Source: Rhizodiscina lignyota (taxonomy: Eukaryota). Taken from it: a stretch of DNA of 64,000 bases. Below the pieces are notes generated by a model. The model worked only from the letters and a program-made list of their open reading frames with translations, did not search any database and was not told where the DNA came from. How positions within the stretch are numbered: the first letter of the stretch is position 1; each line of letters opens with the position of its first letter. The DNA lies in contig ML978123.1 in NCBI GenBank assembly GCA_010015805.1, forward strand, positions 806,001 through 870,000. Reading direction: 5' to 3'. The position numbers were made by a program, and so were the translations under genes. This document shows, in pieces, positions 1 through 64,000 of the stretch.

Positions 1-858
1 ACTCCCTTACCGTCCGCGACCAAGAAGACGATGACGATGAAGGTGGAATCGACCCAGCTATTTGGGAGATTGTGCTTCATCGTGTTGTCGCTGTGACTGT
101 TGGTACGATGTGGGGTATGATTGTGACCAGGCTCATCTGGCCTATCAGCGCGCGGAAGAAGTTCCAAAATGGACTGTCGGTATTATGGCTACGCATGGGG
201 CTAATCTGGAAACGGGACCCGCTCTCTATATTGATGGAAGGCGAACCCGGGTCAAGTTACATGGACATTCGAGAATCGATTGAGCTTCAGAGATTCCTTT
301 CAAAGCTGGATGGACTAAGAGACTCAGCAGCTTATGAGTTCGATCTGCGCGGCCCGTTCCCGAAGGAGACCTTTGGGAGAATACTGAAAGCGACAGGCCG
401 TATATTAGACGCATTCTATGCGATGAATGTTGTCATTGTCAAGGACCTCAAGGCCACCCCCGGTGAGGCAGAAATCTTGAAATATACCAGGAATGAGCGG
501 ATGCAGCTCTCGTCACGCATCTCTCATCTCTTCTCAGTTCTGGCGTCTTCGATGAAACTGGAATATCCGCTCAATGACGCATTACCGAATATTGAGCATA
601 CGAGGGACCGATTGTTAGCAAAATTGTTTCAGTTTCGGACGCATATGACAGGACAGCCAAATGCACCTACAGATGAGGACTATGAGCTCTTCTATGCGTA
701 CTGTAAGTTTTGTTATTCACTTTCTTCGACAGAAACATGCTGATGATCTGCTTCTAGCTTTGGTTACTGGTCAGCTTGCGCAAGATATTGGTGACATTGG
801 TAGGGACATAGAGCAGTTATATGGTGTGCTCAATGAGGACAGCTTGAAGCTTCAATAG
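1..858 (+). CDS. 3' part of a fungal FUSC/ArAE-like (Bre4/YGL140C-type) membrane protein; begins before the window
   Basis: Frame open from the window edge (...HRVVAVTVGTMWGMIVTRLIWPISAR...). Intron 703-757 (GTAAGT...CTGAT...TAG) joins YAY-SLVTGQLAQ; stop TAG at 856-858. Confidence 0.7.
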
Positions 859-921
859 TCATTACGTCTAGTTTGATACCCACTACCAAAATGCATTTTC
901 TTCGGCGTTCAATATCGTGTC

Positions 922-1898
922 CTAGCCTTTTCCAGCATAGTCATTCTCCCAGACCTCATCAAATGTCTTCTGATTGACTGCAAAGTCTCGAAGGTACTCC
1001 CTCTCGAGGTCATGCGTCCTTCTTCCCAGCAACACCACACTGTGAAGCGGCTTGCCCACGTCAACGTCGCATAGCTCTTCCAATGTCCCAACCACAAACG
1101 TCTGGTCTTTTGCGCCTACTCTCGCTGCTCCAACAGCCAAACTGCGAGGTCCGTAGACAGCTTCCTTCCTCTCCTCTTCAACCTCCAACATCTGACTCGC
1201 GCATGTCGCCACGCTCATGTATCTCGGTTGCTCATACACGATCTTGCCACGGGCCAGCATGTCCAGATTAGGCTCCTTGACCTTGATGTCCAGCAATATC
1301 AACGTATGCAAGCCGATTTGTACATTCTCTTTCACGCGGTCGTAGAACGACGACGGTTTCCACGTCTCAGTAAAGAACACCATTGAGACGGTCTGTCCGA
1401 AGTTGTAGAGTTGTAGGCCACAGGCTCCAATGGCCGAGAGAATAGAGGCATTGGGAATCGAGGTGTAGGCGATATTCAGTGCGCGAGCGCGGAGGAGGAG
1501 GTCTGTGTGGGTTGTTGCGCTACAATCGACTCTATAAGCGTGATTTCAGATACAAGAAGGGTGTAGAATTACCCAAATGGGTCGCCAACGACGAGGAATG
1601 CTACATCGACTTTGTCTGCGTCGGCGAGGATAGTGTCGCTGGACGACTCGACCATTTCGCGGTCGGCTATGATTACAGACCTCCCATAGAAAGCTTCCTA
1701 CTGATGGCGACCATATCTATTAGCCTACGTATTCCGCAGCAGTTAAATGGCATGATCATTCACCAATTGCTCCTTGTCGACCAAAAGGACTGCAGTGTAT
1801 GCTTCCAGATACACCCTCTCGGCCTTTTTTACGACGTCGAGGCCTTTGACAGTGATGTCAGTCTCATCGGCCAGACCGAGGCCTACGAGGTAGAGCAT
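922..1898 (-). CDS. DPH5: Diphthine methyl ester synthase
   Basis: Motifs [39 protein letters not shown]. Exons 1898-1764, 1697-1573 and 1519-922 with canonical introns. Confidence 0.96.
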
Positions 1899-2150
1899 TT
1901 TTGTCGTATCTCTCTGGATCGTCGACAATGTTGCAGCGACGTGGGTATCTGCACAGTCTGATCAGAATTAGATGTGGCTTGAGAGCACTGGCCATGGACA
2001 TGGGGCTCTGCCGCCTCGTAAGGCTGAAGGCGGTAAGCGATCTGCGACCGGGGTACGTACTTCTGCCGCTGCAACTTGTTAAACCCAGCCTCAGTTTCCT
2101 CTCTTCATCAACTCCACCCCTCTTTTCATGTGAGAACCACAACCTTCAAG

Positions 2151-3645
2151 ATGTCTTCAGATGGCTTCACCCCAAAGTACCGGACAGAGATCCAGCAGGT
2201 ATGTGGTCCATTTCTTTTCGCTTTTACCGCAAGCCCTTCTGTTTGGGTTAAGCAAGTCGCGTGTTTTTCGCTTGATCGGAGTCGTGAACGCTCTAACACA
2301 CCACACGTTGTTTTGTTATTGTTTACTCTCTATCTCTATATATGCAATACTGTTATGGCTACCCCAGAACCTCATCCAATACATCAACTTGCGGGAACAC
2401 ATGAATTCCTCCTCGGATTACGATATGCCCGATGACTTCGTTGTCCCGGATGGCATCAACATCCACAAGGCGTGCTGGCTGCAGTGTCTTGGAGAAACGA
2501 AGCATGGCTCAAAACTTGCTCCGTCCTTTCCTTTCGATGACGACGCTGTCTTGAATAATGAGTCTACGTCTGGGTTCAAAATTCGGCTGATTCATTTGAT
2601 CGAGCAGATGATGTTCGTGTCTGGCGAAACGGGTGAAGCCGCGGTAGAAACGACTACGCTCATCGAAGAAATCGTTCGAAACCAGGTCCACCACATGGTA
2701 CGTTGCTTTCCTTCCCCATCTTGTGCTTTGAATAAATTGCTGACGAACAACACAGCTGAAGGAGAGCACCGATCTCGCGAACCGCCGTGGCAACCGTGCT
2801 ATCGCCACGACCGACTTGATGTATCTGATCCGCCATGACCGCGCAAAGCTCTCAAGACTTCGTCATTTCTTGCAGTGGAAAGACGTGCGCAAGAATGTCA
2901 AGGACAGCTCCGACGACAAGGGCGCTGGCGATGCAGGCGTTGATCTAGCAGGTGGTGACGAGGCCCTCGGCGCAGGTCTAGGTGCAGGTCCTGATGCGAC
3001 TGTCGACATGAAGAAGAACAAGAAGAACCGCGTCGAGCTGCCATGGGATGTCGCGAGCTACTTCTCAGAGCAAGTGCCTCCACGTGACGATGAAGAAGAC
3101 GAAGAGGAGGAGGAGATGAACTTCGCTACCCTTCAACGCCTCAAGTTGGCCGATGAGCGCACCAAGAACATGAGCAAGGAGGACTACATGCACTGGTCTG
3201 AATGCCGTCAGGCCTCCTTCACGTTCCGCAAGGGCAAGCGCTTCCGCGAGTGGGCTGGCTTTGGCGTGATCACCGACTCGAAGCCGAACGACGACATCAT
3301 CGACATACTGGGCTTCCTCACGTTCGAGATTGTGCAGACTCTGACAGAAGAGGCCCTCAAGGTCAAGGTGGAGGAAGATATGGCGAAGAAGCAGAGCGGT
3401 ATTGGCAAGGAGCAGCCCGGACACAAGAGGAAGAGGGAGCCAGGCTTGTTCGACTTGCCAGAGGAGGAGAGAGAACCTGTCAGCAAGGCGCATGTTCAAG
3501 AGGCGTTCAGGAGGACTCAGCAACTTAGCCTGAGGAGCAAGGCACTTGGACTGAGAATGCATATCATCAAACAGCCGCTGAAGCTGGTGAGTTTAAGACA
3601 AGACCGTGCTACATTGCTACATGTTCTAACATGAAACAGATTTGA
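2151..3645 (+). CDS. SPT3: SAGA complex subunit Spt3
   Basis: Motifs [62 protein letters not shown]. Exons 2151-2198, 2608-2697, 2756-3586, 3640-3645. Confidence 0.95.
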
Positions 3646-3971
3646 TCTTTCACCAGGAGGTGAATCAGACAGTCTCGGGAAACCTGAGATATTGAATGGC
3701 TGTGCATAGCCAAAAACTAAGGCGTTCTGGGAGTCGGGTGGTCACAAGGAATACCCCAAATGATTGTGAACGGTTATGATGGATGGATGATATCAACTTC
3801 ATCTGCGCATTTTCGAGGCGCAATCTTTGTTCGGCTACAAAGCCGTTGGTTTCACGATCAGAAACCCTTCTGATACCTGATGATGTACTTTACACCTTTT
3901 AATGATGACTCGACCCCGTTGATGGAGTTGCTTTTCATGTCATCCTGTGCTGCGGCCATTTGCAATATGCT

Positions 3972-4698
3972 CTACTTGGATCGCCATTGCTGAAGCTCCG
4001 CCTCGCTCAATTGCCTCAACTTATTCACGCTCGGCGCCTCGCCAGTCGCAACTCCCTTCACCACTTCGACGAACCCACCAATAGCAGTGCCCCTGCTCAC
4101 TGCATATTGTGCCGTGTGCGTCTGCACCTTGATCAGGACGATTCGCGGATCCTCTGGGCCGCCGTCGTGCTTGCCGTCGCCGAGGTCGCCAATCCAAGCC
4201 TTGAGAGCTGGAGAGTAGTACTGCTTCACCAAGTCGCGGTTGGTCTCGATGGTCGCCTTGCCAGACACGGATGCCCACTCTCCTGAATTGTTGAGGAAGC
4301 CTAGGTTGATTTCAGATCCACCTTCCTTGATGTCGTCTGTCTTGCCGGACTCGGAATTGGAATGGAAGATGAAGTCGACGCCGTTACTCTCCTGGTTTAA
4401 TGTCAGCTCAATGGCCCGTTCTTGCTTATGGAGTTGGAGGGAGGTGGTGTCGCACCTTCGCAGCGAGCGCCATGCATCTCGAAGCAAGAAGTCCGTCGCT
4501 TGTTTGGGTCGTCATCATGCAGAACTGCTCTCGGTTAGCTGCACTGCTAAGTCCTGGGGCAATCAATCCTACCTTGCACTTGTCGACGAAGCTTGTGAGG
4601 GCCTCCACCTTCTCCTTCAACGATGGCTCCTCAAGGTTCTTCTCCTTGTATGGATCAGCTGGCTTGCTACCAGTATCCGTATTGCTGAATGACGACAT
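3972..4698 (-). CDS. bli-3: Blue-light-inducible BLI-3 family protein (pyridoxamine-phosphate-oxidase-like fold)
   Basis: MSSFSNTDTGSKPADPYKEKN, KFCMMTT, LASRCMALAAKE, AWIGDLGDGKHDGGPEDPRI. Exons 4698-4573, 4524-4456, 4391-3972. Confidence 0.88.
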
Positions 4699-5241
4699 GG
4701 TTGAGACGTTGATTCTTTCGACGAGCTTATATGTTTTATGCGTCCGTTGTGCTTGAATTGAAGATTTTGGTCGCTGTGGGAGCGTTAGTATGCCGCGAGA
4801 AGCCATGATAGGAGACCTCTTTCGAAGAACTCTTCGACAATTGAGACGACGCAGAGAAACAGACATAATATTGAATATTCGATATAATTATTGAAAAGAC
4901 TCACCTGATGGTAATGGGGTTGAAAATTAAATTAAAGCGCGAAGGAAGTTGAGCTTAAGAAAGTTCGTGACCGTCGTGACTTCATAAAGACGCGCTAGAC
5001 GCGCACGCGACGTCATCGAAATGGTGAGATTTCGATCTCTATGCCATGGGGAAATAGGCCGAGAATCACGAGTTTTCCGACCAGCCTTACACAGCATGCA
5101 TACTAAAAATGTGCTTATTCTGATTTTAGTACACTTTGCATCTTGCAGATCCGCGAATGACGATCCATCCGCTCAACATCCATAACCATTTTCACTAAGC
5201 GACATTTGACTTTTCCATTTGAAATCCCGTTCCTAATTTCA

Positions 5242-6855
5242 CTATGCTGAGAAACTTTTGAGCTTTCCGATCACTGCTTTTTCGGGGGAGCGGTTGCCAT
5301 GACCTGCTCCAGCCAGGGCCACACTGAAGCATTAGCTTCGGGATAGCCCATATGCGCTCGCTTAGAGATGAACCTGCATTAAAACGTTAGCATCCTTCGT
5401 TACTTTGGCTCTAGCAATTGATCTCACCTTGCTTCTTTCGGGCTTCCGTATTCGAACAAGAGCATGCTATCTTCAATTGGCATGCATCCGTCATCAACTC
5501 CATTCATGAGCAACAATCTTGTGCTCGGCATATTGACAATTCCGGTTTCGACTAAGCTGAAAGTCTTTTGGCAGTTCTCCAACAACTCGTCCCACGTCTT
5601 GTAGCCATACTGTTGGAATTCGTCAGAGTCGCTATTGGGATGGACAGAAATACCATCACGTACCTTCATCAAATATGCTTCCTTCAAGCTGAATGGATAC
5701 TCATGATGGTCGACCTCTGCCAGCCACTCCTTCCCGATGTAATGATGCTAGACATTGTTAGTACAAATCCCACACACTCAATCCTGATCAACCTACCGTG
5801 CCTGCACCATGTCCAACGCATCCAGCAAGTTGCGAGGCATGAGTGTGGGCAGCGCGAATGGCGTAGTAGCCACCCGCCGACAAACCCCAACCGATCACCT
5901 TTGATTCATCCAGCTCCGGGTTCTCTGCGATCCACTCAAGGATCGCAGAGAAATATCGATCTGGGGAAAGCGGGTCGGTCTTGAGAGCTGGACAATCAGC
6001 AACGCCTGGGATATCACAGATCACTGTCGCCCAGCCGCGCTCTATTGCGCCTTCTGTTCGCTGTCCTCGTGTGTCAGCCAACAATCCGGAAGCATTTCCC
6101 AGAACATCTCACCTCGTAGTTGTCTGGTCTGTGCCCATCAAGTCCTGTAATGAGGAACATGACAGGAACTGGCTTGTCTACCGTCGACCCTCGCGGCATC
6201 CTGACATACAGAGGAATCTCCTTCCCATCACCCTCCTTTGCATATTTGTGCGGGATGATGACCTCTGTCATGACAGGATCCCATAGCCTCATGCCCTTCT
6301 CGTACACCTTCTTCTGCTTCTCAAACGCTTCCCGCTTCAACGGCGTGCCAATGTATGGAAAGCGGCTGAGGCGGTAGACGGTGGAGGCGCGCTTGTAGAG
6401 CGCAATGGCAAGTGCCTTGTCCGTAGACTCGGCGTCCTCCCCTCTCTTCGCAAGGTCCTCGGCGATGGAGAAGAAGGCGGAGGTGTAGGCATCGTTGTAG
6501 GGGTCGTTGATGTTATCTGTACCTCTGGGTAAGCATTGGGCTTTGTAAGAAAGCTGTCTCGAGCTCCATACTGCGGATGAGGAAGTCAAAGATGGGTTCG
6601 AAGTCCTCGAGCTTGCCGTCATGGAATCTAGCACCATCCGTGAGCCATTGCGAACTCTGCATGAAACGACACGCAGTATACGCACGGGTAGACGCCTAAG
6701 GTGCACTGTAAAGTCTCGTCAGCTTCGTTCAATGGCCATCAAAGAGGGGCACATACAGGAAATTTCCATCTCGTCTCCCACAGCGTTTTTATGCTGCCCT
6801 GATGGCCGAAATCCGTCTTGAACAAGCCATGCTGTTCCAAAATCCAGTTTACCAT
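5242..6855 (-). CDS. ayg1: Ayg1-like alpha/beta-hydrolase (polyketide chain-shortening, DHN-melanin related)
   Basis: Spliced N-terminus [29 protein letters not shown] (includes 20-nt exon 6686-6705), [10 protein letters not shown], nucleophile GLSAGG, C-terminal HMGYPEAN. About six introns; stop TAG at 5244-5242. Confidence 0.87.
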
Positions 6856-7584
6856 TTTTACCAGCTTTCAGACACCGTGAAGGAGCCTCGACTTTTAGTT
6901 TCTATGTCTTCAATAATCGCGCTGCGGAGCCCAGCTATGGCTATATTCGGGCGCCGCCTCGGACTTGTGGGGGTCCGGAGACTGCCCTGAGGCCGGTAAG
7001 GTATATTGATTGGCTGCTGACATTGTTTGAGAAATATTAAAGATCTGTATTCTTAAATGCTGAAGCAAAATTGTAAATAGGAAGCCTCTCTGCTATGACC
7101 TTGATGGTTGTTTGTTGGAGAGAAGGAGGGTCGGAATGCTGGTGTCCCAAAATTAGGATGGCTACTAGATCTGCTTTTCAATGGTTCTTGATTCGCCAGA
7201 ATATTGATTGTGATTATTCGAGAGATTTAGGGAATCAGGAACTAGGAAGAGATTTGTACATTGATAGACTGCACATAAGAGTTGTCGCTCGATTCCACAA
7301 GCAATGTGACACTGGTTCATTTTGCAAATGGGTTTCAATTAGTCTTACTTCCTACATCCCAGCTAATGTACAATCCAAGAACCTCGAATGCAGTTGCCCA
7401 TACTGATACAACAAAGCAAATGCTAGCCTCCAATGAATTGACCACCCTGCTGAATCGACGAATGGATCAGAACTCCGCCTATGGCCCCAAGACTCCCTTA
7501 AATGAGACTCAACGAAAGGACAAAGGAAACCATAAGCACGACATGGAATCAAGGAAAGTCCGAGAGAGCGACATCATATCCTTC

Positions 7585-9138
7585 TTAGTGCGTCCCATTA
7601 ACCTGAGCCTTCTTTCCCACCAATTGCTGCCCATTCGTCGGCTGGGCCTGCTCTTGCTGTGGCATTCTCGCCAGCCATTGAGGCGGCTGAATGCCAGTCT
7701 GGTCGTTGATCGTCTCAAGCAGCGGCGGCAGGCTCTGGAACAGGTTGCGAATCGGCGCCGTAGCATCCGCCTCGCCCTGCGCGCCAGTGTTCCATACGCT
7801 GATCTTAGGCTGCATGCCCTTGACGGCCGTGGCGTTCGCCTCCGCGAGTTTCGTGTACGTGCCGTCCTTCAGCATCAAGTACTGCATGAGACCCTGTGGT
7901 CCACCCAGCGCTTGAGCGAGGTGGCCGTATGCCTTCGCCATCTCACCCAGACCCTCTGCCTCCTTCTGGCGCGCGTAGAACGCAGCATCTGCCTCGCGCT
8001 GCTCCGCATAGAAGCGCGCATCCGACTCGGCCTTGCGCTCGTACTGCACACCCTCCGCGCGCTTCTGCGCAGAGTACAGGTCCGCATCGGCCTGCTGCTG
8101 CGCCGACTCGCGCGCAATCTTCGCCTGCGTGACGGTCGTGGCACGCAGACGCTCTAGCTCCATCTCCGCGCGCTTCTGCTCGACGACGGTCTGCAGCTCG
8201 GTGTCGCGCTCCTCGGCAGCGCGCTGCGCGATGATGCGCGCGAGCTTGAGTTCCTTCCCGATCTGGATCTCCTTGTCCGTGAGCTTCGCGTCGGCGGTGG
8301 CCTTCTCGCCCTTGCGCTCGGTTTCGAGGACGGCGGTCGCGGCGTTGATCTTGGCGATCTCCTGCTTCGTGCGGCCGAGCTTCTCGGCTTCTCCGATTTC
8401 ACCGCGCATGCGGGCGTCTGCGACGTCGACCTTGGCCTGGTTGAGGGCGCCTTCGTGGGCCTTGCGGGAGAGAAAGGCGAAGTATTCACTGCCTGGGGTG
8501 TCTTGCAGCTCCTTGACGTTGGCATTGTAGCTGTATTAGTTATTAGTAAAATTAATTCAGTGCGGCAGCGAGAAGAAAGGGTTGGGGGTGACTCACATCC
8601 TCAAGCCAAACTGGTCCAATTCGCTCTGGACGTTGTGAATCACCTTATCTTTGAACACCTTCCTCTCCTTGAACAGCTCCTCCATCGTCATCGTCGACAC
8701 AATGCTCCTCGTCTCCCCTTCAATGATGCCCTTGACGATATCTTGCACATGACTGCGACCACTTCCGACAGCGACAGCGCCACTCGCCGTCGTCACCGCC
8801 TTGGTACCATCGGCTTCACCAGTAAGCAGGATTGCATATTTTTGCAGCGAATCCAGAGAGTCGTCAGGGCCGATAGTGAAGACAGCAGGGAGCGAAAACT
8901 TCAGTTTCTCAATGGTCATCGCCTGCAGGTTCATGGAGAAGTCGAAAGGCGTGATAGAGATTTTGGTGACTTTCTGGAAAGGATAGACAAGGGCCTTCTT
9001 CTTAATGAGGACCTTCTCAATCCCCGCACCTGTGATGACCAGGTACGAGTTTGGCTCGGCAACATGATACCTGACAATGGAATGTTAGCAGTGCTATCGA
9101 CCATTGCGATTTGTATACTGGTGTACGTACCACATCAT
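7585..9138 (-). CDS. Flotillin (SPFH domain plus coiled coil)
   Basis: MMWYHVAEPNSYLVITGAGI, FSLPAVFTIGP, GIIEGETR, YNANVKEL, Ala/Glu-rich coil, QPKISVWNTG. Exons 9138-9131, 9070-8597, 8530-7585. Confidence 0.93.
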
Positions 9139-9527
9139 CTTGACGGTATTGCTAGATTGGATGAGATTTGAAGAAAGTTTGCTGGCTTGAACAGATTCAA
9201 GCTAACGAATGAAGATGGACTGATCAATGAAATGGAGAGGTACTTGGAAAGTGAGGAGATGTTTTATACTTCGACTTGTACCTCCGTAGAGTCTGCCTTG
9301 TGTGCAACCAAAACCCCGCGGCAGTTTCGGCATAGCCACTACTCGTTCAATTACTATCACGAGGCAACAGTGATTGATGGTGTTGCAACTTGCGGCTCCT
9401 TCAAGTTCAAATGGGCGAGTGTTGACTCGTGACCGCAGCCGGGGGCCGGCTCAGCCTCGCCAAATTGCCTCTAACCGTAAAGGGACGGACGATCCTGAGG
9501 TTTTAAGGGGCAAATCGCGCATACAAC

Positions 9528-9543
9528 AGAGAGAGAGAGAGAA
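9528..9543. repeat. (AG)n microsatellite in the flotillin upstream region
   Basis: AGAGAGAGAGAGAGA run read directly. Confidence 0.8.
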
Positions 9544-10040
9544 AGAAGGAAAAAGTGCCGCTTTCCATCCTGGTTATGGATTTGCTCCTGCGCTGGCAGA
9601 GGCATTTGTTTCGTATTCATGTTTTCCCTGCTGGATGGTGACAGTTGCCACGCATGCTTCCAGAGTGTGCTGCCAAGGAGTCAGGACACGGCGACTTCCA
9701 TTCCATTAGCAACGCCAACGCGAGTTTCTTGGTACTCTTGCGAATCAATAATTCTGCCACTGCCTCAGCGCTAGTAACGGTGAACGGTCAAGAATCAGGA
9801 GTCGTGCTTTCGGTGTATTTTGCTGCTCCTTGCTCTTCCGAAGCCCGCGGTCAGTGTGGTCAGTGTGAATCACGAAACTCAGCCTTGCTGGAGGCTTCCG
9901 CCCAACAAAGAAATCAGCCCGCTCCCTTTCACAATCACCCCACGCACGAGCCACAGTACAGACCAAGGCAGTAACGAAGAGGCCGAAGAATTAAAACACT
10001 TGTCATATTCCATGCAAATTACAAGTCATCAAACTCTGCA

Positions 10041-10793
10041 ATGACTTCCAGCTCGAAAGCCGACGAATGCCCGCCAAGCTATGAGGAGAGCGAGGAGGAC
10101 ACCTTTACCTCCACTGCACACATGCTATCAGGCCCAGGCATCGTGAGCGAAGTCGAATACAGTCGCCAGGAAGTCGTGCGCTCGGCCATAGAAAATCACA
10201 TCCTGCCGGTGCTGAGAAGACAAGCGAACTACGGGCTCGCTAAGAGCACGACTGTCTTGGAGGCTTATGAGCCTTCGAGCGTGGAATTTGGCTCGCAGAA
10301 GTCCAATGATGGTAGGCTGGCCTTGAGAGAATTTACGCAAGCAGAGAACTTAGTGTTATCAGATTCATCGAACCAGCAGAAAGGCCCGATCGTAAGCCAT
10401 GAGGGAGAGAACCTCACCATGATTCAACTGCAAGGGCAGGAGAACTCTGCAGAATTCTGGAGCCAGCCTTCTGCCATCAAGGAGTTGCAACGGCAACTGC
10501 ATGATATCCTCTGTGCTTCGACTGTATTTGAGGGAGTAGAGTTCCAAGCCCCAAAGGAGGCGGACTCTGCAGCAGAACCATCGAAAGGGACCAAAGGCTG
10601 GGGCAAGAAGCTGATGAAAGAGTTTGCCAAGCCGAGAGATGAGATTGCGTTGGCTCATCCACCGAAGAATAGTCAGGGCGTCCAGTTATCAGTTGAGCGC
10701 GAAGATGTTGTCTGGAGGACCCAGAATGACTTTGGCCTCTATGAGAATGTGACGAAGCCAGGGATCATCGTGCGAGTAGAGGTGCTTTGTTGA
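10041..10793 (+). CDS. Hypothetical protein, 250 aa, single exon
   Basis: ATG-started ORF with coding-like composition, N-terminal PPSY motif, C-terminal WRTQNDFGLYE...GIIVRVEV. Confidence 0.75.
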   Translation: MTSSSKADECPPSYEESEEDTFTSTAHMLSGPGIVSEVEYSRQEVVRSAIENHILPVLRRQANYGLAKSTTVLEAYEPSSVEFGSQKSNDGRLALREFTQAENLVLSDSSNQQKGPIVSHEGENLTMIQLQGQENSAEFWSQPSAIKELQRQLHDILCASTVFEGVEFQAPKEADSAAEPSKGTKGWGKKLMKEFAKPRDEIALAHPPKNSQGVQLSVEREDVVWRTQNDFGLYENVTKPGIIVRVEVLC

Positions 10794-10901
10794 TGTCATG
10801 CTGTCTATAGGCGTTTCCTCTTTCAAATATAGAATAGCGAGGCGTAAATGCGATCATGGTGGCATGTCCTTGGATGGCGTAGTCAGTTAAATGGGATATG
10901 T

Positions 10902-11905
10902 TCAATCCTCTTCTTCTTCTTCCTCAACCTCAATCTCGTCCAAACTGAACGCATCCAAATCCACGGGCGGCTTCAGGCTGACACCGTTCGCCTCCATCCA
11001 TCGTTTCACCAGCACCTTGTTCACAACAGCCTCAGCGCTGCCCCTCTTCTTCCGCTCGAGCACGCCCATGTCCTTCAGTGTGGCAATAACGTCCTCCGGC
11101 ACGATATACGTTTCATCGCTGATATCCTTGACCGTCACTGGCTTCTTGCAGGGCCTGCTGACCAAATATCTCGCAATCGTGGCAGACCAGAATCGCTCAT
11201 ATCCCTTCCGTCCCGGCTCGCTGAGAGGTTTCTCAGGTCCGCCGAGCCTGCCTTCTCGCTTCGACAAGACGTAGGAAGCACCCATGAGTACTTGGCCGAA
11301 GCCTTTGCGCTGCCATGGTGGGAAAACGAGAATACAGGCCAGGTTGTTGTTATCCCAAGAGAGCTTCTCTTTGCTGAAGAAGCCGACGACTTGCGTGGTA
11401 GGCGGAGAACTAGTAGGATCGGTGTAAACGAGGAGATAGTAGAGGAAGGTGGTGACGTCGTAGAAGACGGATTTGGTGTCGAGGAAGAGTTTCGCGAGGA
11501 GCGACAGATTTTGAGTATAGAGCTGTAAGGCCTCCATGAGCAACTTCCCATAGAACAGAAAGGTCATCAAACCTTATAGTCCTCCCCATCAACCTCGTGT
11601 ATCCTCACCGGCCCATCTTCATAGATGCTCGTCCCCGGCGGCCCATCCTTATTAAGCGCGCAGACATCGCGGTGCGCGATAAACGGCAGCAGGTCCTTGC
11701 TGTACTTGAAGCAGTACTCGCACACGAACAGCTTCTCCGTCTTGCGGCCGATCAGGTCCTCGGGGTAGAACGATGGGTACCACGGCTTGATCCACAGATT
11801 GCCGAGCACGACGTCTTGCACGTTGAGCTGCGGCGACGGCCTGGGCTTCGCGGGGGTGCCGTTGATTGTTGGCGGGAGGGTTTGCAATGGCGAGGTAGGC
11901 GCCAT
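10902..11905 (-). CDS. Short MYST-family histone acetyltransferase (Sas2-like, no chromodomain)
   Basis: IKPWYPSFYP, C2HC finger CEYCFKY..H...C, QNLSLLAKLFLDTKS, acetyl-CoA motif NLACILVFPPWQRKGFG, GPEKPLS. Intron 11572-11523. Confidence 0.9.
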
Positions 11906-12766
11906 TGCTGAGGTAGTGCGTTATGGCGGGCTTTGCATTGCACAATTGACGTCGAACTGCCGAAGGCTGAGGTGTGCGGAGGCGCGAAGTCGCGACGTGA
12001 GGTTGGCGACGTGAGTGGTAAGCTACTGCAGATCCGCGTAAACTTTCCAACCAAACTTTCCATCCACAGTAAGCGGAATGAACCTTAAAAACAGGAGACC
12101 GGAAACATCCATCTGAGCTTATGAATCATTGTGAATCATTAGGGAATTTCTATCATAAACCCTAATTTTTTATGCTTAAGTCCGAGAAGGAGAGGAGGTA
12201 GTCCCAGATCGATCTGGGCATTCAGGGGCACATATCAGTACGCAAGTTGTTTTTCATCTTCAGATTTCATGAACGTAACTACTTGTGTACATCAACACCT
12301 GGTTGTTCTTTCCTCCCAGGCTGTAATCATAATCGTATTCCCGCCGGATTTACCTGCGGCTCAATGCTCCCGAAGGGGTGGTAGAGTCGCGGAACCGTTC
12401 TATGCCACCAACTGAATCGGTCCCAATAACTGCTGCAACCAGATCACTCGCATTAGATGCTCGCTCCACCGACGATGAGGCTTGCTAACTAATGCAGAGT
12501 GAGACCCTGGAGTACCATAGAATGAGAACATGAATAGAACTTTTCCCCTATCGGCAATTGCTCTCATGACGCAGGATGCCACCAAAAAAGGTCCAAACGC
12601 CTCGCTCTGATGTATGCTAATGGAACATGAAACTACACCGGCAAAAGCCTCTTGTGATGACACGAACAAGAGTTTCGAAGACCAGATATAGAGGAACCAA
12701 TGAAGAAGGGTGATCGAAAGTGTAAAGTCTCAGCTCTTGCAGCTTGGAAAGGAACCAAACGTATCA

Positions 12767-14326
12767 TCATCTTCTAATGCCGTAACCCAGGCGCACCCTC
12801 TCATTTCCAACCTCCTCTTCGTATGCAAGCCTCTCGCGCCTCATGGCGTCCTTGTCGTACGGCGCGTTCTTCCTTCCGAACCTACTGCTCACAGTTGCGG
12901 TGCTGGCGTTGCTGTGCTTTAGCTCACTTAGTGCACCGAAACTCTTCATCTTCTTGAGCCCCTTGGCTTTGGGTTCCTTCTCCGTCTTGCCAGGAGTCTT
13001 GAAGATCTCCTCGACTTCGGGCTTGCCTTTGCGTAGACGAATTAGGTCGCGCGCAATGCGCTCGAGCGCGGAGCCAACCTTGCGCGGCGTCATTGGGCTC
13101 TTGGGTGCTTCGAAGACTGATGTTGATGCTATGGAAGGCCTGCGAGAGGTGGTGTGTGCACTGCTTGAGCGCGATGATGGTCGGATAGAGGAGTTGAAGC
13201 TAACGCCAGAGTCCGTCTTGCGTGGAGTTTTGTGCGCATCTTGCTTCTCGTCGTTCTTTCCCGGAGCATTGTGGCCGGGAACCTGAGGTAGGGGGCCGTT
13301 CGGTGGGGTTGGCTGGAAATATGATACGTTCGTGATGTCTTTGCACTCAGCAATGGTACTGTTGCAGAGACGAAGATACTTTTCGAGGTTGCGATGGACA
13401 TCTGGCCAGCCATTGGATTCACCCTCGGCGGCGCCTTGCCTCTGCAAGGTCATGAGGACTCCGGTTCCACGAGTCTCAACAGCCTTGATGTATTTGAAGA
13501 AGCCATCACGCTGCTTGGAGAGGATAGTGGGGGTGAGCTTGGTAGTTGGATTGGATACGGTGACAGGCGGGTAGAGAGTGTTGAGCATAGCGATACAGTT
13601 GTGTTTGTTGAATGGCAGCAGAGACATTTCGTTAATGAGGACCTGTTGTTGTGTCAGACGTAGGGGTAGTTGTTTGAGAGTTAGACTACATACCCAGCGT
13701 CGAAGCGCAATAAACAATTGAGTGTACAGAGAATCCGCACGCTTGTCCTTGGTCTCGAGTTCGCGAATCCACTCGGCGGCTCCCGGGTATTGAATACTCA
13801 TTGCGTTGGCATCAGCAGCTAATGTTTCGCGATTGATGCCGAGTCGAGAGAGAGAAGAGGCAACCTCCTTACGACGACGACTCTCAAGGTCCTTCAGATA
13901 GTCCAATGCGGTGAGCGCTTGTGGGAAGTCGACCCAGTGAACCTCCTGAGTAAAGCATCGCTTGAGGAACATGGTAATGAAGGTTGGGGGGAGCGAGCAT
14001 GGCTGTTGGGGGAGCTGCGAGATTTGAGCCATTAGAGACGTCGCGAATTGCGTATTGGCATCATGCATTTCTGTGGGTGGGAATCGGGAAGTCGTTGGAG
14101 AGGTCGATGGTGTCGCTGCAGCGCTTGCGGAACGACTGTTGGAAGGGGTAGGTTGTCCTCGCCCGGCGCAATTGAGCGTGTACATGGTCCTGAGGGGTAT
14201 TTCGTACGTGCCTGGATACTGGAGGATATGCTCGAGAATCAATTGGTAAGAAGCACCGGAATTGACAGAATTTGTTGTTTCTTGAGAGCTATTCCTCGTA
14301 TGGAAAGAAGAATCCGAGCCCGTCAT
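12767..14326 (-). CDS. Conserved-looking fungal hypothetical protein (about 500 aa)
   Basis: Long ORF with a globular core (LEHILQYPGTYEIPLRTMYTLN, VDFPQALTALDYLKDLE) and a Ser/Lys-rich tail. 51-nt intron 13693-13643 (GTATGT...CTGAC...CAG). Confidence 0.82.
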   Translation of the reverse strand: MTGSDSSFHTRNSSQETTNSVNSGASYQLILEHILQYPGTYEIPLRTMYTLNCAGRGQPTPSNSRSASAAATPSTSPTTSRFPPTEMHDANTQFATSLMAQISQLPQQPCSLPPTFITMFLKRCFTQEVHWVDFPQALTALDYLKDLESRRRKEVASSLSRLGINRETLAADANAMSIQYPGAAEWIRELETKDKRADSLYTQLFIALRRWVCSLTLKQLPLRLTQQQVLINEMSLLPFNKHNCIAMLNTLYPPVTVSNPTTKLTPTILSKQRDGFFKYIKAVETRGTGVLMTLQRQGAAEGESNGWPDVHRNLEKYLRLCNSTIAECKDITNVSYFQPTPPNGPLPQVPGHNAPGKNDEKQDAHKTPRKTDSGVSFNSSIRPSSRSSSAHTTSRRPSIASTSVFEAPKSPMTPRKVGSALERIARDLIRLRKGKPEVEEIFKTPGKTEKEPKAKGLKKMKSFGALSELKHSNASTATVSSRFGRKNAPYDKDAMRRERLAYEEEVGNERVRLGYGIRR

Positions 14327-17300
14327 CGTGGGCGAGAAATTTATTCCTGCCTACGACAATGGTTTTGGTTGACAATAGCAGCGTGGTGGGGATAGCCGTT
14401 GGCGGGGTGGGTTTGTTGTTCTATTGTCGTCTGTTTGTTATTGTATCTCCTCGTGCCCGTGTCTTAGACTACCCGCGTAGCGCTACTCTACTGACCACAA
14501 CAATGTTTGTACAGATGCGGGGAAGAGCAAACACGACGGCAAATACGAGCCGTCAAAGTCGAGAAGGGATTGAAGAAGATTATTTTGAAAAGAAATGCAA
14601 GCGCTCCTGTCGTGGGTCGTAAAGATCGTATCTCTCGCGAGAATGGTCTGTCTAAAGTCGAGAATTCGTCTAGTCGTTACAGCATTGGCTGGGCTCCAAC
14701 TGGCTGGATTGCAATTGCACTGCCTAATAGCAGCGTCGAGGCCGAGTCCGTGCCTGGGGATGGTTCGATGTTCACGTTGTTTGTTAAACGGTCGTCGGGC
14801 GCAGCATCTTTACGCGATGTCGAAAGCAAACGGTGACGGGGAACGTGGTTTCCACGCGAGACTGGGCCGAAGGGAAGGAACGCGTGACGGCAGCAGGGCG
14901 CGGTGCGAGGAGGGAAGGTGCAAACGCCGCTCTCGGCCGCGGCAAACACGCTTCAAATGCTTCGGCTGCTTCGAACACGTCGACAGTGAAAGGCCAAGAT
15001 GAATTCTGTCCTCCGGTGCGTTTGGATGTTGGAATGCGTGGAAAGGGCGAGGTTACGAGGCACGGCAGTCTGATGTATGTCCTTCTGCTGCATGTGCGGC
15101 CCCTACCTCACGCTCTGCACCGAATATCTCTCCCTCTCCTGGCTTCCCTGTCCTTCGCAGCTGCTGCAGCGCCGGAAACACCATCACCTGCCGCTATCTT
15201 GGGACTGGCCGTCCCGCCATCGTCGCTTACGCTTTCGTTATCCTCGTCCTGCCCACGCCGGCCCGGATCACATCGCGGCCCAAGGGTGAGCTGAGGATCC
15301 CCCGCAAAAGTGACAAACGTGGGCCTGAGAGACGGCACTGCCCATTGGGTGAGACCCTTATCCGGAAGCCAGGCCTGCGGACGATAAAGCAGTTCATTCC
15401 GAGGGGCAATATATCGTTTCTATTCTCTACTCCGATCAGACTGCTCTCACACGTGCTCTCTCTCCAGCACATTTCAATGGCATCATGTCACGCTGTTTCC
15501 TCATCATCGCTGCGAACCAAGATGCATACAGGGGTTCAGAAAATCTTTGAGATGCCCTGTAGCATCGGCCTGTTTCGTTTTCTTCTGCAGCGCCGGCCTC
15601 CGGTGCACTCGTCCCGCTCTCGTTTGGCGCGCAGCCGCATCCATCACAATGGCGGCGCCCTGCCCCGTTCCTGAAGAGCGATCGTGCAGAATCGTCAGCT
15701 CAAGCATTCATCCGACATGAAGGCGGCTTCTATTCTCGTGACATATCACTTGCTCCGGAGAATTATGCTAGTTGTGGCACGCGTAAGGCTGTCACGGCTC
15801 GTTGAGCGAGTCCCCTCAACTCTCATGGTGGAGACTATTCTCTTGAAGGCTTGATTCCTTTTTCTTTGTGCGACTCAATGAATCGAAGGCCTTTTCTTCG
15901 GACCACTCTCCCGAGTACGCGGTCATTCCATTAGGAGTGCACCAAAGGGCACTGGGGACATGTTGCTCAAAGCCGGCTAGGCCAATTGCGATGCCGTCTG
16001 CGAGGCGTCCTGCCTCGGGGTTTTTTCGAAGCCCTGCCTTCTTATGCGCCTAGTGAGGCTGGCGTACGCCACGATTGTTCCCTCTGGACCCGACAGGATG
16101 GTTCGCTCAAGGGTGGCAGGGTATCTCCCCTCGCGGAAGCGGATGTGTATCGATAGCCTTAACAGGGCGGAAGAATTGAGCCTTCTTGGACCTCGATATG
16201 ACGTTCGAGGTTTCATTCGCTCTTAACACAATTGCCGTCAGAATTTTTCAGCGATTTTACCTCTGTTGCACCGATCGCGATGTCTCTTGTGACGTCGCTC
16301 AGCAGAAAACGTGCTTCTCACGTCCTCGACGCCATTCGCTGAATCTGCCATTTTCATCCATGCAGCAATCGCTTACCGGCACGCTGGATGAAATGGGACG
16401 GTCAGGGCCAAAAGTGGGCTTCCAGGCGTTCGACTGCAGTGTGCGCACACCGATACGATGCAAAAGCAACGCTCCCTTCTCAGACCGTTGCTATCACAAG
16501 TTTCCACTAATGGCTTGGGTTTCACCCTCCCATATATCTTTCATCACTTTCACGTGCAGAAAAGCATCTGGCTGAAGAATTTTCAGTTGGTGGTCGTCGT
16601 GTGCTCAGGTCGATTGGATAGAGCCTGAATTTTGCAGTCGGCAATCCTGCCGCTCCTTTTCTGCGAACCCCACCTCCAATCCTTCGCGCATTCTAATTCA
16701 TGACTGCAGCGACTTTGCATGTATCGAGGTTCTTCCTGCCCTAAGTGGTACGAGACAAGTGTACCTGGCAGTAGTGCGATCCCGCCTGTGCCAAAGCTCA
16801 GAAAAAGTAGGTACGTACCTTTCATTTGCACCAGCCACGGATGGCAAGTATTTCCATCCTCTCATCTCCTTCTCACCATCGCGTCCCTACAGAGAAAGTA
16901 TTAGAGCGCCATGCGTGCTGCACAGTCTTTTTAATATCATTTCTTAGACGAAGGATCTGCGAACTCTTGCCGGCGTGGGTGAGCTTCTGTCCTTTTGTCA
17001 CTGAACGATTTTAAAAGCAAAATGCCGCTGCGCAGCGCACGTTTCCATCTCAATGGGAGAGATGATAGAGAAACCGCAGCAAGACCTAATCACCTAATCA
17101 TCTAATACAAGAGTTTCACTTCATCTATCGAACTGAATGTCTGATCCGAAGTCTGGCCTAAAGTTGTGTATCGTGCGCCCTTTGACTCAAGCTCTACATT
17201 TGCGATTAGTCACAGCTGCTCTCCACCTGTGCCCCAGCTCCCAATACAAATTTCATCGTTGTCGCTTACATGCATCTGTTCGCGATATCAAAATATATTG

Positions 17301-17348
17301 CACTGACATAACCAAAAAGCACTTTCAATTTGACCCTCACCTGTCATC

Positions 17349-18293
17349 ATGTCTGGTTCCGCAACCCTCGACTTCACTACCCTTGACGTGTTCACGCACA
17401 CTAGATATGCAGGCAATCCATTGGGCGTCGTTCATGTGCCGTCCTCTGCCACGCTGAGTAAAGAGCAGCGACAGATTATTGCTGGAGAATTCAATCTCTC
17501 CGAGACAGTCTTCATCCATGAACGACAAGTTGGCCCCGACGGTCCAGAATGGCCTGTCAATATCCATACGACTGCGAGAGAATTGCCTTTTGCGGGCCAC
17601 CCAACGATTGGAGTTGCATGCCTCTTAGCATCTAGCCTAGAGCCGGATCAAAATGGCGATGACCATTCCGTCAGTGCGACGCTCATTGTGCCTGCCGGAC
17701 GCATCAAGTTCGTGTATAACGCTTTGGAGCGAGTGGCACGGTTAGGCATTCCGCACAACTATCATCAGCATGGGGCCACATTATCCGCGGCAGAACTCCA
17801 AAAGCTCACGCCGAAGATTGCGCAGCTGCCGCAGCAGTCGCCGATTGTGTCAATAGTGAAAGGCATGACATTCGCCCTCGTCGAGCTGCAATCGCTCGAC
17901 GACCTGACCTTCGTCAACATGCTCACCGCGCGGTGGCCGCAGCTGCAGCTCGACACGGAATGGGACTCTGAGCCGGTGGGTATGCTGTTCTACGTGCACC
18001 AGGGCGAAGGCGCCGACGGCGCGACCAAGCTGCGCACGCGCATGATGGAGCTGGAGAAGCCGTCGGAGGATCCGGCGACTGGAAGCGCATCGTGCTGTCT
18101 CGCGGCGTACTTGGCTCTGAAGGAGGGGAAGAAGGGCGAGAAGGTGAAGATTGAGATGACGCAGGGTGTGGAGATGGGGAGGAAGAGTGACATTGGGATC
18201 GAGATCGGGGTAGGGCAGGACGGCAAGCTGGAGAGCGTTACTCTGAGCGGTGGGGCGGTGCAGGTGATGAAAGGCACCGTTATCGTTCCGTGA
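17349..18293 (+). CDS. PhzC/PhzF-family (diaminopimelate-epimerase-like) protein
   Basis: LDVFT..RYAGNPLGVV, FNLSETVF, ELPFAGHPTIG, EDPATGSA, QGVEMGRKS. Confidence 0.93.
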   Translation: MSGSATLDFTTLDVFTHTRYAGNPLGVVHVPSSATLSKEQRQIIAGEFNLSETVFIHERQVGPDGPEWPVNIHTTARELPFAGHPTIGVACLLASSLEPDQNGDDHSVSATLIVPAGRIKFVYNALERVARLGIPHNYHQHGATLSAAELQKLTPKIAQLPQQSPIVSIVKGMTFALVELQSLDDLTFVNMLTARWPQLQLDTEWDSEPVGMLFYVHQGEGADGATKLRTRMMELEKPSEDPATGSASCCLAAYLALKEGKKGEKVKIEMTQGVEMGRKSDIGIEIGVGQDGKLESVTLSGGAVQVMKGTVIVP

Positions 18294-19392
18294 GCTAGTA
18301 TGGAGGAAATGCAAATGAACAGCCTTCCGAACGTCTACGGTGCGTTCTCGTGGAGTAGTATGACTATCAAGTCGCCATGAAGCGGCGCCAATCTGTAAAG
18401 CCCGTCAATAATTCTTGGATTAATTGTGTGGCTCTGCTCTGTCGGTGCGGAGACTTGCAAGAAAGACGTCGGTCTCTTTCTATCCATTGAATCAAGAGTT
18501 CTGTAGACCCCGAGCGGTTACTGATACTCTCTGGCCCCACTGGCGAGTGCTTTGCCAACCTTCATCTTTTTCTCCGTTTAGGGAAAAAGTTGCTTTGCTG
18601 TCCTTCGTTCTCGAACATAAATGTCCCCCACACTTGATTACGGTAATCAATATATCGATTAGGCAGTATGTCGGTGAGATCGCGATCCACGTCAAGGAAG
18701 TGCTGATGGCCCCCCTTCGGTGAGATTATTCGTTCGTCTCGTTGGGGCGAAAACTCAATATCAACCTCACATCTATCCCGTCCATGGAAAAAACCCAGAT
18801 ATTAGCCACAAGGCCGGCAAGACAAACGAATGGCGTGCATTTGAAACTGGTTATATGTTTATCTGATCGATTAAGTGGCTGTCAACTGTGCATTGTGGTC
18901 GGCGGCTGCCGAAGATAACCTGCTACCATATTCGTCTCAGCACGTCGACGGCGAAGAAAATCCAAGCATCCTGTCCATCTTTGCCATCTACACACTCTCC
19001 AAGGATACTCGAAGATGGTGTACAAGCTTCGAGTCGTTATGGATGCCATTATTTGTCGTGGACATGATCGCTCTTGTGTCCGGTTGCTGAGACGGAGTGG
19101 ATGTTTTAATGGTCTCTGACGGCCGACCTTATGGCAGCCATTAACTTGAGCTTCGTGATTCTTGGACTATCTGAGGCCAAGTACAATCTTATATACTAGA
19201 TCAAGACTCCTTTCTCGGCGAGAAGTATGCCTGTTTATTCTGCTGTTGACCCTCTTTTCATTCGTTTCCTCCCTTTACGATTCAAGAGTACGCTGGGCGA
19301 CTCTTTCTGTTCCCAGTCCGCTGTGCATACGGCCATAGTCTGCTAGTCGGCATTTCCATTTCTCTAGTCTTTCAATCAGTCCGTCGTACGCG

Positions 19393-20606
19393 ATGTACTT
19401 TAGATCTCTCTTCATAACTGTCCTTGCAGCAGGATTCCTGGGCCCAGTTGATGCGCAACGGAACGGTGGCAACATCCAAAATGGCCAGGAAAGTAATAAT
19501 GGAGGCAATAACAACCCCAATCTATGTCTCTCACCGAACGTGATTTCAACTGGGAGTCAATCCAATGGCCAAGAAGATGGTGGCGAATTAGGACAGGCTC
19601 CATCTGCGATGTAAGTAATCTGATAGTTTTGCTGCGCCCCTGACTGATAGGAATCACTCAGATCCGCGAATAATTTCATTGAATTCTGTAAAGGCGAGAC
19701 AATCACCAACGGGCTGCAGAACAAAGGCGGGTCCTGCAATCCAATTCGTGTGTGGCCTCTATCCCTCTCATAAGCACAAATCATCTGACACCTTCAGCGA
19801 TGGGAAAAATGCCCGCCTTCAGCAAGATGACCTCGACCATAATCATCAGCCCACAAGCTGGAGAGGACATGCCAGCCAACCAAGCCTTCGACATATCCGT
19901 CAGGGTTGCCAATCTGCAACCCGGCACCTTCACCAACCCGAGTAACACCTACTATTCGGCACCCCAGGACCTTAATGGCCAGGGCATTGTCATCGGTCAC
20001 ACCCACATCACAGTTCAAGACATGGGCGGTAGCATGAATCCCGCCCAGCCTCTCGATGCAGGGACTTTCGCCTTCTTCAAGGGCATCAATAACGCCGGCG
20101 ACGGACAGGGGACGTTGAGTGCCACGGTGACGGGGGGGTTGGGGCCTGGCTTTTACCGCGTGTGCACAATCACAGCGGCTGGGAACCATCAGCCGGTGCT
20201 CATGCCTGTTGCGAATCGGGGCGGCCAAGACGACTGTCAGAAGTTCACAGTGGGACAGGGACGTAATGCGGATGGTGGCGGCGCTGGAAACAATAACAAT
20301 GGAGAAGGGAGCACGGATGAGAATGAGGGAGGAGTTGTGAATGGCGGAGGAAGCAACAATAATGGCGACGATGCAAATCAAAACGAAAATGCTGGTACAA
20401 GAAGCAGCGGTAATAACAACGGTGCTCAGAATGAAGGGGGCGTTCATGGAGGCAGAGGTCATCACCGGGGTCAAGGGCAGCAGCAGAACGGGCAAAGTGA
20501 TGGAGCTGGAGACGACAGCTCAACTCTCCAGCAACAAAGCCAAAGCAAAGGGCTGCGTAAGCGGTCGAAACGACTATCGTTTCTGAAGCGAACATTCGTG
20601 GCCTGA
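19393..20606 (+). CDS. Secreted Cys-containing protein with Gly/Asn-rich tail (370 aa)
   Basis: Signal peptide MYFRSLFITVLAAGFLGPVDA; core YYSAPQDL, GHTHITVQ, FFKGINNAG, YRVCT...NHQPVLMPVA.RGGQDDC. Exons 19393-19610, 19662-19747 and 19798-20606 sum to 371 codons. Confidence 0.85.
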
Positions 20607-21469
20607 AAGCGAGCTAGCCAACGATAGAATGGACTCGGTTCTGCTGTACTTGCGTAACGAGGGAGCTAGTTTCCAGCGAGCGAACAGTCCACAAAGCCAC
20701 TCTATTACAGTTCCATTAAGCATGTACAAGATGCTTCCCCGTATTGGTGAAGTTGTATTCGAGGTTGTCAGGGAGTAGCTTACTAAGGCTACCTTAGAAT
20801 ATTTGCTTCTCATTATCGTAGAAAGAGTTCCATTGCAGGTCTCGTTCGCTCAGGAGGAACGAGCTTCTTCGTAATCACTTTGCGTGATGCTGGTTTCCGT
20901 AGCCCCCCTGTCGTAATTCGATAGATGTGACGTGTGGAATCTTAAGTATTGGCACGATTGTTGGCGTAGGTGGACCTTGAGTGAGTCTCCATGACCATAG
21001 GCAGGCACAACTTTGGCACGAGTATTTAGCACGAAGCACAAGATGATCACTGAAACTCTTAGCGGCCCCACAATTTGATTCGGTGTAATAAAAGTCTTGC
21101 TCATGTCCTTAGCGCAGAAAGCAAAGCAGAAAGCAAAGTGATTGGACAAAGCGAGTGAATGTGATCTGTCGCAAAGTCCGGAATGATAACCTCATCTCGA
21201 AATCATTCCCTCGAAAACTCTTCTTGAAGCGACAGAAAGATGTGTGACTGCTCGGTGAATCACTGTTCCACAGGGTAATCAGTCTTGCCATCATTCACAA
21301 GCGGCGTGCTCTTTACCAGCGTTTGTGAAAGGACCGAATACAACGTGCAATAGGCCCGGATCTGAAGCGGCTGCAGTAGCTCGCTGGCTCCGAGATTGGA
21401 GGTTGGCTTGCTGTCGAATATTCATCGATGAGAAAGGTGTCTTCCGAAGAAACCACATCATGCTTTACC

Positions 21470-22108
21470 TCAGCCCGTATCATTGGTGGCCTTCTTCTCT
21501 CCATTCGCGTCATAGCCAAGTATCTCAAGCTGGCGAATAAGCTCGTTGATGCGAATGACCTTTTCCAACTGCTCCGGGAGCAAGGCATCGCCCTTCTCTT
21601 TCTTGTCCTTCAGCTCTCGGGCCTGGCGCAGTTTCTTCGCAAGTTTGCGAGCCTCTTTCTCTTTCTCCGCTTCAGGATCCACCTCAGCCTTCTCCGATTC
21701 GATGGTGGCTTCTTTGTTCTCCACACTCGCGGCCGGCTCCGCTGGCTTCGCTTCATTCACGCTGCCACCTTTGTCAAGGTTGTCCTTCTGCGACTCAGCC
21801 ACATTAGCAGCTGCCTTCTTGCGAGCCTCACGCTTCTTTGCGTTCTTGCTCGAGGCTGAACTCTTCTTTTCCTCTGTATCTACCTTCTCTGCGCCTGGGA
21901 CTCCAGCCGAGCCTCGATTTTTCCATGCTTCAGCAGTGCGATTCTTGTAGACTTCTACGTCCTCGGGTGGGCGGTAGCCAGGTCGCACGCGTCTCTCCTT
22001 GCGGACGGTACCATCAGCGCGCGTAGACGAGGCAATGACGCGTTCTCCGGAAGCCGATGTCGAGATTCCAGCTTTGGAGACATTGGTCGGCGCGTCGTTG
22101 GAAGACAT
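21470..22108 (-). CDS. Partner of Y14 and Mago (PYM/WIBG) exon-junction-complex disassembly factor
   Basis: Mago-binding motif IASSTRADGTVRKERRVRPGYRPPEDVEVY; C-terminal KKLRQARELK...LLPEQLEKV. Confidence 0.9.
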   Translation of the reverse strand: MSSNDAPTNVSKAGISTSASGERVIASSTRADGTVRKERRVRPGYRPPEDVEVYKNRTAEAWKNRGSAGVPGAEKVDTEEKKSSASSKNAKKREARKKAAANVAESQKDNLDKGGSVNEAKPAEPAASVENKEATIESEKAEVDPEAEKEKEARKLAKKLRQARELKDKKEKGDALLPEQLEKVIRINELIRQLEILGYDANGEKKATNDTG

Positions 22109-22446
22109 TTTGGGTTGTGTTACTAGTGCTTCCTTGTGACCGATCTTGGCACGCGCGCGTGCGTGAAACTTAGTCTGCTACCAATTAAGAGGTAAAAATA
22201 TGTTCCAAATGACCAAATTAAATCGAGGAGTCTACGTGCCAGGTTTGAAATAAGTTTCTCAGTTTGAACGCGCGCGAGTTGTAATTGCAAGGTTTGTGGT
22301 TTGGAAGAGCCTCAATTCGGGCTAGAAATATTTAGCTTGCCAGGAGGTTGAGCCTCACCCGGAGCTCTGCCGAGCCAACAACTTCATCTCTTCACCAACC
22401 CATTGCGATTCACAACACCGCTCTCAGACCGCTCAAGGCTTTCAAA

Positions 22447-22874
22447 ATGGGTGTAAGTGCTATCAGCTATTGATCTTAGTAACTGAATCCATACTGATGT
22501 GCCTCTAGGTCTACTCCGGCCTCTACAAGTAACTCCATACCTTCCCGAGACTCGAAATTCGAGGATACTGATACCGGACGCAGCACCTTCTTCAGGCAGA
22601 ACACTACTATGCTCGCCACTGTCTTCCTTGGCGCCTTCGGCTTACAATTGTGCGCTATCATGAGATCCTTGAGCTGGGTGTAGGTACGAAGAGCTAACTT
22701 CCGCGACCCAGAGCCTTTGATTCGGGATCGACGCTCATCTGGAACAACATCAACAAGGGCGTGAGTTCCTCTATCTGAAGCTCACATTGCATCAATACTG
22801 ATCCGACTTCGGGATAGCGACAATGGCAAGACATCAAGGCCAAATACGTGCAGAATGCAGAGGAGGAGGAATAA
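22447..22874 (+). CDS. QCR9: Cytochrome b-c1 complex subunit 9 (65 aa, five exons)
   Basis: Exons 22447-22452, 22509-22528, 22584-22649, 22712-22760 and 22818-22874 give MGVYSGLYNTFFRQNTTMLATVFLGAFGLQLAFDSGSTLIWNNINKGRQWQDIKAKYVQNAEEEE. All introns are canonical. Confidence 0.93.
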
Positions 22875-23458
22875 GCATAGTTAAGTCTCGGCGATAAACG
22901 TCATGCTGGAGTAGGATATCATCGGCAAAGCACCTTCACAGCACTGAATATTAGACGGCTGTACCAGTATTTGTATATATGGATGATGGAGATGCAAATC
23001 TGAAGTTTTGACAAGCCTGCACATTCATATTCGTGCTCTACTGTGGTGACGAGCCTTGAAGCGGGCCATGATTTCCTTTTTATTTTAGCCAAGTCCCGAG
23101 AACGTTGCACAATATAGCCCACATATCAAATTTTTAAGAACGGCGTTAGGCGTTGTCATTGAAGCCTGTACCACCTGATCCATGTGATTGGCCACGTGTG
23201 GCGCGTGTATTGCGACCCCCCGCCGATTGCGCCAAAGCCATTGCTCAAGCAGCTTGAGAGGCAATACTTTTTTCCCAAACAACGCGGTCACGTCCTTTAC
23301 AACACACAACTCTCTCATCCCACTGACCGCAAAGCACGCACGACGGATCCACCTCTCGAAATCCTATTCCGAACGCTCAAACGATTCCCAGAACTTCGCC
23401 GCGTGTCCAGACGCCCCACTCTTGCCGCGCTGGAGAGCTTCATGGCTGCCACAGCACC

Positions 23459-26400
23459 ATGACTCCCCTGTCGCCACTCGAGCAGCAGTTCTCCCTCGAA
23501 CTGAGGGAGTTCCCGCGCCGGTACTCCAACGTATACAGTGAAGAAGCGTGTCAGGATTTCCTCCAACTCCTCTTCCGATTCCTCTGCAATGAGAACGAGC
23601 AATATCTCGGCTTGCTCTTCCCTGATGGACCTCCACCGTCCAATGAACCCTGGGTTGCCAGTGTAGCGCAAGGTGCGGTCGAGGGAACAGAATACACAGA
23701 GGCAGCAAGAGGAAAGCCGTGTGGACATATTCTCAGAAATGGGGAATGGTCATATAACTGCAAGACCTGCAGAAACGACGACACCTGCGTTCTTTGCTCG
23801 AGGTGTTTTGAAGCATCTGATCATGAAGGTCATGATGTCTTCATAAACGTGTCCGGTCAGAATGCTGGATGTTGCGACTGTGGAGATCCTGAAGCGTGGT
23901 CGAGACCTGTGCATTGCAACATCCACTCTCCCCTTCCGGAAGGTGTCTCGAAATCAGAAGGAAAAGCCAGGGAACCGCCTTCGCTGCCCGAGGACTTGCT
24001 ATTCAGCATCAAGGCTACCATCGCTCGCGCTTTGGACTATTTCTGCGATGTTTTCTCTTGTTCCCCGGAGCAACTTCGACTCCCGAAGACAGAAGAGTCT
24101 GTCAGGGAAGATGAGCGCTTATCTAGACTGTCGTCGCATTCATATGGTTCTGCTGAACCCGAAGAGCCCGACGACGAGTTCTGTCTTCTTGTCTGGAACG
24201 ACGAGAAACACACGCACGCAGATCTTGCAGAAGCAATAGCTCGTGTTGCGAAGATGAGGAGGCCGGAAGCTGCCAAATTAACCCGAAAAATTTCAGATAA
24301 CGGCAGAGTGATCATCAAGCGAACCACTGATCTCCAGTCCCTCCTGAAGAATGCAAAGGACATAGAGCGCACGAAATATTCTACGACTATTCGCTCGTCC
24401 AGGGATACATTTCGTGAGGACATGTGCGCCACCATTATCGAATGGCTCGCAGACCTTTCCGGTTGTGCTGTTGGCCCAGATACTCATGTGCTGCGCAATG
24501 CCATCTGTGAGGAGATGCTGACACCCTGGCGCGTTGGAAGCCATGCGCATCAGAAGGAAATTGCTAAAGATGGCATGTTCGACGAGGAAGAACTACAGAC
24601 CGCAGACTTGAGAGACCTAATGGGAATACCTGGAAACCGTCGTGCTCGGGGGCAAGTTGTGGTGCGACAAGCCCAACTGGCGGATCTCTCGCGTGACGAT
24701 GATGCGGAGGACGATGGCGACGACAGTGAGGAAGATATTGAAGAGGATGACGATGAAATGGAAATCGATACGACAGAAGCAAGTGACGTTCAAGATCAGG
24801 ATATGGACGACGCGCTTGAATATTCAGAAGCAACTCTCGCCGGCTATCCTCCGCCACCTCCTCCACCTGCCCCGAATACAAATCCCGGAGCCGCCGTCGC
24901 TAGTGAAGGTGTTGAGCCGCCCATAAAGGTGCCGAGGGCGCCAAAGATACATTCCAAAGCTGCCATCGTCCGTACACCGAAGTACTGGCTTGAGAAACCC
25001 CAAGGCTATGGCCGGCAAGCTGACCTACCACCGCGAGAGAATCTGTGGGACCGTGTCCGCATTGATTTCATGATCCTTTTCGATTTGAGGTTGTGGAACA
25101 AGATGCGACGCATCATGAGAAACATGTTCATTGGTACAGTGGTGAACGTCCAGGACTTCAAACGCATCCTTAGTCTGAGGTTTGCCGGACTGTACTCTCC
25201 GCTGGCACAGCTCTACCTCATAGCAGATCGCGAACCGGACTGTTCCATCATCTCTCTATCTCTCCAAATGCTTTCTACTCCATCAATCACTGGAGAAGTC
25301 ATTGAGCGCGGCAATTTTCTGGCCGTGCTCATGGCTATCATCTACACTTTCGCTTCTACTCGCCAAGTTGGTTATCCATCAGAGGTCAATCTTAATGCGA
25401 CTCTCGCATTGGAGGCTGGAATCCATTACAACCGACGTCTCCATCACTTCTTCGCGGACATGAGATTGCTTCTGGGGGGTCCACCTGCACTCGAGCGCAT
25501 TCGACAGGAAGAACGATATCTGCAGCAGTTCCTCGACTTGATCAAATTGTACCAGGGTATCGTGCCGAACGTGCGTGCCTTGGGAGACCACGTAGAATAC
25601 GAAACGGAGACCTGGTTCAATTTTTCGATCATGACCAAAGAGATCAGCAAATTATGCCGCCAGCTCTCTGAAGCTTTCGCCTGGAGACGAGGAGACGATG
25701 ACAGGGATATCTGTCGCGCTATCCGTCAGAGTGCCAAGTCTGCCATTGTGAATTCTCTCGGTTCCGAACGTCTGCGTTTTGATCAATGCGAATTGAAAGA
25801 GGACGTGCGTTTCAAGGCCCTTCCACCTTTCGAGTTCGATTGGAGTTCGTCTCCAGACACCAAAAAACTTTCCGGTTACCAAATCGTCGACTTTACGGTC
25901 GCGAAACAACCTATGAGCTTCCATCATCCTCTACACTACATGCTCTCCTGGCTGATCGAGCATGGAAGAGCGTTGACCTGTGAAAAGTTTTCTGGTCTGT
26001 TGCTCTTCTCAACGCAAGAGTTGAGATCAGCACCAACACCGCCGCGAGCGAAGATCCCAGAATATCAACCTGGCGAGCACTTACTGGCCCTTTTCGATAT
26101 GCCCTTGCGCGAATGTGCTTGGTTAGCACAGATCAAGGCAGGATGGTGGGTTAGAAACGGCAACACGCTTATCCATCAAGCCAACCAATACAAGAATGTG
26201 GGTATCCGGGATTACACGTTCCGACGAGATATCTTCATGCTCCAGACTGCTCTCTGTGTGTGTCCACCCGCCACGTTCCTTGCGTCGATAGTGGATCGAT
26301 ACTGCCTCTTAGGCTGGGTTCAAGGGGATTATAGGATTGACTCGACCATTGATGAGCCTAAAGCTCTCGCGATGGCTGAGAATTTCATCCAATTCCTCAT

Positions 26401-29400
26401 CGTGCTCCTATGCGATCGCCTTCCGTTGATACCCCAGGAGGATGAGCCAAATACGCATATCATGATGATGAGGAGGAGTATCGCTCAAGCTCTTTGCTTC
26501 AAGCCTTTGGCGCACTCTACATTGACTAGCCAACTCACCGAGAAGGTTCGCGATTCGCCGGAGCTTGAAGGCCTTTTGAAACAGATGACAAATTATCGAG
26601 CACCGGATGGGATTGACGACTCGGGAAAGTTTGAACTCAAAGCTGAGTTTATCGAGGAGATTGATCCATACGCTGCGCACTTGGATCGCAATCAGCGTGA
26701 AGAGGCTGAGAATATTTACCGAAAACATATTGCAAAGAAAACTGGCAAAGCTGCAGAGGACGTTGTCTTTGAACCAAAGCTGCCAAAGATTAGGTCAGGT
26801 GTGTTTAAGGACCTTGCCAAGTTTACGTCAACACCTCTTTTCGCTCAGATCATCTTCTACCTCCTCAATTACCTCCTTACAGCTCACAACAGGTTGAAGG
26901 AAATTTCGTCCACTCAGCTTGATGAATTCCTTCAATCTGTCCTTCACCTCACTTTAATCGCCATTCTCGAAGATGATACTCATGAGGACGTTGGCCCCGC
27001 ACAATCTTCGTTTGTTGCAAACGCAATTTCCTTGAAAGGTGGCCATGGTGCATTTAGAGGAGACCATGAAGCATTCAGACCGTTTGCTGGAGAGATGCCT
27101 CCGACAATTCTCTGCGAGCTAAATGCACTCAAACAGATGCCAGAGTTCAAGTCATCCGGGCCCAAGATAAGTCTCGTTCTGCGTCGCATGAATGAGCGGA
27201 GACCTCGTGCATTTGCGAGTTGCGTTGTTCAATACCACCTTGCCATAGACCGAATCGACACAGCCTCACCAGCGCCATCAGCCCAGCTGGATAAAGATAT
27301 CAAGAAGAAGCAGGCTATGGACAGGCAGGCGAAATTGATGGCCGAGATGAGAGCAAACCAGAACAGCTTCATGCAAAATCAACAGTTCGACATGGACGAA
27401 GCCGACGACAGTGGTGATGAGGACTTCGCCACTCCGATTGAGGACGAGCAGACAATATGGAGATACCCTACTGGCAAGTGCTTACATTGCAGAGGAGATT
27501 GCAATGATACGCGCCTCTACGGAACGTTCTCCTTCTTAGAGCAAAGCAATATCCTGCGTCAAACGCCACAGGATGATCCCGACTGGGTGGCAGAGGCTTT
27601 GAACGTTCCCGCGGCTTTGGATTGCTCTGCGGATCACATTCGACCATATGGAGTGGCTGGTCAGAACAAACGTCTCGTCCAGAAGGTATTAGCCGACGGT
27701 CAGATTGCCATGGTTGAACAACAAGTTCTTGGAAAGGGTTTCCCCCGAGATTCGGTGCTGCGAGGATGCGTTGCGGTTGGCTGCGGTCATCTTATGCACT
27801 ACACATGTTGGGAGAACTATCTCTCTTCTGTTCGGAAACGGCACACAACTCAAAATGCACGACAGCAACCCGAAAGTCTCGAGCGAGCGGAATACTCGTG
27901 CCCGTTGTGCAAGGCGAAGGGAAATGTCTTTCTGATGATACCTTGGAAGGGGAAACAAGTTTCGTACCCAGGCGCCTTAGCACCCAACACAACCTTTGAC
28001 GACTGGTTGTCTCATGAGCTTGGTGGTATTCTGGCACAGCGAAAAAAGGTCTCCAGTTCTGATATGGATCAATTCCTCAACCGTCAGGATCAGCTGTGGA
28101 AAGAATATGTCGACACTATGCTGTTTCCCTTCCTAGCTACTGAGGTCAGTGATCTTGCGAAGTCCCCATCCCATCCAGTTGCACAGCACCTGGCCCCCCA
28201 TAGGCCGTTTCAAAACTTCCCCGCGTTCATTCCTCCAGCTGTGGAAGCACAACTTCAGCAAATTGCGGAGAATAGGATTCGCAGCGGTGTGAATTTACCT
28301 TCATCGTTGCTCCTGTCATCCTTGATTGAGCTTCTCAAGAATTACCAAAATTTCCAGATTACGGCAAAGGAACTCGAGCCAAAAACAAACCCTATACCAC
28401 CGAACATTCCAAGAAACAATGCAATAGAGGACCTCCCCATAGACCCACGAGTCTTGGCCTTGTCGATCTGCGCAGTGGAGATTTCGCAGAGGGGAGTCCA
28501 ATCTGAGCATACCCTGCTGGACTCCATCTCCACTCAGACCTTGACACACTTACGAGTCCTGTCAGAGACGCTCACGTCGTCCCTAGCAGTTAATGGATTG
28601 TGCGGTATCAGTACCAATAGCACAAAACTCGCGTTTCAGCATACCCAATTCCAGCAAATGGTGCAGCTATTCTGTGGCCACAAAGAGATACACAGCACTT
28701 CGTCGCTGCCGTTCCACAACTTGACGCCGTTCCTGAACATCGAACCGTTCAGTTTCTTGGTCGATGCCTCCTTATTCCTCGTCCCGGCTATGGAGATTGA
28801 CATCCATCACGTTTTGCGGTTGTGCTATCTCGCAGAGATTGTACGTGTCATCATCTCCTATGCTTGGGTGCCACAGTCAGCGGCCGTCAACTTGGCCGTT
28901 TTCGATAACGTCCCGGCCAACGCTGATGCTGCGGCCAAGTGGCCGTGCAACGAAGCACAAGAAGAGAATTTTGCGCGCTTCATTACGAGGATTCTGCAGG
29001 ACTATGAGCTATTCGCCACGAATTCTCAGCACGCGACTACAGACCTCCTGAATCTTCTTGCTGCCAATGGGGCCGTCTTCCTTGAACGCATGCGGGCAGC
29101 GATCGCTGGATATGTCCTACCCTTCCTCCGAAAATCTGCAATTCTGATGCACGTCAAATACGGAGTCGAATTTTCCGAGTCAGGAATGTTCCTTGATCCC
29201 ACTCAATCCGAGCTGGGGAGGCTCTCGGATATACTACACCTGCCGTCTCTTAATGAGCTCGTTTCCACTTTCCTGGATAGCTCCGACTCCAGCTCTATGC
29301 TTCAATCGCTTACAGATGGCTGGATGCGACACTACACGTGGGCACAAGAAGGCAGACATCCGACTCAAGGATTAGGCGCCCCTGGACATTCCTTCTCCTT

Positions 29401-29953
29401 GAGTCATCCTGGAATATTCGAACTCATCGGTCTTCCAACCAAATTCGCGACATTGGCTGAGATTGCCGTCTCGAAGAAGTGTCCGACTACCGGCGGCGAG
29501 CTTACGGATCCTGCCATGTGCCTCTGGTGCGGCGAGATGTTGTGCGGCCAGGCAGTCTGCTGTGGCAACCAAGACGGCGACCGAAGTGCAAGGAAGGAGG
29601 GTGGTTGCATGAGGCACATGAAACAGTAAGTCAAGACATCTAAAAGCGCATTCCAAATTTCTCAATGCTAACACGCTGTCCACAGGTGCGGCCAAGTCAT
29701 CGGAGCATTCATCAACATCCGCAAATGCCAAATTCTCTTCCTGCACCGGCAGCTGGGATCGTGGTTCAATGCGCCGTATCTCGACAAGCACGGCGAGGTC
29801 GACCAGTCGCTGCGTCGCCAGCTGCAGCTGTTCCTGAGCCAGAAGCGGTGTGATATGTTCGTCCGCAACCTGTGGCTGAACCACGGCATCCCGAGCGTCA
29901 TCTCGCGCAAGCTGGAGCAGGAGATGAACACTGGAGGTTGGGACACTCTTTGA
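23459..29953 (+). CDS. UBR1: N-end-rule E3 ubiquitin ligase (N-recognin)
   Basis: UBR box (CGH...CKTC..DDTCVLC..CF...H.GH...GCCDCGDPEAW), ClpS-like WNDEKHT, GWWVRNG, split RING (CLHC...CGHLMHYTCW...CPLCK). Intron 29626-29685; last exon has APYLDKHGEVD and ends GGWDTL*. Confidence 0.96.
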
Positions 29954-30399
29954 GTTCTGAATTTTAGTTTAAGCGCCTCTTTCTTTTGTGTTTTTGAGGC
30001 CTCACTTTCTGTGCACTTTTTTTTTACGCCCAAGGGTTTCTAAACCTGAAGGATCACCTGCTGACTTTTCTTGTCTTTGAGGTCAAGACATGGCGCTTGA
30101 AAACTATCTTCGGGTGCTTCAGGTGCTGGAAGACTGGGACCTGGTTGAAATGGAATGAGGGATGGGTTTTATGGATTCACGATCGAGCATGAGCTAGCAT
30201 TTTCGGCAGTGGTTATCATGGGCGTGCATGTATTAGAAGGCTGGAATAGCTCGAGCAAATTCGAAGCTGGTATTGCAACGGTATTGAAGAGTTGTGCATC
30301 AGTCGTGATAATCGTCATAGTCCATCGAGTGAAGGGTAAACGCCAATGCCCATGCTGCATATCCCGGGTATCTGAATTTTGAAATGCGTCTGCAATCGT

Positions 30400-31851
30400 T
30401 CACTCTTCCATCCCATGGTCTCCATTGGCTGGGGTTTCTTCGGCGCGCTCTGCTCGTTCTGCATTGTCCTCCATATTGGCTTCAACCTCTTCTCCGTCCT
30501 CATCACAGAGCCAGATCCGGATGGTCTTATCCAAGCCCGCGCTCACCATCCTCTTCTCCGTCGGATGTGTGTCCACGCCCAGCACCGGTCCTTCATGACC
30601 CCTTAGCTGCTGGAGCACATCCTTCGTCACGACGTCCCAAAGTAGCATTGTTCCGTCCTCGCTACCGCTCACCACAAACGCCCACTTTGCCTCCTCTGCT
30701 TCCACATCGGCTTCCTCTTCCAGGCTCGTTTCCGCAGTGTTTCCAAAAGCGTGCTTCCCGTACACTCCGAACGCACCGCACATGCTGTACTTCTGGTTTA
30801 CGTGGCCCTGGTAGGTCTTGATGGGCCGACCATTCACGTAGTCCCACAGCCGCACGCAGCTGTCGAGCGTCCAGGCGAGCACATACTTGCCGTTTGGCGC
30901 GAATTGCACCGCAGTGACAGCGGCGTTGTCCTCGTGCACCAGGGTGCGGAGACATTGGCCGGATGCGGTGTCCCATACACGACTGGAGCGCAGAGTCAGC
31001 TATGTCTTCCACTGTGAGGATGTCACGAAAGTTAAGCAAAACTGGAGAACGTACATCAATCCATCACCGGCACAGCTAGCAATCAGGGTCCCATCCCTCA
31101 CAAAATCCACACCACTAACGGGATCTGAATGCGCCGGCAGACTCCTCATCACCCTCGCCGCCCGCACATCCCAAATGAACACCGCTTCGTCGTAACTCCC
31201 ACTAACCAGCATGTTCCCCTTGGGCGAAAACGCCAGACTGTAGATATAATTATGGTGCCCCAGCAACGGGATCGGATGCGGCTTCCCCGTCACCGCGTCC
31301 CACAGCCGAATACTCTTGTCATCGCTTCCCGACGCAATCATCTGGCTGTCCGGGCTCCATGCTATGGTTGAAACGCCGGCCAAGTGGCCTTCTAAAGTGT
31401 GCTGCAGTTTTCCTGAGTGAGAGTCCCATATCTTGACGGTGCCGTCGGCGGAGCAGGATGCGATCCAGCGGCCGTCGGGGGAGAATTTGACGGATGAGAC
31501 ACCGCGTTTATGACCGCGGAGGATGAGCTTGGGTTTGTACTTTAGTCTCGTAGGTCGTGATGGTTTGCGGCGCAGAGGAGCGACGGGAGAGTGGGCGTGA
31601 GAGTCTTGCGTTTGCGGAAGGGGAGAGCAGGATCTTGAGCGCGCATAGCTTCGCGAGCGTGTTCTGGACCTTGATCTCGATTCTATTGGTGATCGCGACC
31701 TGCGCGAACGTCGGTAGGTGGTGTCTTGATCATCTGGTGATGCTCTGCGTGGGCGCTCTGCGATTTCATATTGTGGTGAGGCTTGGGCTGGTTCGGGCTC
31801 CTCGGGCGAGGATGGGGCGCGAGATACCTTCTTGCGTGGTCTTTCAGACAT
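30400..31851 (-). CDS. SWD3: WDR5/Swd3 COMPASS WD40 subunit with Arg/Ser-rich N-terminal extension
   Basis: LRGHKRGVSSVKFSPDGRWIASCSAD, LPAHSDPVSGVDF, KTYQGHVNQKYS. Intron 31054-30983. Confidence 0.88.
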
Positions 31852-32427
31852 TCTGAGGTTTCCAATAAGTGGGTGTGAAAAGTCGAGTGTGAGGGATTCC
31901 AGCTGGTGGTAGTGAAGTCAAGGAATCCTTAGAAGACGCGCTGCGCGCGTCGCGAGGTTTCGCCGGTGACACTTATAATGTCAGGGCTATTTAGTGCCTT
32001 GTAGGGCAACACAGAAGGCAAAAGATATTAGCTTGTGTTAGAGTTCCAAGTAGGGAACTCCGGCTCTGAGTAGACTGGTACCTCTCGATCAGTTCAAAGT
32101 AACGGGAACGTTCCTTAACCTTTGCAAAACTAAAGACACAGCCAACTTCAACTTTGCTTCAGATACTCTCTACTTCTGCATGGAAGGTACTATTGGTCAG
32201 TTATGTACACTAGCGTGACATTATAACCACTCTCGCGGAGACTACATTTTCCTCCTTCAACGTCATGATCTAGCGCCGCTCCGGACGAGCCCGCCATTTT
32301 TCACAGCTTCATTTTCGTCGGTAGAAAATGTCACTCTGAGTTCGACTGAATTTCGTTGCCTATTCTGCATTTTCTGTCTTGCAATTGAGCGTTTTCATAC
32401 TCATCCATACTCTGTCTTACTACCATC

Positions 32428-33948
32428 ATGGCTTCCTCAGCCCACCCCTCCTCTTCCTCCTCCGACCCCACGATCCACGTCCTCACCCTGAATTGCTGGG
32501 GCCTCAAATACATCTCCACCCATCGGCACGCCCGCCTCGTCGAAATTGGCAACCGCATAGCCTCCGCATCTCCCCAACCGTCACTCGTCTGCCTCCAAGA
32601 ATGCTGGACGCAACAGGACTACCAGGCCATCCGCGCCGCGACATCGCACATTCTGCCCCATGGCAAGTTCTACTTCAGCGGCATCTTCGGCGGCGGTCTC
32701 GCCATCCTGTCTGCCTGGCCCATCGTCGAGAGCAGCATGTACAGATACCCCCTGAACGGCCTGCCCGCCGCGTTCTACCGCGGCGACTGGTTCGTGGGCA
32801 AAGGCGTCGCCTGCGCGCGCATCGAGATGCCCGCTGACATATTTGGGCAAGGCAAGAGTAGGATACTGGAGGTGTTCAACACGCATCTCCATGCGCCGTA
32901 CAAGCCCGAGCCGCTCGACACATACGTGTGCCACCGCACTGCGCAGGCGTGGGAGATCGCGAAGCTGATGCGCCACGCCGTCGAGCGCGGGCACTTTGTC
33001 TTGGGATGTGGGGACTTCAACATGCGGCCGGCGAGCCTGGCGCACCAGCTCATCGAGACACACTCGGGTGTGAAGGACGTCTGGCGCGTGTTGCATCCGG
33101 ACTCGTCGTTAGGGTCGGCAAACGACCAGGTGGAGAGGGAGCGGGGGAGAAAGGTTCCTAATGCCGGGTTCAACGTTACAGAGAATGGGGCAACGTGCGA
33201 TAGCGTGCTGAATACGTGGCGATGGAATAAGGGGCAGCAGAAGAGGTTAGATAAAGGCGAGGATATTACTGTTGCGCTGGACACGGAGGATCCAGGGGCG
33301 AAACGGCTCGACTACATCTTCTTCGGTGGAGGTGGTGAACGAGACGATGAGCGCGCGTGGAGCGTCGAGGCGGCGAACGTGGGGATGATGGAACGACATC
33401 CGGAGCTCAAGTGTTCTCTGAGTGACCACTTTTCTGTAGAAGCTACGTTCCGCCTATCAACTCGGCCGGCAGATACGCCTATGGCTAGCTCGACACCTTA
33501 TGGTGCTGTTCTGCCACCAGCTACTTACACGACGATTGCGGACATGATCGCAAAATACACCTCGCGCGAAGCGAAGCAGCGCCGGATACGAGTCAGTCAC
33601 TTCTTCGCGCAGTTCGCCATCTCAATTGGCTGTCTCGTCGGCGTCTGGTGGACCCCGAATTACGCGTCTTTCATTCTGATGCTGGTTTCGACCTTAGGCC
33701 TCAGCGCTGGCGTCATAGATGGACTGATGGGCTTCCTCTTTGTAAACAGCGAAATCCGCGCGCTAAAGGAATTTAACTGGGAAATAGACGCTGCAAAGCA
33801 GAGAGCTGTGCTAGTAGAAGCAGGGAAAGGTGCGCAAGAAGAGACGCTGGAAGTTGGTAAGACGGGCGCGGGCGGTCACACGCAAGGTGCTGTGGGCGAA
33901 CCAGAGGCCATGCGCGAGGATAATGGGAAGATGGAGATGGTGGTGTAA
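32428..33948 (+). CDS. ISC1: Inositol phosphosphingolipid phospholipase C / neutral sphingomyelinase
   Basis: TLNCWGLKYIS, LQECW, FNTHLHAPY, GDFN, KRLDYIF, SDHFSV, two C-terminal hydrophobic helices. Confidence 0.93.
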   Translation: MASSAHPSSSSSDPTIHVLTLNCWGLKYISTHRHARLVEIGNRIASASPQPSLVCLQECWTQQDYQAIRAATSHILPHGKFYFSGIFGGGLAILSAWPIVESSMYRYPLNGLPAAFYRGDWFVGKGVACARIEMPADIFGQGKSRILEVFNTHLHAPYKPEPLDTYVCHRTAQAWEIAKLMRHAVERGHFVLGCGDFNMRPASLAHQLIETHSGVKDVWRVLHPDSSLGSANDQVERERGRKVPNAGFNVTENGATCDSVLNTWRWNKGQQKRLDKGEDITVALDTEDPGAKRLDYIFFGGGGERDDERAWSVEAANVGMMERHPELKCSLSDHFSVEATFRLSTRPADTPMASSTPYGAVLPPATYTTIADMIAKYTSREAKQRRIRVSHFFAQFAISIGCLVGVWWTPNYASFILMLVSTLGLSAGVIDGLMGFLFVNSEIRALKEFNWEIDAAKQRAVLVEAGKGAQEETLEVGKTGAGGHTQGAVGEPEAMREDNGKMEMVV

Positions 33949-33978
33949 AGATAATGTGTAATGCTTTTCATGAATAGA

Positions 33979-35737
33979 CTACATCCATAGACAAAGCTTT
34001 CCGCTCGCCGTGCCTGCGGCTACCCAGTCCATTGATGGGTGAAATTGAGCGACAGCTGGTACGGCGGTGATGAACTCGCCGCCACCGAGTTGTGCTAATT
34101 GGTCACCTGTGGAAGCGTAGATGTCGACGAAGCGGTTCATGTTGCCGATCACGAAACGCTGGATGCCATCTTCGGGCTGGGCCTGCCATTGGGGCTTCAA
34201 ACTGCTCCATTGTCAGTTTACCGTACTGTGGATTTCGAATTGTAAGAACCGAGCTTACATGGTAACCCATCTGCCCGTCTGGTTGTTGTGCGGAATAATC
34301 GTCTTCGGCTCCATGTCCTCGTCACTCAGTCCACTGCCAACTTTCCACTTATCGCTTGCACATGCAGAAAAGTCGTAAACCTTGATCGTATCGTCGTAGC
34401 TACTCGTCGCCACCTGGCCCCTCTCATTCCAGTTCGCAGCGCTGACACTTAGCTTGTTCATATGCTCTCCTATCAATGCGGGTAACCTCGCAGAGCCCTT
34501 TCCGCTGATCTTCCTCAGATCCCACAGCTTCAATGTCCTGTCCAGAGACGCTGTCGCCACGAGATGCGGAGCAGTAGGGTGGAGTCCGAACCCGCCGATT
34601 TTCTTCTCTGACAATTGGAACTTCTGGGTACCATCCGTACCTTTCGTTCTGACATCGTGAATGCCAAAGACACCGTCGAGCGTGGAGAAGTAGAGCACGT
34701 TAGGGTCGTCTTTTGCAATTTGCACCCCTGCAATAGGCTCATCAACGCCGGCGTCTGATGGAGCGTAGACTTCTACGGCGACACCTTTGACCAAATCCAG
34801 CTTCCGGATAGAGGAGTCGTATGAGGCGCTGAAAAGGGCGTTGCTGTCGGTTGGCGAGAATTGGAAAGCACTGATAGTCCGCGTGTGCAATTTAAATGTC
34901 GTGATTGCGGGCTCAAAGTCTTCTTCCTCATCCTCGTCGTCTTCAACTTCTTTCTTAACTTCATTAGGAGTCGGGCCAGTTTGTGACGCGTCGAACAATC
35001 CAAGACTACCCATCTTGTCGCCGGCGAAGACAAGTGCTTTGTCACGGGTTGGGTGGAAGCCCATAGAATACTGCCATCATGAGCCTGTGGTCCATTTTTA
35101 GGTTCGAGAACGGATAAATGACTTACAATGCGCTCGGGGGTGATTTTGATTTCTAAATTAACGTATTAGCCCTATAGCGCCTCACGCACTTCATTATGAA
35201 CTCACTATTCGGCGTAGCGCCATCCCATAATTCTAAAGCATTCATCCTCTTCCTCAATGCCTTGATTTCTTTATCTCCCGTCTCTTCCACATCCTCAAGC
35301 TTAAACGTCCTCTCATATGGACGCGCCGGCCCCACGCCCGTCAAGAAATTCCCACTCTGGTCCCATTGTCCGCCAGTCACAATATCCCCCAATTGCAGGT
35401 CCCCGCTAATTCGCTGTCGCTTGGCTCTCTCTGCCTCTTTGAACGCCTCATGCTGCTCTTCAGCCTTGCGCTTCGCAACTTCGCTATCCGCGACAACGCC
35501 CCGCAGACGAGACGACTTGCGCAGCGGCTGCACCTCCTCTTTGACCTTCTTCGGCGCGGGTTTCTTCTTCTTTTTATCTGTGCTGCCGGTGCTGCTGCGC
35601 GCGGGCTTGGACGAGGGCGCGAGACCAGTGGATGCAGCTTCGAGCGCGAGGTTGCGTAATAGGGCTTGGTTTTTCGCAATGGTTTCTTGTCTTTTGCGCT
35701 CATAGTCGCTAACTTCGACTGCTCCTCCGCGCACCAT
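33979..35737 (-). CDS. CMR1: DNA-damage-binding WD40 protein Cmr1/WDR76
   Basis: [30 protein letters not shown] (26-nt exon 35152-35127), [33 protein letters not shown]. Introns 35205-35153, 35126-35071, 34258-34202. Confidence 0.93.
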
Positions 35738-35839
35738 GGTGAAGAATTGTGAGTAAGATGGAGTTTGAGAGATTTCAGCAGGTCAGTTAGGCGGCAATGA
35801 GGATGAGACCGAGGGAGGGGTGGGAGTCAATTTAAGTAA

Positions 35840-35876
35840 GCGCGTCATGAGCTCACGCGTTTTTGGCGTCTCGCGT
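35840..35876. promoter_or_regulatory. MCB-like (ACGCGT/CGCGT) cluster in the CMR1 / MTF2-like divergent promoter
   Basis: GCGCGT at 35840, perfect ACGCGT at 35855-35860, TCGCGT at 35871. Confidence 0.5.
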
Positions 35877-35959
35877 TGTCCCGTGCTCTGAAATTGTGAG
35901 ATCCCTGCAACCATTTCACGTCCACTTGCGACGCTCATATATTGAGACTGCCGAGGAAA

Positions 35960-37285
35960 ATGAGACGGAGCCTTGTATCTTGGTCCACTGGATTCTCACG
36001 CAGAGCGACGACATTCCCTCCGTCAACGCTTCTGCCGTTCCTATATCAGACGAAAACCATCCAATCCTCAGGGGTTACCCTCCAGAACATTAGACGACAT
36101 CGAAGCACAAGGCACACCGATGGAGAGACCAATTCTCGGGCCACGCATATTCCATTTGACAATGTCACTGAAACAACTCCGGAAGCTAGTACCGGTGGTG
36201 CTGGTGGCCCAGAAAAGACGACTCTCAGCGCAGCCGAACAAGAAGCCTTTGCAAAGTTATTCGACAAGCTAGCCTCTAACCAGATTAGGAAGCCTTCAAT
36301 TGCTCTGAAAACTCCATCACAGGAGGCTAGCAAAGGCACTCAACCTCTAATATCAAAACTGAGACAGCGTGATGCTGTGTTGGCTCGCCTCCCCTCATCT
36401 CTAAAGTCGATAGCTGAAGCCGCTGGGGCCAGGATTGAGGATGTGCAGTCAGAGCAAGAGCAAGGAATTCATTCTACCACCGGTGACGCTGCTACGACAG
36501 ACCATGATGAAAATGCATGGCCACATACACAAGAATCAGAACCGGAACTTGACCGTCAAGCTAAAGAGCACATTCGCAACATTGAAGCGCTCATAGAAGA
36601 ACAAGACACCGACATGAAAGTATGGGACATTCTTCAGACGAAAGTTTTTGAGCCACTGCACGCCTTAAATTTGGATTTGCCTTCGCACGCGAAGGAAGCC
36701 AAACCTAATGCCAAAACTCGAGGACGGCCAAAGGGGACCCAGCCTCAAATCAGCCCAGAGCTCCTGACAGCAACGCTCCCGCAGATCATAGCCTTCGCCC
36801 TGGACCACTTCCACACGAAGTATCCAGCCTCTCCACTCTCTACTACGCTTCTGCCCCACCTCAAGCAAGTTTCACGCACCGCACATCTCCTCTCGCTCAC
36901 ACCCGGGCTCTACGCATCTCTACTCCGGATCACCTGGGCCCGCACGACCTCCCCGCACCGTATCGTCTCCATCCTACAGGAGGTGGAGACTGAGGGCGTG
37001 GAGCTGGACCGCTCGGTTTTGGCCTCGCTGACGACGATTCTCGCAGAGGCGGAGGACATGCGCACGGGGAAATGGGGGAAGGTTGTGCAGATGGTTAGTG
37101 GGTTTGAGGGCTGGGCGGATCAGGTAGAGGTGCTGAAGGAGGGCTGGAGACCGCTTATCCATCAGAGGATAGTGGATGCGGCGTTTAGGGAGGTGCGTGA
37201 GCAGGAGGCTAACAGTGAGGCTAGCGGGAGTAGTGGTGAAGAGATCAGCGGGGATACTACTTCGATTAGACACAGCGGGCATTAA
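35960..37285 (+). CDS. Mitochondrial Mtf2-like protein
   Basis: Arg/Ser-rich presequence with LLPFLYQTKTI; C-terminal helical block LYASLLRITW...IVSILQEVETEGVELD typical of the Mtf2-like domain. Confidence 0.7.
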   Translation: MRRSLVSWSTGFSRRATTFPPSTLLPFLYQTKTIQSSGVTLQNIRRHRSTRHTDGETNSRATHIPFDNVTETTPEASTGGAGGPEKTTLSAAEQEAFAKLFDKLASNQIRKPSIALKTPSQEASKGTQPLISKLRQRDAVLARLPSSLKSIAEAAGARIEDVQSEQEQGIHSTTGDAATTDHDENAWPHTQESEPELDRQAKEHIRNIEALIEEQDTDMKVWDILQTKVFEPLHALNLDLPSHAKEAKPNAKTRGRPKGTQPQISPELLTATLPQIIAFALDHFHTKYPASPLSTTLLPHLKQVSRTAHLLSLTPGLYASLLRITWARTTSPHRIVSILQEVETEGVELDRSVLASLTTILAEAEDMRTGKWGKVVQMVSGFEGWADQVEVLKEGWRPLIHQRIVDAAFREVREQEANSEASGSSGEEISGDTTSIRHSGH

Positions 37286-38000
37286 TGAGAATCATAGAGT
37301 CGAAGGAAATCGGATGGATACGGTCAGTATAACAAGATGAAGAAGACTGTCCGCGGCGCTGCTGGCACTTTGCCATGTTTGAGTAGATGTACAAAAGTAC
37401 TCATTTTCTATTACCATGGATTATACTGCTTGAATGCGCCCGTGCAACGTACAAGTGTAGAGTACCTAACGCGCACCTAATTGATTAATGGGTTGCTTGC
37501 TCCAATCATTGTGGTCAAGTTGCGTGCAATATTGAATCTAAAACGTGACGCTGAGTCATTTTCAATTCCCGTCGTCAGAACACACTTCTGCACATTCTTG
37601 CTTAAATAGCACATTGCCTCTACTCTACACAACAGATTATGAAATCAACTATCTTAAATTGAGTAGCAGGGACTATACTAATCATTAACGTAAGGTATGG
37701 AGTAGTCTCCTTAAGAGAGGTAGAAAGAAAAGCCAAGGCGATGCTAACGCCACTAAACAAGAACTCTACGCAGATCGTCAGTTGAATAGAGCAGACAATG
37801 CCTATATAGAACACCGTCTTCATCAAACAACCTACTAGACACATCTCCCAGAGACAAGTACCTGCTTTTGCCTTGTGAACAAGGCATCGCGCGGCTTCTC
37901 TGCTGCTGGGCAATGGCCAGGCTTGATGACCGGTATTAATAACTGTGGCGGGTATCGTTGTCTTCTCTTTTGTCGAGAAAACTGACTCTTTGCTCTAGTT

Positions 38001-39238
38001 CTAGCTTTGTGGTGGATGCAAAGCTACTCGCCATTGAAGTATCGCGAATATAAGCTGCGCAATACTAACTAACAAGCCTACGTCCAAATGAGTCTCTCTT
38101 AAGGCGCTACTTCTGACGGGATGTTTTCATCGACGGACTTACCAAGGAAGCTGAAAATCACACTTAGAAATAACCCTACTATGGCAACAGTCAATGCGTT
38201 TCGCTCAGACGTATGTCTTTCGAACCAGGCTACAAGCCAATTGGCCGGAGGAGGGTTGTCGACAATATCCAACAGCTTCAGCAGCCGATCGCCCCAGAAT
38301 TCATACAGAAATTCATCCAGCGGCTCACGCACATGCCCTTCATCAGTTTTGGCATTAGGATCAAACCCCTCCTTCTGGACAAGCTTATCCAGAAACCTTT
38401 TGGATTTCGAGTCTGTCCCAATCGGGAAAAGGACGAAATGAATGGAGTCAAGCGTCTCCAGAAGGAGTTGTGGAGGTAACGTCCCACTACAGGCTAGACG
38501 TCAGTTTGAATGTGGTCGGTGGCCCATCTCATACTGTTTCATTCATTTCACTTACATCTTGAGGCTCTCCTCGAAGCTTAGGTCGATTGGTTGATTAAGC
38601 GAACGCAGAAGCTGGGCTTTTAAGAAGCCCGTGTGGTGGAAAATTTTCACGCTGCGCTCTTCTGGATCGTATAGCAAGTGCTCTCTGATGTCATCCGTTG
38701 CCCGAAAGTTGATGTTGTATCGCTTCTTCAGTTTCCATGCTTTCAGTCGTTTCTTTTGTGCGAGCGCCCCTCGTATCCTGATATTGCGAGTGGCGTCCTG
38801 CCGTGGGAAGCATCCCTGCACGAGGTCGACGAACTGTACGTCGTGTTCCCACTTCAATGGAACGAAATCGTTCAGAGTGAACCCCGCAGGATAGCTCTGT
38901 TTAGATTCGCAATCCAGCATGAAGGTTACACGAACTAAGGACCGTATCGCGGCTGCTTTATCTTTGTCCTGGCTGCCGCTGGAATTGAGACGGACCATCA
39001 TCTCATTGTGCGTCTGCGATGGGTCCGCTCTGAGATCCTTTGAGAAGGCGATAACACTGTCGTGCGATTCGAAAACCGGGTTGTCAAGTAGGATAACAGC
39101 ATCTTTGATGCTAGAGGGGCATATGACCTTTTCATAAAATTCCAGGTACGTAGCGTACTGTTCCAATTTTTTGGAGGCGCCGTCACATAAGAACGCCTCC
39201 GCGATTTTCTGCAGATCCAGCTTGCTCGGAGGTTCCAT
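38001..39238 (-). CDS. Uncharacterised 367-aa protein with C-terminal transmembrane segment
   Basis: Exons 39238-38556, 38486-38143 and 38077-38001 sum to 368 codons; both donors are GTAAGT. C-terminus WFERHTSERNALTVAIVGLFLSVIFSFLGLLVSIAQLIFAILQW. Confidence 0.82.
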
Positions 39239-39984
39239 CCTGGGTTGAAGTGTACATCACTCATTCTAAGCCTTTTATTCTACAGACAGGACGGCCACAT
39301 AAATTTATCTCTTTCGACAGTGTTGTCAGGTTCGCCTATCATCTAATTCGCACGACATATGCAGCGCCCGCTTCGGGCGATGCATGATGCCCAAGGTAGC
39401 TGGGCAACTCGGCTGTGCTAAGCCACCCTTTCTGGAGTCTACGCAAACCAGCTGCGGTCATTCCAAAATCCAGGCAGCATTTAAGCAACCAATACGTTCG
39501 CCTTCAAGCTCCAGGCACCTACGATACACCGATGGGGTGTGAGAGGCGGGGAACTGCTCAAGGCGTACTTGCACCGCCACAAACTTGCCCAAGTCGTGCG
39601 TGGCCACGCATAGATTCGCTTCAGCGGTCTTGCCAACTTTCCCTTCTCTTTTACTTTCATTTCCCGCCCTGCGCAAATTCTATGTGAGGCACTACCGTCT
39701 CAAGCTCTAGACAGTTCGTTCATGACCGTTCATCTAGACTCGAAGCCGCGCGGCACAAGGCTGACAAGCTAGATCATTAAGAATTTAAGAGAACTAGTTC
39801 GATCATTTTGGGCTTCGATTGTTTATCATTCTTGACCTACAGCACGGCCTACTTCACCCGTTGTACTGCGGGTGCCGCAAATTTAAGCACGCTTATCTAG
39901 CTTCCGGATGCAATTGCCTCGATTATTTTCTGGTCTCCTCCAGCACAACAGGCGCATCCGCCATCAGAGTTCTCAGGAAACAAA

Positions 39985-42900
39985 ATGGCTACCACCATTG
40001 TGTCTTCATATTCCACCGAACTCTCTCATTGCGTCTCCGATTCTTCAGACGACCAAGCGACTGACGGTCCATCCGGGTAATTCGTGCCCCATATAAAGTA
40101 AAGGTGTCGTCATGATGCTCATATACTCTAGGTCCTCGCTTTTGATACAACAATCAGGCCATGTACCCAATGCTCCATCTCACAATCCTTTGCTGCCTGC
40201 CGTGCCAATTCATCAACCTGTGTCCCATACTTCTGATCATGTCGATGGGGAACCAAATATCACTAGCTCCGGAGTTGCGCCACTACCTTCCTCCTTCTCC
40301 TCCTTACAAAGCCCAAGTTTGAGCGCCACAACAATAACTCCTGCTTCGCCCGACTTTAGAGGCCGTTTAGCTCTCCCAGGATACAAAGCGGATCCGATAA
40401 TCTACGTATATCCACATGCTCCAGTCCCCCGGGAACACCTCGATCGAGCACCTCGGGTTATACAAATATTCCGCGAAAATGTCTTCAATTCAAAAGAGAA
40501 GATTGTGAGTGGAAAGTATTTGAAAGATCAGATTGCGATGGTAGATTATGTGGTGAAAATGTGCGGACCTTCTCCTGCTGAGGCAAGGCCCTCGATATTG
40601 GCGATTTGCACCCCAAAGACTCTTCCAGCTCTGAAAAAGGAACTCACTCAGCCTCACGTTCGATCCCAATATTGCCAGAATGATGGCCCTGGGTATCTTT
40701 CTCGCCTTATGGGAAAGAGGGACACCATTGATGTTCCCAGACCCCAATTTGGCCTATATTTCTGGGCAGACCGTGCTGGACCCAGGACACTCTGCTGGCA
40801 CGTTCCTGGCATACGCAAATCCAAAACCAGCACAGGGCCATTGGCTAGCCTCATGTTATGTGGATCTCGCATACGTCCCAGAGACAAGAATTCGACCAAC
40901 TCTTCGACCTTCGCTACTCTTGGTTGCGTATTACATATTGACTCCGAATTTTATGGCTTGACCGTCGCCCACGTGTTTAGAACAGCCACAACTACTGGGT
41001 CCAAGGCCAGTGACCACAGACGGGCGGAAGTGAATGATAGTGGCGGCTGCAATGAACCTATCGGGAGTAGCACAACCGAAAGCGAGGACGAGAATAGCAT
41101 CGTTGATTTCGATGAGGACTACGACTTTTCAGATGAAGATGAGGACGAGTCGGAAATAGAAGAGAACAGCGAGGTATCTCCCACTTTTACGGACCCTTTA
41201 AGTGAAAGGGAGGGTGGGGGATTCTCAAGGGCAATGATTGATATGCCAGGCAATGAGTGTACGGGCAATGAGTGGGCAGACGTTGAACACGTAACAATCC
41301 CTGACGATCATGGTCTCATTCCAGACCACTCAGACTTCGATTGGGCAGGCCTCAGAATGGCTACACCGCTAAAGCGGCTCCCAAATGCTTATATTGTATG
41401 TGGCAGAGAAACCAGCGTGCAGGTCATTTCCGATATCGCAACAGGTCAGCCTCAGAGACCGAGGAACGTTCACATCATCTCATCGTACGCAACCACAAAA
41501 CATGGCGTTCTTCTTCCTGGGAGCTCATTCGTGGGAAGCCTGAGCGGGCGGGGCCCTTCTGAAGTCTGGAACGTCTCGATGTCTGATTCCAATGGTCAGT
41601 GATGAAATCTCTCTCCAAATATTTCAGTATTTATCAAACAATTGGCTCACTCAACCAGGTATTGAGCCGGGAGACTCTGGTTCTTTAGTCGTGGATGCTG
41701 TCACACACATTGCCTATGGTCATGTTGTGGCATCTAATCCCCTTGGGCAGGTCTATATTGCTCCATTGCCTGCCGCCGTGGAACAGATTAAAGCGGTCTT
41801 CAAGACCAGTGCAGTTCGCCTTGCTGATCCATTACGTCTACTGAGAGACAAGTTGATCACATACTTTCAATCAAAAACCTTTACGGACAACTTACGAAAA
41901 GAAGATATGCTTGCTTTCCATGCTTTCTCGAGGCTAGTTCAGGAGTATGCAGCAGGGAAGGCTTCTTCACAGCTCATGACCCCGCATTTTGATAGGACTG
42001 CTGTAAGTAATAACATGTTCAAACCCTACCAAACATTTCCAGCGTATCAATCATATCTGATTTTACTCAGCTCCAGTATACTTTGAAGGACTGTGACTGC
42101 AATATGACGAAAATGGCCATAACGGATGTGCTTGACTCAAGGACCAAACTGGCCGAAGGTGGCTTTGGCACTGTGTACCAAGTAAATATCTCGAAGGATA
42201 TCTGGCCCATTGTTCCTTTGAGCAGCAACGCCAATCCAGTTGTAAGTATAAAGCAACGATTATCCTGTTACGTGGCTAATTGCAGACCGACATACAGTTC
42301 GCGTGCAAACGATTACCCATGAAAACCAATCACGTCAGCCAGTGGCAAACTGAAGCTACAGTCCTTCAAAAGCTGAGGAAACACTCCAATGAACACATCA
42401 TAGAGTTGTTAGCGAATTTCTCAGCTGGAGACAGCTACTATCTTATCTTCCCGTTGGCCGAGTGCGATCTGGATTCTTACATGTCATCGGACCCTCGCTC
42501 ATCAGATGGACCTTATATAACCTGGATGTTGAGACAGTTTGAAGGCCTAGCATCAGCACTGAAACTGCTTCACAGTTCGTTGGATGGTGGACGATCAGCT
42601 GGAACTCATCACGATATCAAGCCTGCGAACATTCTTGTTTTCAATTCAAGCAATGAGTCTTCACAGGATACGCAATCAACGTATGGGACGCTGGTACTTG
42701 CAGACTTTGGGTTGTCGAGCGTTCAAACAAAACCCTTCTCAGCCACGCGTGGGTGCGCATCAGGGTCGAAGTTGTGGAATAGTCGAAGTCGAGCGGACCC
42801 ACTGTATGCAGCGCCGGAGAGCGAAATCCCTTCACTAGCGCATCCAAACATGGGGAGTGTCGACATCTGGAGCCTTGGTTGTGTTATGATAGAAGCCTGC

Positions 42901-43941
42901 GTTTGGCTGACGTATGGTGCGGAGAAGAGATTGCAGTTCTTGAAGGAGTTACAATCCGATACTACCAGTAACTCACCATCGTACTATGAGGCTCATGCAA
43001 CAGCTTCGGACGTTAGATTCTACCTCAAGCCGCAGGTGTCGACATGGATGACATCGCTTCTGGAAAATAGTAAAGGCAATAGGATGCTACACAGAACTAT
43101 AGATCTCCTGACGAATGGTCGTATCCTGGATCCCGACCCCAATTCCAGGCCAACAGCTTCAGAATTGGTCGTCAAAATCCGTGCAATCTTGCAGGCGGAA
43201 GAAGCTTCACTCCACGAGAGCGCTAAATCATCCTCGGACAATACCCCAGTGTGGACTCGTACTTGGGTATCCCTTAAAACAGAGTCGTGTGACAAAGAGG
43301 CTGTGGACAGCGATACCTATTGTCAGTCCGATGTCACCGCATCACCGTCATCTGAGAGCGAGATAAGGCAACAGCATACGGCGAGACCCGATTGCCTTCA
43401 CCCATCAGACTTGGATAGCCTCGGCCATGAGCCGGACGAGATCCCTATCGGACATGCACCATTGAAGCAACTGTGCCCCTATTGCACGGAATTCGGAAGG
43501 CCGAAGTCTCTGAAATATCACATTACAGCTAAACATCGGCTTGCACACCCTCATGAATGCCCAAAGTGTGGTCGCTTATTCAGCCAAAGCGAGCATCTGT
43601 CTACACATCGAAAAGATGGTTGCTTTCCACCTGAAGCTTCGTCTCGACTGTCTTCCGGTTACCACGCTGCTGGGAAAGGGAGCATCACTTCAAATGATGA
43701 TCCTATGCATTCTAACGCATCAGATATACGGTGCAAAATCGATGCGGAGAGCCAATCAATTTCTGCCATTGAAGAATCACCGCCAGAGCCACAATCAATT
43801 AGCACTCATAGCGCTCCCGTGTGTCACACTCATCCGTGTACGGACAGTATTGCTCACCCCCCTGGAGCAAAGGGAATGAGGAGCGGTGGTGTCAAGCGGT
43901 ACCCTCGTGGTCGTACTGGCCCAACAGTGGAGAGTTTTTGA
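39985..43941 (+). CDS. Trypsin-like serine protease / Ser-Thr kinase / C2H2 zinc-finger fusion protein (1241 aa)
   Basis: Exons 39985-40076, 40132-41594, 41659-42002, 42071-42241 and 42286-43941 join in frame (1242 codons). Protease motifs GLTVAHVF, DFDWA, GDSGS. Kinase motifs EGGFGTV, FACK, HHDIKPAN, DFG, AAPE, DIWSLG. Two C2H2/C2HC-type fingers. Confidence 0.8.
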
Positions 43942-44815
43942 ATGATCCTCTCAAATCCAGGACGACAAAGGAAGCCGTACGGAAGGTGATATGTTTGGAA
44001 TCAGGTATCGCTTTTTGGTCATATCTTCGGTTTTTTGTAATTCCTTTCTCGCATTCCGAATAGGTTCCAGCTCAGTTTCCTAAGGAAGGAGACGGATACA
44101 GAGCATGGAAAACCAGCCGGGAGAGAGCCAGGAGAGAGAGTCTCGTATTGATTCATAGGTCGCACGTTATGAATGTTTTGATGGCATTCGGTTATGCACT
44201 TTTGGGTGAATTGATACCCTTGAGTATATCTTAGCATTCTCTTTCCTTTTGCAGCAATTTCCAAACCATACCAGCACCAAAGATATCTTTGTAGTCTCTT
44301 CGCTGCTTTACCGGAAATCTTGGTCATGTAAAATCATCACCACCACCGCCGTGCCTGTGCAAGGACATCAGGAAGTCCACTCTTTACTCGCCCCTTTCGG
44401 TCTTTTTCTTCCTTAATTTTGCAATTGCGTCTCATCTCAGCAGTTATAGTAATGAATACAATATCGTCCGTTCCTCCGCAACAATTTTGTGAACACATCC
44501 GCTTTACCTACTAAATCTGTGAAGCTTTGTTGCCGAATTCAGCGTTGGCATTAATTATCATGCATTGCCGCTCGGCAATTATTTTGGACGGCAGCTCATT
44601 GGTCAAGCGTGCGCCAAGGCAGCTGTGCCACCTCAAGAGTTAAAAGATCCACATTCACTTCCACCACCCTCACTTCTACAAATCCGCCACCCCCAGGAGC
44701 GCGCCATGCCACATCCACTTAAACACTGAAAGTCTACGCCAAATCGCTTTCCAACACCAATTCCTATATCCAACGCGACTTATCGCACGCGACTTGACGT
44801 AAACTCAACGACAAG

Positions 44816-47748
44816 ATGTCCGGTCGCAAAGACTTTCTGAACCAGCCCGCGCCAGAAAATTACGTCGCTGGTCTCGGTCGAGGTGCCACCGGCTTCACAA
44901 CACGATCTGATCTCGGTCCTGCGCGCGAGGGACCTAGCGAGGACCAGATTAAAGAGGCGCTTGCCAAACGTGCCGCGCAACTTGGAGCTGCTCCGCCCAC
45001 TGCGTACGGCGCGACCGAGAAGAAAGAGGAAGATGATGACGACGACCGATTCCAGGACCCTGACTCCGAGTTCGGCCTCTTCGCGAATGGCGTCTACGAC
45101 AGGGAGGATGATGAAGCGGACAGGATATACCAGGATGTGGACGAGAAGATGGAGAAGCGGAGGAGGTTGAGAAGGTTAGTCTCCCCGTTACTACACTGCC
45201 CTCATATCCGCCGCTTGTTTAAGTACTTCTTGCGCAAGTATTGGCAGCGTTTTTGTTTCAATCCAGCCGTTAAACGGTGAACAGTATACCGACTTGAGTT
45301 TCGTCCAGGGAAGCACGCGAGAAGAAAGAACGCGATGAATACGAGCGCAACAACCCGAAGATTCAACAACAATTCGCAGACTTGAAGCGCGAGCTCGGCA
45401 GCGTCACCGACGACGAGTGGGCGAATATACCAGAAGTCGGAGATCTGACGGGCAAGAACCGACGGACAAAGCAGAATCTACGCCAGCAAAACAGATTCTA
45501 CGCTGTTCCTGACAGCGTTCTTGCTGGTGCCCGAGATGCGGGCCAATTCGACACGACTCTCAACGATGATGAGCCACCGGCAAATAGGGAGAGCGACGGG
45601 ACCGTCACGAATTTTGCAGACATCGGCGCGGCAAGAGAAAGGGTGCTCCAAGTGAAGCTGGATCAAGCTGGGCAAGGCTCAGGCACAGATTCAGTGGCAG
45701 GAACGTCGACGAACATTGATCCCAAGGGCTATATAACTAATCTTGTCAAGTCGGAGCTCAAGGCCGCCGAAATTCCTGTCGGAGACATCAAGCGAGCGCG
45801 TGTGCTCCTCGAGTCCGTCATCAAGACGAATCCTAAGCATGGCCCTGGCTGGATCGCTGCTGCACGTTTGGAAGAGTTTGCTGGCAAGATTGTGGCTGCT
45901 AGGAACGTCATTGCGCGAGGATGCGAATTCTGTCCGAAGACCGAAGATCTCTGGCTGGAAAGCATTCGACTGAATGAGAAGCGCAACGCCAAAATCATCG
46001 CTGCGAATGCCATCAAGCACAACGACCGCTCTGTGCGACTGTGGATTGCAGCTATGCAATTGGAAACAGAGCCTCGAGATAAGAGGAAGGTTTTGCAGAA
46101 AGCTTTAGTTGCAGTGCCACAGTCTGTTGCCCTCTGGAAGGAAGCTGTCAATCTCGAAGAGAATCCCGCCGATGCACGTCTGATGCTTGCCAAAGCCACT
46201 GAACTCATTCCCCAGTCCGTAGAGCTTTGGCTTGCACTAGCACGTCTGGAGACTCCGGATAACGCCCGTTCCGTACTGAACAAAGCCCGCAAGGCCATAC
46301 CTACGAGCCACGAAATCTGGGTGGCTGCTTGTCGTTTGGAAGAGCAGATGGGCAATACCGGTATGGTCCTGAAGGTCATGGAACGTGGTATCAAATCACT
46401 GGCACGAGAATCAGCCATGCTGAAGCGCGAAGAGTGGATCACGGAAGCCGAGAAATGTGAGGAAGAGGGCGCGATTTTGACGTGTGGTGCAATCATTCGC
46501 GAGACACTTGGATGGGAACTTGACGAAGATGATGACCGCAAAGACATCTGGATGGACGATGCACGTAGCAGCATTGGCAGAGGCAGATATGAGACTGCAC
46601 GTGCAATTTACGCCTACACCCTGCGCGTCTTCCCAACCGGAAAGAGCGTGTGGCTCGCCGCTGCGGATCTAGAACGCAGTCATGGCAGCAAGGAGGCGTT
46701 GTGGAGTGTTCTGGAGAAGGCAGTCGAAGCATGTCCACGTAGTGAAGTGCTGTGGATGCAGCTTGCGCGTGAGAAATGGCAAGCAGGATCAATCGACGAC
46801 GCGAGACGGGTGCTGGCCCAGGCATTCAATCAAAATCCGAACAACGAGGACATCTGGCTCACTGCTGTGAAGCTCGAAGCAGACAACAAGCAGATAGACC
46901 AGGCCAGAACGCTGTTAGACGACGCAAGACGAGAAGCTGGTACAGATCGCGTCTGGATTAAGAGTGTTGCGTTCGAAAGACAACAGGGCAATCCAGATGA
47001 GGCTCTCAATTTGGTGAATGAAGGCCTACAACGCTATCCCAAGGCTGCGAAGCTCTGGATGCAAAAGGGCCAAATTTACGAAGCCCAAAACAAACTGCCC
47101 CAAGCCCGAGAAGCCTACACAACTGGCACGAGAGCCTGCCCAACGTCCGTTCCACTCTGGCTCCTGTTGTCACGCGTCGAGGAGAAGATCGGTGCCGTCG
47201 TCAAGGCGAGATCTGTTCTAGACCGGGCGAGACTGGCTGTGCCTAAGAATGCTCAGCTCTGGACCGAGAGTGTGCGTCTCGAGAGACGAGCGAACAATAA
47301 GGAAGCGGCCCAAAAGCTCATGGCCCAGGCCCTCCAAACCGTCCCTGTCGCCGAATCTGGCATGTTGTGGGTGGAGAGGATATGGTATCTCGAGCCACGC
47401 ACTCAGCGGCGACCACTGGCCGTCGAGAGCGTCCGGAAGGTTGACAACGACGCCGTGCTCTACGTCACCGTCGCGCGCATCTTCTGGGGCGAACGCAAAC
47501 TCGAGAAGGCCGCGACCTGGTTCGAGAAGGCGATCCTGCTCGACGCGGATCTCGGCGATAGCTGGGTCTGGTATTGGAAGTTTCTGAATCAGCACGGCAC
47601 GGAGGAGAAGAGGGCGGAGGTGCTAGCGAAGATTGCACTGGCGGAGCCCAAACATGGCGAGATCTGGCAGGCGGTCAACAAAGCACCTGAGAATGCTGGG
47701 AAGAGCGTTGAGGAGATCCTGAAGCTGGCCGCGGCGAAAGCTGAATGA
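44816..47748 (+). CDS. PRP6: Pre-mRNA splicing factor Prp6 (S. pombe Prp1), HAT-repeat tri-snRNP protein
   Basis: DFLNQPAPENYVAGLGRGATGFTTRSDLGPARE, PKIQQQFADLKR, DPKGY, many HAT repeats. Intron 45175-45308. Confidence 0.97.
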
Positions 47749-50700
47749 GCTTGAATTGAGGGGCCAGATGACTCGAGACAAGCGGCTTAGCATTTACTTT
47801 TTTACGTCGGCATACGAGAACGGTTTGGGCGGTCCCCTTGGAACGAGCATGGCGGCCGCGTTGCGAGCGTCAAGCGACAGATCTTCGTCGGTGTGACGTT
47901 GGCAATCAGTGGAGACCGCAGAAGATTGTTCTTAAAAGCTCGTCCTCGCTAAGGTGACAGTGAGGCTCCACCTTGCTCTCAGGGATTGCAGGAGCCACAC
48001 TTTTGGGCAGGGAGCGTTGCAAGGGACATAAGCGTTTTGATATGCAGATGCTCGTAGTAGGCTAGGATGATAGACAAATCAATCAGTAGGCAATTTGCCG
48101 CCCTGAACATGCGAAGAATTTCTCGAAAGCTCCGTCGGTCTGGTTCGCTACTGCCACTAATGCTTTATGCTTAATGCTTAGCTGTGACTATGGACGGCCG
48201 CAAACGCCGCCGCTCGCTCACAAGATGAAGGCATGGCTGGCCTGCATTCCCCTTTCGTCGGTTCTGCTCTCTGACTCTCTGAGTTCACACGTCAGCACGG
48301 GAATCTGTCCCAAATGCTTTAAACGATGCCCACCGTTGTCCCTTAGCGAGACTGCAGGAGGACTGCTGGAGCACGACCCCGATGAGTGGAGAGGAGAGCT
48401 TGACGCCTTCTCTGCCAGCAGCGCGCAACGAGCACGCTTGCGACTCGTGCGCGATTAAAAGATCCCTTTTGCCTTTTAGCACGCTCCCGAAACGGGCGGA
48501 GAAAACGTCCTTCTTGCTGCCTCACCGTAGAGACGCTTCCGCTACCGACCGACGCTATGCGAAATACTGCGGTCCCTGGGCAAAGATCACGGTGCCCGAT
48601 CCATGTCGCCGATCTGGATTGTTCGCTGCCGCGTGCCACGCAGGGAAGACGGCGTGTTCAAGCTTGCCTGCCCTTTTGCCGCGTGCGCGCAAAGACGTGA
48701 GCAGGCATGACGAGAGCAGGCGTCAGAGCCAGGGGACCCGGACGGGGGGACTCGCGAGTCGCTCGCACCATGGTGGTGTGGGTACCATCGGTACCAGAGG
48801 GTACGGAGTTACCTCCTCAGTGGGCGCCTGCTTACCCCGTGTCTCTACTTTGCTCCCCCGGTCGCGCGATGAAATGAGCGGGCGGGAAGAGGGTGAGCAC
48901 GCAACGGGGGACCCGAGCCTAGGGTTTTGGGAGACCCGTCTCCTTGGCACCTTTGCGGTTCGAAGTTCCCATGGCTCACGTTCCTGGCGCGGCGGACGAG
49001 GGAAATTGCAAAGGGATCAATGACGTCTCGCTAGCCACACGCAGGTTATTGTGGCGTGGACATGGAGGGAAAGCCACGCGCAGCCGCGCACCGGAACGGC
49101 TCGCTAGGTGAGCCGCTCTTGTTTAGTGGTGGTTGCGCTAAATCGGGAGAGCGACCAGGTCGCTCGATATCGGAATCGGATGAGGGCGAGGCTTGGCGCG
49201 TTTTGAAGCTAGTTCGCGCTGAATCGTGGGTTGGGCAGCAATGGGAAAACTGAATCTCGTAGGGCAGCGAAGACAGATTCGATAGGGCTATAAATGACAT
49301 GCTCTCGGAAGGAGCGACGATGGCATTGCCAGTTGCGGCTGGCCTGCCCTTGTCTCGCCTGACTCGAGAATGACTCTGTGAATGGGATAGTGGAACTGCG
49401 ATCGTGTCGTGCGTGTGACTGTGGCGACTGTGGATGAGATGCACGGCAGATGCTGATTGGACGAGAGTGTACGATTTACGAGTGGGTACTCAGATGCATT
49501 CTGATATGGCCAGATGTGGCGCCTGAGCGCTGGAATTCTACAGTATGTTCCCCAGCCGCCTCACCTCTCCTCTGCTCAAGCCGCTGCGGAGCCGCAATAT
49601 GCACGCATTGGCCAGAGTCCAAACCATAGATGGTTCTGTTCCTGAATCGCCCCTCACCCCCTTCGTCAAGATTCTCGTCCAAAAAAAAGTTTCTTTCGGC
49701 CGTTCACACGTCAACCCATTCCAACGTCTCATCGCTTCGAACCGAAATCTTAATGCGGAGGTACACTCCGCTTCCATCATCGAACGGACAGTAAGGCTCC
49801 GACCGTTGTCGATCGCCTTTATGACAGGGCCAAGGATGGATCATCCGCGCTCTTTTTTACTTTGGAGATCGGCGTGATTATTGAGGCCCAACCGTAAGTG
49901 CATGGAAGAGTAAAATTACAAACGGTTACCGGAACCGAACGAACATTCCATGATCCCTCCCAATGATACCATTCCCCCTCCGTGTGCCCGAGATACACCG
50001 ACATCCCAATCATTCCCGCGGGCGGGGTACTTCGCGATCGCAAAGCAGTCATACGCGTCCATTCGAGGCGTCGAGTTGGCGTTGGTGAGGCCGGGACGTG
50101 GGTGCGTCGCAAAGTACCGAGGCGAATCAGCCGCGCGCCAGCATGGAAGCGGAAGCGAAAGGCTCTTGAAACACTCTTGGCGATCCTTCCTGCACGCCCT
50201 GAATCGTGAGCAGGACAAGCCTCGATTTTAGCCGACGCAAGCCGGGAACCGGCCAAGCGGCAGTCATCAGGCGGACGCGAGATGCCCGAGACCGAGTTGC
50301 AGACCCGACACCGCCGGGATGAGAATATGTTGCGTGCATATGCGAAAATAAATGCAAAAGCGAAAGCGAAAAAGAGCAACCGAAGGGAACGGGGAGATTA
50401 GGAAAAAGGTGAGAAACGAATACGGCAGAAGATGCGCCATAGCCACCGTGAACAATAAATCGAAAAGCTGTAAACAGGTACACCGGGGTGAAAATGCCCG
50501 ACAACGCTGACCGCCCAGGGGTATTCTTGTGTTGCTCGCAGAAACAGACGATGCTGATTTGACAGACTGCCACCCTATGCGCAAATACAAAGGCGTACGA
50601 TGGTGAACGGAGACGCGCGTGCGGAGAGTAGTAGTCCTCGTCCCACGCACGGCGTTCCAGGAGGACAATAGATGTGGTGAGTACATGATAGTACGAGTGG

Positions 50701-50916
50701 TTCTAGACAAGGAATGTCAGAGTGAGTAGTAGCGCGCTAATGATGGGGTATATGCGATGCTGTGTAAATGCAACAGATAGCCTCCCGGTCGAGATGAATC
50801 TCGAGATGATGATTTGAGCTGGACAATTAGATCAAAAGAAAACGAAATGTAGCAAATTCTAAGTCGTTAGTTGACCTCGAGAGAGATCAAGCAAATGCGA
50901 TGATTGCAGGGCGTAT

Positions 50917-53900
50917 TCAAGTTGACGGTCCAAAGCTCGAGTGCGCAGACGGCAGTCCGGGTTTGTCGCTGCTCATTCCTGGCACTTCGTATTTATCGTG
51001 TGTCTCCAGCACTTTCCTCAGTGCTGCTTGAAGAATTTCGACGTTGACGGCCATGATGCGTGAAAGCGAGGCCAAATTGGTCATAAGGCTGATCGTACGC
51101 TTCAGTAATTCAATGAGTCGTTTCCCAGGTACGAGGTGGTTCCCATGGCTAGGGCCTAGCCAGGAGAGGTAGGCAGCAGAGAGGACGAGCATGTTTCCGA
51201 ATTGCCTTCAAGTTGAAAAAAGTCAGTAGCTTGCACTCTAAAGTTGAGTAGACCGAGAGATAGCACAAAATCCAAAGAATAAGCGATAGGACAATAACGT
51301 ACGCAAGAGCTGTTCCGTGGATGTTCGTCACCAAGAATCTGTTGGGCAACAGCCCATCAAACGCAATAGTGCTGGAGATGGCAGCATTAATGCACATCTT
51401 TGCAGCTCGGATGATATGAATGTCCTGATCATCCGGGTTCAACCGTTCTGTATTGTCTCGCTTGCTTCCAAGCAGCTCCCTTGGAATATGTTGGTCCTCT
51501 GTTTCCACATCTTGAGCGTTGATCGTCCTAGGCTTCATGTTCTTTATCGCGTGGAAGAGGAAAGGGCGGAGGATAATGTATCGCGCTCCGTAGTATTTTC
51601 CTCGTATCCGCGAGACGTTGATATCGGGCGAAGTTGGATTGTCGTCGCTCCAGCCTCTTAGTGACTGTGGTTTGCCACTCTTATTGATGAACGCCCTCAG
51701 GTCTTCAAGGTTCTCTAGTATCGATCCAGAGCTGCCTGGAGAGAAGACCTGTTCGTTAGTGTACTCTGGCTTCTCCTTCTTCTTCCGATACACGAGACTA
51801 TGCGTCTGGTTGAGGATCTTCCTGAGCTGGATCTGTAGGGAGTAGAAGATGTAGACATCGTGAGCATCAGTCGTATCCGCTGATGTGACATCTTCGAAGA
51901 CATTGTTGGGCAAACCTATCTCGTCTTCGAATCGTCCGATCTTGGGGTCGTCAAAATTCAATTCGGCCCGAATGTCGCTGTCGACTGTGTAAGCTAAAGT
52001 CTTAGTACAATCTCGCTCGCCCAACTAACCTCTCTAGTTGCAGGCACGTCCAAAAGGCAAGCTTCACAAGATCGATGTTCTTGTCCTTCGAGCGATAGTC
52101 GTTCAAGTCCGCCTTATTGAATCTGTCGAGCCGTCAGCTTCGAATATCTTCGATGGAAAAAAGTTTCCTCACTTTTCTTTGAGTCGGAGCCACGCTTTAC
52201 ATGCTTTATCGACCCAAAAGAAACTCTCCATCACTCTGGCCAACTGACCCATGTAGAGGCCCGCGAGAATAAATGCCCACACTTGCAGCAGTTCATCGCC
52301 CCTATTAGGCACAGAGGCAAATAGGTAGATAGTATCCTGTGCTTCTGCAAAGTATGCCAGGCCCGGAATGATGTCGATGTTCCGTGCCTCCTTCTTCACT
52401 GGCATTGGAAGCCCATCGTTCGACGGTGCTCGGCTCATCGAGTCGGAAGGTGCACCGCTCATATGTGGAGATGGTGTCATGCTCATCGTCGCCCTTGATA
52501 CTGTTGGAGAAGGTCGAATCGAGCCAGAAGGAGATGCAGCAGATCGTGGAGGAGTGTGGCTATACGCAACAGACGTACCAGCAGAAGCTGGTCCAGGGAG
52601 CTTTTGTGACTTGTACAGCGCAATTCTTCCCAACGCTAAGACGAGAAGAACAATTGCATTGTTTAAAGTCCGGGCAATTGGTCGATGCCTGGGGAAATGT
52701 CCAAAATCCTCGGCAAATGAATTCGTGTAAGGCGAGCCATATCCTTCGCCACCAAATCGAGACATTCTGGACGAGGTAGATCCACCAGATGTGTCTGTCG
52801 AGTCCATATGATGTGGTGACGAATATGGAGGACCCGGAGCCGCGTAATGCACAATGAACGACTCCAGCATCTTTTTGAACCGTGATCGATCCAGAAATGG
52901 GTGAAGAATATGGAAATTCCTGAAGTAGCTGTCCTCCAAAGTTCTGACTGTCCTTTCATCGAGTCTAAGATAGCCGTCGGTAAGCGGACCGCCACAAATC
53001 TCGTCGTTTTCGACAACATTACTGTCATCACTCGCTGGACTGGGAGCAATGGGTTCATTGATTTGAGGCTTTTCCTCTTTGCCTTTCTCGTCTCCTGTCT
53101 GGCCAATGCCATTAACTCGCAACCAACCTTGCATGTACTCATGCTTGGTGACGGTTGGCTCGTTCTGATGGTGAGATTCCCTGTAGAAGTTTTTAATGTA
53201 AGGCCATGTCCGTAGGTGGTCGACGCTCGTAGTATGGTCAGAGGGCATACCACCCAGACCTTCACTTGTGTTCGCTGGTTCCTGATGCTGGCCCTCAGCA
53301 AAAGTCGACGAGTACCCAGTTGGGACGTGGTTCGTTGGCTGTGCGAAGTTCGCTTCCATAGAAGGTATGTTTTCCGATACAGCACTGCCTGGCGGTACGT
53401 TCGTATCTTCGCTTTCCCCATACTCAAACTCTTCTGCTTTCTGCGACGATGTTGTAGGAGATTTCGCATGGCGTGGCGATTCGTCTTCCCCGGTATCTCG
53501 TATCAGAGAATGCTTTCGCTTCGTGCCACCTTGGCCCGCTTGCATCTCTTTCATCATTTGCTCGATGTTGGTGACTCTTTCCAAAATGTCCAACTGGGTA
53601 CGGTCTTGCCTGTGGTCATGTTAGCCTTGGCTATCTTCGACGTAAGATCCAGACAGACTTACTTTGGCGGTTGCGTCTCCTTGTACTCGCACGGAAGGCC
53701 TTCCTTTTCACAGAACGCGCAGGGTCTTTGCTCGTCGCATTTCTGCTTCCTGTTTCGACACTGCTGGCAAGCCTAGAGCTGTGTCAGCTTGCGGGATACC
53801 AAATCATCCTGGCTGGTCGTACCTGCTGCGCTCGATTGGCCTTCTTCCGAGGGACTGACTGCTGAGCTTGGTGGTGCGTGTATGGAGCTTGGCTGTACTG

Positions 53901-54566
53901 TGGTCCAGCGAACTGCGGCTGTGGATGTCCATATCCGTGGGCCACTTGATGTGGCGGACCGGGTTGTTGATGGTGTGGATGTTGCTGATACTGCTCACCG
54001 TGTGGCAGTATGGGCATGCCATGCGGGGTTCCATGCACCATTCCATTCGGAGGAGGATGCTCTCCATACGGTTGTCCATGAGGATTGTGATGGTCCATAG
54101 GTCCACCAGAGTCCACGGAGGACTGCAGTCCACCAGCAGACACTGGCTGTCGTCCTTCACCTCCAGGATGGACCGGCAGAGGGGCGGAGCGCTGGACACC
54201 AGAGTCGACGGAGTAGGATCTCTGTGGATAAGAAGTTGCTACACCATGGGTAGGTGGACCTGCAGAAGAGTAGCGTGGATCCGAGTGAGTGGTACCAGCG
54301 GGCGGCGAGTTGGAGTTATTAGTGTGCGGGAACGCACGTGGTGGGCCGGCGGGCTGCCGGCTCGAACCATACAATGGCGGCTGTGGACCAGAGGGACGCG
54401 CCTGTGATAGAGGCAATGGAAGCGTGAGGTGGCCTTGGTGGGACACGGCGTGGACAGAGCCAACCTGTTGATGCGGATATGGCCGATGGGGGTGGGATTC
54501 AAACTGTCTGGAGGGGGGCGTTTGTTCTAGATGTGGATGCTTCGCATCCTGATCTCCGGGATCCAT
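50917..54566 (-). CDS. Zn(II)2Cys6 transcription factor with fungal TF middle-homology domain
   Basis: Pro/His/Gln-rich N-terminus; exon 53772-53663 encodes ACQQCRNRKQKCDEQRPCAFCEKEGLPC; SYFRNFHILHPFLD, FWTCLQLESDI, KYYGARYIILRPFL. Introns 53822-53773, 53662-53610, 52172-52123, 52029-51978 and 51302-51206 (AAG acceptor). Confidence 0.92.
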
Positions 54567-56875
54567 CCTTATATCGGAGCATGGAGCATCAGAGGAGGCA
54601 ACCAGTAATGAAACAGACAGCCGGAGAGAGGGCTGGCAGACCCTGAAGGCGCAGACCGGAAGAGATCCGAGAAGGGAGAGGCAGCATCGAAAGTCAGCTG
54701 CCAGCTGCTGGGCCCGAGGGCAGCAGAGACGAAACTGGGAGGTGGAGGCTCAGAGTCAAGACCAGCGCGTCATTGGCGCGCAAAGCGGTGGGCCATGGAC
54801 TGACAAACGTCAAGGTCTGATCGCAATTATGACGCTGGATGCTTGCTAGATTGCCTGCCGGATTCGGAGCGCTGAAGCGGGCAGCGTAGGCTAAGTCGTA
54901 CCTAAGCTTCGAAAGACAACGCGCGCAGCAACAGCAATGGAAAGCGGGCCGGGGCTGACGGGCCTCGAGGCGAGCGCTCGATTGCCTCTGAGCAGAGCAC
55001 ACAAGAAGGGGGATGTTGGAATGATGCTAGAATCGGGCGACCGATTGAGCAAGCAGTAGTTAAGCGTGGGAGCGGCAGCGACTGACAGGACAGGAAAGTT
55101 AGCTGTCGTGGGGATTGGTGAGGGAGTGCAGTTGGGGTTAGTGGATGCTGGTGGAGGAGTTTGGCGTGCGGCGCCAGGAACAGAGGCTCGCTGGGCCGTG
55201 ATTACCATGGACCTGGGAGCGTCGAGGAGCAGGTACAGCGCGCTCGTGGGAGATTTCACGATGGCTGACAACGCCGGCGAGCTAGAAGTCTGTGTGTTTC
55301 TGGCAAAGTTTGAGGTGGCCTAGCTCCGTCAATGGCTCAGGATGGGACCGTTAGCGTTGCGATAGCCCAGTTCCAGGTGCCAGGATCACCGTGAACGCGG
55401 TGGCGCTGAGCGGGCGCATCTGTGCTCGAGTCCGTCAGCAGCCTCTGGAGCTGTCACAGCGTTGTGCGGCGCGCAGAGCAGGGCAATGGAATCCGAGGAA
55501 GGCCGGCAATTGCGGAAGAGCGGTGGGCGTGGATGCTGGATGCTGGCTGGATGTGCTGCTGGCATACCACGATTACCCAAAGCGGGCGGCAGGAGTTGCA
55601 AATGACGACGGTTAGCACGCTGTAGGAGTGTATAGCGCTTGGGCAGCAATTGAGACGTCAAATCATGTTTGCCAGCAATTTGCACCTAGTAGCTATGCTT
55701 TGGACGATCAACAGCAGCAGCAGTTCAGTCGCACTTCACGCCGGATCAATGCATACGCCGCCAGGGAGCACCACCAACAACCTGCCACCGCTCGGTGTGA
55801 GGTAGAGGTCGCACTGTATCGGCGTTTTTTTGCTTGCTTGCATGGCACCCCCGGGGATTCGACGTCTACTCCCCGTCTCCAAGGCCAATCTCGACAACAA
55901 TGCCCAATGCCCTCGCGTTGCCCCCTGCCAGGAACGTCGTACAGGCTCATGAATCGCACAAGCGACGTCGATGTCGAGACGTTCCGCGCGTCTTCGCCTT
56001 ATTCTTTGCCTCACGCTCTGCCTTACTCTGCCATTCAGGCAGTTCTCATAGCGATCTCCCGCGATGAAGCGTTGACCCCGAGAGCTGGGCACTTGGAAAC
56101 CGGGGCTACAGAGCTGGCCAGTCGCCGGCGCCCTGACTCTCTTAGCGGCCAGCCATCGGCAGCATGGCCAATCCGCCAGTGCGCCAAGGCGCCAGCGCTG
56201 GGGGCGCCAGCTGCTGGATGAGATTGAAGATTAAGCACTGAAGCAGAGTCTAGTCAGTCGGTCGACAGCAATGCCCCTCCACACGCCTCACCTTTGCTAC
56301 CTCTGCTCTGGCACCCGCGACGTGCTGCATGCCCCCCGAAGGGCGCTGCCGTTTGCCTTCTTCCTCGCTGCAGACGCAGTAACACTGCAATGGCCGATCA
56401 GGGCCCGTTTCAAGCGGCACTGTGAAGCGGCTAAAGTCAGGTACCTCCAGCGGGCCTGCACATGGTGACCCGCTGAGGCTTGTGTGCACAGCATGTGGCA
56501 CTTGTGGGTCTTCTCTCGCTGCGGTGGACGTCTGCCATGCTGCTGGCCGCTCATCAGGAGCTCTGGGGAAGGAGGTCGATCTGCTCCAGAATGTCCTGAT
56601 CTTCGCATGCGAGATTCTCCATGCTCTGAAATGGCACGTCAGACGCACGCTTCGGACAGGGGCCCGTCTTGAGTTACGAGTGTTCGCTCTATTATTTCCC
56701 TCTTGTACCCGCAGCCTTTCCGTCCCGTGCCGTGTCTCCGAAACTCGTCAAACGGCGGAGCGCGACTACACTACAGCCATGAACCCTTCTGGTGCAATAT
56801 GATGCAAGTGGTGCTGCCATGGCGAATCCGCCGCGACAATACACCGCTGCTTCGATTGCGGTGACGGCACTGGAG

Positions 56876-56900
56876 CAGTGTAGTGCAGTGCAGTGCAGCG
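56876..56900. repeat. Imperfect (CAGTG)5 pentanucleotide repeat
   Basis: CAGTG TAGTG CAGTG CAGTG CAGCG read directly. Confidence 0.7.
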
Positions 56901-59900
56901 GCGGCGTGCAGGCATCTCTGCTACATGCTGCCAGCATCGCGAAGAGCCATGCACCGATTCGGACGGAATGCAATAAATGAGGATGGATTCCTGCTTTGCT
57001 TAACCGGAGGTGCCACACTCCAGAATCCCACGCTGTGCACGTTGTTGGCTTGCCTCGAGTGTATCGTAAGCGCAATTGGTGCAAAACATCCTTCTCATCT
57101 CGACTCGCGTCGGTCATTGCGCATGCCTGTGCATATCCAGAAGGGTATGAGGGCGAGCGGGTCCTGGGCGAGGTATCTACGTAGTATCTAGCCAACCTGC
57201 CCACCTTGGTGTCGCAGCGCTTCTTCGTTCCATCGCTCGGACCAGCGCGCGCATCTCCGACGACGTGTGTGATTGATAAGGGCAATTTATTTATTGCGGT
57301 TATTACCAGTCAGGTCGGGCAGCATGCAAATCTTTTCTCGGATGCGGGTCTGCGATGGTGTCTTCAGGTCTGCTGAGCGCAAGAAGGTTTGGCTAGTTTC
57401 ACAGGACCGAGTCAGCTGGGGCAGGGCATGCTACAGCGCTGCCCAAGGACGTTTGCAAGCTTCCAGCAGCGTGGGACGAGTTTTTGCGTGTCATCGCCTT
57501 TGCCCATCGACAAGCACAATCTGTGGCTTCGCGGGCCCACTATTCCGCGTGTTTGAAGGTAGCGGGCCACCCAATGGCAGCGGACAGCGGAAAATATGGC
57601 GTTTGACTGGCTCAGAGGCGCCGTACTTTTTCGCATGGAAACTTCTCCCCACCGCAGGGGCCCGAGGGGAGTCCCGCCGTTTCCGCTCGAGGTGGAATGT
57701 TCGACAGCGCGATTAGCCGTCGATACGAAGTCGACAGACGAGCGCCTTCAGGATGTCGTCGCCCGCCGCGCTCCCAGTGGTGGTGCAGAGCAGCCTCACG
57801 GTGCGCAGCTGCACAGAGTTATTTCCGACCAGTAGCGCCTGTTGCAGGTCGGTTTGATCGCCGATGAACCCATGGGCCATGGGCGAAGCCCTCAAAGTGG
57901 GAGGAGAGCGCGCAGGCGGGCAGCACGAAAGCCTAAAAGCTCAGTTTGCGCGGGCCAATGGGCGGGCGGCAATGCAGAGCCTGGCCACGTGCGGGGAATT
58001 GGAAATCTTGCATCGCAGAATCAGTCCCGGGCCCACGTCTGCCAAAGGTGCTCGCACAGTGCGAAGGGCAGAGTCAGCGCGCACGGAGGACTGCTGGATG
58101 AGACAGGAGTGCATTGTGTTTAAGCGATGTGGTGTAAGGAAGGATGACTATTCATTCCATACAGCGTAACTCTGGTGCACAAGAGGGCATATAAATTCCC
58201 CGGTTAATTTCCCGCCTTTCCGTCGGCCTTTGCGCACATGGCAATGCCACTTCTCCGTGCAGCCCTAAACGGCAGTCGACGTCACGTGCGCGCCACATCG
58301 AGCTAGGCCGCGGCCCGAAGCGGCTAGGCACAGTCCTAGACAGGACAGGCATCAAGTAGTACAAGATCGTCGAGACTCAGATGGCTTCACAGACGGCGCC
58401 GGCACACTCGCTCGTAAATTAAATTAAACAGTGGTCCAATACAGGCCAGTATGACTGCAGCTGCGCGCTGACCATTCCACCCGTCGTTGCAACATAACAA
58501 CCACGAGGCACTCGACTCGCTTCTCACGCGCCTTCTGGGCCATGCTCCGTACCACGCCGCCGAGTGGCCTCACCGCGCACGCGGGCGTCCAGACTGCATT
58601 TCTCGCCGGTGTTTCACTTGCGCTGCATGCGCCTATCCTGCTTCGTCCGACCTTCTTCCGTTTCGTTTCCGCCGCCTCATTTCGTCGCCGGCAGTGTCAC
58701 ATTTTTAAATCTCACGGCTCACTCATCCCGTCCCGACACTCCGGCAGTTGAGATCCATCTACACATCACCACCGCAGCGCGTGTGGGAGTACACCCGTCG
58801 GGGCCCAGGTTCTTCTTCATCAGATCTCGAGGTGCTTGCAGCCGCTGCCGCGATCATGCACATCAAGAACAACCACGTTTGAAGGTCCGTACCGCGTGCA
58901 TGGGTAAGATCATCGCGTGGCCGCATAAGAGAGTGGGCATTGGCACCACGACACCTCTCACGCGGAGAATAAATTTTTCACCTTCGCCCTCTGTCCTTGT
59001 CACATAATGCTGTGCTCTCCGTTCTGTCGAGACCCAGCCAACTATTGTCGCGGCAACCGCGCTCATTCTCCCAAAACCGGCCGCCCTGTGCGCCGGGAAA
59101 AAGTAAAAGGGCTCTCGTTCAAAAAATGTTACCCGTCACATTTTCTGGAAACGCCAGAACAACCACGGTGCCCCCCACAATCTCGACCACACTTTCGGCC
59201 TGCTGCAGGCGCTCGATTTCCTTGCGTCGCAGAGAGCATAATCCAGATCTCACAGGGTCACCCATGGCCCTCCCACCCTTTCTGCTGTCTCTGCACGAGG
59301 CTCCGGACCCGAGAAAGTAACACAGCTGCTCCTCTCTCGGTCACCCGTCCCAGAGGTCTGGTATCACCAGAGACACGCGGGATGCTCCTGGGAACGCCAT
59401 AGCCGCTCTGGAGGGAGAGATCTCATTGCCTGAGGCTTCGCGGGCAACCCATCTCTATGCTCTTCCATTTCTCATTTCGCACTCCTCTCTACGCTATGCT
59501 GAAACATAACTGGATCCCAAGCGCTGCGCGATCGCTTAAAATAGCCGCTCCCCGCGCTTCGTAGCACCGTATAACCCCCGGTAGGCATCGCTCCGACGTC
59601 ATAAGTCATTTTCTCTGGACAGTGAATCGCTCTCCAATTTCTCCGTCTCAAAACTTCTGCTCCCACGTCAAATCCGTCAAGGTCTACATCAGACATCATC
59701 CCGCGCCGATGCGTCGAGAACGTTGCAAAGCAGCCTCATTCGAACATCATCTCGTATCCCTGCGGTGCAGTCACTCGCCTCATGCGCCTCACGCTCAATC
59801 CGGGCAGTTGTGAAGCCTTTTGCCCCTTCGGATGCGTCGCCACGGACGTGACTGTTTTGCTATCACTTGCAGGTACACACAGTCACTTGATATACGGAGC

Positions 59901-62900
59901 GTTTGGATATCCCAGCTGACGCTCGATGCGCCTGGATGACTCGGCGCCCAACAGGATGTTTGAACGCTTCAGAGGCATCCCGGAAGACGATCTCGAGGCC
60001 ATGTAATTGCGCTGCAATGAGATAACCGACACGCCGAAAGTCGAGAGCGAACGAGAGCAAATGGATCCCAAACCTTCAAGCATTCCAGCCATTCTTTTGG
60101 CGTTTTCTCAGGGTCTGCCTAGGAACCCCCTACCGGCACGTGGCAAAATTGGTCAACTTTTCCGAAAGGCCTGGTCGGATCTTCGTGTACCGCTGTCGAA
60201 TGCTACACTGTCAGGCTGCTGCCCAGCCTCCCTCACATCTCGTGCCCTTTTCCTCTCATGATTATCATTCCAGCCCAATTTTGTTCAGTCTCACAGTGAG
60301 TCCAGATGAGGCATGCCTCATTTCACGCATCATTAAAGGGAAAAACTGGGGGCGCCCAGGAAGCACCGGCCCTGGCGAAGGATTACCCGGCGTTCATTTT
60401 GGATGCGGGAAGCTTCGTGACTTTGTACATGATGAGATCATGAGACTTTCGACGTTGTCACCGCTGGACTGCACAAGCGAGCTTGCGAGACCATGCTGAG
60501 GGCACAGGCGGGAACGCGTGGGGCCCGGGGATCCGTTGCAGTAGATTGACAGCTCAACATGTGTCGAGGAGCCTTGTTTTCTAGGTTCTGGCCTTTGTTG
60601 GGCGTGATGTTTGAATACTAACAGCTAGGCGTAAGTTCGTGCGTGCTTCTCCGCGGTGCGAGGCGCGCAGTCGAAGAGGAGTCTTTGAATGATTTCCCTC
60701 GCTGCTCTACGCTGTGGAGTCGCCAGCGACCCGCTCATAAGTGAGGCTTTGCAGAGTGTGGTCGGAATGGCTCCTTCTAAAGGACTTGCGTCTGATCTTG
60801 CAATAAATGGGGCACTTAATTCAAAAAGTAGGTTCGCCATTGCAGTTCTATCACTCCATTCAGGAGTGGTATCTGGCCAAAGAGCTTCCTCAGAGTGAAC
60901 TCGACTGTAGGGTGTGCTCTTACCATCAAACGTAGATGACTAAGCGCGTGTCTTAACTCTTTCTCTTGAATGGCAAGAGCGTGGACAGGCAGAAATTGTT
61001 TGACAATCTTGTATATTTCTCATTTTACACGGTCTACCCCGATAGCAGCTGTTTTGCGCATTACGAGTATGACAATGTGGTGTCCAGTGGTGCCACGTCG
61101 AGCTCCAGAGTCCTCGGCACCTAGCCGCTGACCTGACTTTTCTCAAGGGGTGTGTTCACAAAAACGTCCATGGCAGAATGACTTCTGATTTTGCAGACTC
61201 TATATTCGTCAGATCCTTTACATGTTATGCGATGGCTCATCAAGCTCATTCCCTACCGCTGAATGCTCTGGCTTCGAATTCCCCTTCACGAAGAAATCAT
61301 CATTACAAAGGGTGGCGCGGAGAGATTTCGTCTCTAGACGAAATCAACACGCCGAATAGCTTGAGCAGTTCGTCTGAGTGTTCGAGATGACGATGAGAGA
61401 CTACTACAGAATGGAGGGAATGTCTTCCCAATAAACAATTCAAGAAAAGGGGTGGGCGCTGGGTCACTTCAACCTAGGAGAACATCATCAGAAGATGCTC
61501 TATCACCTCAAATGCGTCGTACCGTCGAGCTACAGTCCAGGAAGTGTGCCGTGGTGGCTTGTACCGGAGATAACACAAACTCAACTTGTGGTGGCGTCGC
61601 ATTCGCTGGCTTAGGAAGGAAGAATGAAGATCGAAGCATCGAGAATGGACCACAGAAGATCTCAAAGATTGGCAAGGCATGGCACGACAGAATCCAAACT
61701 TAGCTCGATACTGTCAGACTCCTCATGGTGGAGACTGGAGAAATTTTTCACACACATCCACTTCTAACCGTCAGCGAGGTGCTGAGCAGCACGAGCCGAT
61801 CAAGACGTTACTTGTCCTTGCGAATCAATCCTCCGCGAATTGCCCCACAATACAACATGCAGCTCCCAGCGTGAGAAAAGTTACGGAGGAAGTCCTAAAA
61901 GCATACATACACATCGACTTGACACGTCCTCTTCGTAATGAGAGAGCACGAATCAAAGTCAGACACGTCACACCAACGATCTCACCACCGACACGAACGA
62001 CCCAATATGAAGGAGATAAACGAGTGCCTCGTCATCAAGACACATCTCCCCGAGCAAAGTATGCGAATGCCACGAAGATCCACGATCTAGGCCAGACTGC
62101 TATCAGACTTGATAGCGAAGCAGGAAAGGTACACCGACATCGTCATTTACATCCTTCCTATTTCCAATGATGGCCGAAGAAAGCCAGAAGCCTACAAAAG
62201 AAGACATTACAGGAGATTTGGAGGTGATGAAGAAAGGTTCGAGACGTGGAAACTGATGGTCAGTCAACTACGAGTCTACCACCTGAGAGGCCCGAGTTAA
62301 CATCAATATGGGCCAGACTCACCATCTTGACCCCATGGCTCCTACGAAGAACTTTCAACTTGGCGGTCCGGGTCGTATTCGCCTCCAATTCACCTCGAAT
62401 GACACCACCATCTCCAGCTGCCCCAGGCTTTGGTGGGCCAATTCCCGGTGCCGCTCCAACCACTGCGAGCTACAGTGACGATTTGAAGTTGATTGAAAGG
62501 ACTACATAGTTGTCGACGCAATAGATAATTTGCATTTAATACCGCCCGCAGGAATGAAGTGGGACACCCCTTTGGAACTGTAAGTACAGCCAAAACGAGA
62601 GCAAGATAATTCAAGACTCACATTTGTTAGAAATTTAGGAACTACGCCTGCCCCTTCCGTGTATGGCATACACTAGATCAAACACGCAAAATTTCCAACG
62701 ACGTGTCCTCCCTCGGCTCCCATATGTGAACACCGACTTCGTCTTCATTTTCGAGAAGAGCCGCCAGCGCAGCACGCAGCAATGGAGCGCCCACACATAC
62801 TATATAAATACCTGCGTCGTACGCCACATTACTCTCTCTCGGTGACGGGCAAGATCAGCCGGTTTCAGAATTGATTCGACTGTATGAGGAGAATCAAGCA

Positions 62901-63114
62901 CGAAAAGTCAGTCAGAGTTAGAGTGAGTTGCGCATCACGATTCACGGAGCAACTGCTAAGCTTCCTTACCTACGAATCCTGTACCAACTTCCGTCTGCCT
63001 GCTAAAGTGTCTGTGGGGCTGCAGCGCATGTGCTAACGCTTCTGCGCACATTAGTATAGAAGCTAAGTAAGTCGGAGCTGTTCTATCAAAGCAGCATTTC
63101 TACTCTCCCGACAG

Positions 63115-63490
63115 TCACCTCGAAAGAGCGCCCGCGTACGTTCAAACATACGTCTAGCACACATAGCCGAAGGTCACTCGCTTCAGCAAGTTTCACGGAG
63201 TTCGCGGTTTCGATCGAGCTGTCACAAAGTCCACCGAGCTCCCATACTTGCTCAAACACACTCTGAGTACATTAGAACTGGCGTTGTCAACTTGGAGCTC
63301 TTCTGCCCTTGTGTTATCTCCAGCCTCCCTGCCGCTGCCTCGAAAGAGATCCTACGAATGTTCAAACGTGGGCTAACAGCAAAACACCAGGCCCTCTAGC
63401 TTCGATGAGTTGGAGCAAACACATCTCTTCAATCGACATGTCATGGAGGTCACGGAGCTCCCGCAGTTGTTCAAACACACAGTCCGAGTA
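63115..63490. repeat. Diverged direct duplication, period about 220 bp (about 63115-63270 vs 63335-63490)
   Basis: CCTCGAAAGAG...GTTCAAAC at 63118 and 63338; GAGCTCCC...TCAAACACAC...GAGTA at about 63236 and 63456. Confidence 0.75.
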
Positions 63491-63842
63491 TGCCATCCTC
63501 AGGAGCCTCTCTATCAACATTCCTCCGCATACTGTTTCCACCCCGAAATCCAAGGCCCACAACCTCGGTCGGATCTATCTTAGATACAGCGAGAGTCGCG
63601 TTCGACGCGCCGAAGATCAAGCGTTCAGAATGAATTAGGCAGTACAATGGTGGCATACAAAGACGGGACAAGCGAAAAAGAAGTTTGCGGCGTGGTGCAC
63701 AATATGGTCCCATGGAATCGAACATTGAAGACAGAATGCAGCGATCAAATAACCCAATCGTATCTATCCAACATTACGTAGCCATACGCCAATAGAAATA
63801 CACATAACCTTCCCCAGGAATTAATACACAACGGCTTTCCCT

Positions 63843-64000
63843 CTACCATATTCCAGAAGGCTGCACACTACCCGCTCTCCTATCCTTCTTCAGTGGGCTG
63901 AACTGGAAGCCATCGGGCGCAGTGATCAACGGCTTGCCATTCTTGCCCTTCCCAAGTGCCGCAAGCCCTCTTCCAGCAAACAGTCCTCGCCCCGGAATGG
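63843..64000 (-). CDS. Probable C-terminal end of a gene starting beyond the window
   Basis: Open frame IPGRGLFAGRGLAALGKGKNGKPLITAPDGFQFSPLKKDRRAGSVQPSGIW* running from the window edge; no family recognised. Confidence 0.4.
   Translation of the reverse strand, partial: IPGRGLFAGRGLAALGKGKNGKPLITAPDGFQFSPLKKDRRAGSVQPSGIW

Follow-up and report, generated by a model that had tools for sequence, protein, structure and literature searches.

A head-to-head gene pair in Rhizodiscina lignyota encoding a predicted PA-clan protease with a kinase and zinc-finger tail and a helical partner protein

The window analysed here is a stretch of 64,000 nucleotides from Rhizodiscina lignyota (assembly GCA_010015805.1, contig ML978123.1, positions 806,001 to 870,000, forward strand). 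It carries two divergent genes. Gene A, for a protease-kinase-zinc finger protein, has five exons and four canonical introns and is open for 1241 aa from the ATG at 39985 to the stop at 43941. Gene B lies head-to-head with it. The predicted features, in window coordinates, are as follows.

38001..38077, minus strand: exon 3 of gene B; the spliced product is identical to P0002 (367 aa)
38142-38078, minus strand: second intron of gene B
38143..38486, minus strand: exon 2 of gene B
38555-38487, minus strand: first intron of gene B
38556..39238, minus strand: exon 1 of gene B, with conserved basic KKxLKAWKLKKR and FHH motifs
39239..39984, no strand: spacer of 746 bp between the divergent start codons, a probable shared promoter
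39985..40076, plus strand: exon 1 of gene A, 30 codons, Ser/Asp-rich, ATG context ACAAAATGG; the least certain exon
40077-40131, plus strand: intron 1, 55 nt, phase 2, GTAATT..TAG
40132..41594, plus strand: exon 2, with low-complexity leader, N-terminal alpha/beta domain, first barrel with His311, acidic insert and Asp434
40394..40774, plus strand: N-terminal (pro-/NAL1-N-like) domain, residues ~119-245, placed from a homolog model
40970..40972, plus strand: putative catalytic His311 (TVAH); His in 112 of the 113 alignment rows having a residue
41027..41224, plus strand: most acidic part of the His-Asp insert, probably disordered (homolog model pLDDT <50)
41339..41341, plus strand: putative catalytic Asp434 (FDWA); Asp in 112 of 114 rows
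41595-41658, plus strand: intron 2, 64 nt, phase 1, GTCAGT..CAG, immediately 5' of GDSG
41659..42002, plus strand: exon 3, with the GDSGS nucleophile, the end of the second barrel and a helical extension
41676-41678, plus strand: putative catalytic Ser525 (GDSGS); family nucleophile Ser in 63 or Cys in 19 of 83 rows
42003-42070, plus strand: intron 3, 68 nt, phase 0, GTAAGT..CTGAT..CAG; other in-frame acceptors at 42076 and 42088
42071..42241, plus strand: exon 4, a short linker and the kinase Gly-loop LAEGGFGTVY
42242-42285, plus strand: intron 4, 44 nt, phase 0, GTAAGT..GCTAAT..CAG; other acceptor at 42297
42286..43941, plus strand: exon 5, with the kinase body (to ~43191), a linker, two C2H2-type fingers (43474-43623) and a tail

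The sequence-only reading had joined ORF fragments and a 5' exon in phase across four GT-AG introns, and the single 1241-aa frame has been rebuilt from them. To judge from the predicted splicing, the protease, kinase and finger parts very probably form one gene. Introns have 34-40% GC and exons 47-52%. More than one set of splice sites fits in phase: of the 120 donor/acceptor combinations tried, 12 give a full frame, and the in-phase acceptor sets are 42070/42076/42088, 42285/42297 and 41658/41688. Acceptor 41658 is settled by homology, since 41688 would remove GDSG. Translation could also begin at an in-frame ATG at 40112, and exon 1 has no match in the orthologous metagenome locus L032. Exons 2 and 4 are 41% and 53% identical to L032 (451 and 36 columns), which keeps intron 2 and the intron 4 donor in position and phase; its counterpart of intron 3 has GTAAGT about 15 codons farther along. 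Four paralogs (L003, L004, L005 and L007) are likewise interrupted before GDSG.

Two neighbouring genes, a protease and then a kinase, or a decaying locus with frames fitting by chance, would be consistent with a protease-kinase linker 150-250 aa shorter than those of relatives, with the lack of a full-length annotated product of gene A among the long-protein search matches, and with splicing read from DNA that several acceptor choices fit. Such explanations are very improbable in view of a Kalmusia protein collinear with exons 2-5, a stop-free frame of 407 codons from GDSG to the kinase Gly-loop in L032 with introns 2 and 4 kept, and metagenome locus L093, where protease and kinase share a single 1466-aa open frame. 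Also against them, the exon 4 Gly-loop is in phase with the exons on both sides, and the catalytic motifs are all intact.

The assignment of protein A as a cytosolic PA-clan protease is supported, with the triad intact in the sequence and the fold read from a homolog. His311, Asp434 and Ser525 are found in chymotrypsin order with an acidic insert between the first two, as previously claimed, and are conserved across the family. The His-Asp spacer has 123 residues with 28% D/E (family medians 110 aa and 23%). The protease region of the Kalmusia homolog, 28-44% identical to protein A by exon, was modelled with pLDDT 81 and pTM 0.82; a fold search with this model returned the PA-clan double beta-barrel, and all 50 structure matches listed (VIA) are trypsin-like, with Z 10.4-15.9. 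Proteolytic activity is predicted with good confidence. The absence of a signal peptide noted earlier is borne out by the lack of a hydrophobic N-terminus (KD19 <=0.28 over the first 60 windows), and a hydropathy maximum of 1.41 indicates no membrane helix in protein A. A secreted digestive trypsin is rejected for the absent signal peptide together with the acidic insert, and a pseudo-protease for the intact triad. The protease profile covers 1035 clusters at 50% identity, and the aligned residues suggest Ser-to-Cys switching of the nucleophile within the family. In alpha-lytic-type proteases the pro-domain junction usually lies between the N-terminal domain and the barrel. The homolog model has a low-confidence loop at just this place, joining the N-terminal domain to the first barrel, so that self-cleavage there may be at least as likely as at the protease/kinase junction; a cut near residues 250-270 is predicted.

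The best structural match listed for the homolog model is rice NARROW LEAF 1 (NAL1; PDB 8pn2, 7y77, 8hau), with Z 15.9, 278 residues aligned, rmsd 5.7 and a Foldseek E of 8e-6. Residues 92-461 of NAL1 align with model residues 10-444, taking in the N-terminal domain and protease together, which points to the NAL1 arrangement. The Lysobacter L5 protease reaches an equal Z with the barrels alone. NAL1 differs in being just 11-13% identical to the homolog, and no PDB sequence hit to it was found. A PF25819 profile search of the genome gave no match, with positive controls equally silent. Among the Atlas feature neighbours, those with 11-19% Nal1 families have scores of 0.85-0.88. A kinase tail is absent from NAL1, and no partner gene is known for it.

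The kinase of protein A (Pfam Pkinase 1.8e-18; 48% identical to that of L032) has Lys698, Glu713, HHD-IKPAN (Asp800), DFG830 and APE; the sequence-only reading was right that it keeps its motifs with HHD for HRD, and it appears catalytically complete. The use of the non-RD state as an immune signature fared less well. The non-RD state is shared by six of the eight kinase matches in this genome and is hence common in this fungal group; as proof of immunity it is rejected. The protease-kinase fusion L093 has HRD, as does P0093. Other variants among relatives are HMD (L032), HGD (P0001, P0048, P0110) and HQD (P0111, P0156). Like the non-RD immune kinases of IRAK/Pelle/RLK type, the kinase of protein A lacks the Arg before the catalytic Asp; protein A has no membrane helix. 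The two C2H2-type fingers begin at C1087 and C1115 (Pfam zf-C2H2 0.005, under the cut-off). The distance from GDSG to the Gly-loop is 140 aa in protein A vs 293-390 in four relatives; this linker is not conserved, and no conserved cleavage motif was seen in it.

The kinase had been emphasized as the defining partner of the protease, a view that does not fit its occurrence in only seven of the 71 long protease relatives scanned. Also found among the 71 are RRM (6), DUF6590 (3), C2H2 (3), ankyrin (2), PH (2), NB-ARC (1) and TPR (1) modules; a CorA-like module occurs in five (under the cut-off), and 37 are without any family. A protease paralog in this genome ends in HET, and metagenome protease loci have F-box or GATA+kinase modules. 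Many modules are nucleic-acid-binding (RRM, C2H2, GATA, PHD, homeodomain). The kinase is thus one among many swappable C-terminal modules of the family. The kinase-finger fusion by itself is less remarkable, because SltB is a precedent and the analysis met nine or more further fusions of protease and kinase. When long fused relatives were sought from the kinase side, the only match was P0185, a 1699-aa kinase protein; since even P0001 was missed, this search is weak.

The head-to-head gene B (39238-38001), the conserved feature of the protease family, had been overlooked. Its product is modelled (pLDDT 92) as mostly helical with three short strands and has a C-terminal hydrophobic helix at 325-362. 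Protein B has no Pfam match. Compared with PDB folds, its whole-chain model gave long-helix matches only (best Z 5.1, residues 306-367), and Foldseek gave no match at E <=0.001 in PDB and viral libraries. Its Atlas neighbours are unnamed ascomycete clusters only, and a PDB sequence search with the partner and protease profiles found nothing significant. Gasdermin domains are sheet-rich, unlike the helical model of B, and none was among its fold matches.

The head-to-head arrangement is found at all six protease loci of this genome. All five matches to the partner family lie head-to-head with a protease paralog, and the sixth protease, a protease-HET protein (L030), is likewise head-to-head with a remote partner (E 2e-10). 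A metagenome sample gave 66 partner loci (49 clusters at 90%), not all independent species because many come from one assembly series. Among the clusters with at least 3 kb of upstream sequence, a protease is present in 17 of 21, always upstream and on the opposite strand, and missing in the other four; none of the 19 with at least 3 kb downstream has one on that side. Six further clusters with shorter flanks also have a protease. The proportion of proteases having B was counted in this genome only, and remote B-like domains are also found without a protease. Conserved synteny with the flanking housekeeping genes is rejected, as these had no match in loci L032-L097. Distances between proteases correlate with those between partners (22 pairs; Mantel rho 0.68, p 0.0002), with nearest neighbours agreeing in just 11 of 22; this correlation is that of linked genes inherited together, not physical co-evolution. 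It is highly likely that A and B function together.

By analogy with known systems, the locus may be a sensor-protease and membrane-effector module in which cleavage of B would make it the effector of a defence or cell-death response; this is the preferred reading, though a tentative one with a fair amount of doubt attached. Protein A would consist of an N-terminal NAL1-like or pro-domain, a double barrel with a long acidic loop, and a swappable C-terminal module serving as sensor or bait, here the kinase and two C2H2 fingers. Perturbation of the module would free the protease from a zymogen state; it would then cut its cognate B, and cut B would act at the membrane as effector of the response. 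The A/B pairing, exchange of modules, triad conservation and PA-clan fold are consistent with this scheme. Against B as an effector, it resembles no known pore-former, and its single C-terminal helix would fit a plain tail anchor equally; the many nucleic-acid-binding tails fit released regulatory cargo as well as bait. Because HET itself belongs to the death-effector domains, the effector of the protease-HET paralog may be its tail instead of B.

In its logic the scheme would resemble the gasdermin-protease clusters of fungi, with another protease class and another effector. These clusters (het-Q1/het-Q2 type) pair a multidomain cytosolic protease having variable sensor domains (repeats, NLR, kinase-like) with an adjoining small membrane-acting protein, in several copies per genome (PMC12881547). 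The A/B loci also have an adjacent multidomain protease with variable C-terminal domains. They differ in that the protease is S8 or CHAT there and PA clan here, and in that B, a mostly helical protein whose hydrophobic helix is C-terminal, matches no Pfam family or fold. Prokaryotic defence modules (bioRxiv 10.1101/2025.11.14.688446) have trypsin-like proteases fused to diverse sensors and co-evolving with an adjacent latent effector activated by cleavage; no relation of B to their effectors was found, and 'fung-' does not occur in the main text of that preprint.

B could alternatively serve in the membrane as an anchor or sensor by which A is held or licensed, as in Ssy5- or SltB-like signalling, and a signal would make A cut itself and free its kinase-finger part (HET, GATA or RRM in relatives) to act elsewhere, e.g., in the nucleus. 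This is rather unlikely. Aspergillus nidulans SltB is a filamentous-fungal protein of ~1250 aa with a kinase fold and a chymotrypsin-like protease and a precedent for self-processing (PMC4557415; PMC4985261), cleaving itself into pseudokinase and protease and also cutting the transcription factor SltA (PMC4985261). Also in favour of this rival, the nearest solved fold, NAL1, includes an entry solved with an FZP peptide, the protease-to-kinase linker is highly variable in length and unconserved, many tails bind nucleic acids, and 15% of the members of an Atlas feature neighbour scoring 0.89 are S64 (a lead only). SltB has an N-terminal pseudokinase without VAIK/HRD/DFG followed by the protease, the reverse of protein A (PMC4557415), whose kinase keeps Lys698, Asp800 and DFG830. 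SltB acts on a separate C2H2 factor, whereas the fingers of protein A are in the same chain, with a head-to-head partner besides; compared by description, protein A is rejected as an SltB ortholog for its domain order and kinase state. Ssy5 (MEROPS S64, PF08192) is similarly a fungal PA-clan protease that signals in the cytosol, has a pro-domain and works with a membrane protein. The PF08192 profile had no match in the gene A exons or P0001 (E up to 1) or in 71 relatives (E up to 0.01), and none in a genome search in which controls were equally silent. According to PMC5567314, S64 members have a single domain and are mostly single-copy, in contrast to the multidomain, six-copy family here, whose unrelated tails (HET, NB-ARC, TPR, ankyrin) resemble a diversifying conflict system more than a single-copy pathway. 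Of the earlier proposal that autoproteolysis releases a kinase-finger fragment, Ssy5-like self-processing is plausible by analogy with SltB (PMC4985261); the cut site did not hold up, the N-domain junction being at least as likely and no conserved protease/kinase cleavage motif having been seen.

A toxin-antidote or allorecognition cassette, with A (protease or tail) harmful, cognate B its inhibitor, and death following haplotype mismatch after hyphal fusion or in spores, is distinctly unlikely. The tight one-to-one linkage and co-divergence of A and B and the HET-fused paralog would suit it, and het-Q is a precedent of incompatibility that involves a protease gene (PMC12881547). Inhibiting a cytosolic protease with a membrane-anchored protein would be less economical, and remote B-like domains exist without a protease.

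The known executioners of regulated cell death in fungi form a short list: gasdermins, HeLo/MLKL-like proteins, HET and patatin. If B acts as an effector, the A/B cassette is a candidate further class outside Pfam, with both protease and partner lacking a curated match. The pair might even belong to an immune or cell-death system that is widespread in ascomycetes and so far undescribed, in which NAL1-like proteases carry integrated sensor or decoy domains and proteolysis activates head-to-head cognate membrane effectors of a candidate new fold, a possibility that is on balance doubtful. Were it true, the system would parallel, in fungi, the paired NLRs of plants that carry integrated domains, as well as gasdermin-protease pairs, and would bring a new class of executioner. 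No description of the protease family or the A/B pair was found in the literature covered, outside of which lie most subscription papers and the supplements of gasdermin/NLR surveys, which may list them. If A instead releases its tail, the family would signal by proteolysis in a modular fashion, freeing very different cargos. The cassette also places a putative NAL1-like protease family in fungi.

The window spans C3:806001-870000 of a 33.4-Mb genome in 33 contigs. Its intron signals, together with the taxa in which relatives occur, point to an ascomycete. The protease-kinase-zinc finger gene (A) and its divergent partner (B) are flanked as follows:

35900-37285: MTF2-family gene on one side of the cassette (Pfam 3e-21)
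39238-38001, minus strand: B, three exons; product P0002, 367 aa
39985-40076, plus strand: A, exon 1
40132-41594, plus strand: A, exon 2
41659-42002, plus strand: A, exon 3
42071-42241, plus strand: A, exon 4
42286-43941, plus strand: A, exon 5; predicted splicing gives 1241 aa with no stop inside
44798-47748: presumed PRP6-like gene on the other side

The sequence-only reading had proposed the five-exon model of A, and it is borne out by a listing of splice signals and the open 1241-aa frame. Among 120 donor/acceptor combinations, 12 are open; all 12 share four donors and differ in in-phase acceptors alone, so the exact acceptors of introns 3 and 4 are provisional. The introns are richer in AT than the exons. 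The catalytic triad (His311, Asp434, Ser525), the kinase motifs and two C2H2-type fingers lie where that reading had placed them, and the signal peptide it reported as absent was likewise not found in the predicted product, nor was a membrane helix. Pfam recognises the kinase, the fingers weakly, and nothing else.

The protease and kinase very probably belong to one gene. Two separate genes, or a decaying one, would fit the short linker between GDSG and the kinase Gly-loop (140 aa in the window versus 293, 301, 350 and 390 in four relatives), and searches of long proteins found no full-length annotated product of A. This alternative is nevertheless very unlikely. P0001, a 1383-aa Kalmusia homolog and the single match among 2984 candidates in the search of long proteins, aligns collinearly with exons 2, 3, 4 and 5 (its residues 121-489, 491-598, 773-800 and 818-1261), both zinc fingers included. 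Since P0001 is itself a gene model, DNA evidence weighs more. Metagenome locus L032 is an orthologous cassette (identity 41% in the protease exon, 48% in the kinase and 51% in the partner), and introns 2 and 4 have the same position and phase there. One stop-free 407-codon frame of L032 spans GDSG to the Gly-loop. That frame may hold an in-frame intron, suspected because a GTAAGT lies ~15 codons from the intron 3 position and similarity to P0001 stops at that point; with or without it, no stop intervenes between protease and kinase. In another locus (L093:2821-7218, minus strand), a single 1466-aa open frame joins protease, GATA zinc finger and RD-type kinase, and a partner gene faces it head-to-head.

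The start of B is 746 bp from the protease ATG. No Pfam family was found in its product. The predicted structure is mostly helical and confident (pLDDT 92, pTM 0.85), ends in a 38-residue hydrophobic helix, and has no fold match in structure-library searches; its Atlas neighbours are unnamed ascomycete clusters. The best-conserved stretch is basic (net +6, residues 161-200) and, speculatively, could bind acidic lipids or the acidic loop of the protease.

The protease and partner genes recur as a pair. In this genome all five partner-gene matches are head-to-head with one of six protease paralogs, and the sixth protease (L030) also faces a remote partner-family member (7771-8451, plus strand). 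Scanning metagenomes yielded 66 partner loci, which fall into 49 clusters. The protease is present in 17 of the 21 clusters with at least 3 kb upstream (one weakly, L097), always upstream of the partner on the opposite strand; it is downstream in none of the 19 clusters with at least 3 kb on that side. Six more clusters with shorter flanks also carry it, and in the other 22 the flank is too short. In two of the four protease-less clusters (L072 and L082), upstream ORFs on the same strand instead carry a Cys-rich motif (CPY..K..P); they may represent a different fusion and may belong to the partner-like gene itself. The partner-like domains there (L072:6064-8551 and L082:5627-8555, plus strand) are remote and lack an adjoining protease; in L082 a HET gene lies downstream.

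Protease and partner distances correlate across 22 pairs, two having been dropped for short matches (rho 0.68, p 0.0002), and nearest neighbours agree in 11 of them. This shows co-inheritance of the cassette, not contact. None of the metagenome loci contains a match to the flanking housekeeping-type genes (MTF2 family and the presumed PRP6-like gene), which fits a movable cassette.

With an E cut-off of 0.001, a profile built on three rows matched 1035 representatives. Three query pieces and 114 of the top 150 matches were aligned, 117 rows in all. The catalytic His stands in 112 of the 113 rows that are not gapped at its column, the Asp in 112/114, and the nucleophile is Ser (63) or Cys (19) among 83. 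In 39 of 114 rows the strand preceding GDSG is present and GDSG absent, the pattern expected if intron-blind gene callers end at conserved intron 2. The acidic His-Asp insert has a median of 110 aa and 23% D/E across the family; it is a family trait, not special to A. GECGS is common within the family. Paralog L028 (5585-6343, plus strand) has a Cys nucleophile (GDCGS), followed by an apparent second copy of the N-terminal domain. P0044 and P0080, with two GDSG motifs each, probably contain tandem protease domains.

The predicted fold of the homolog's protease region is confident except in the His-Asp insert. Comparison with PA-clan (chymotrypsin-like) proteases, a check proposed for the sequence-only reading, found a PA-type fold in this model. 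Rice NAL1 ranks first in Foldseek (E 8e-6) and scores Z 15.9 in VIA, with 278 residues aligned across the N-terminal domain and both barrels. The Lysobacter L5 protease ties on VIA Z with barrels alone. Predicted fold and triad together place A in the PA clan. In the model a low-confidence loop (136-151) precedes the barrels, which start at ~residue 155. This loop, at ~250-270 of the A protein, is the first candidate self-cleavage site, on the analogy of alpha-lytic-type and Ssy5 zymogens.

Tails were scanned in 71 of the top 150 matches (60 carry GDSG and at least 150 aa of tail; the other 11 are long too) at Pfam E ≤ 0.01, some proteins having two families. Kinase was found in 7, RRM in 6, DUF6590 and C2H2 in 3 each, and ankyrin and PH in 2 each; NB-ARC, TPR, zf-CCHC, PHD, VWA, HLH, amino-acid permease, CC190 and Trypsin_2 were seen once each, and 37 had no Pfam family. 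Part of this diversity may be gene-model fusions. CorA-like membrane tails, below the Pfam cut-off, occur in five (P0038, P0040, P0042, P0046 and P0085), possibly all-in-one protease-membrane effector forms. An intronless protease-HET fusion (L030:2984-7333, minus strand, C14 ~451-456 kb) is a single 1450-aa frame. In paralog L026 (4997-6523, minus strand), a weak homeodomain match (E 0.0019) falls inside the protease, after the catalytic Asp and before the GDSG exon. A protease-F-box fusion (L067:535-3750, minus strand) has its partner gene head-to-head.

The core is conserved, cytosolic and apparently active, the tail exchangeable, and the divergent partner with its membrane helix obligate-looking. 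By analogy, the tail would sense, the protease would act as the switch, and the partner, once cut, would act at a membrane; this reading is favoured tentatively. The main rival, Ssy5/SltB-like signalling, is less likely; here the partner would serve to anchor or license the protease, and the tail would be cargo set free. It has a precedent in SltB, a fungal kinase-fold/protease fusion able to cut itself in two (PMC4985261, PMC4557415). A toxin-antidote or allorecognition role is improbable.

Two described systems come nearest in logic. One is the fungal gasdermin clusters, in which >80% of genes adjoin multidomain protease sensors that bear repeats, NLR or kinase-like domains (PMC12881547); the other is the prokaryotic protease-effector modules (bioRxiv 2025.11.14.688446). 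The cassette is not filed among the gasdermin clusters; S64 (the Ssy5 family) was ruled out by profile and SltB by architecture. The literature searched, supplements aside, describes neither the protease family nor the pair. Neither is mentioned in the accessible parts of a fungal serine protease survey (PMC5567314) or a Sordariales NLR survey (PMC12258605), the latter also lacking the words 'trypsin' and 'protease'; PMC13475620, in its available part, covers gasdermins only.

Interest rests mostly on the cassette, and less on the kinase fusion by itself. The kinase is an exchangeable module of the protease family; the seven fusions are assigned to Alternaria, Fusarium (three), Xylariales, Apiosordaria and Clohesyomyces. 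Most kinase fusions read HHD, HMD, HGD or HQD in the catalytic loop. The non-RD state, offered earlier as a pointer to immunity, carries little weight because two fusions (P0093 and L093) have HRD and six of eight related kinases in this genome are non-RD. Two HGD-type kinase genes (L009 and L010, C1:3285436-3290687) are divergent and ~4 kb apart.
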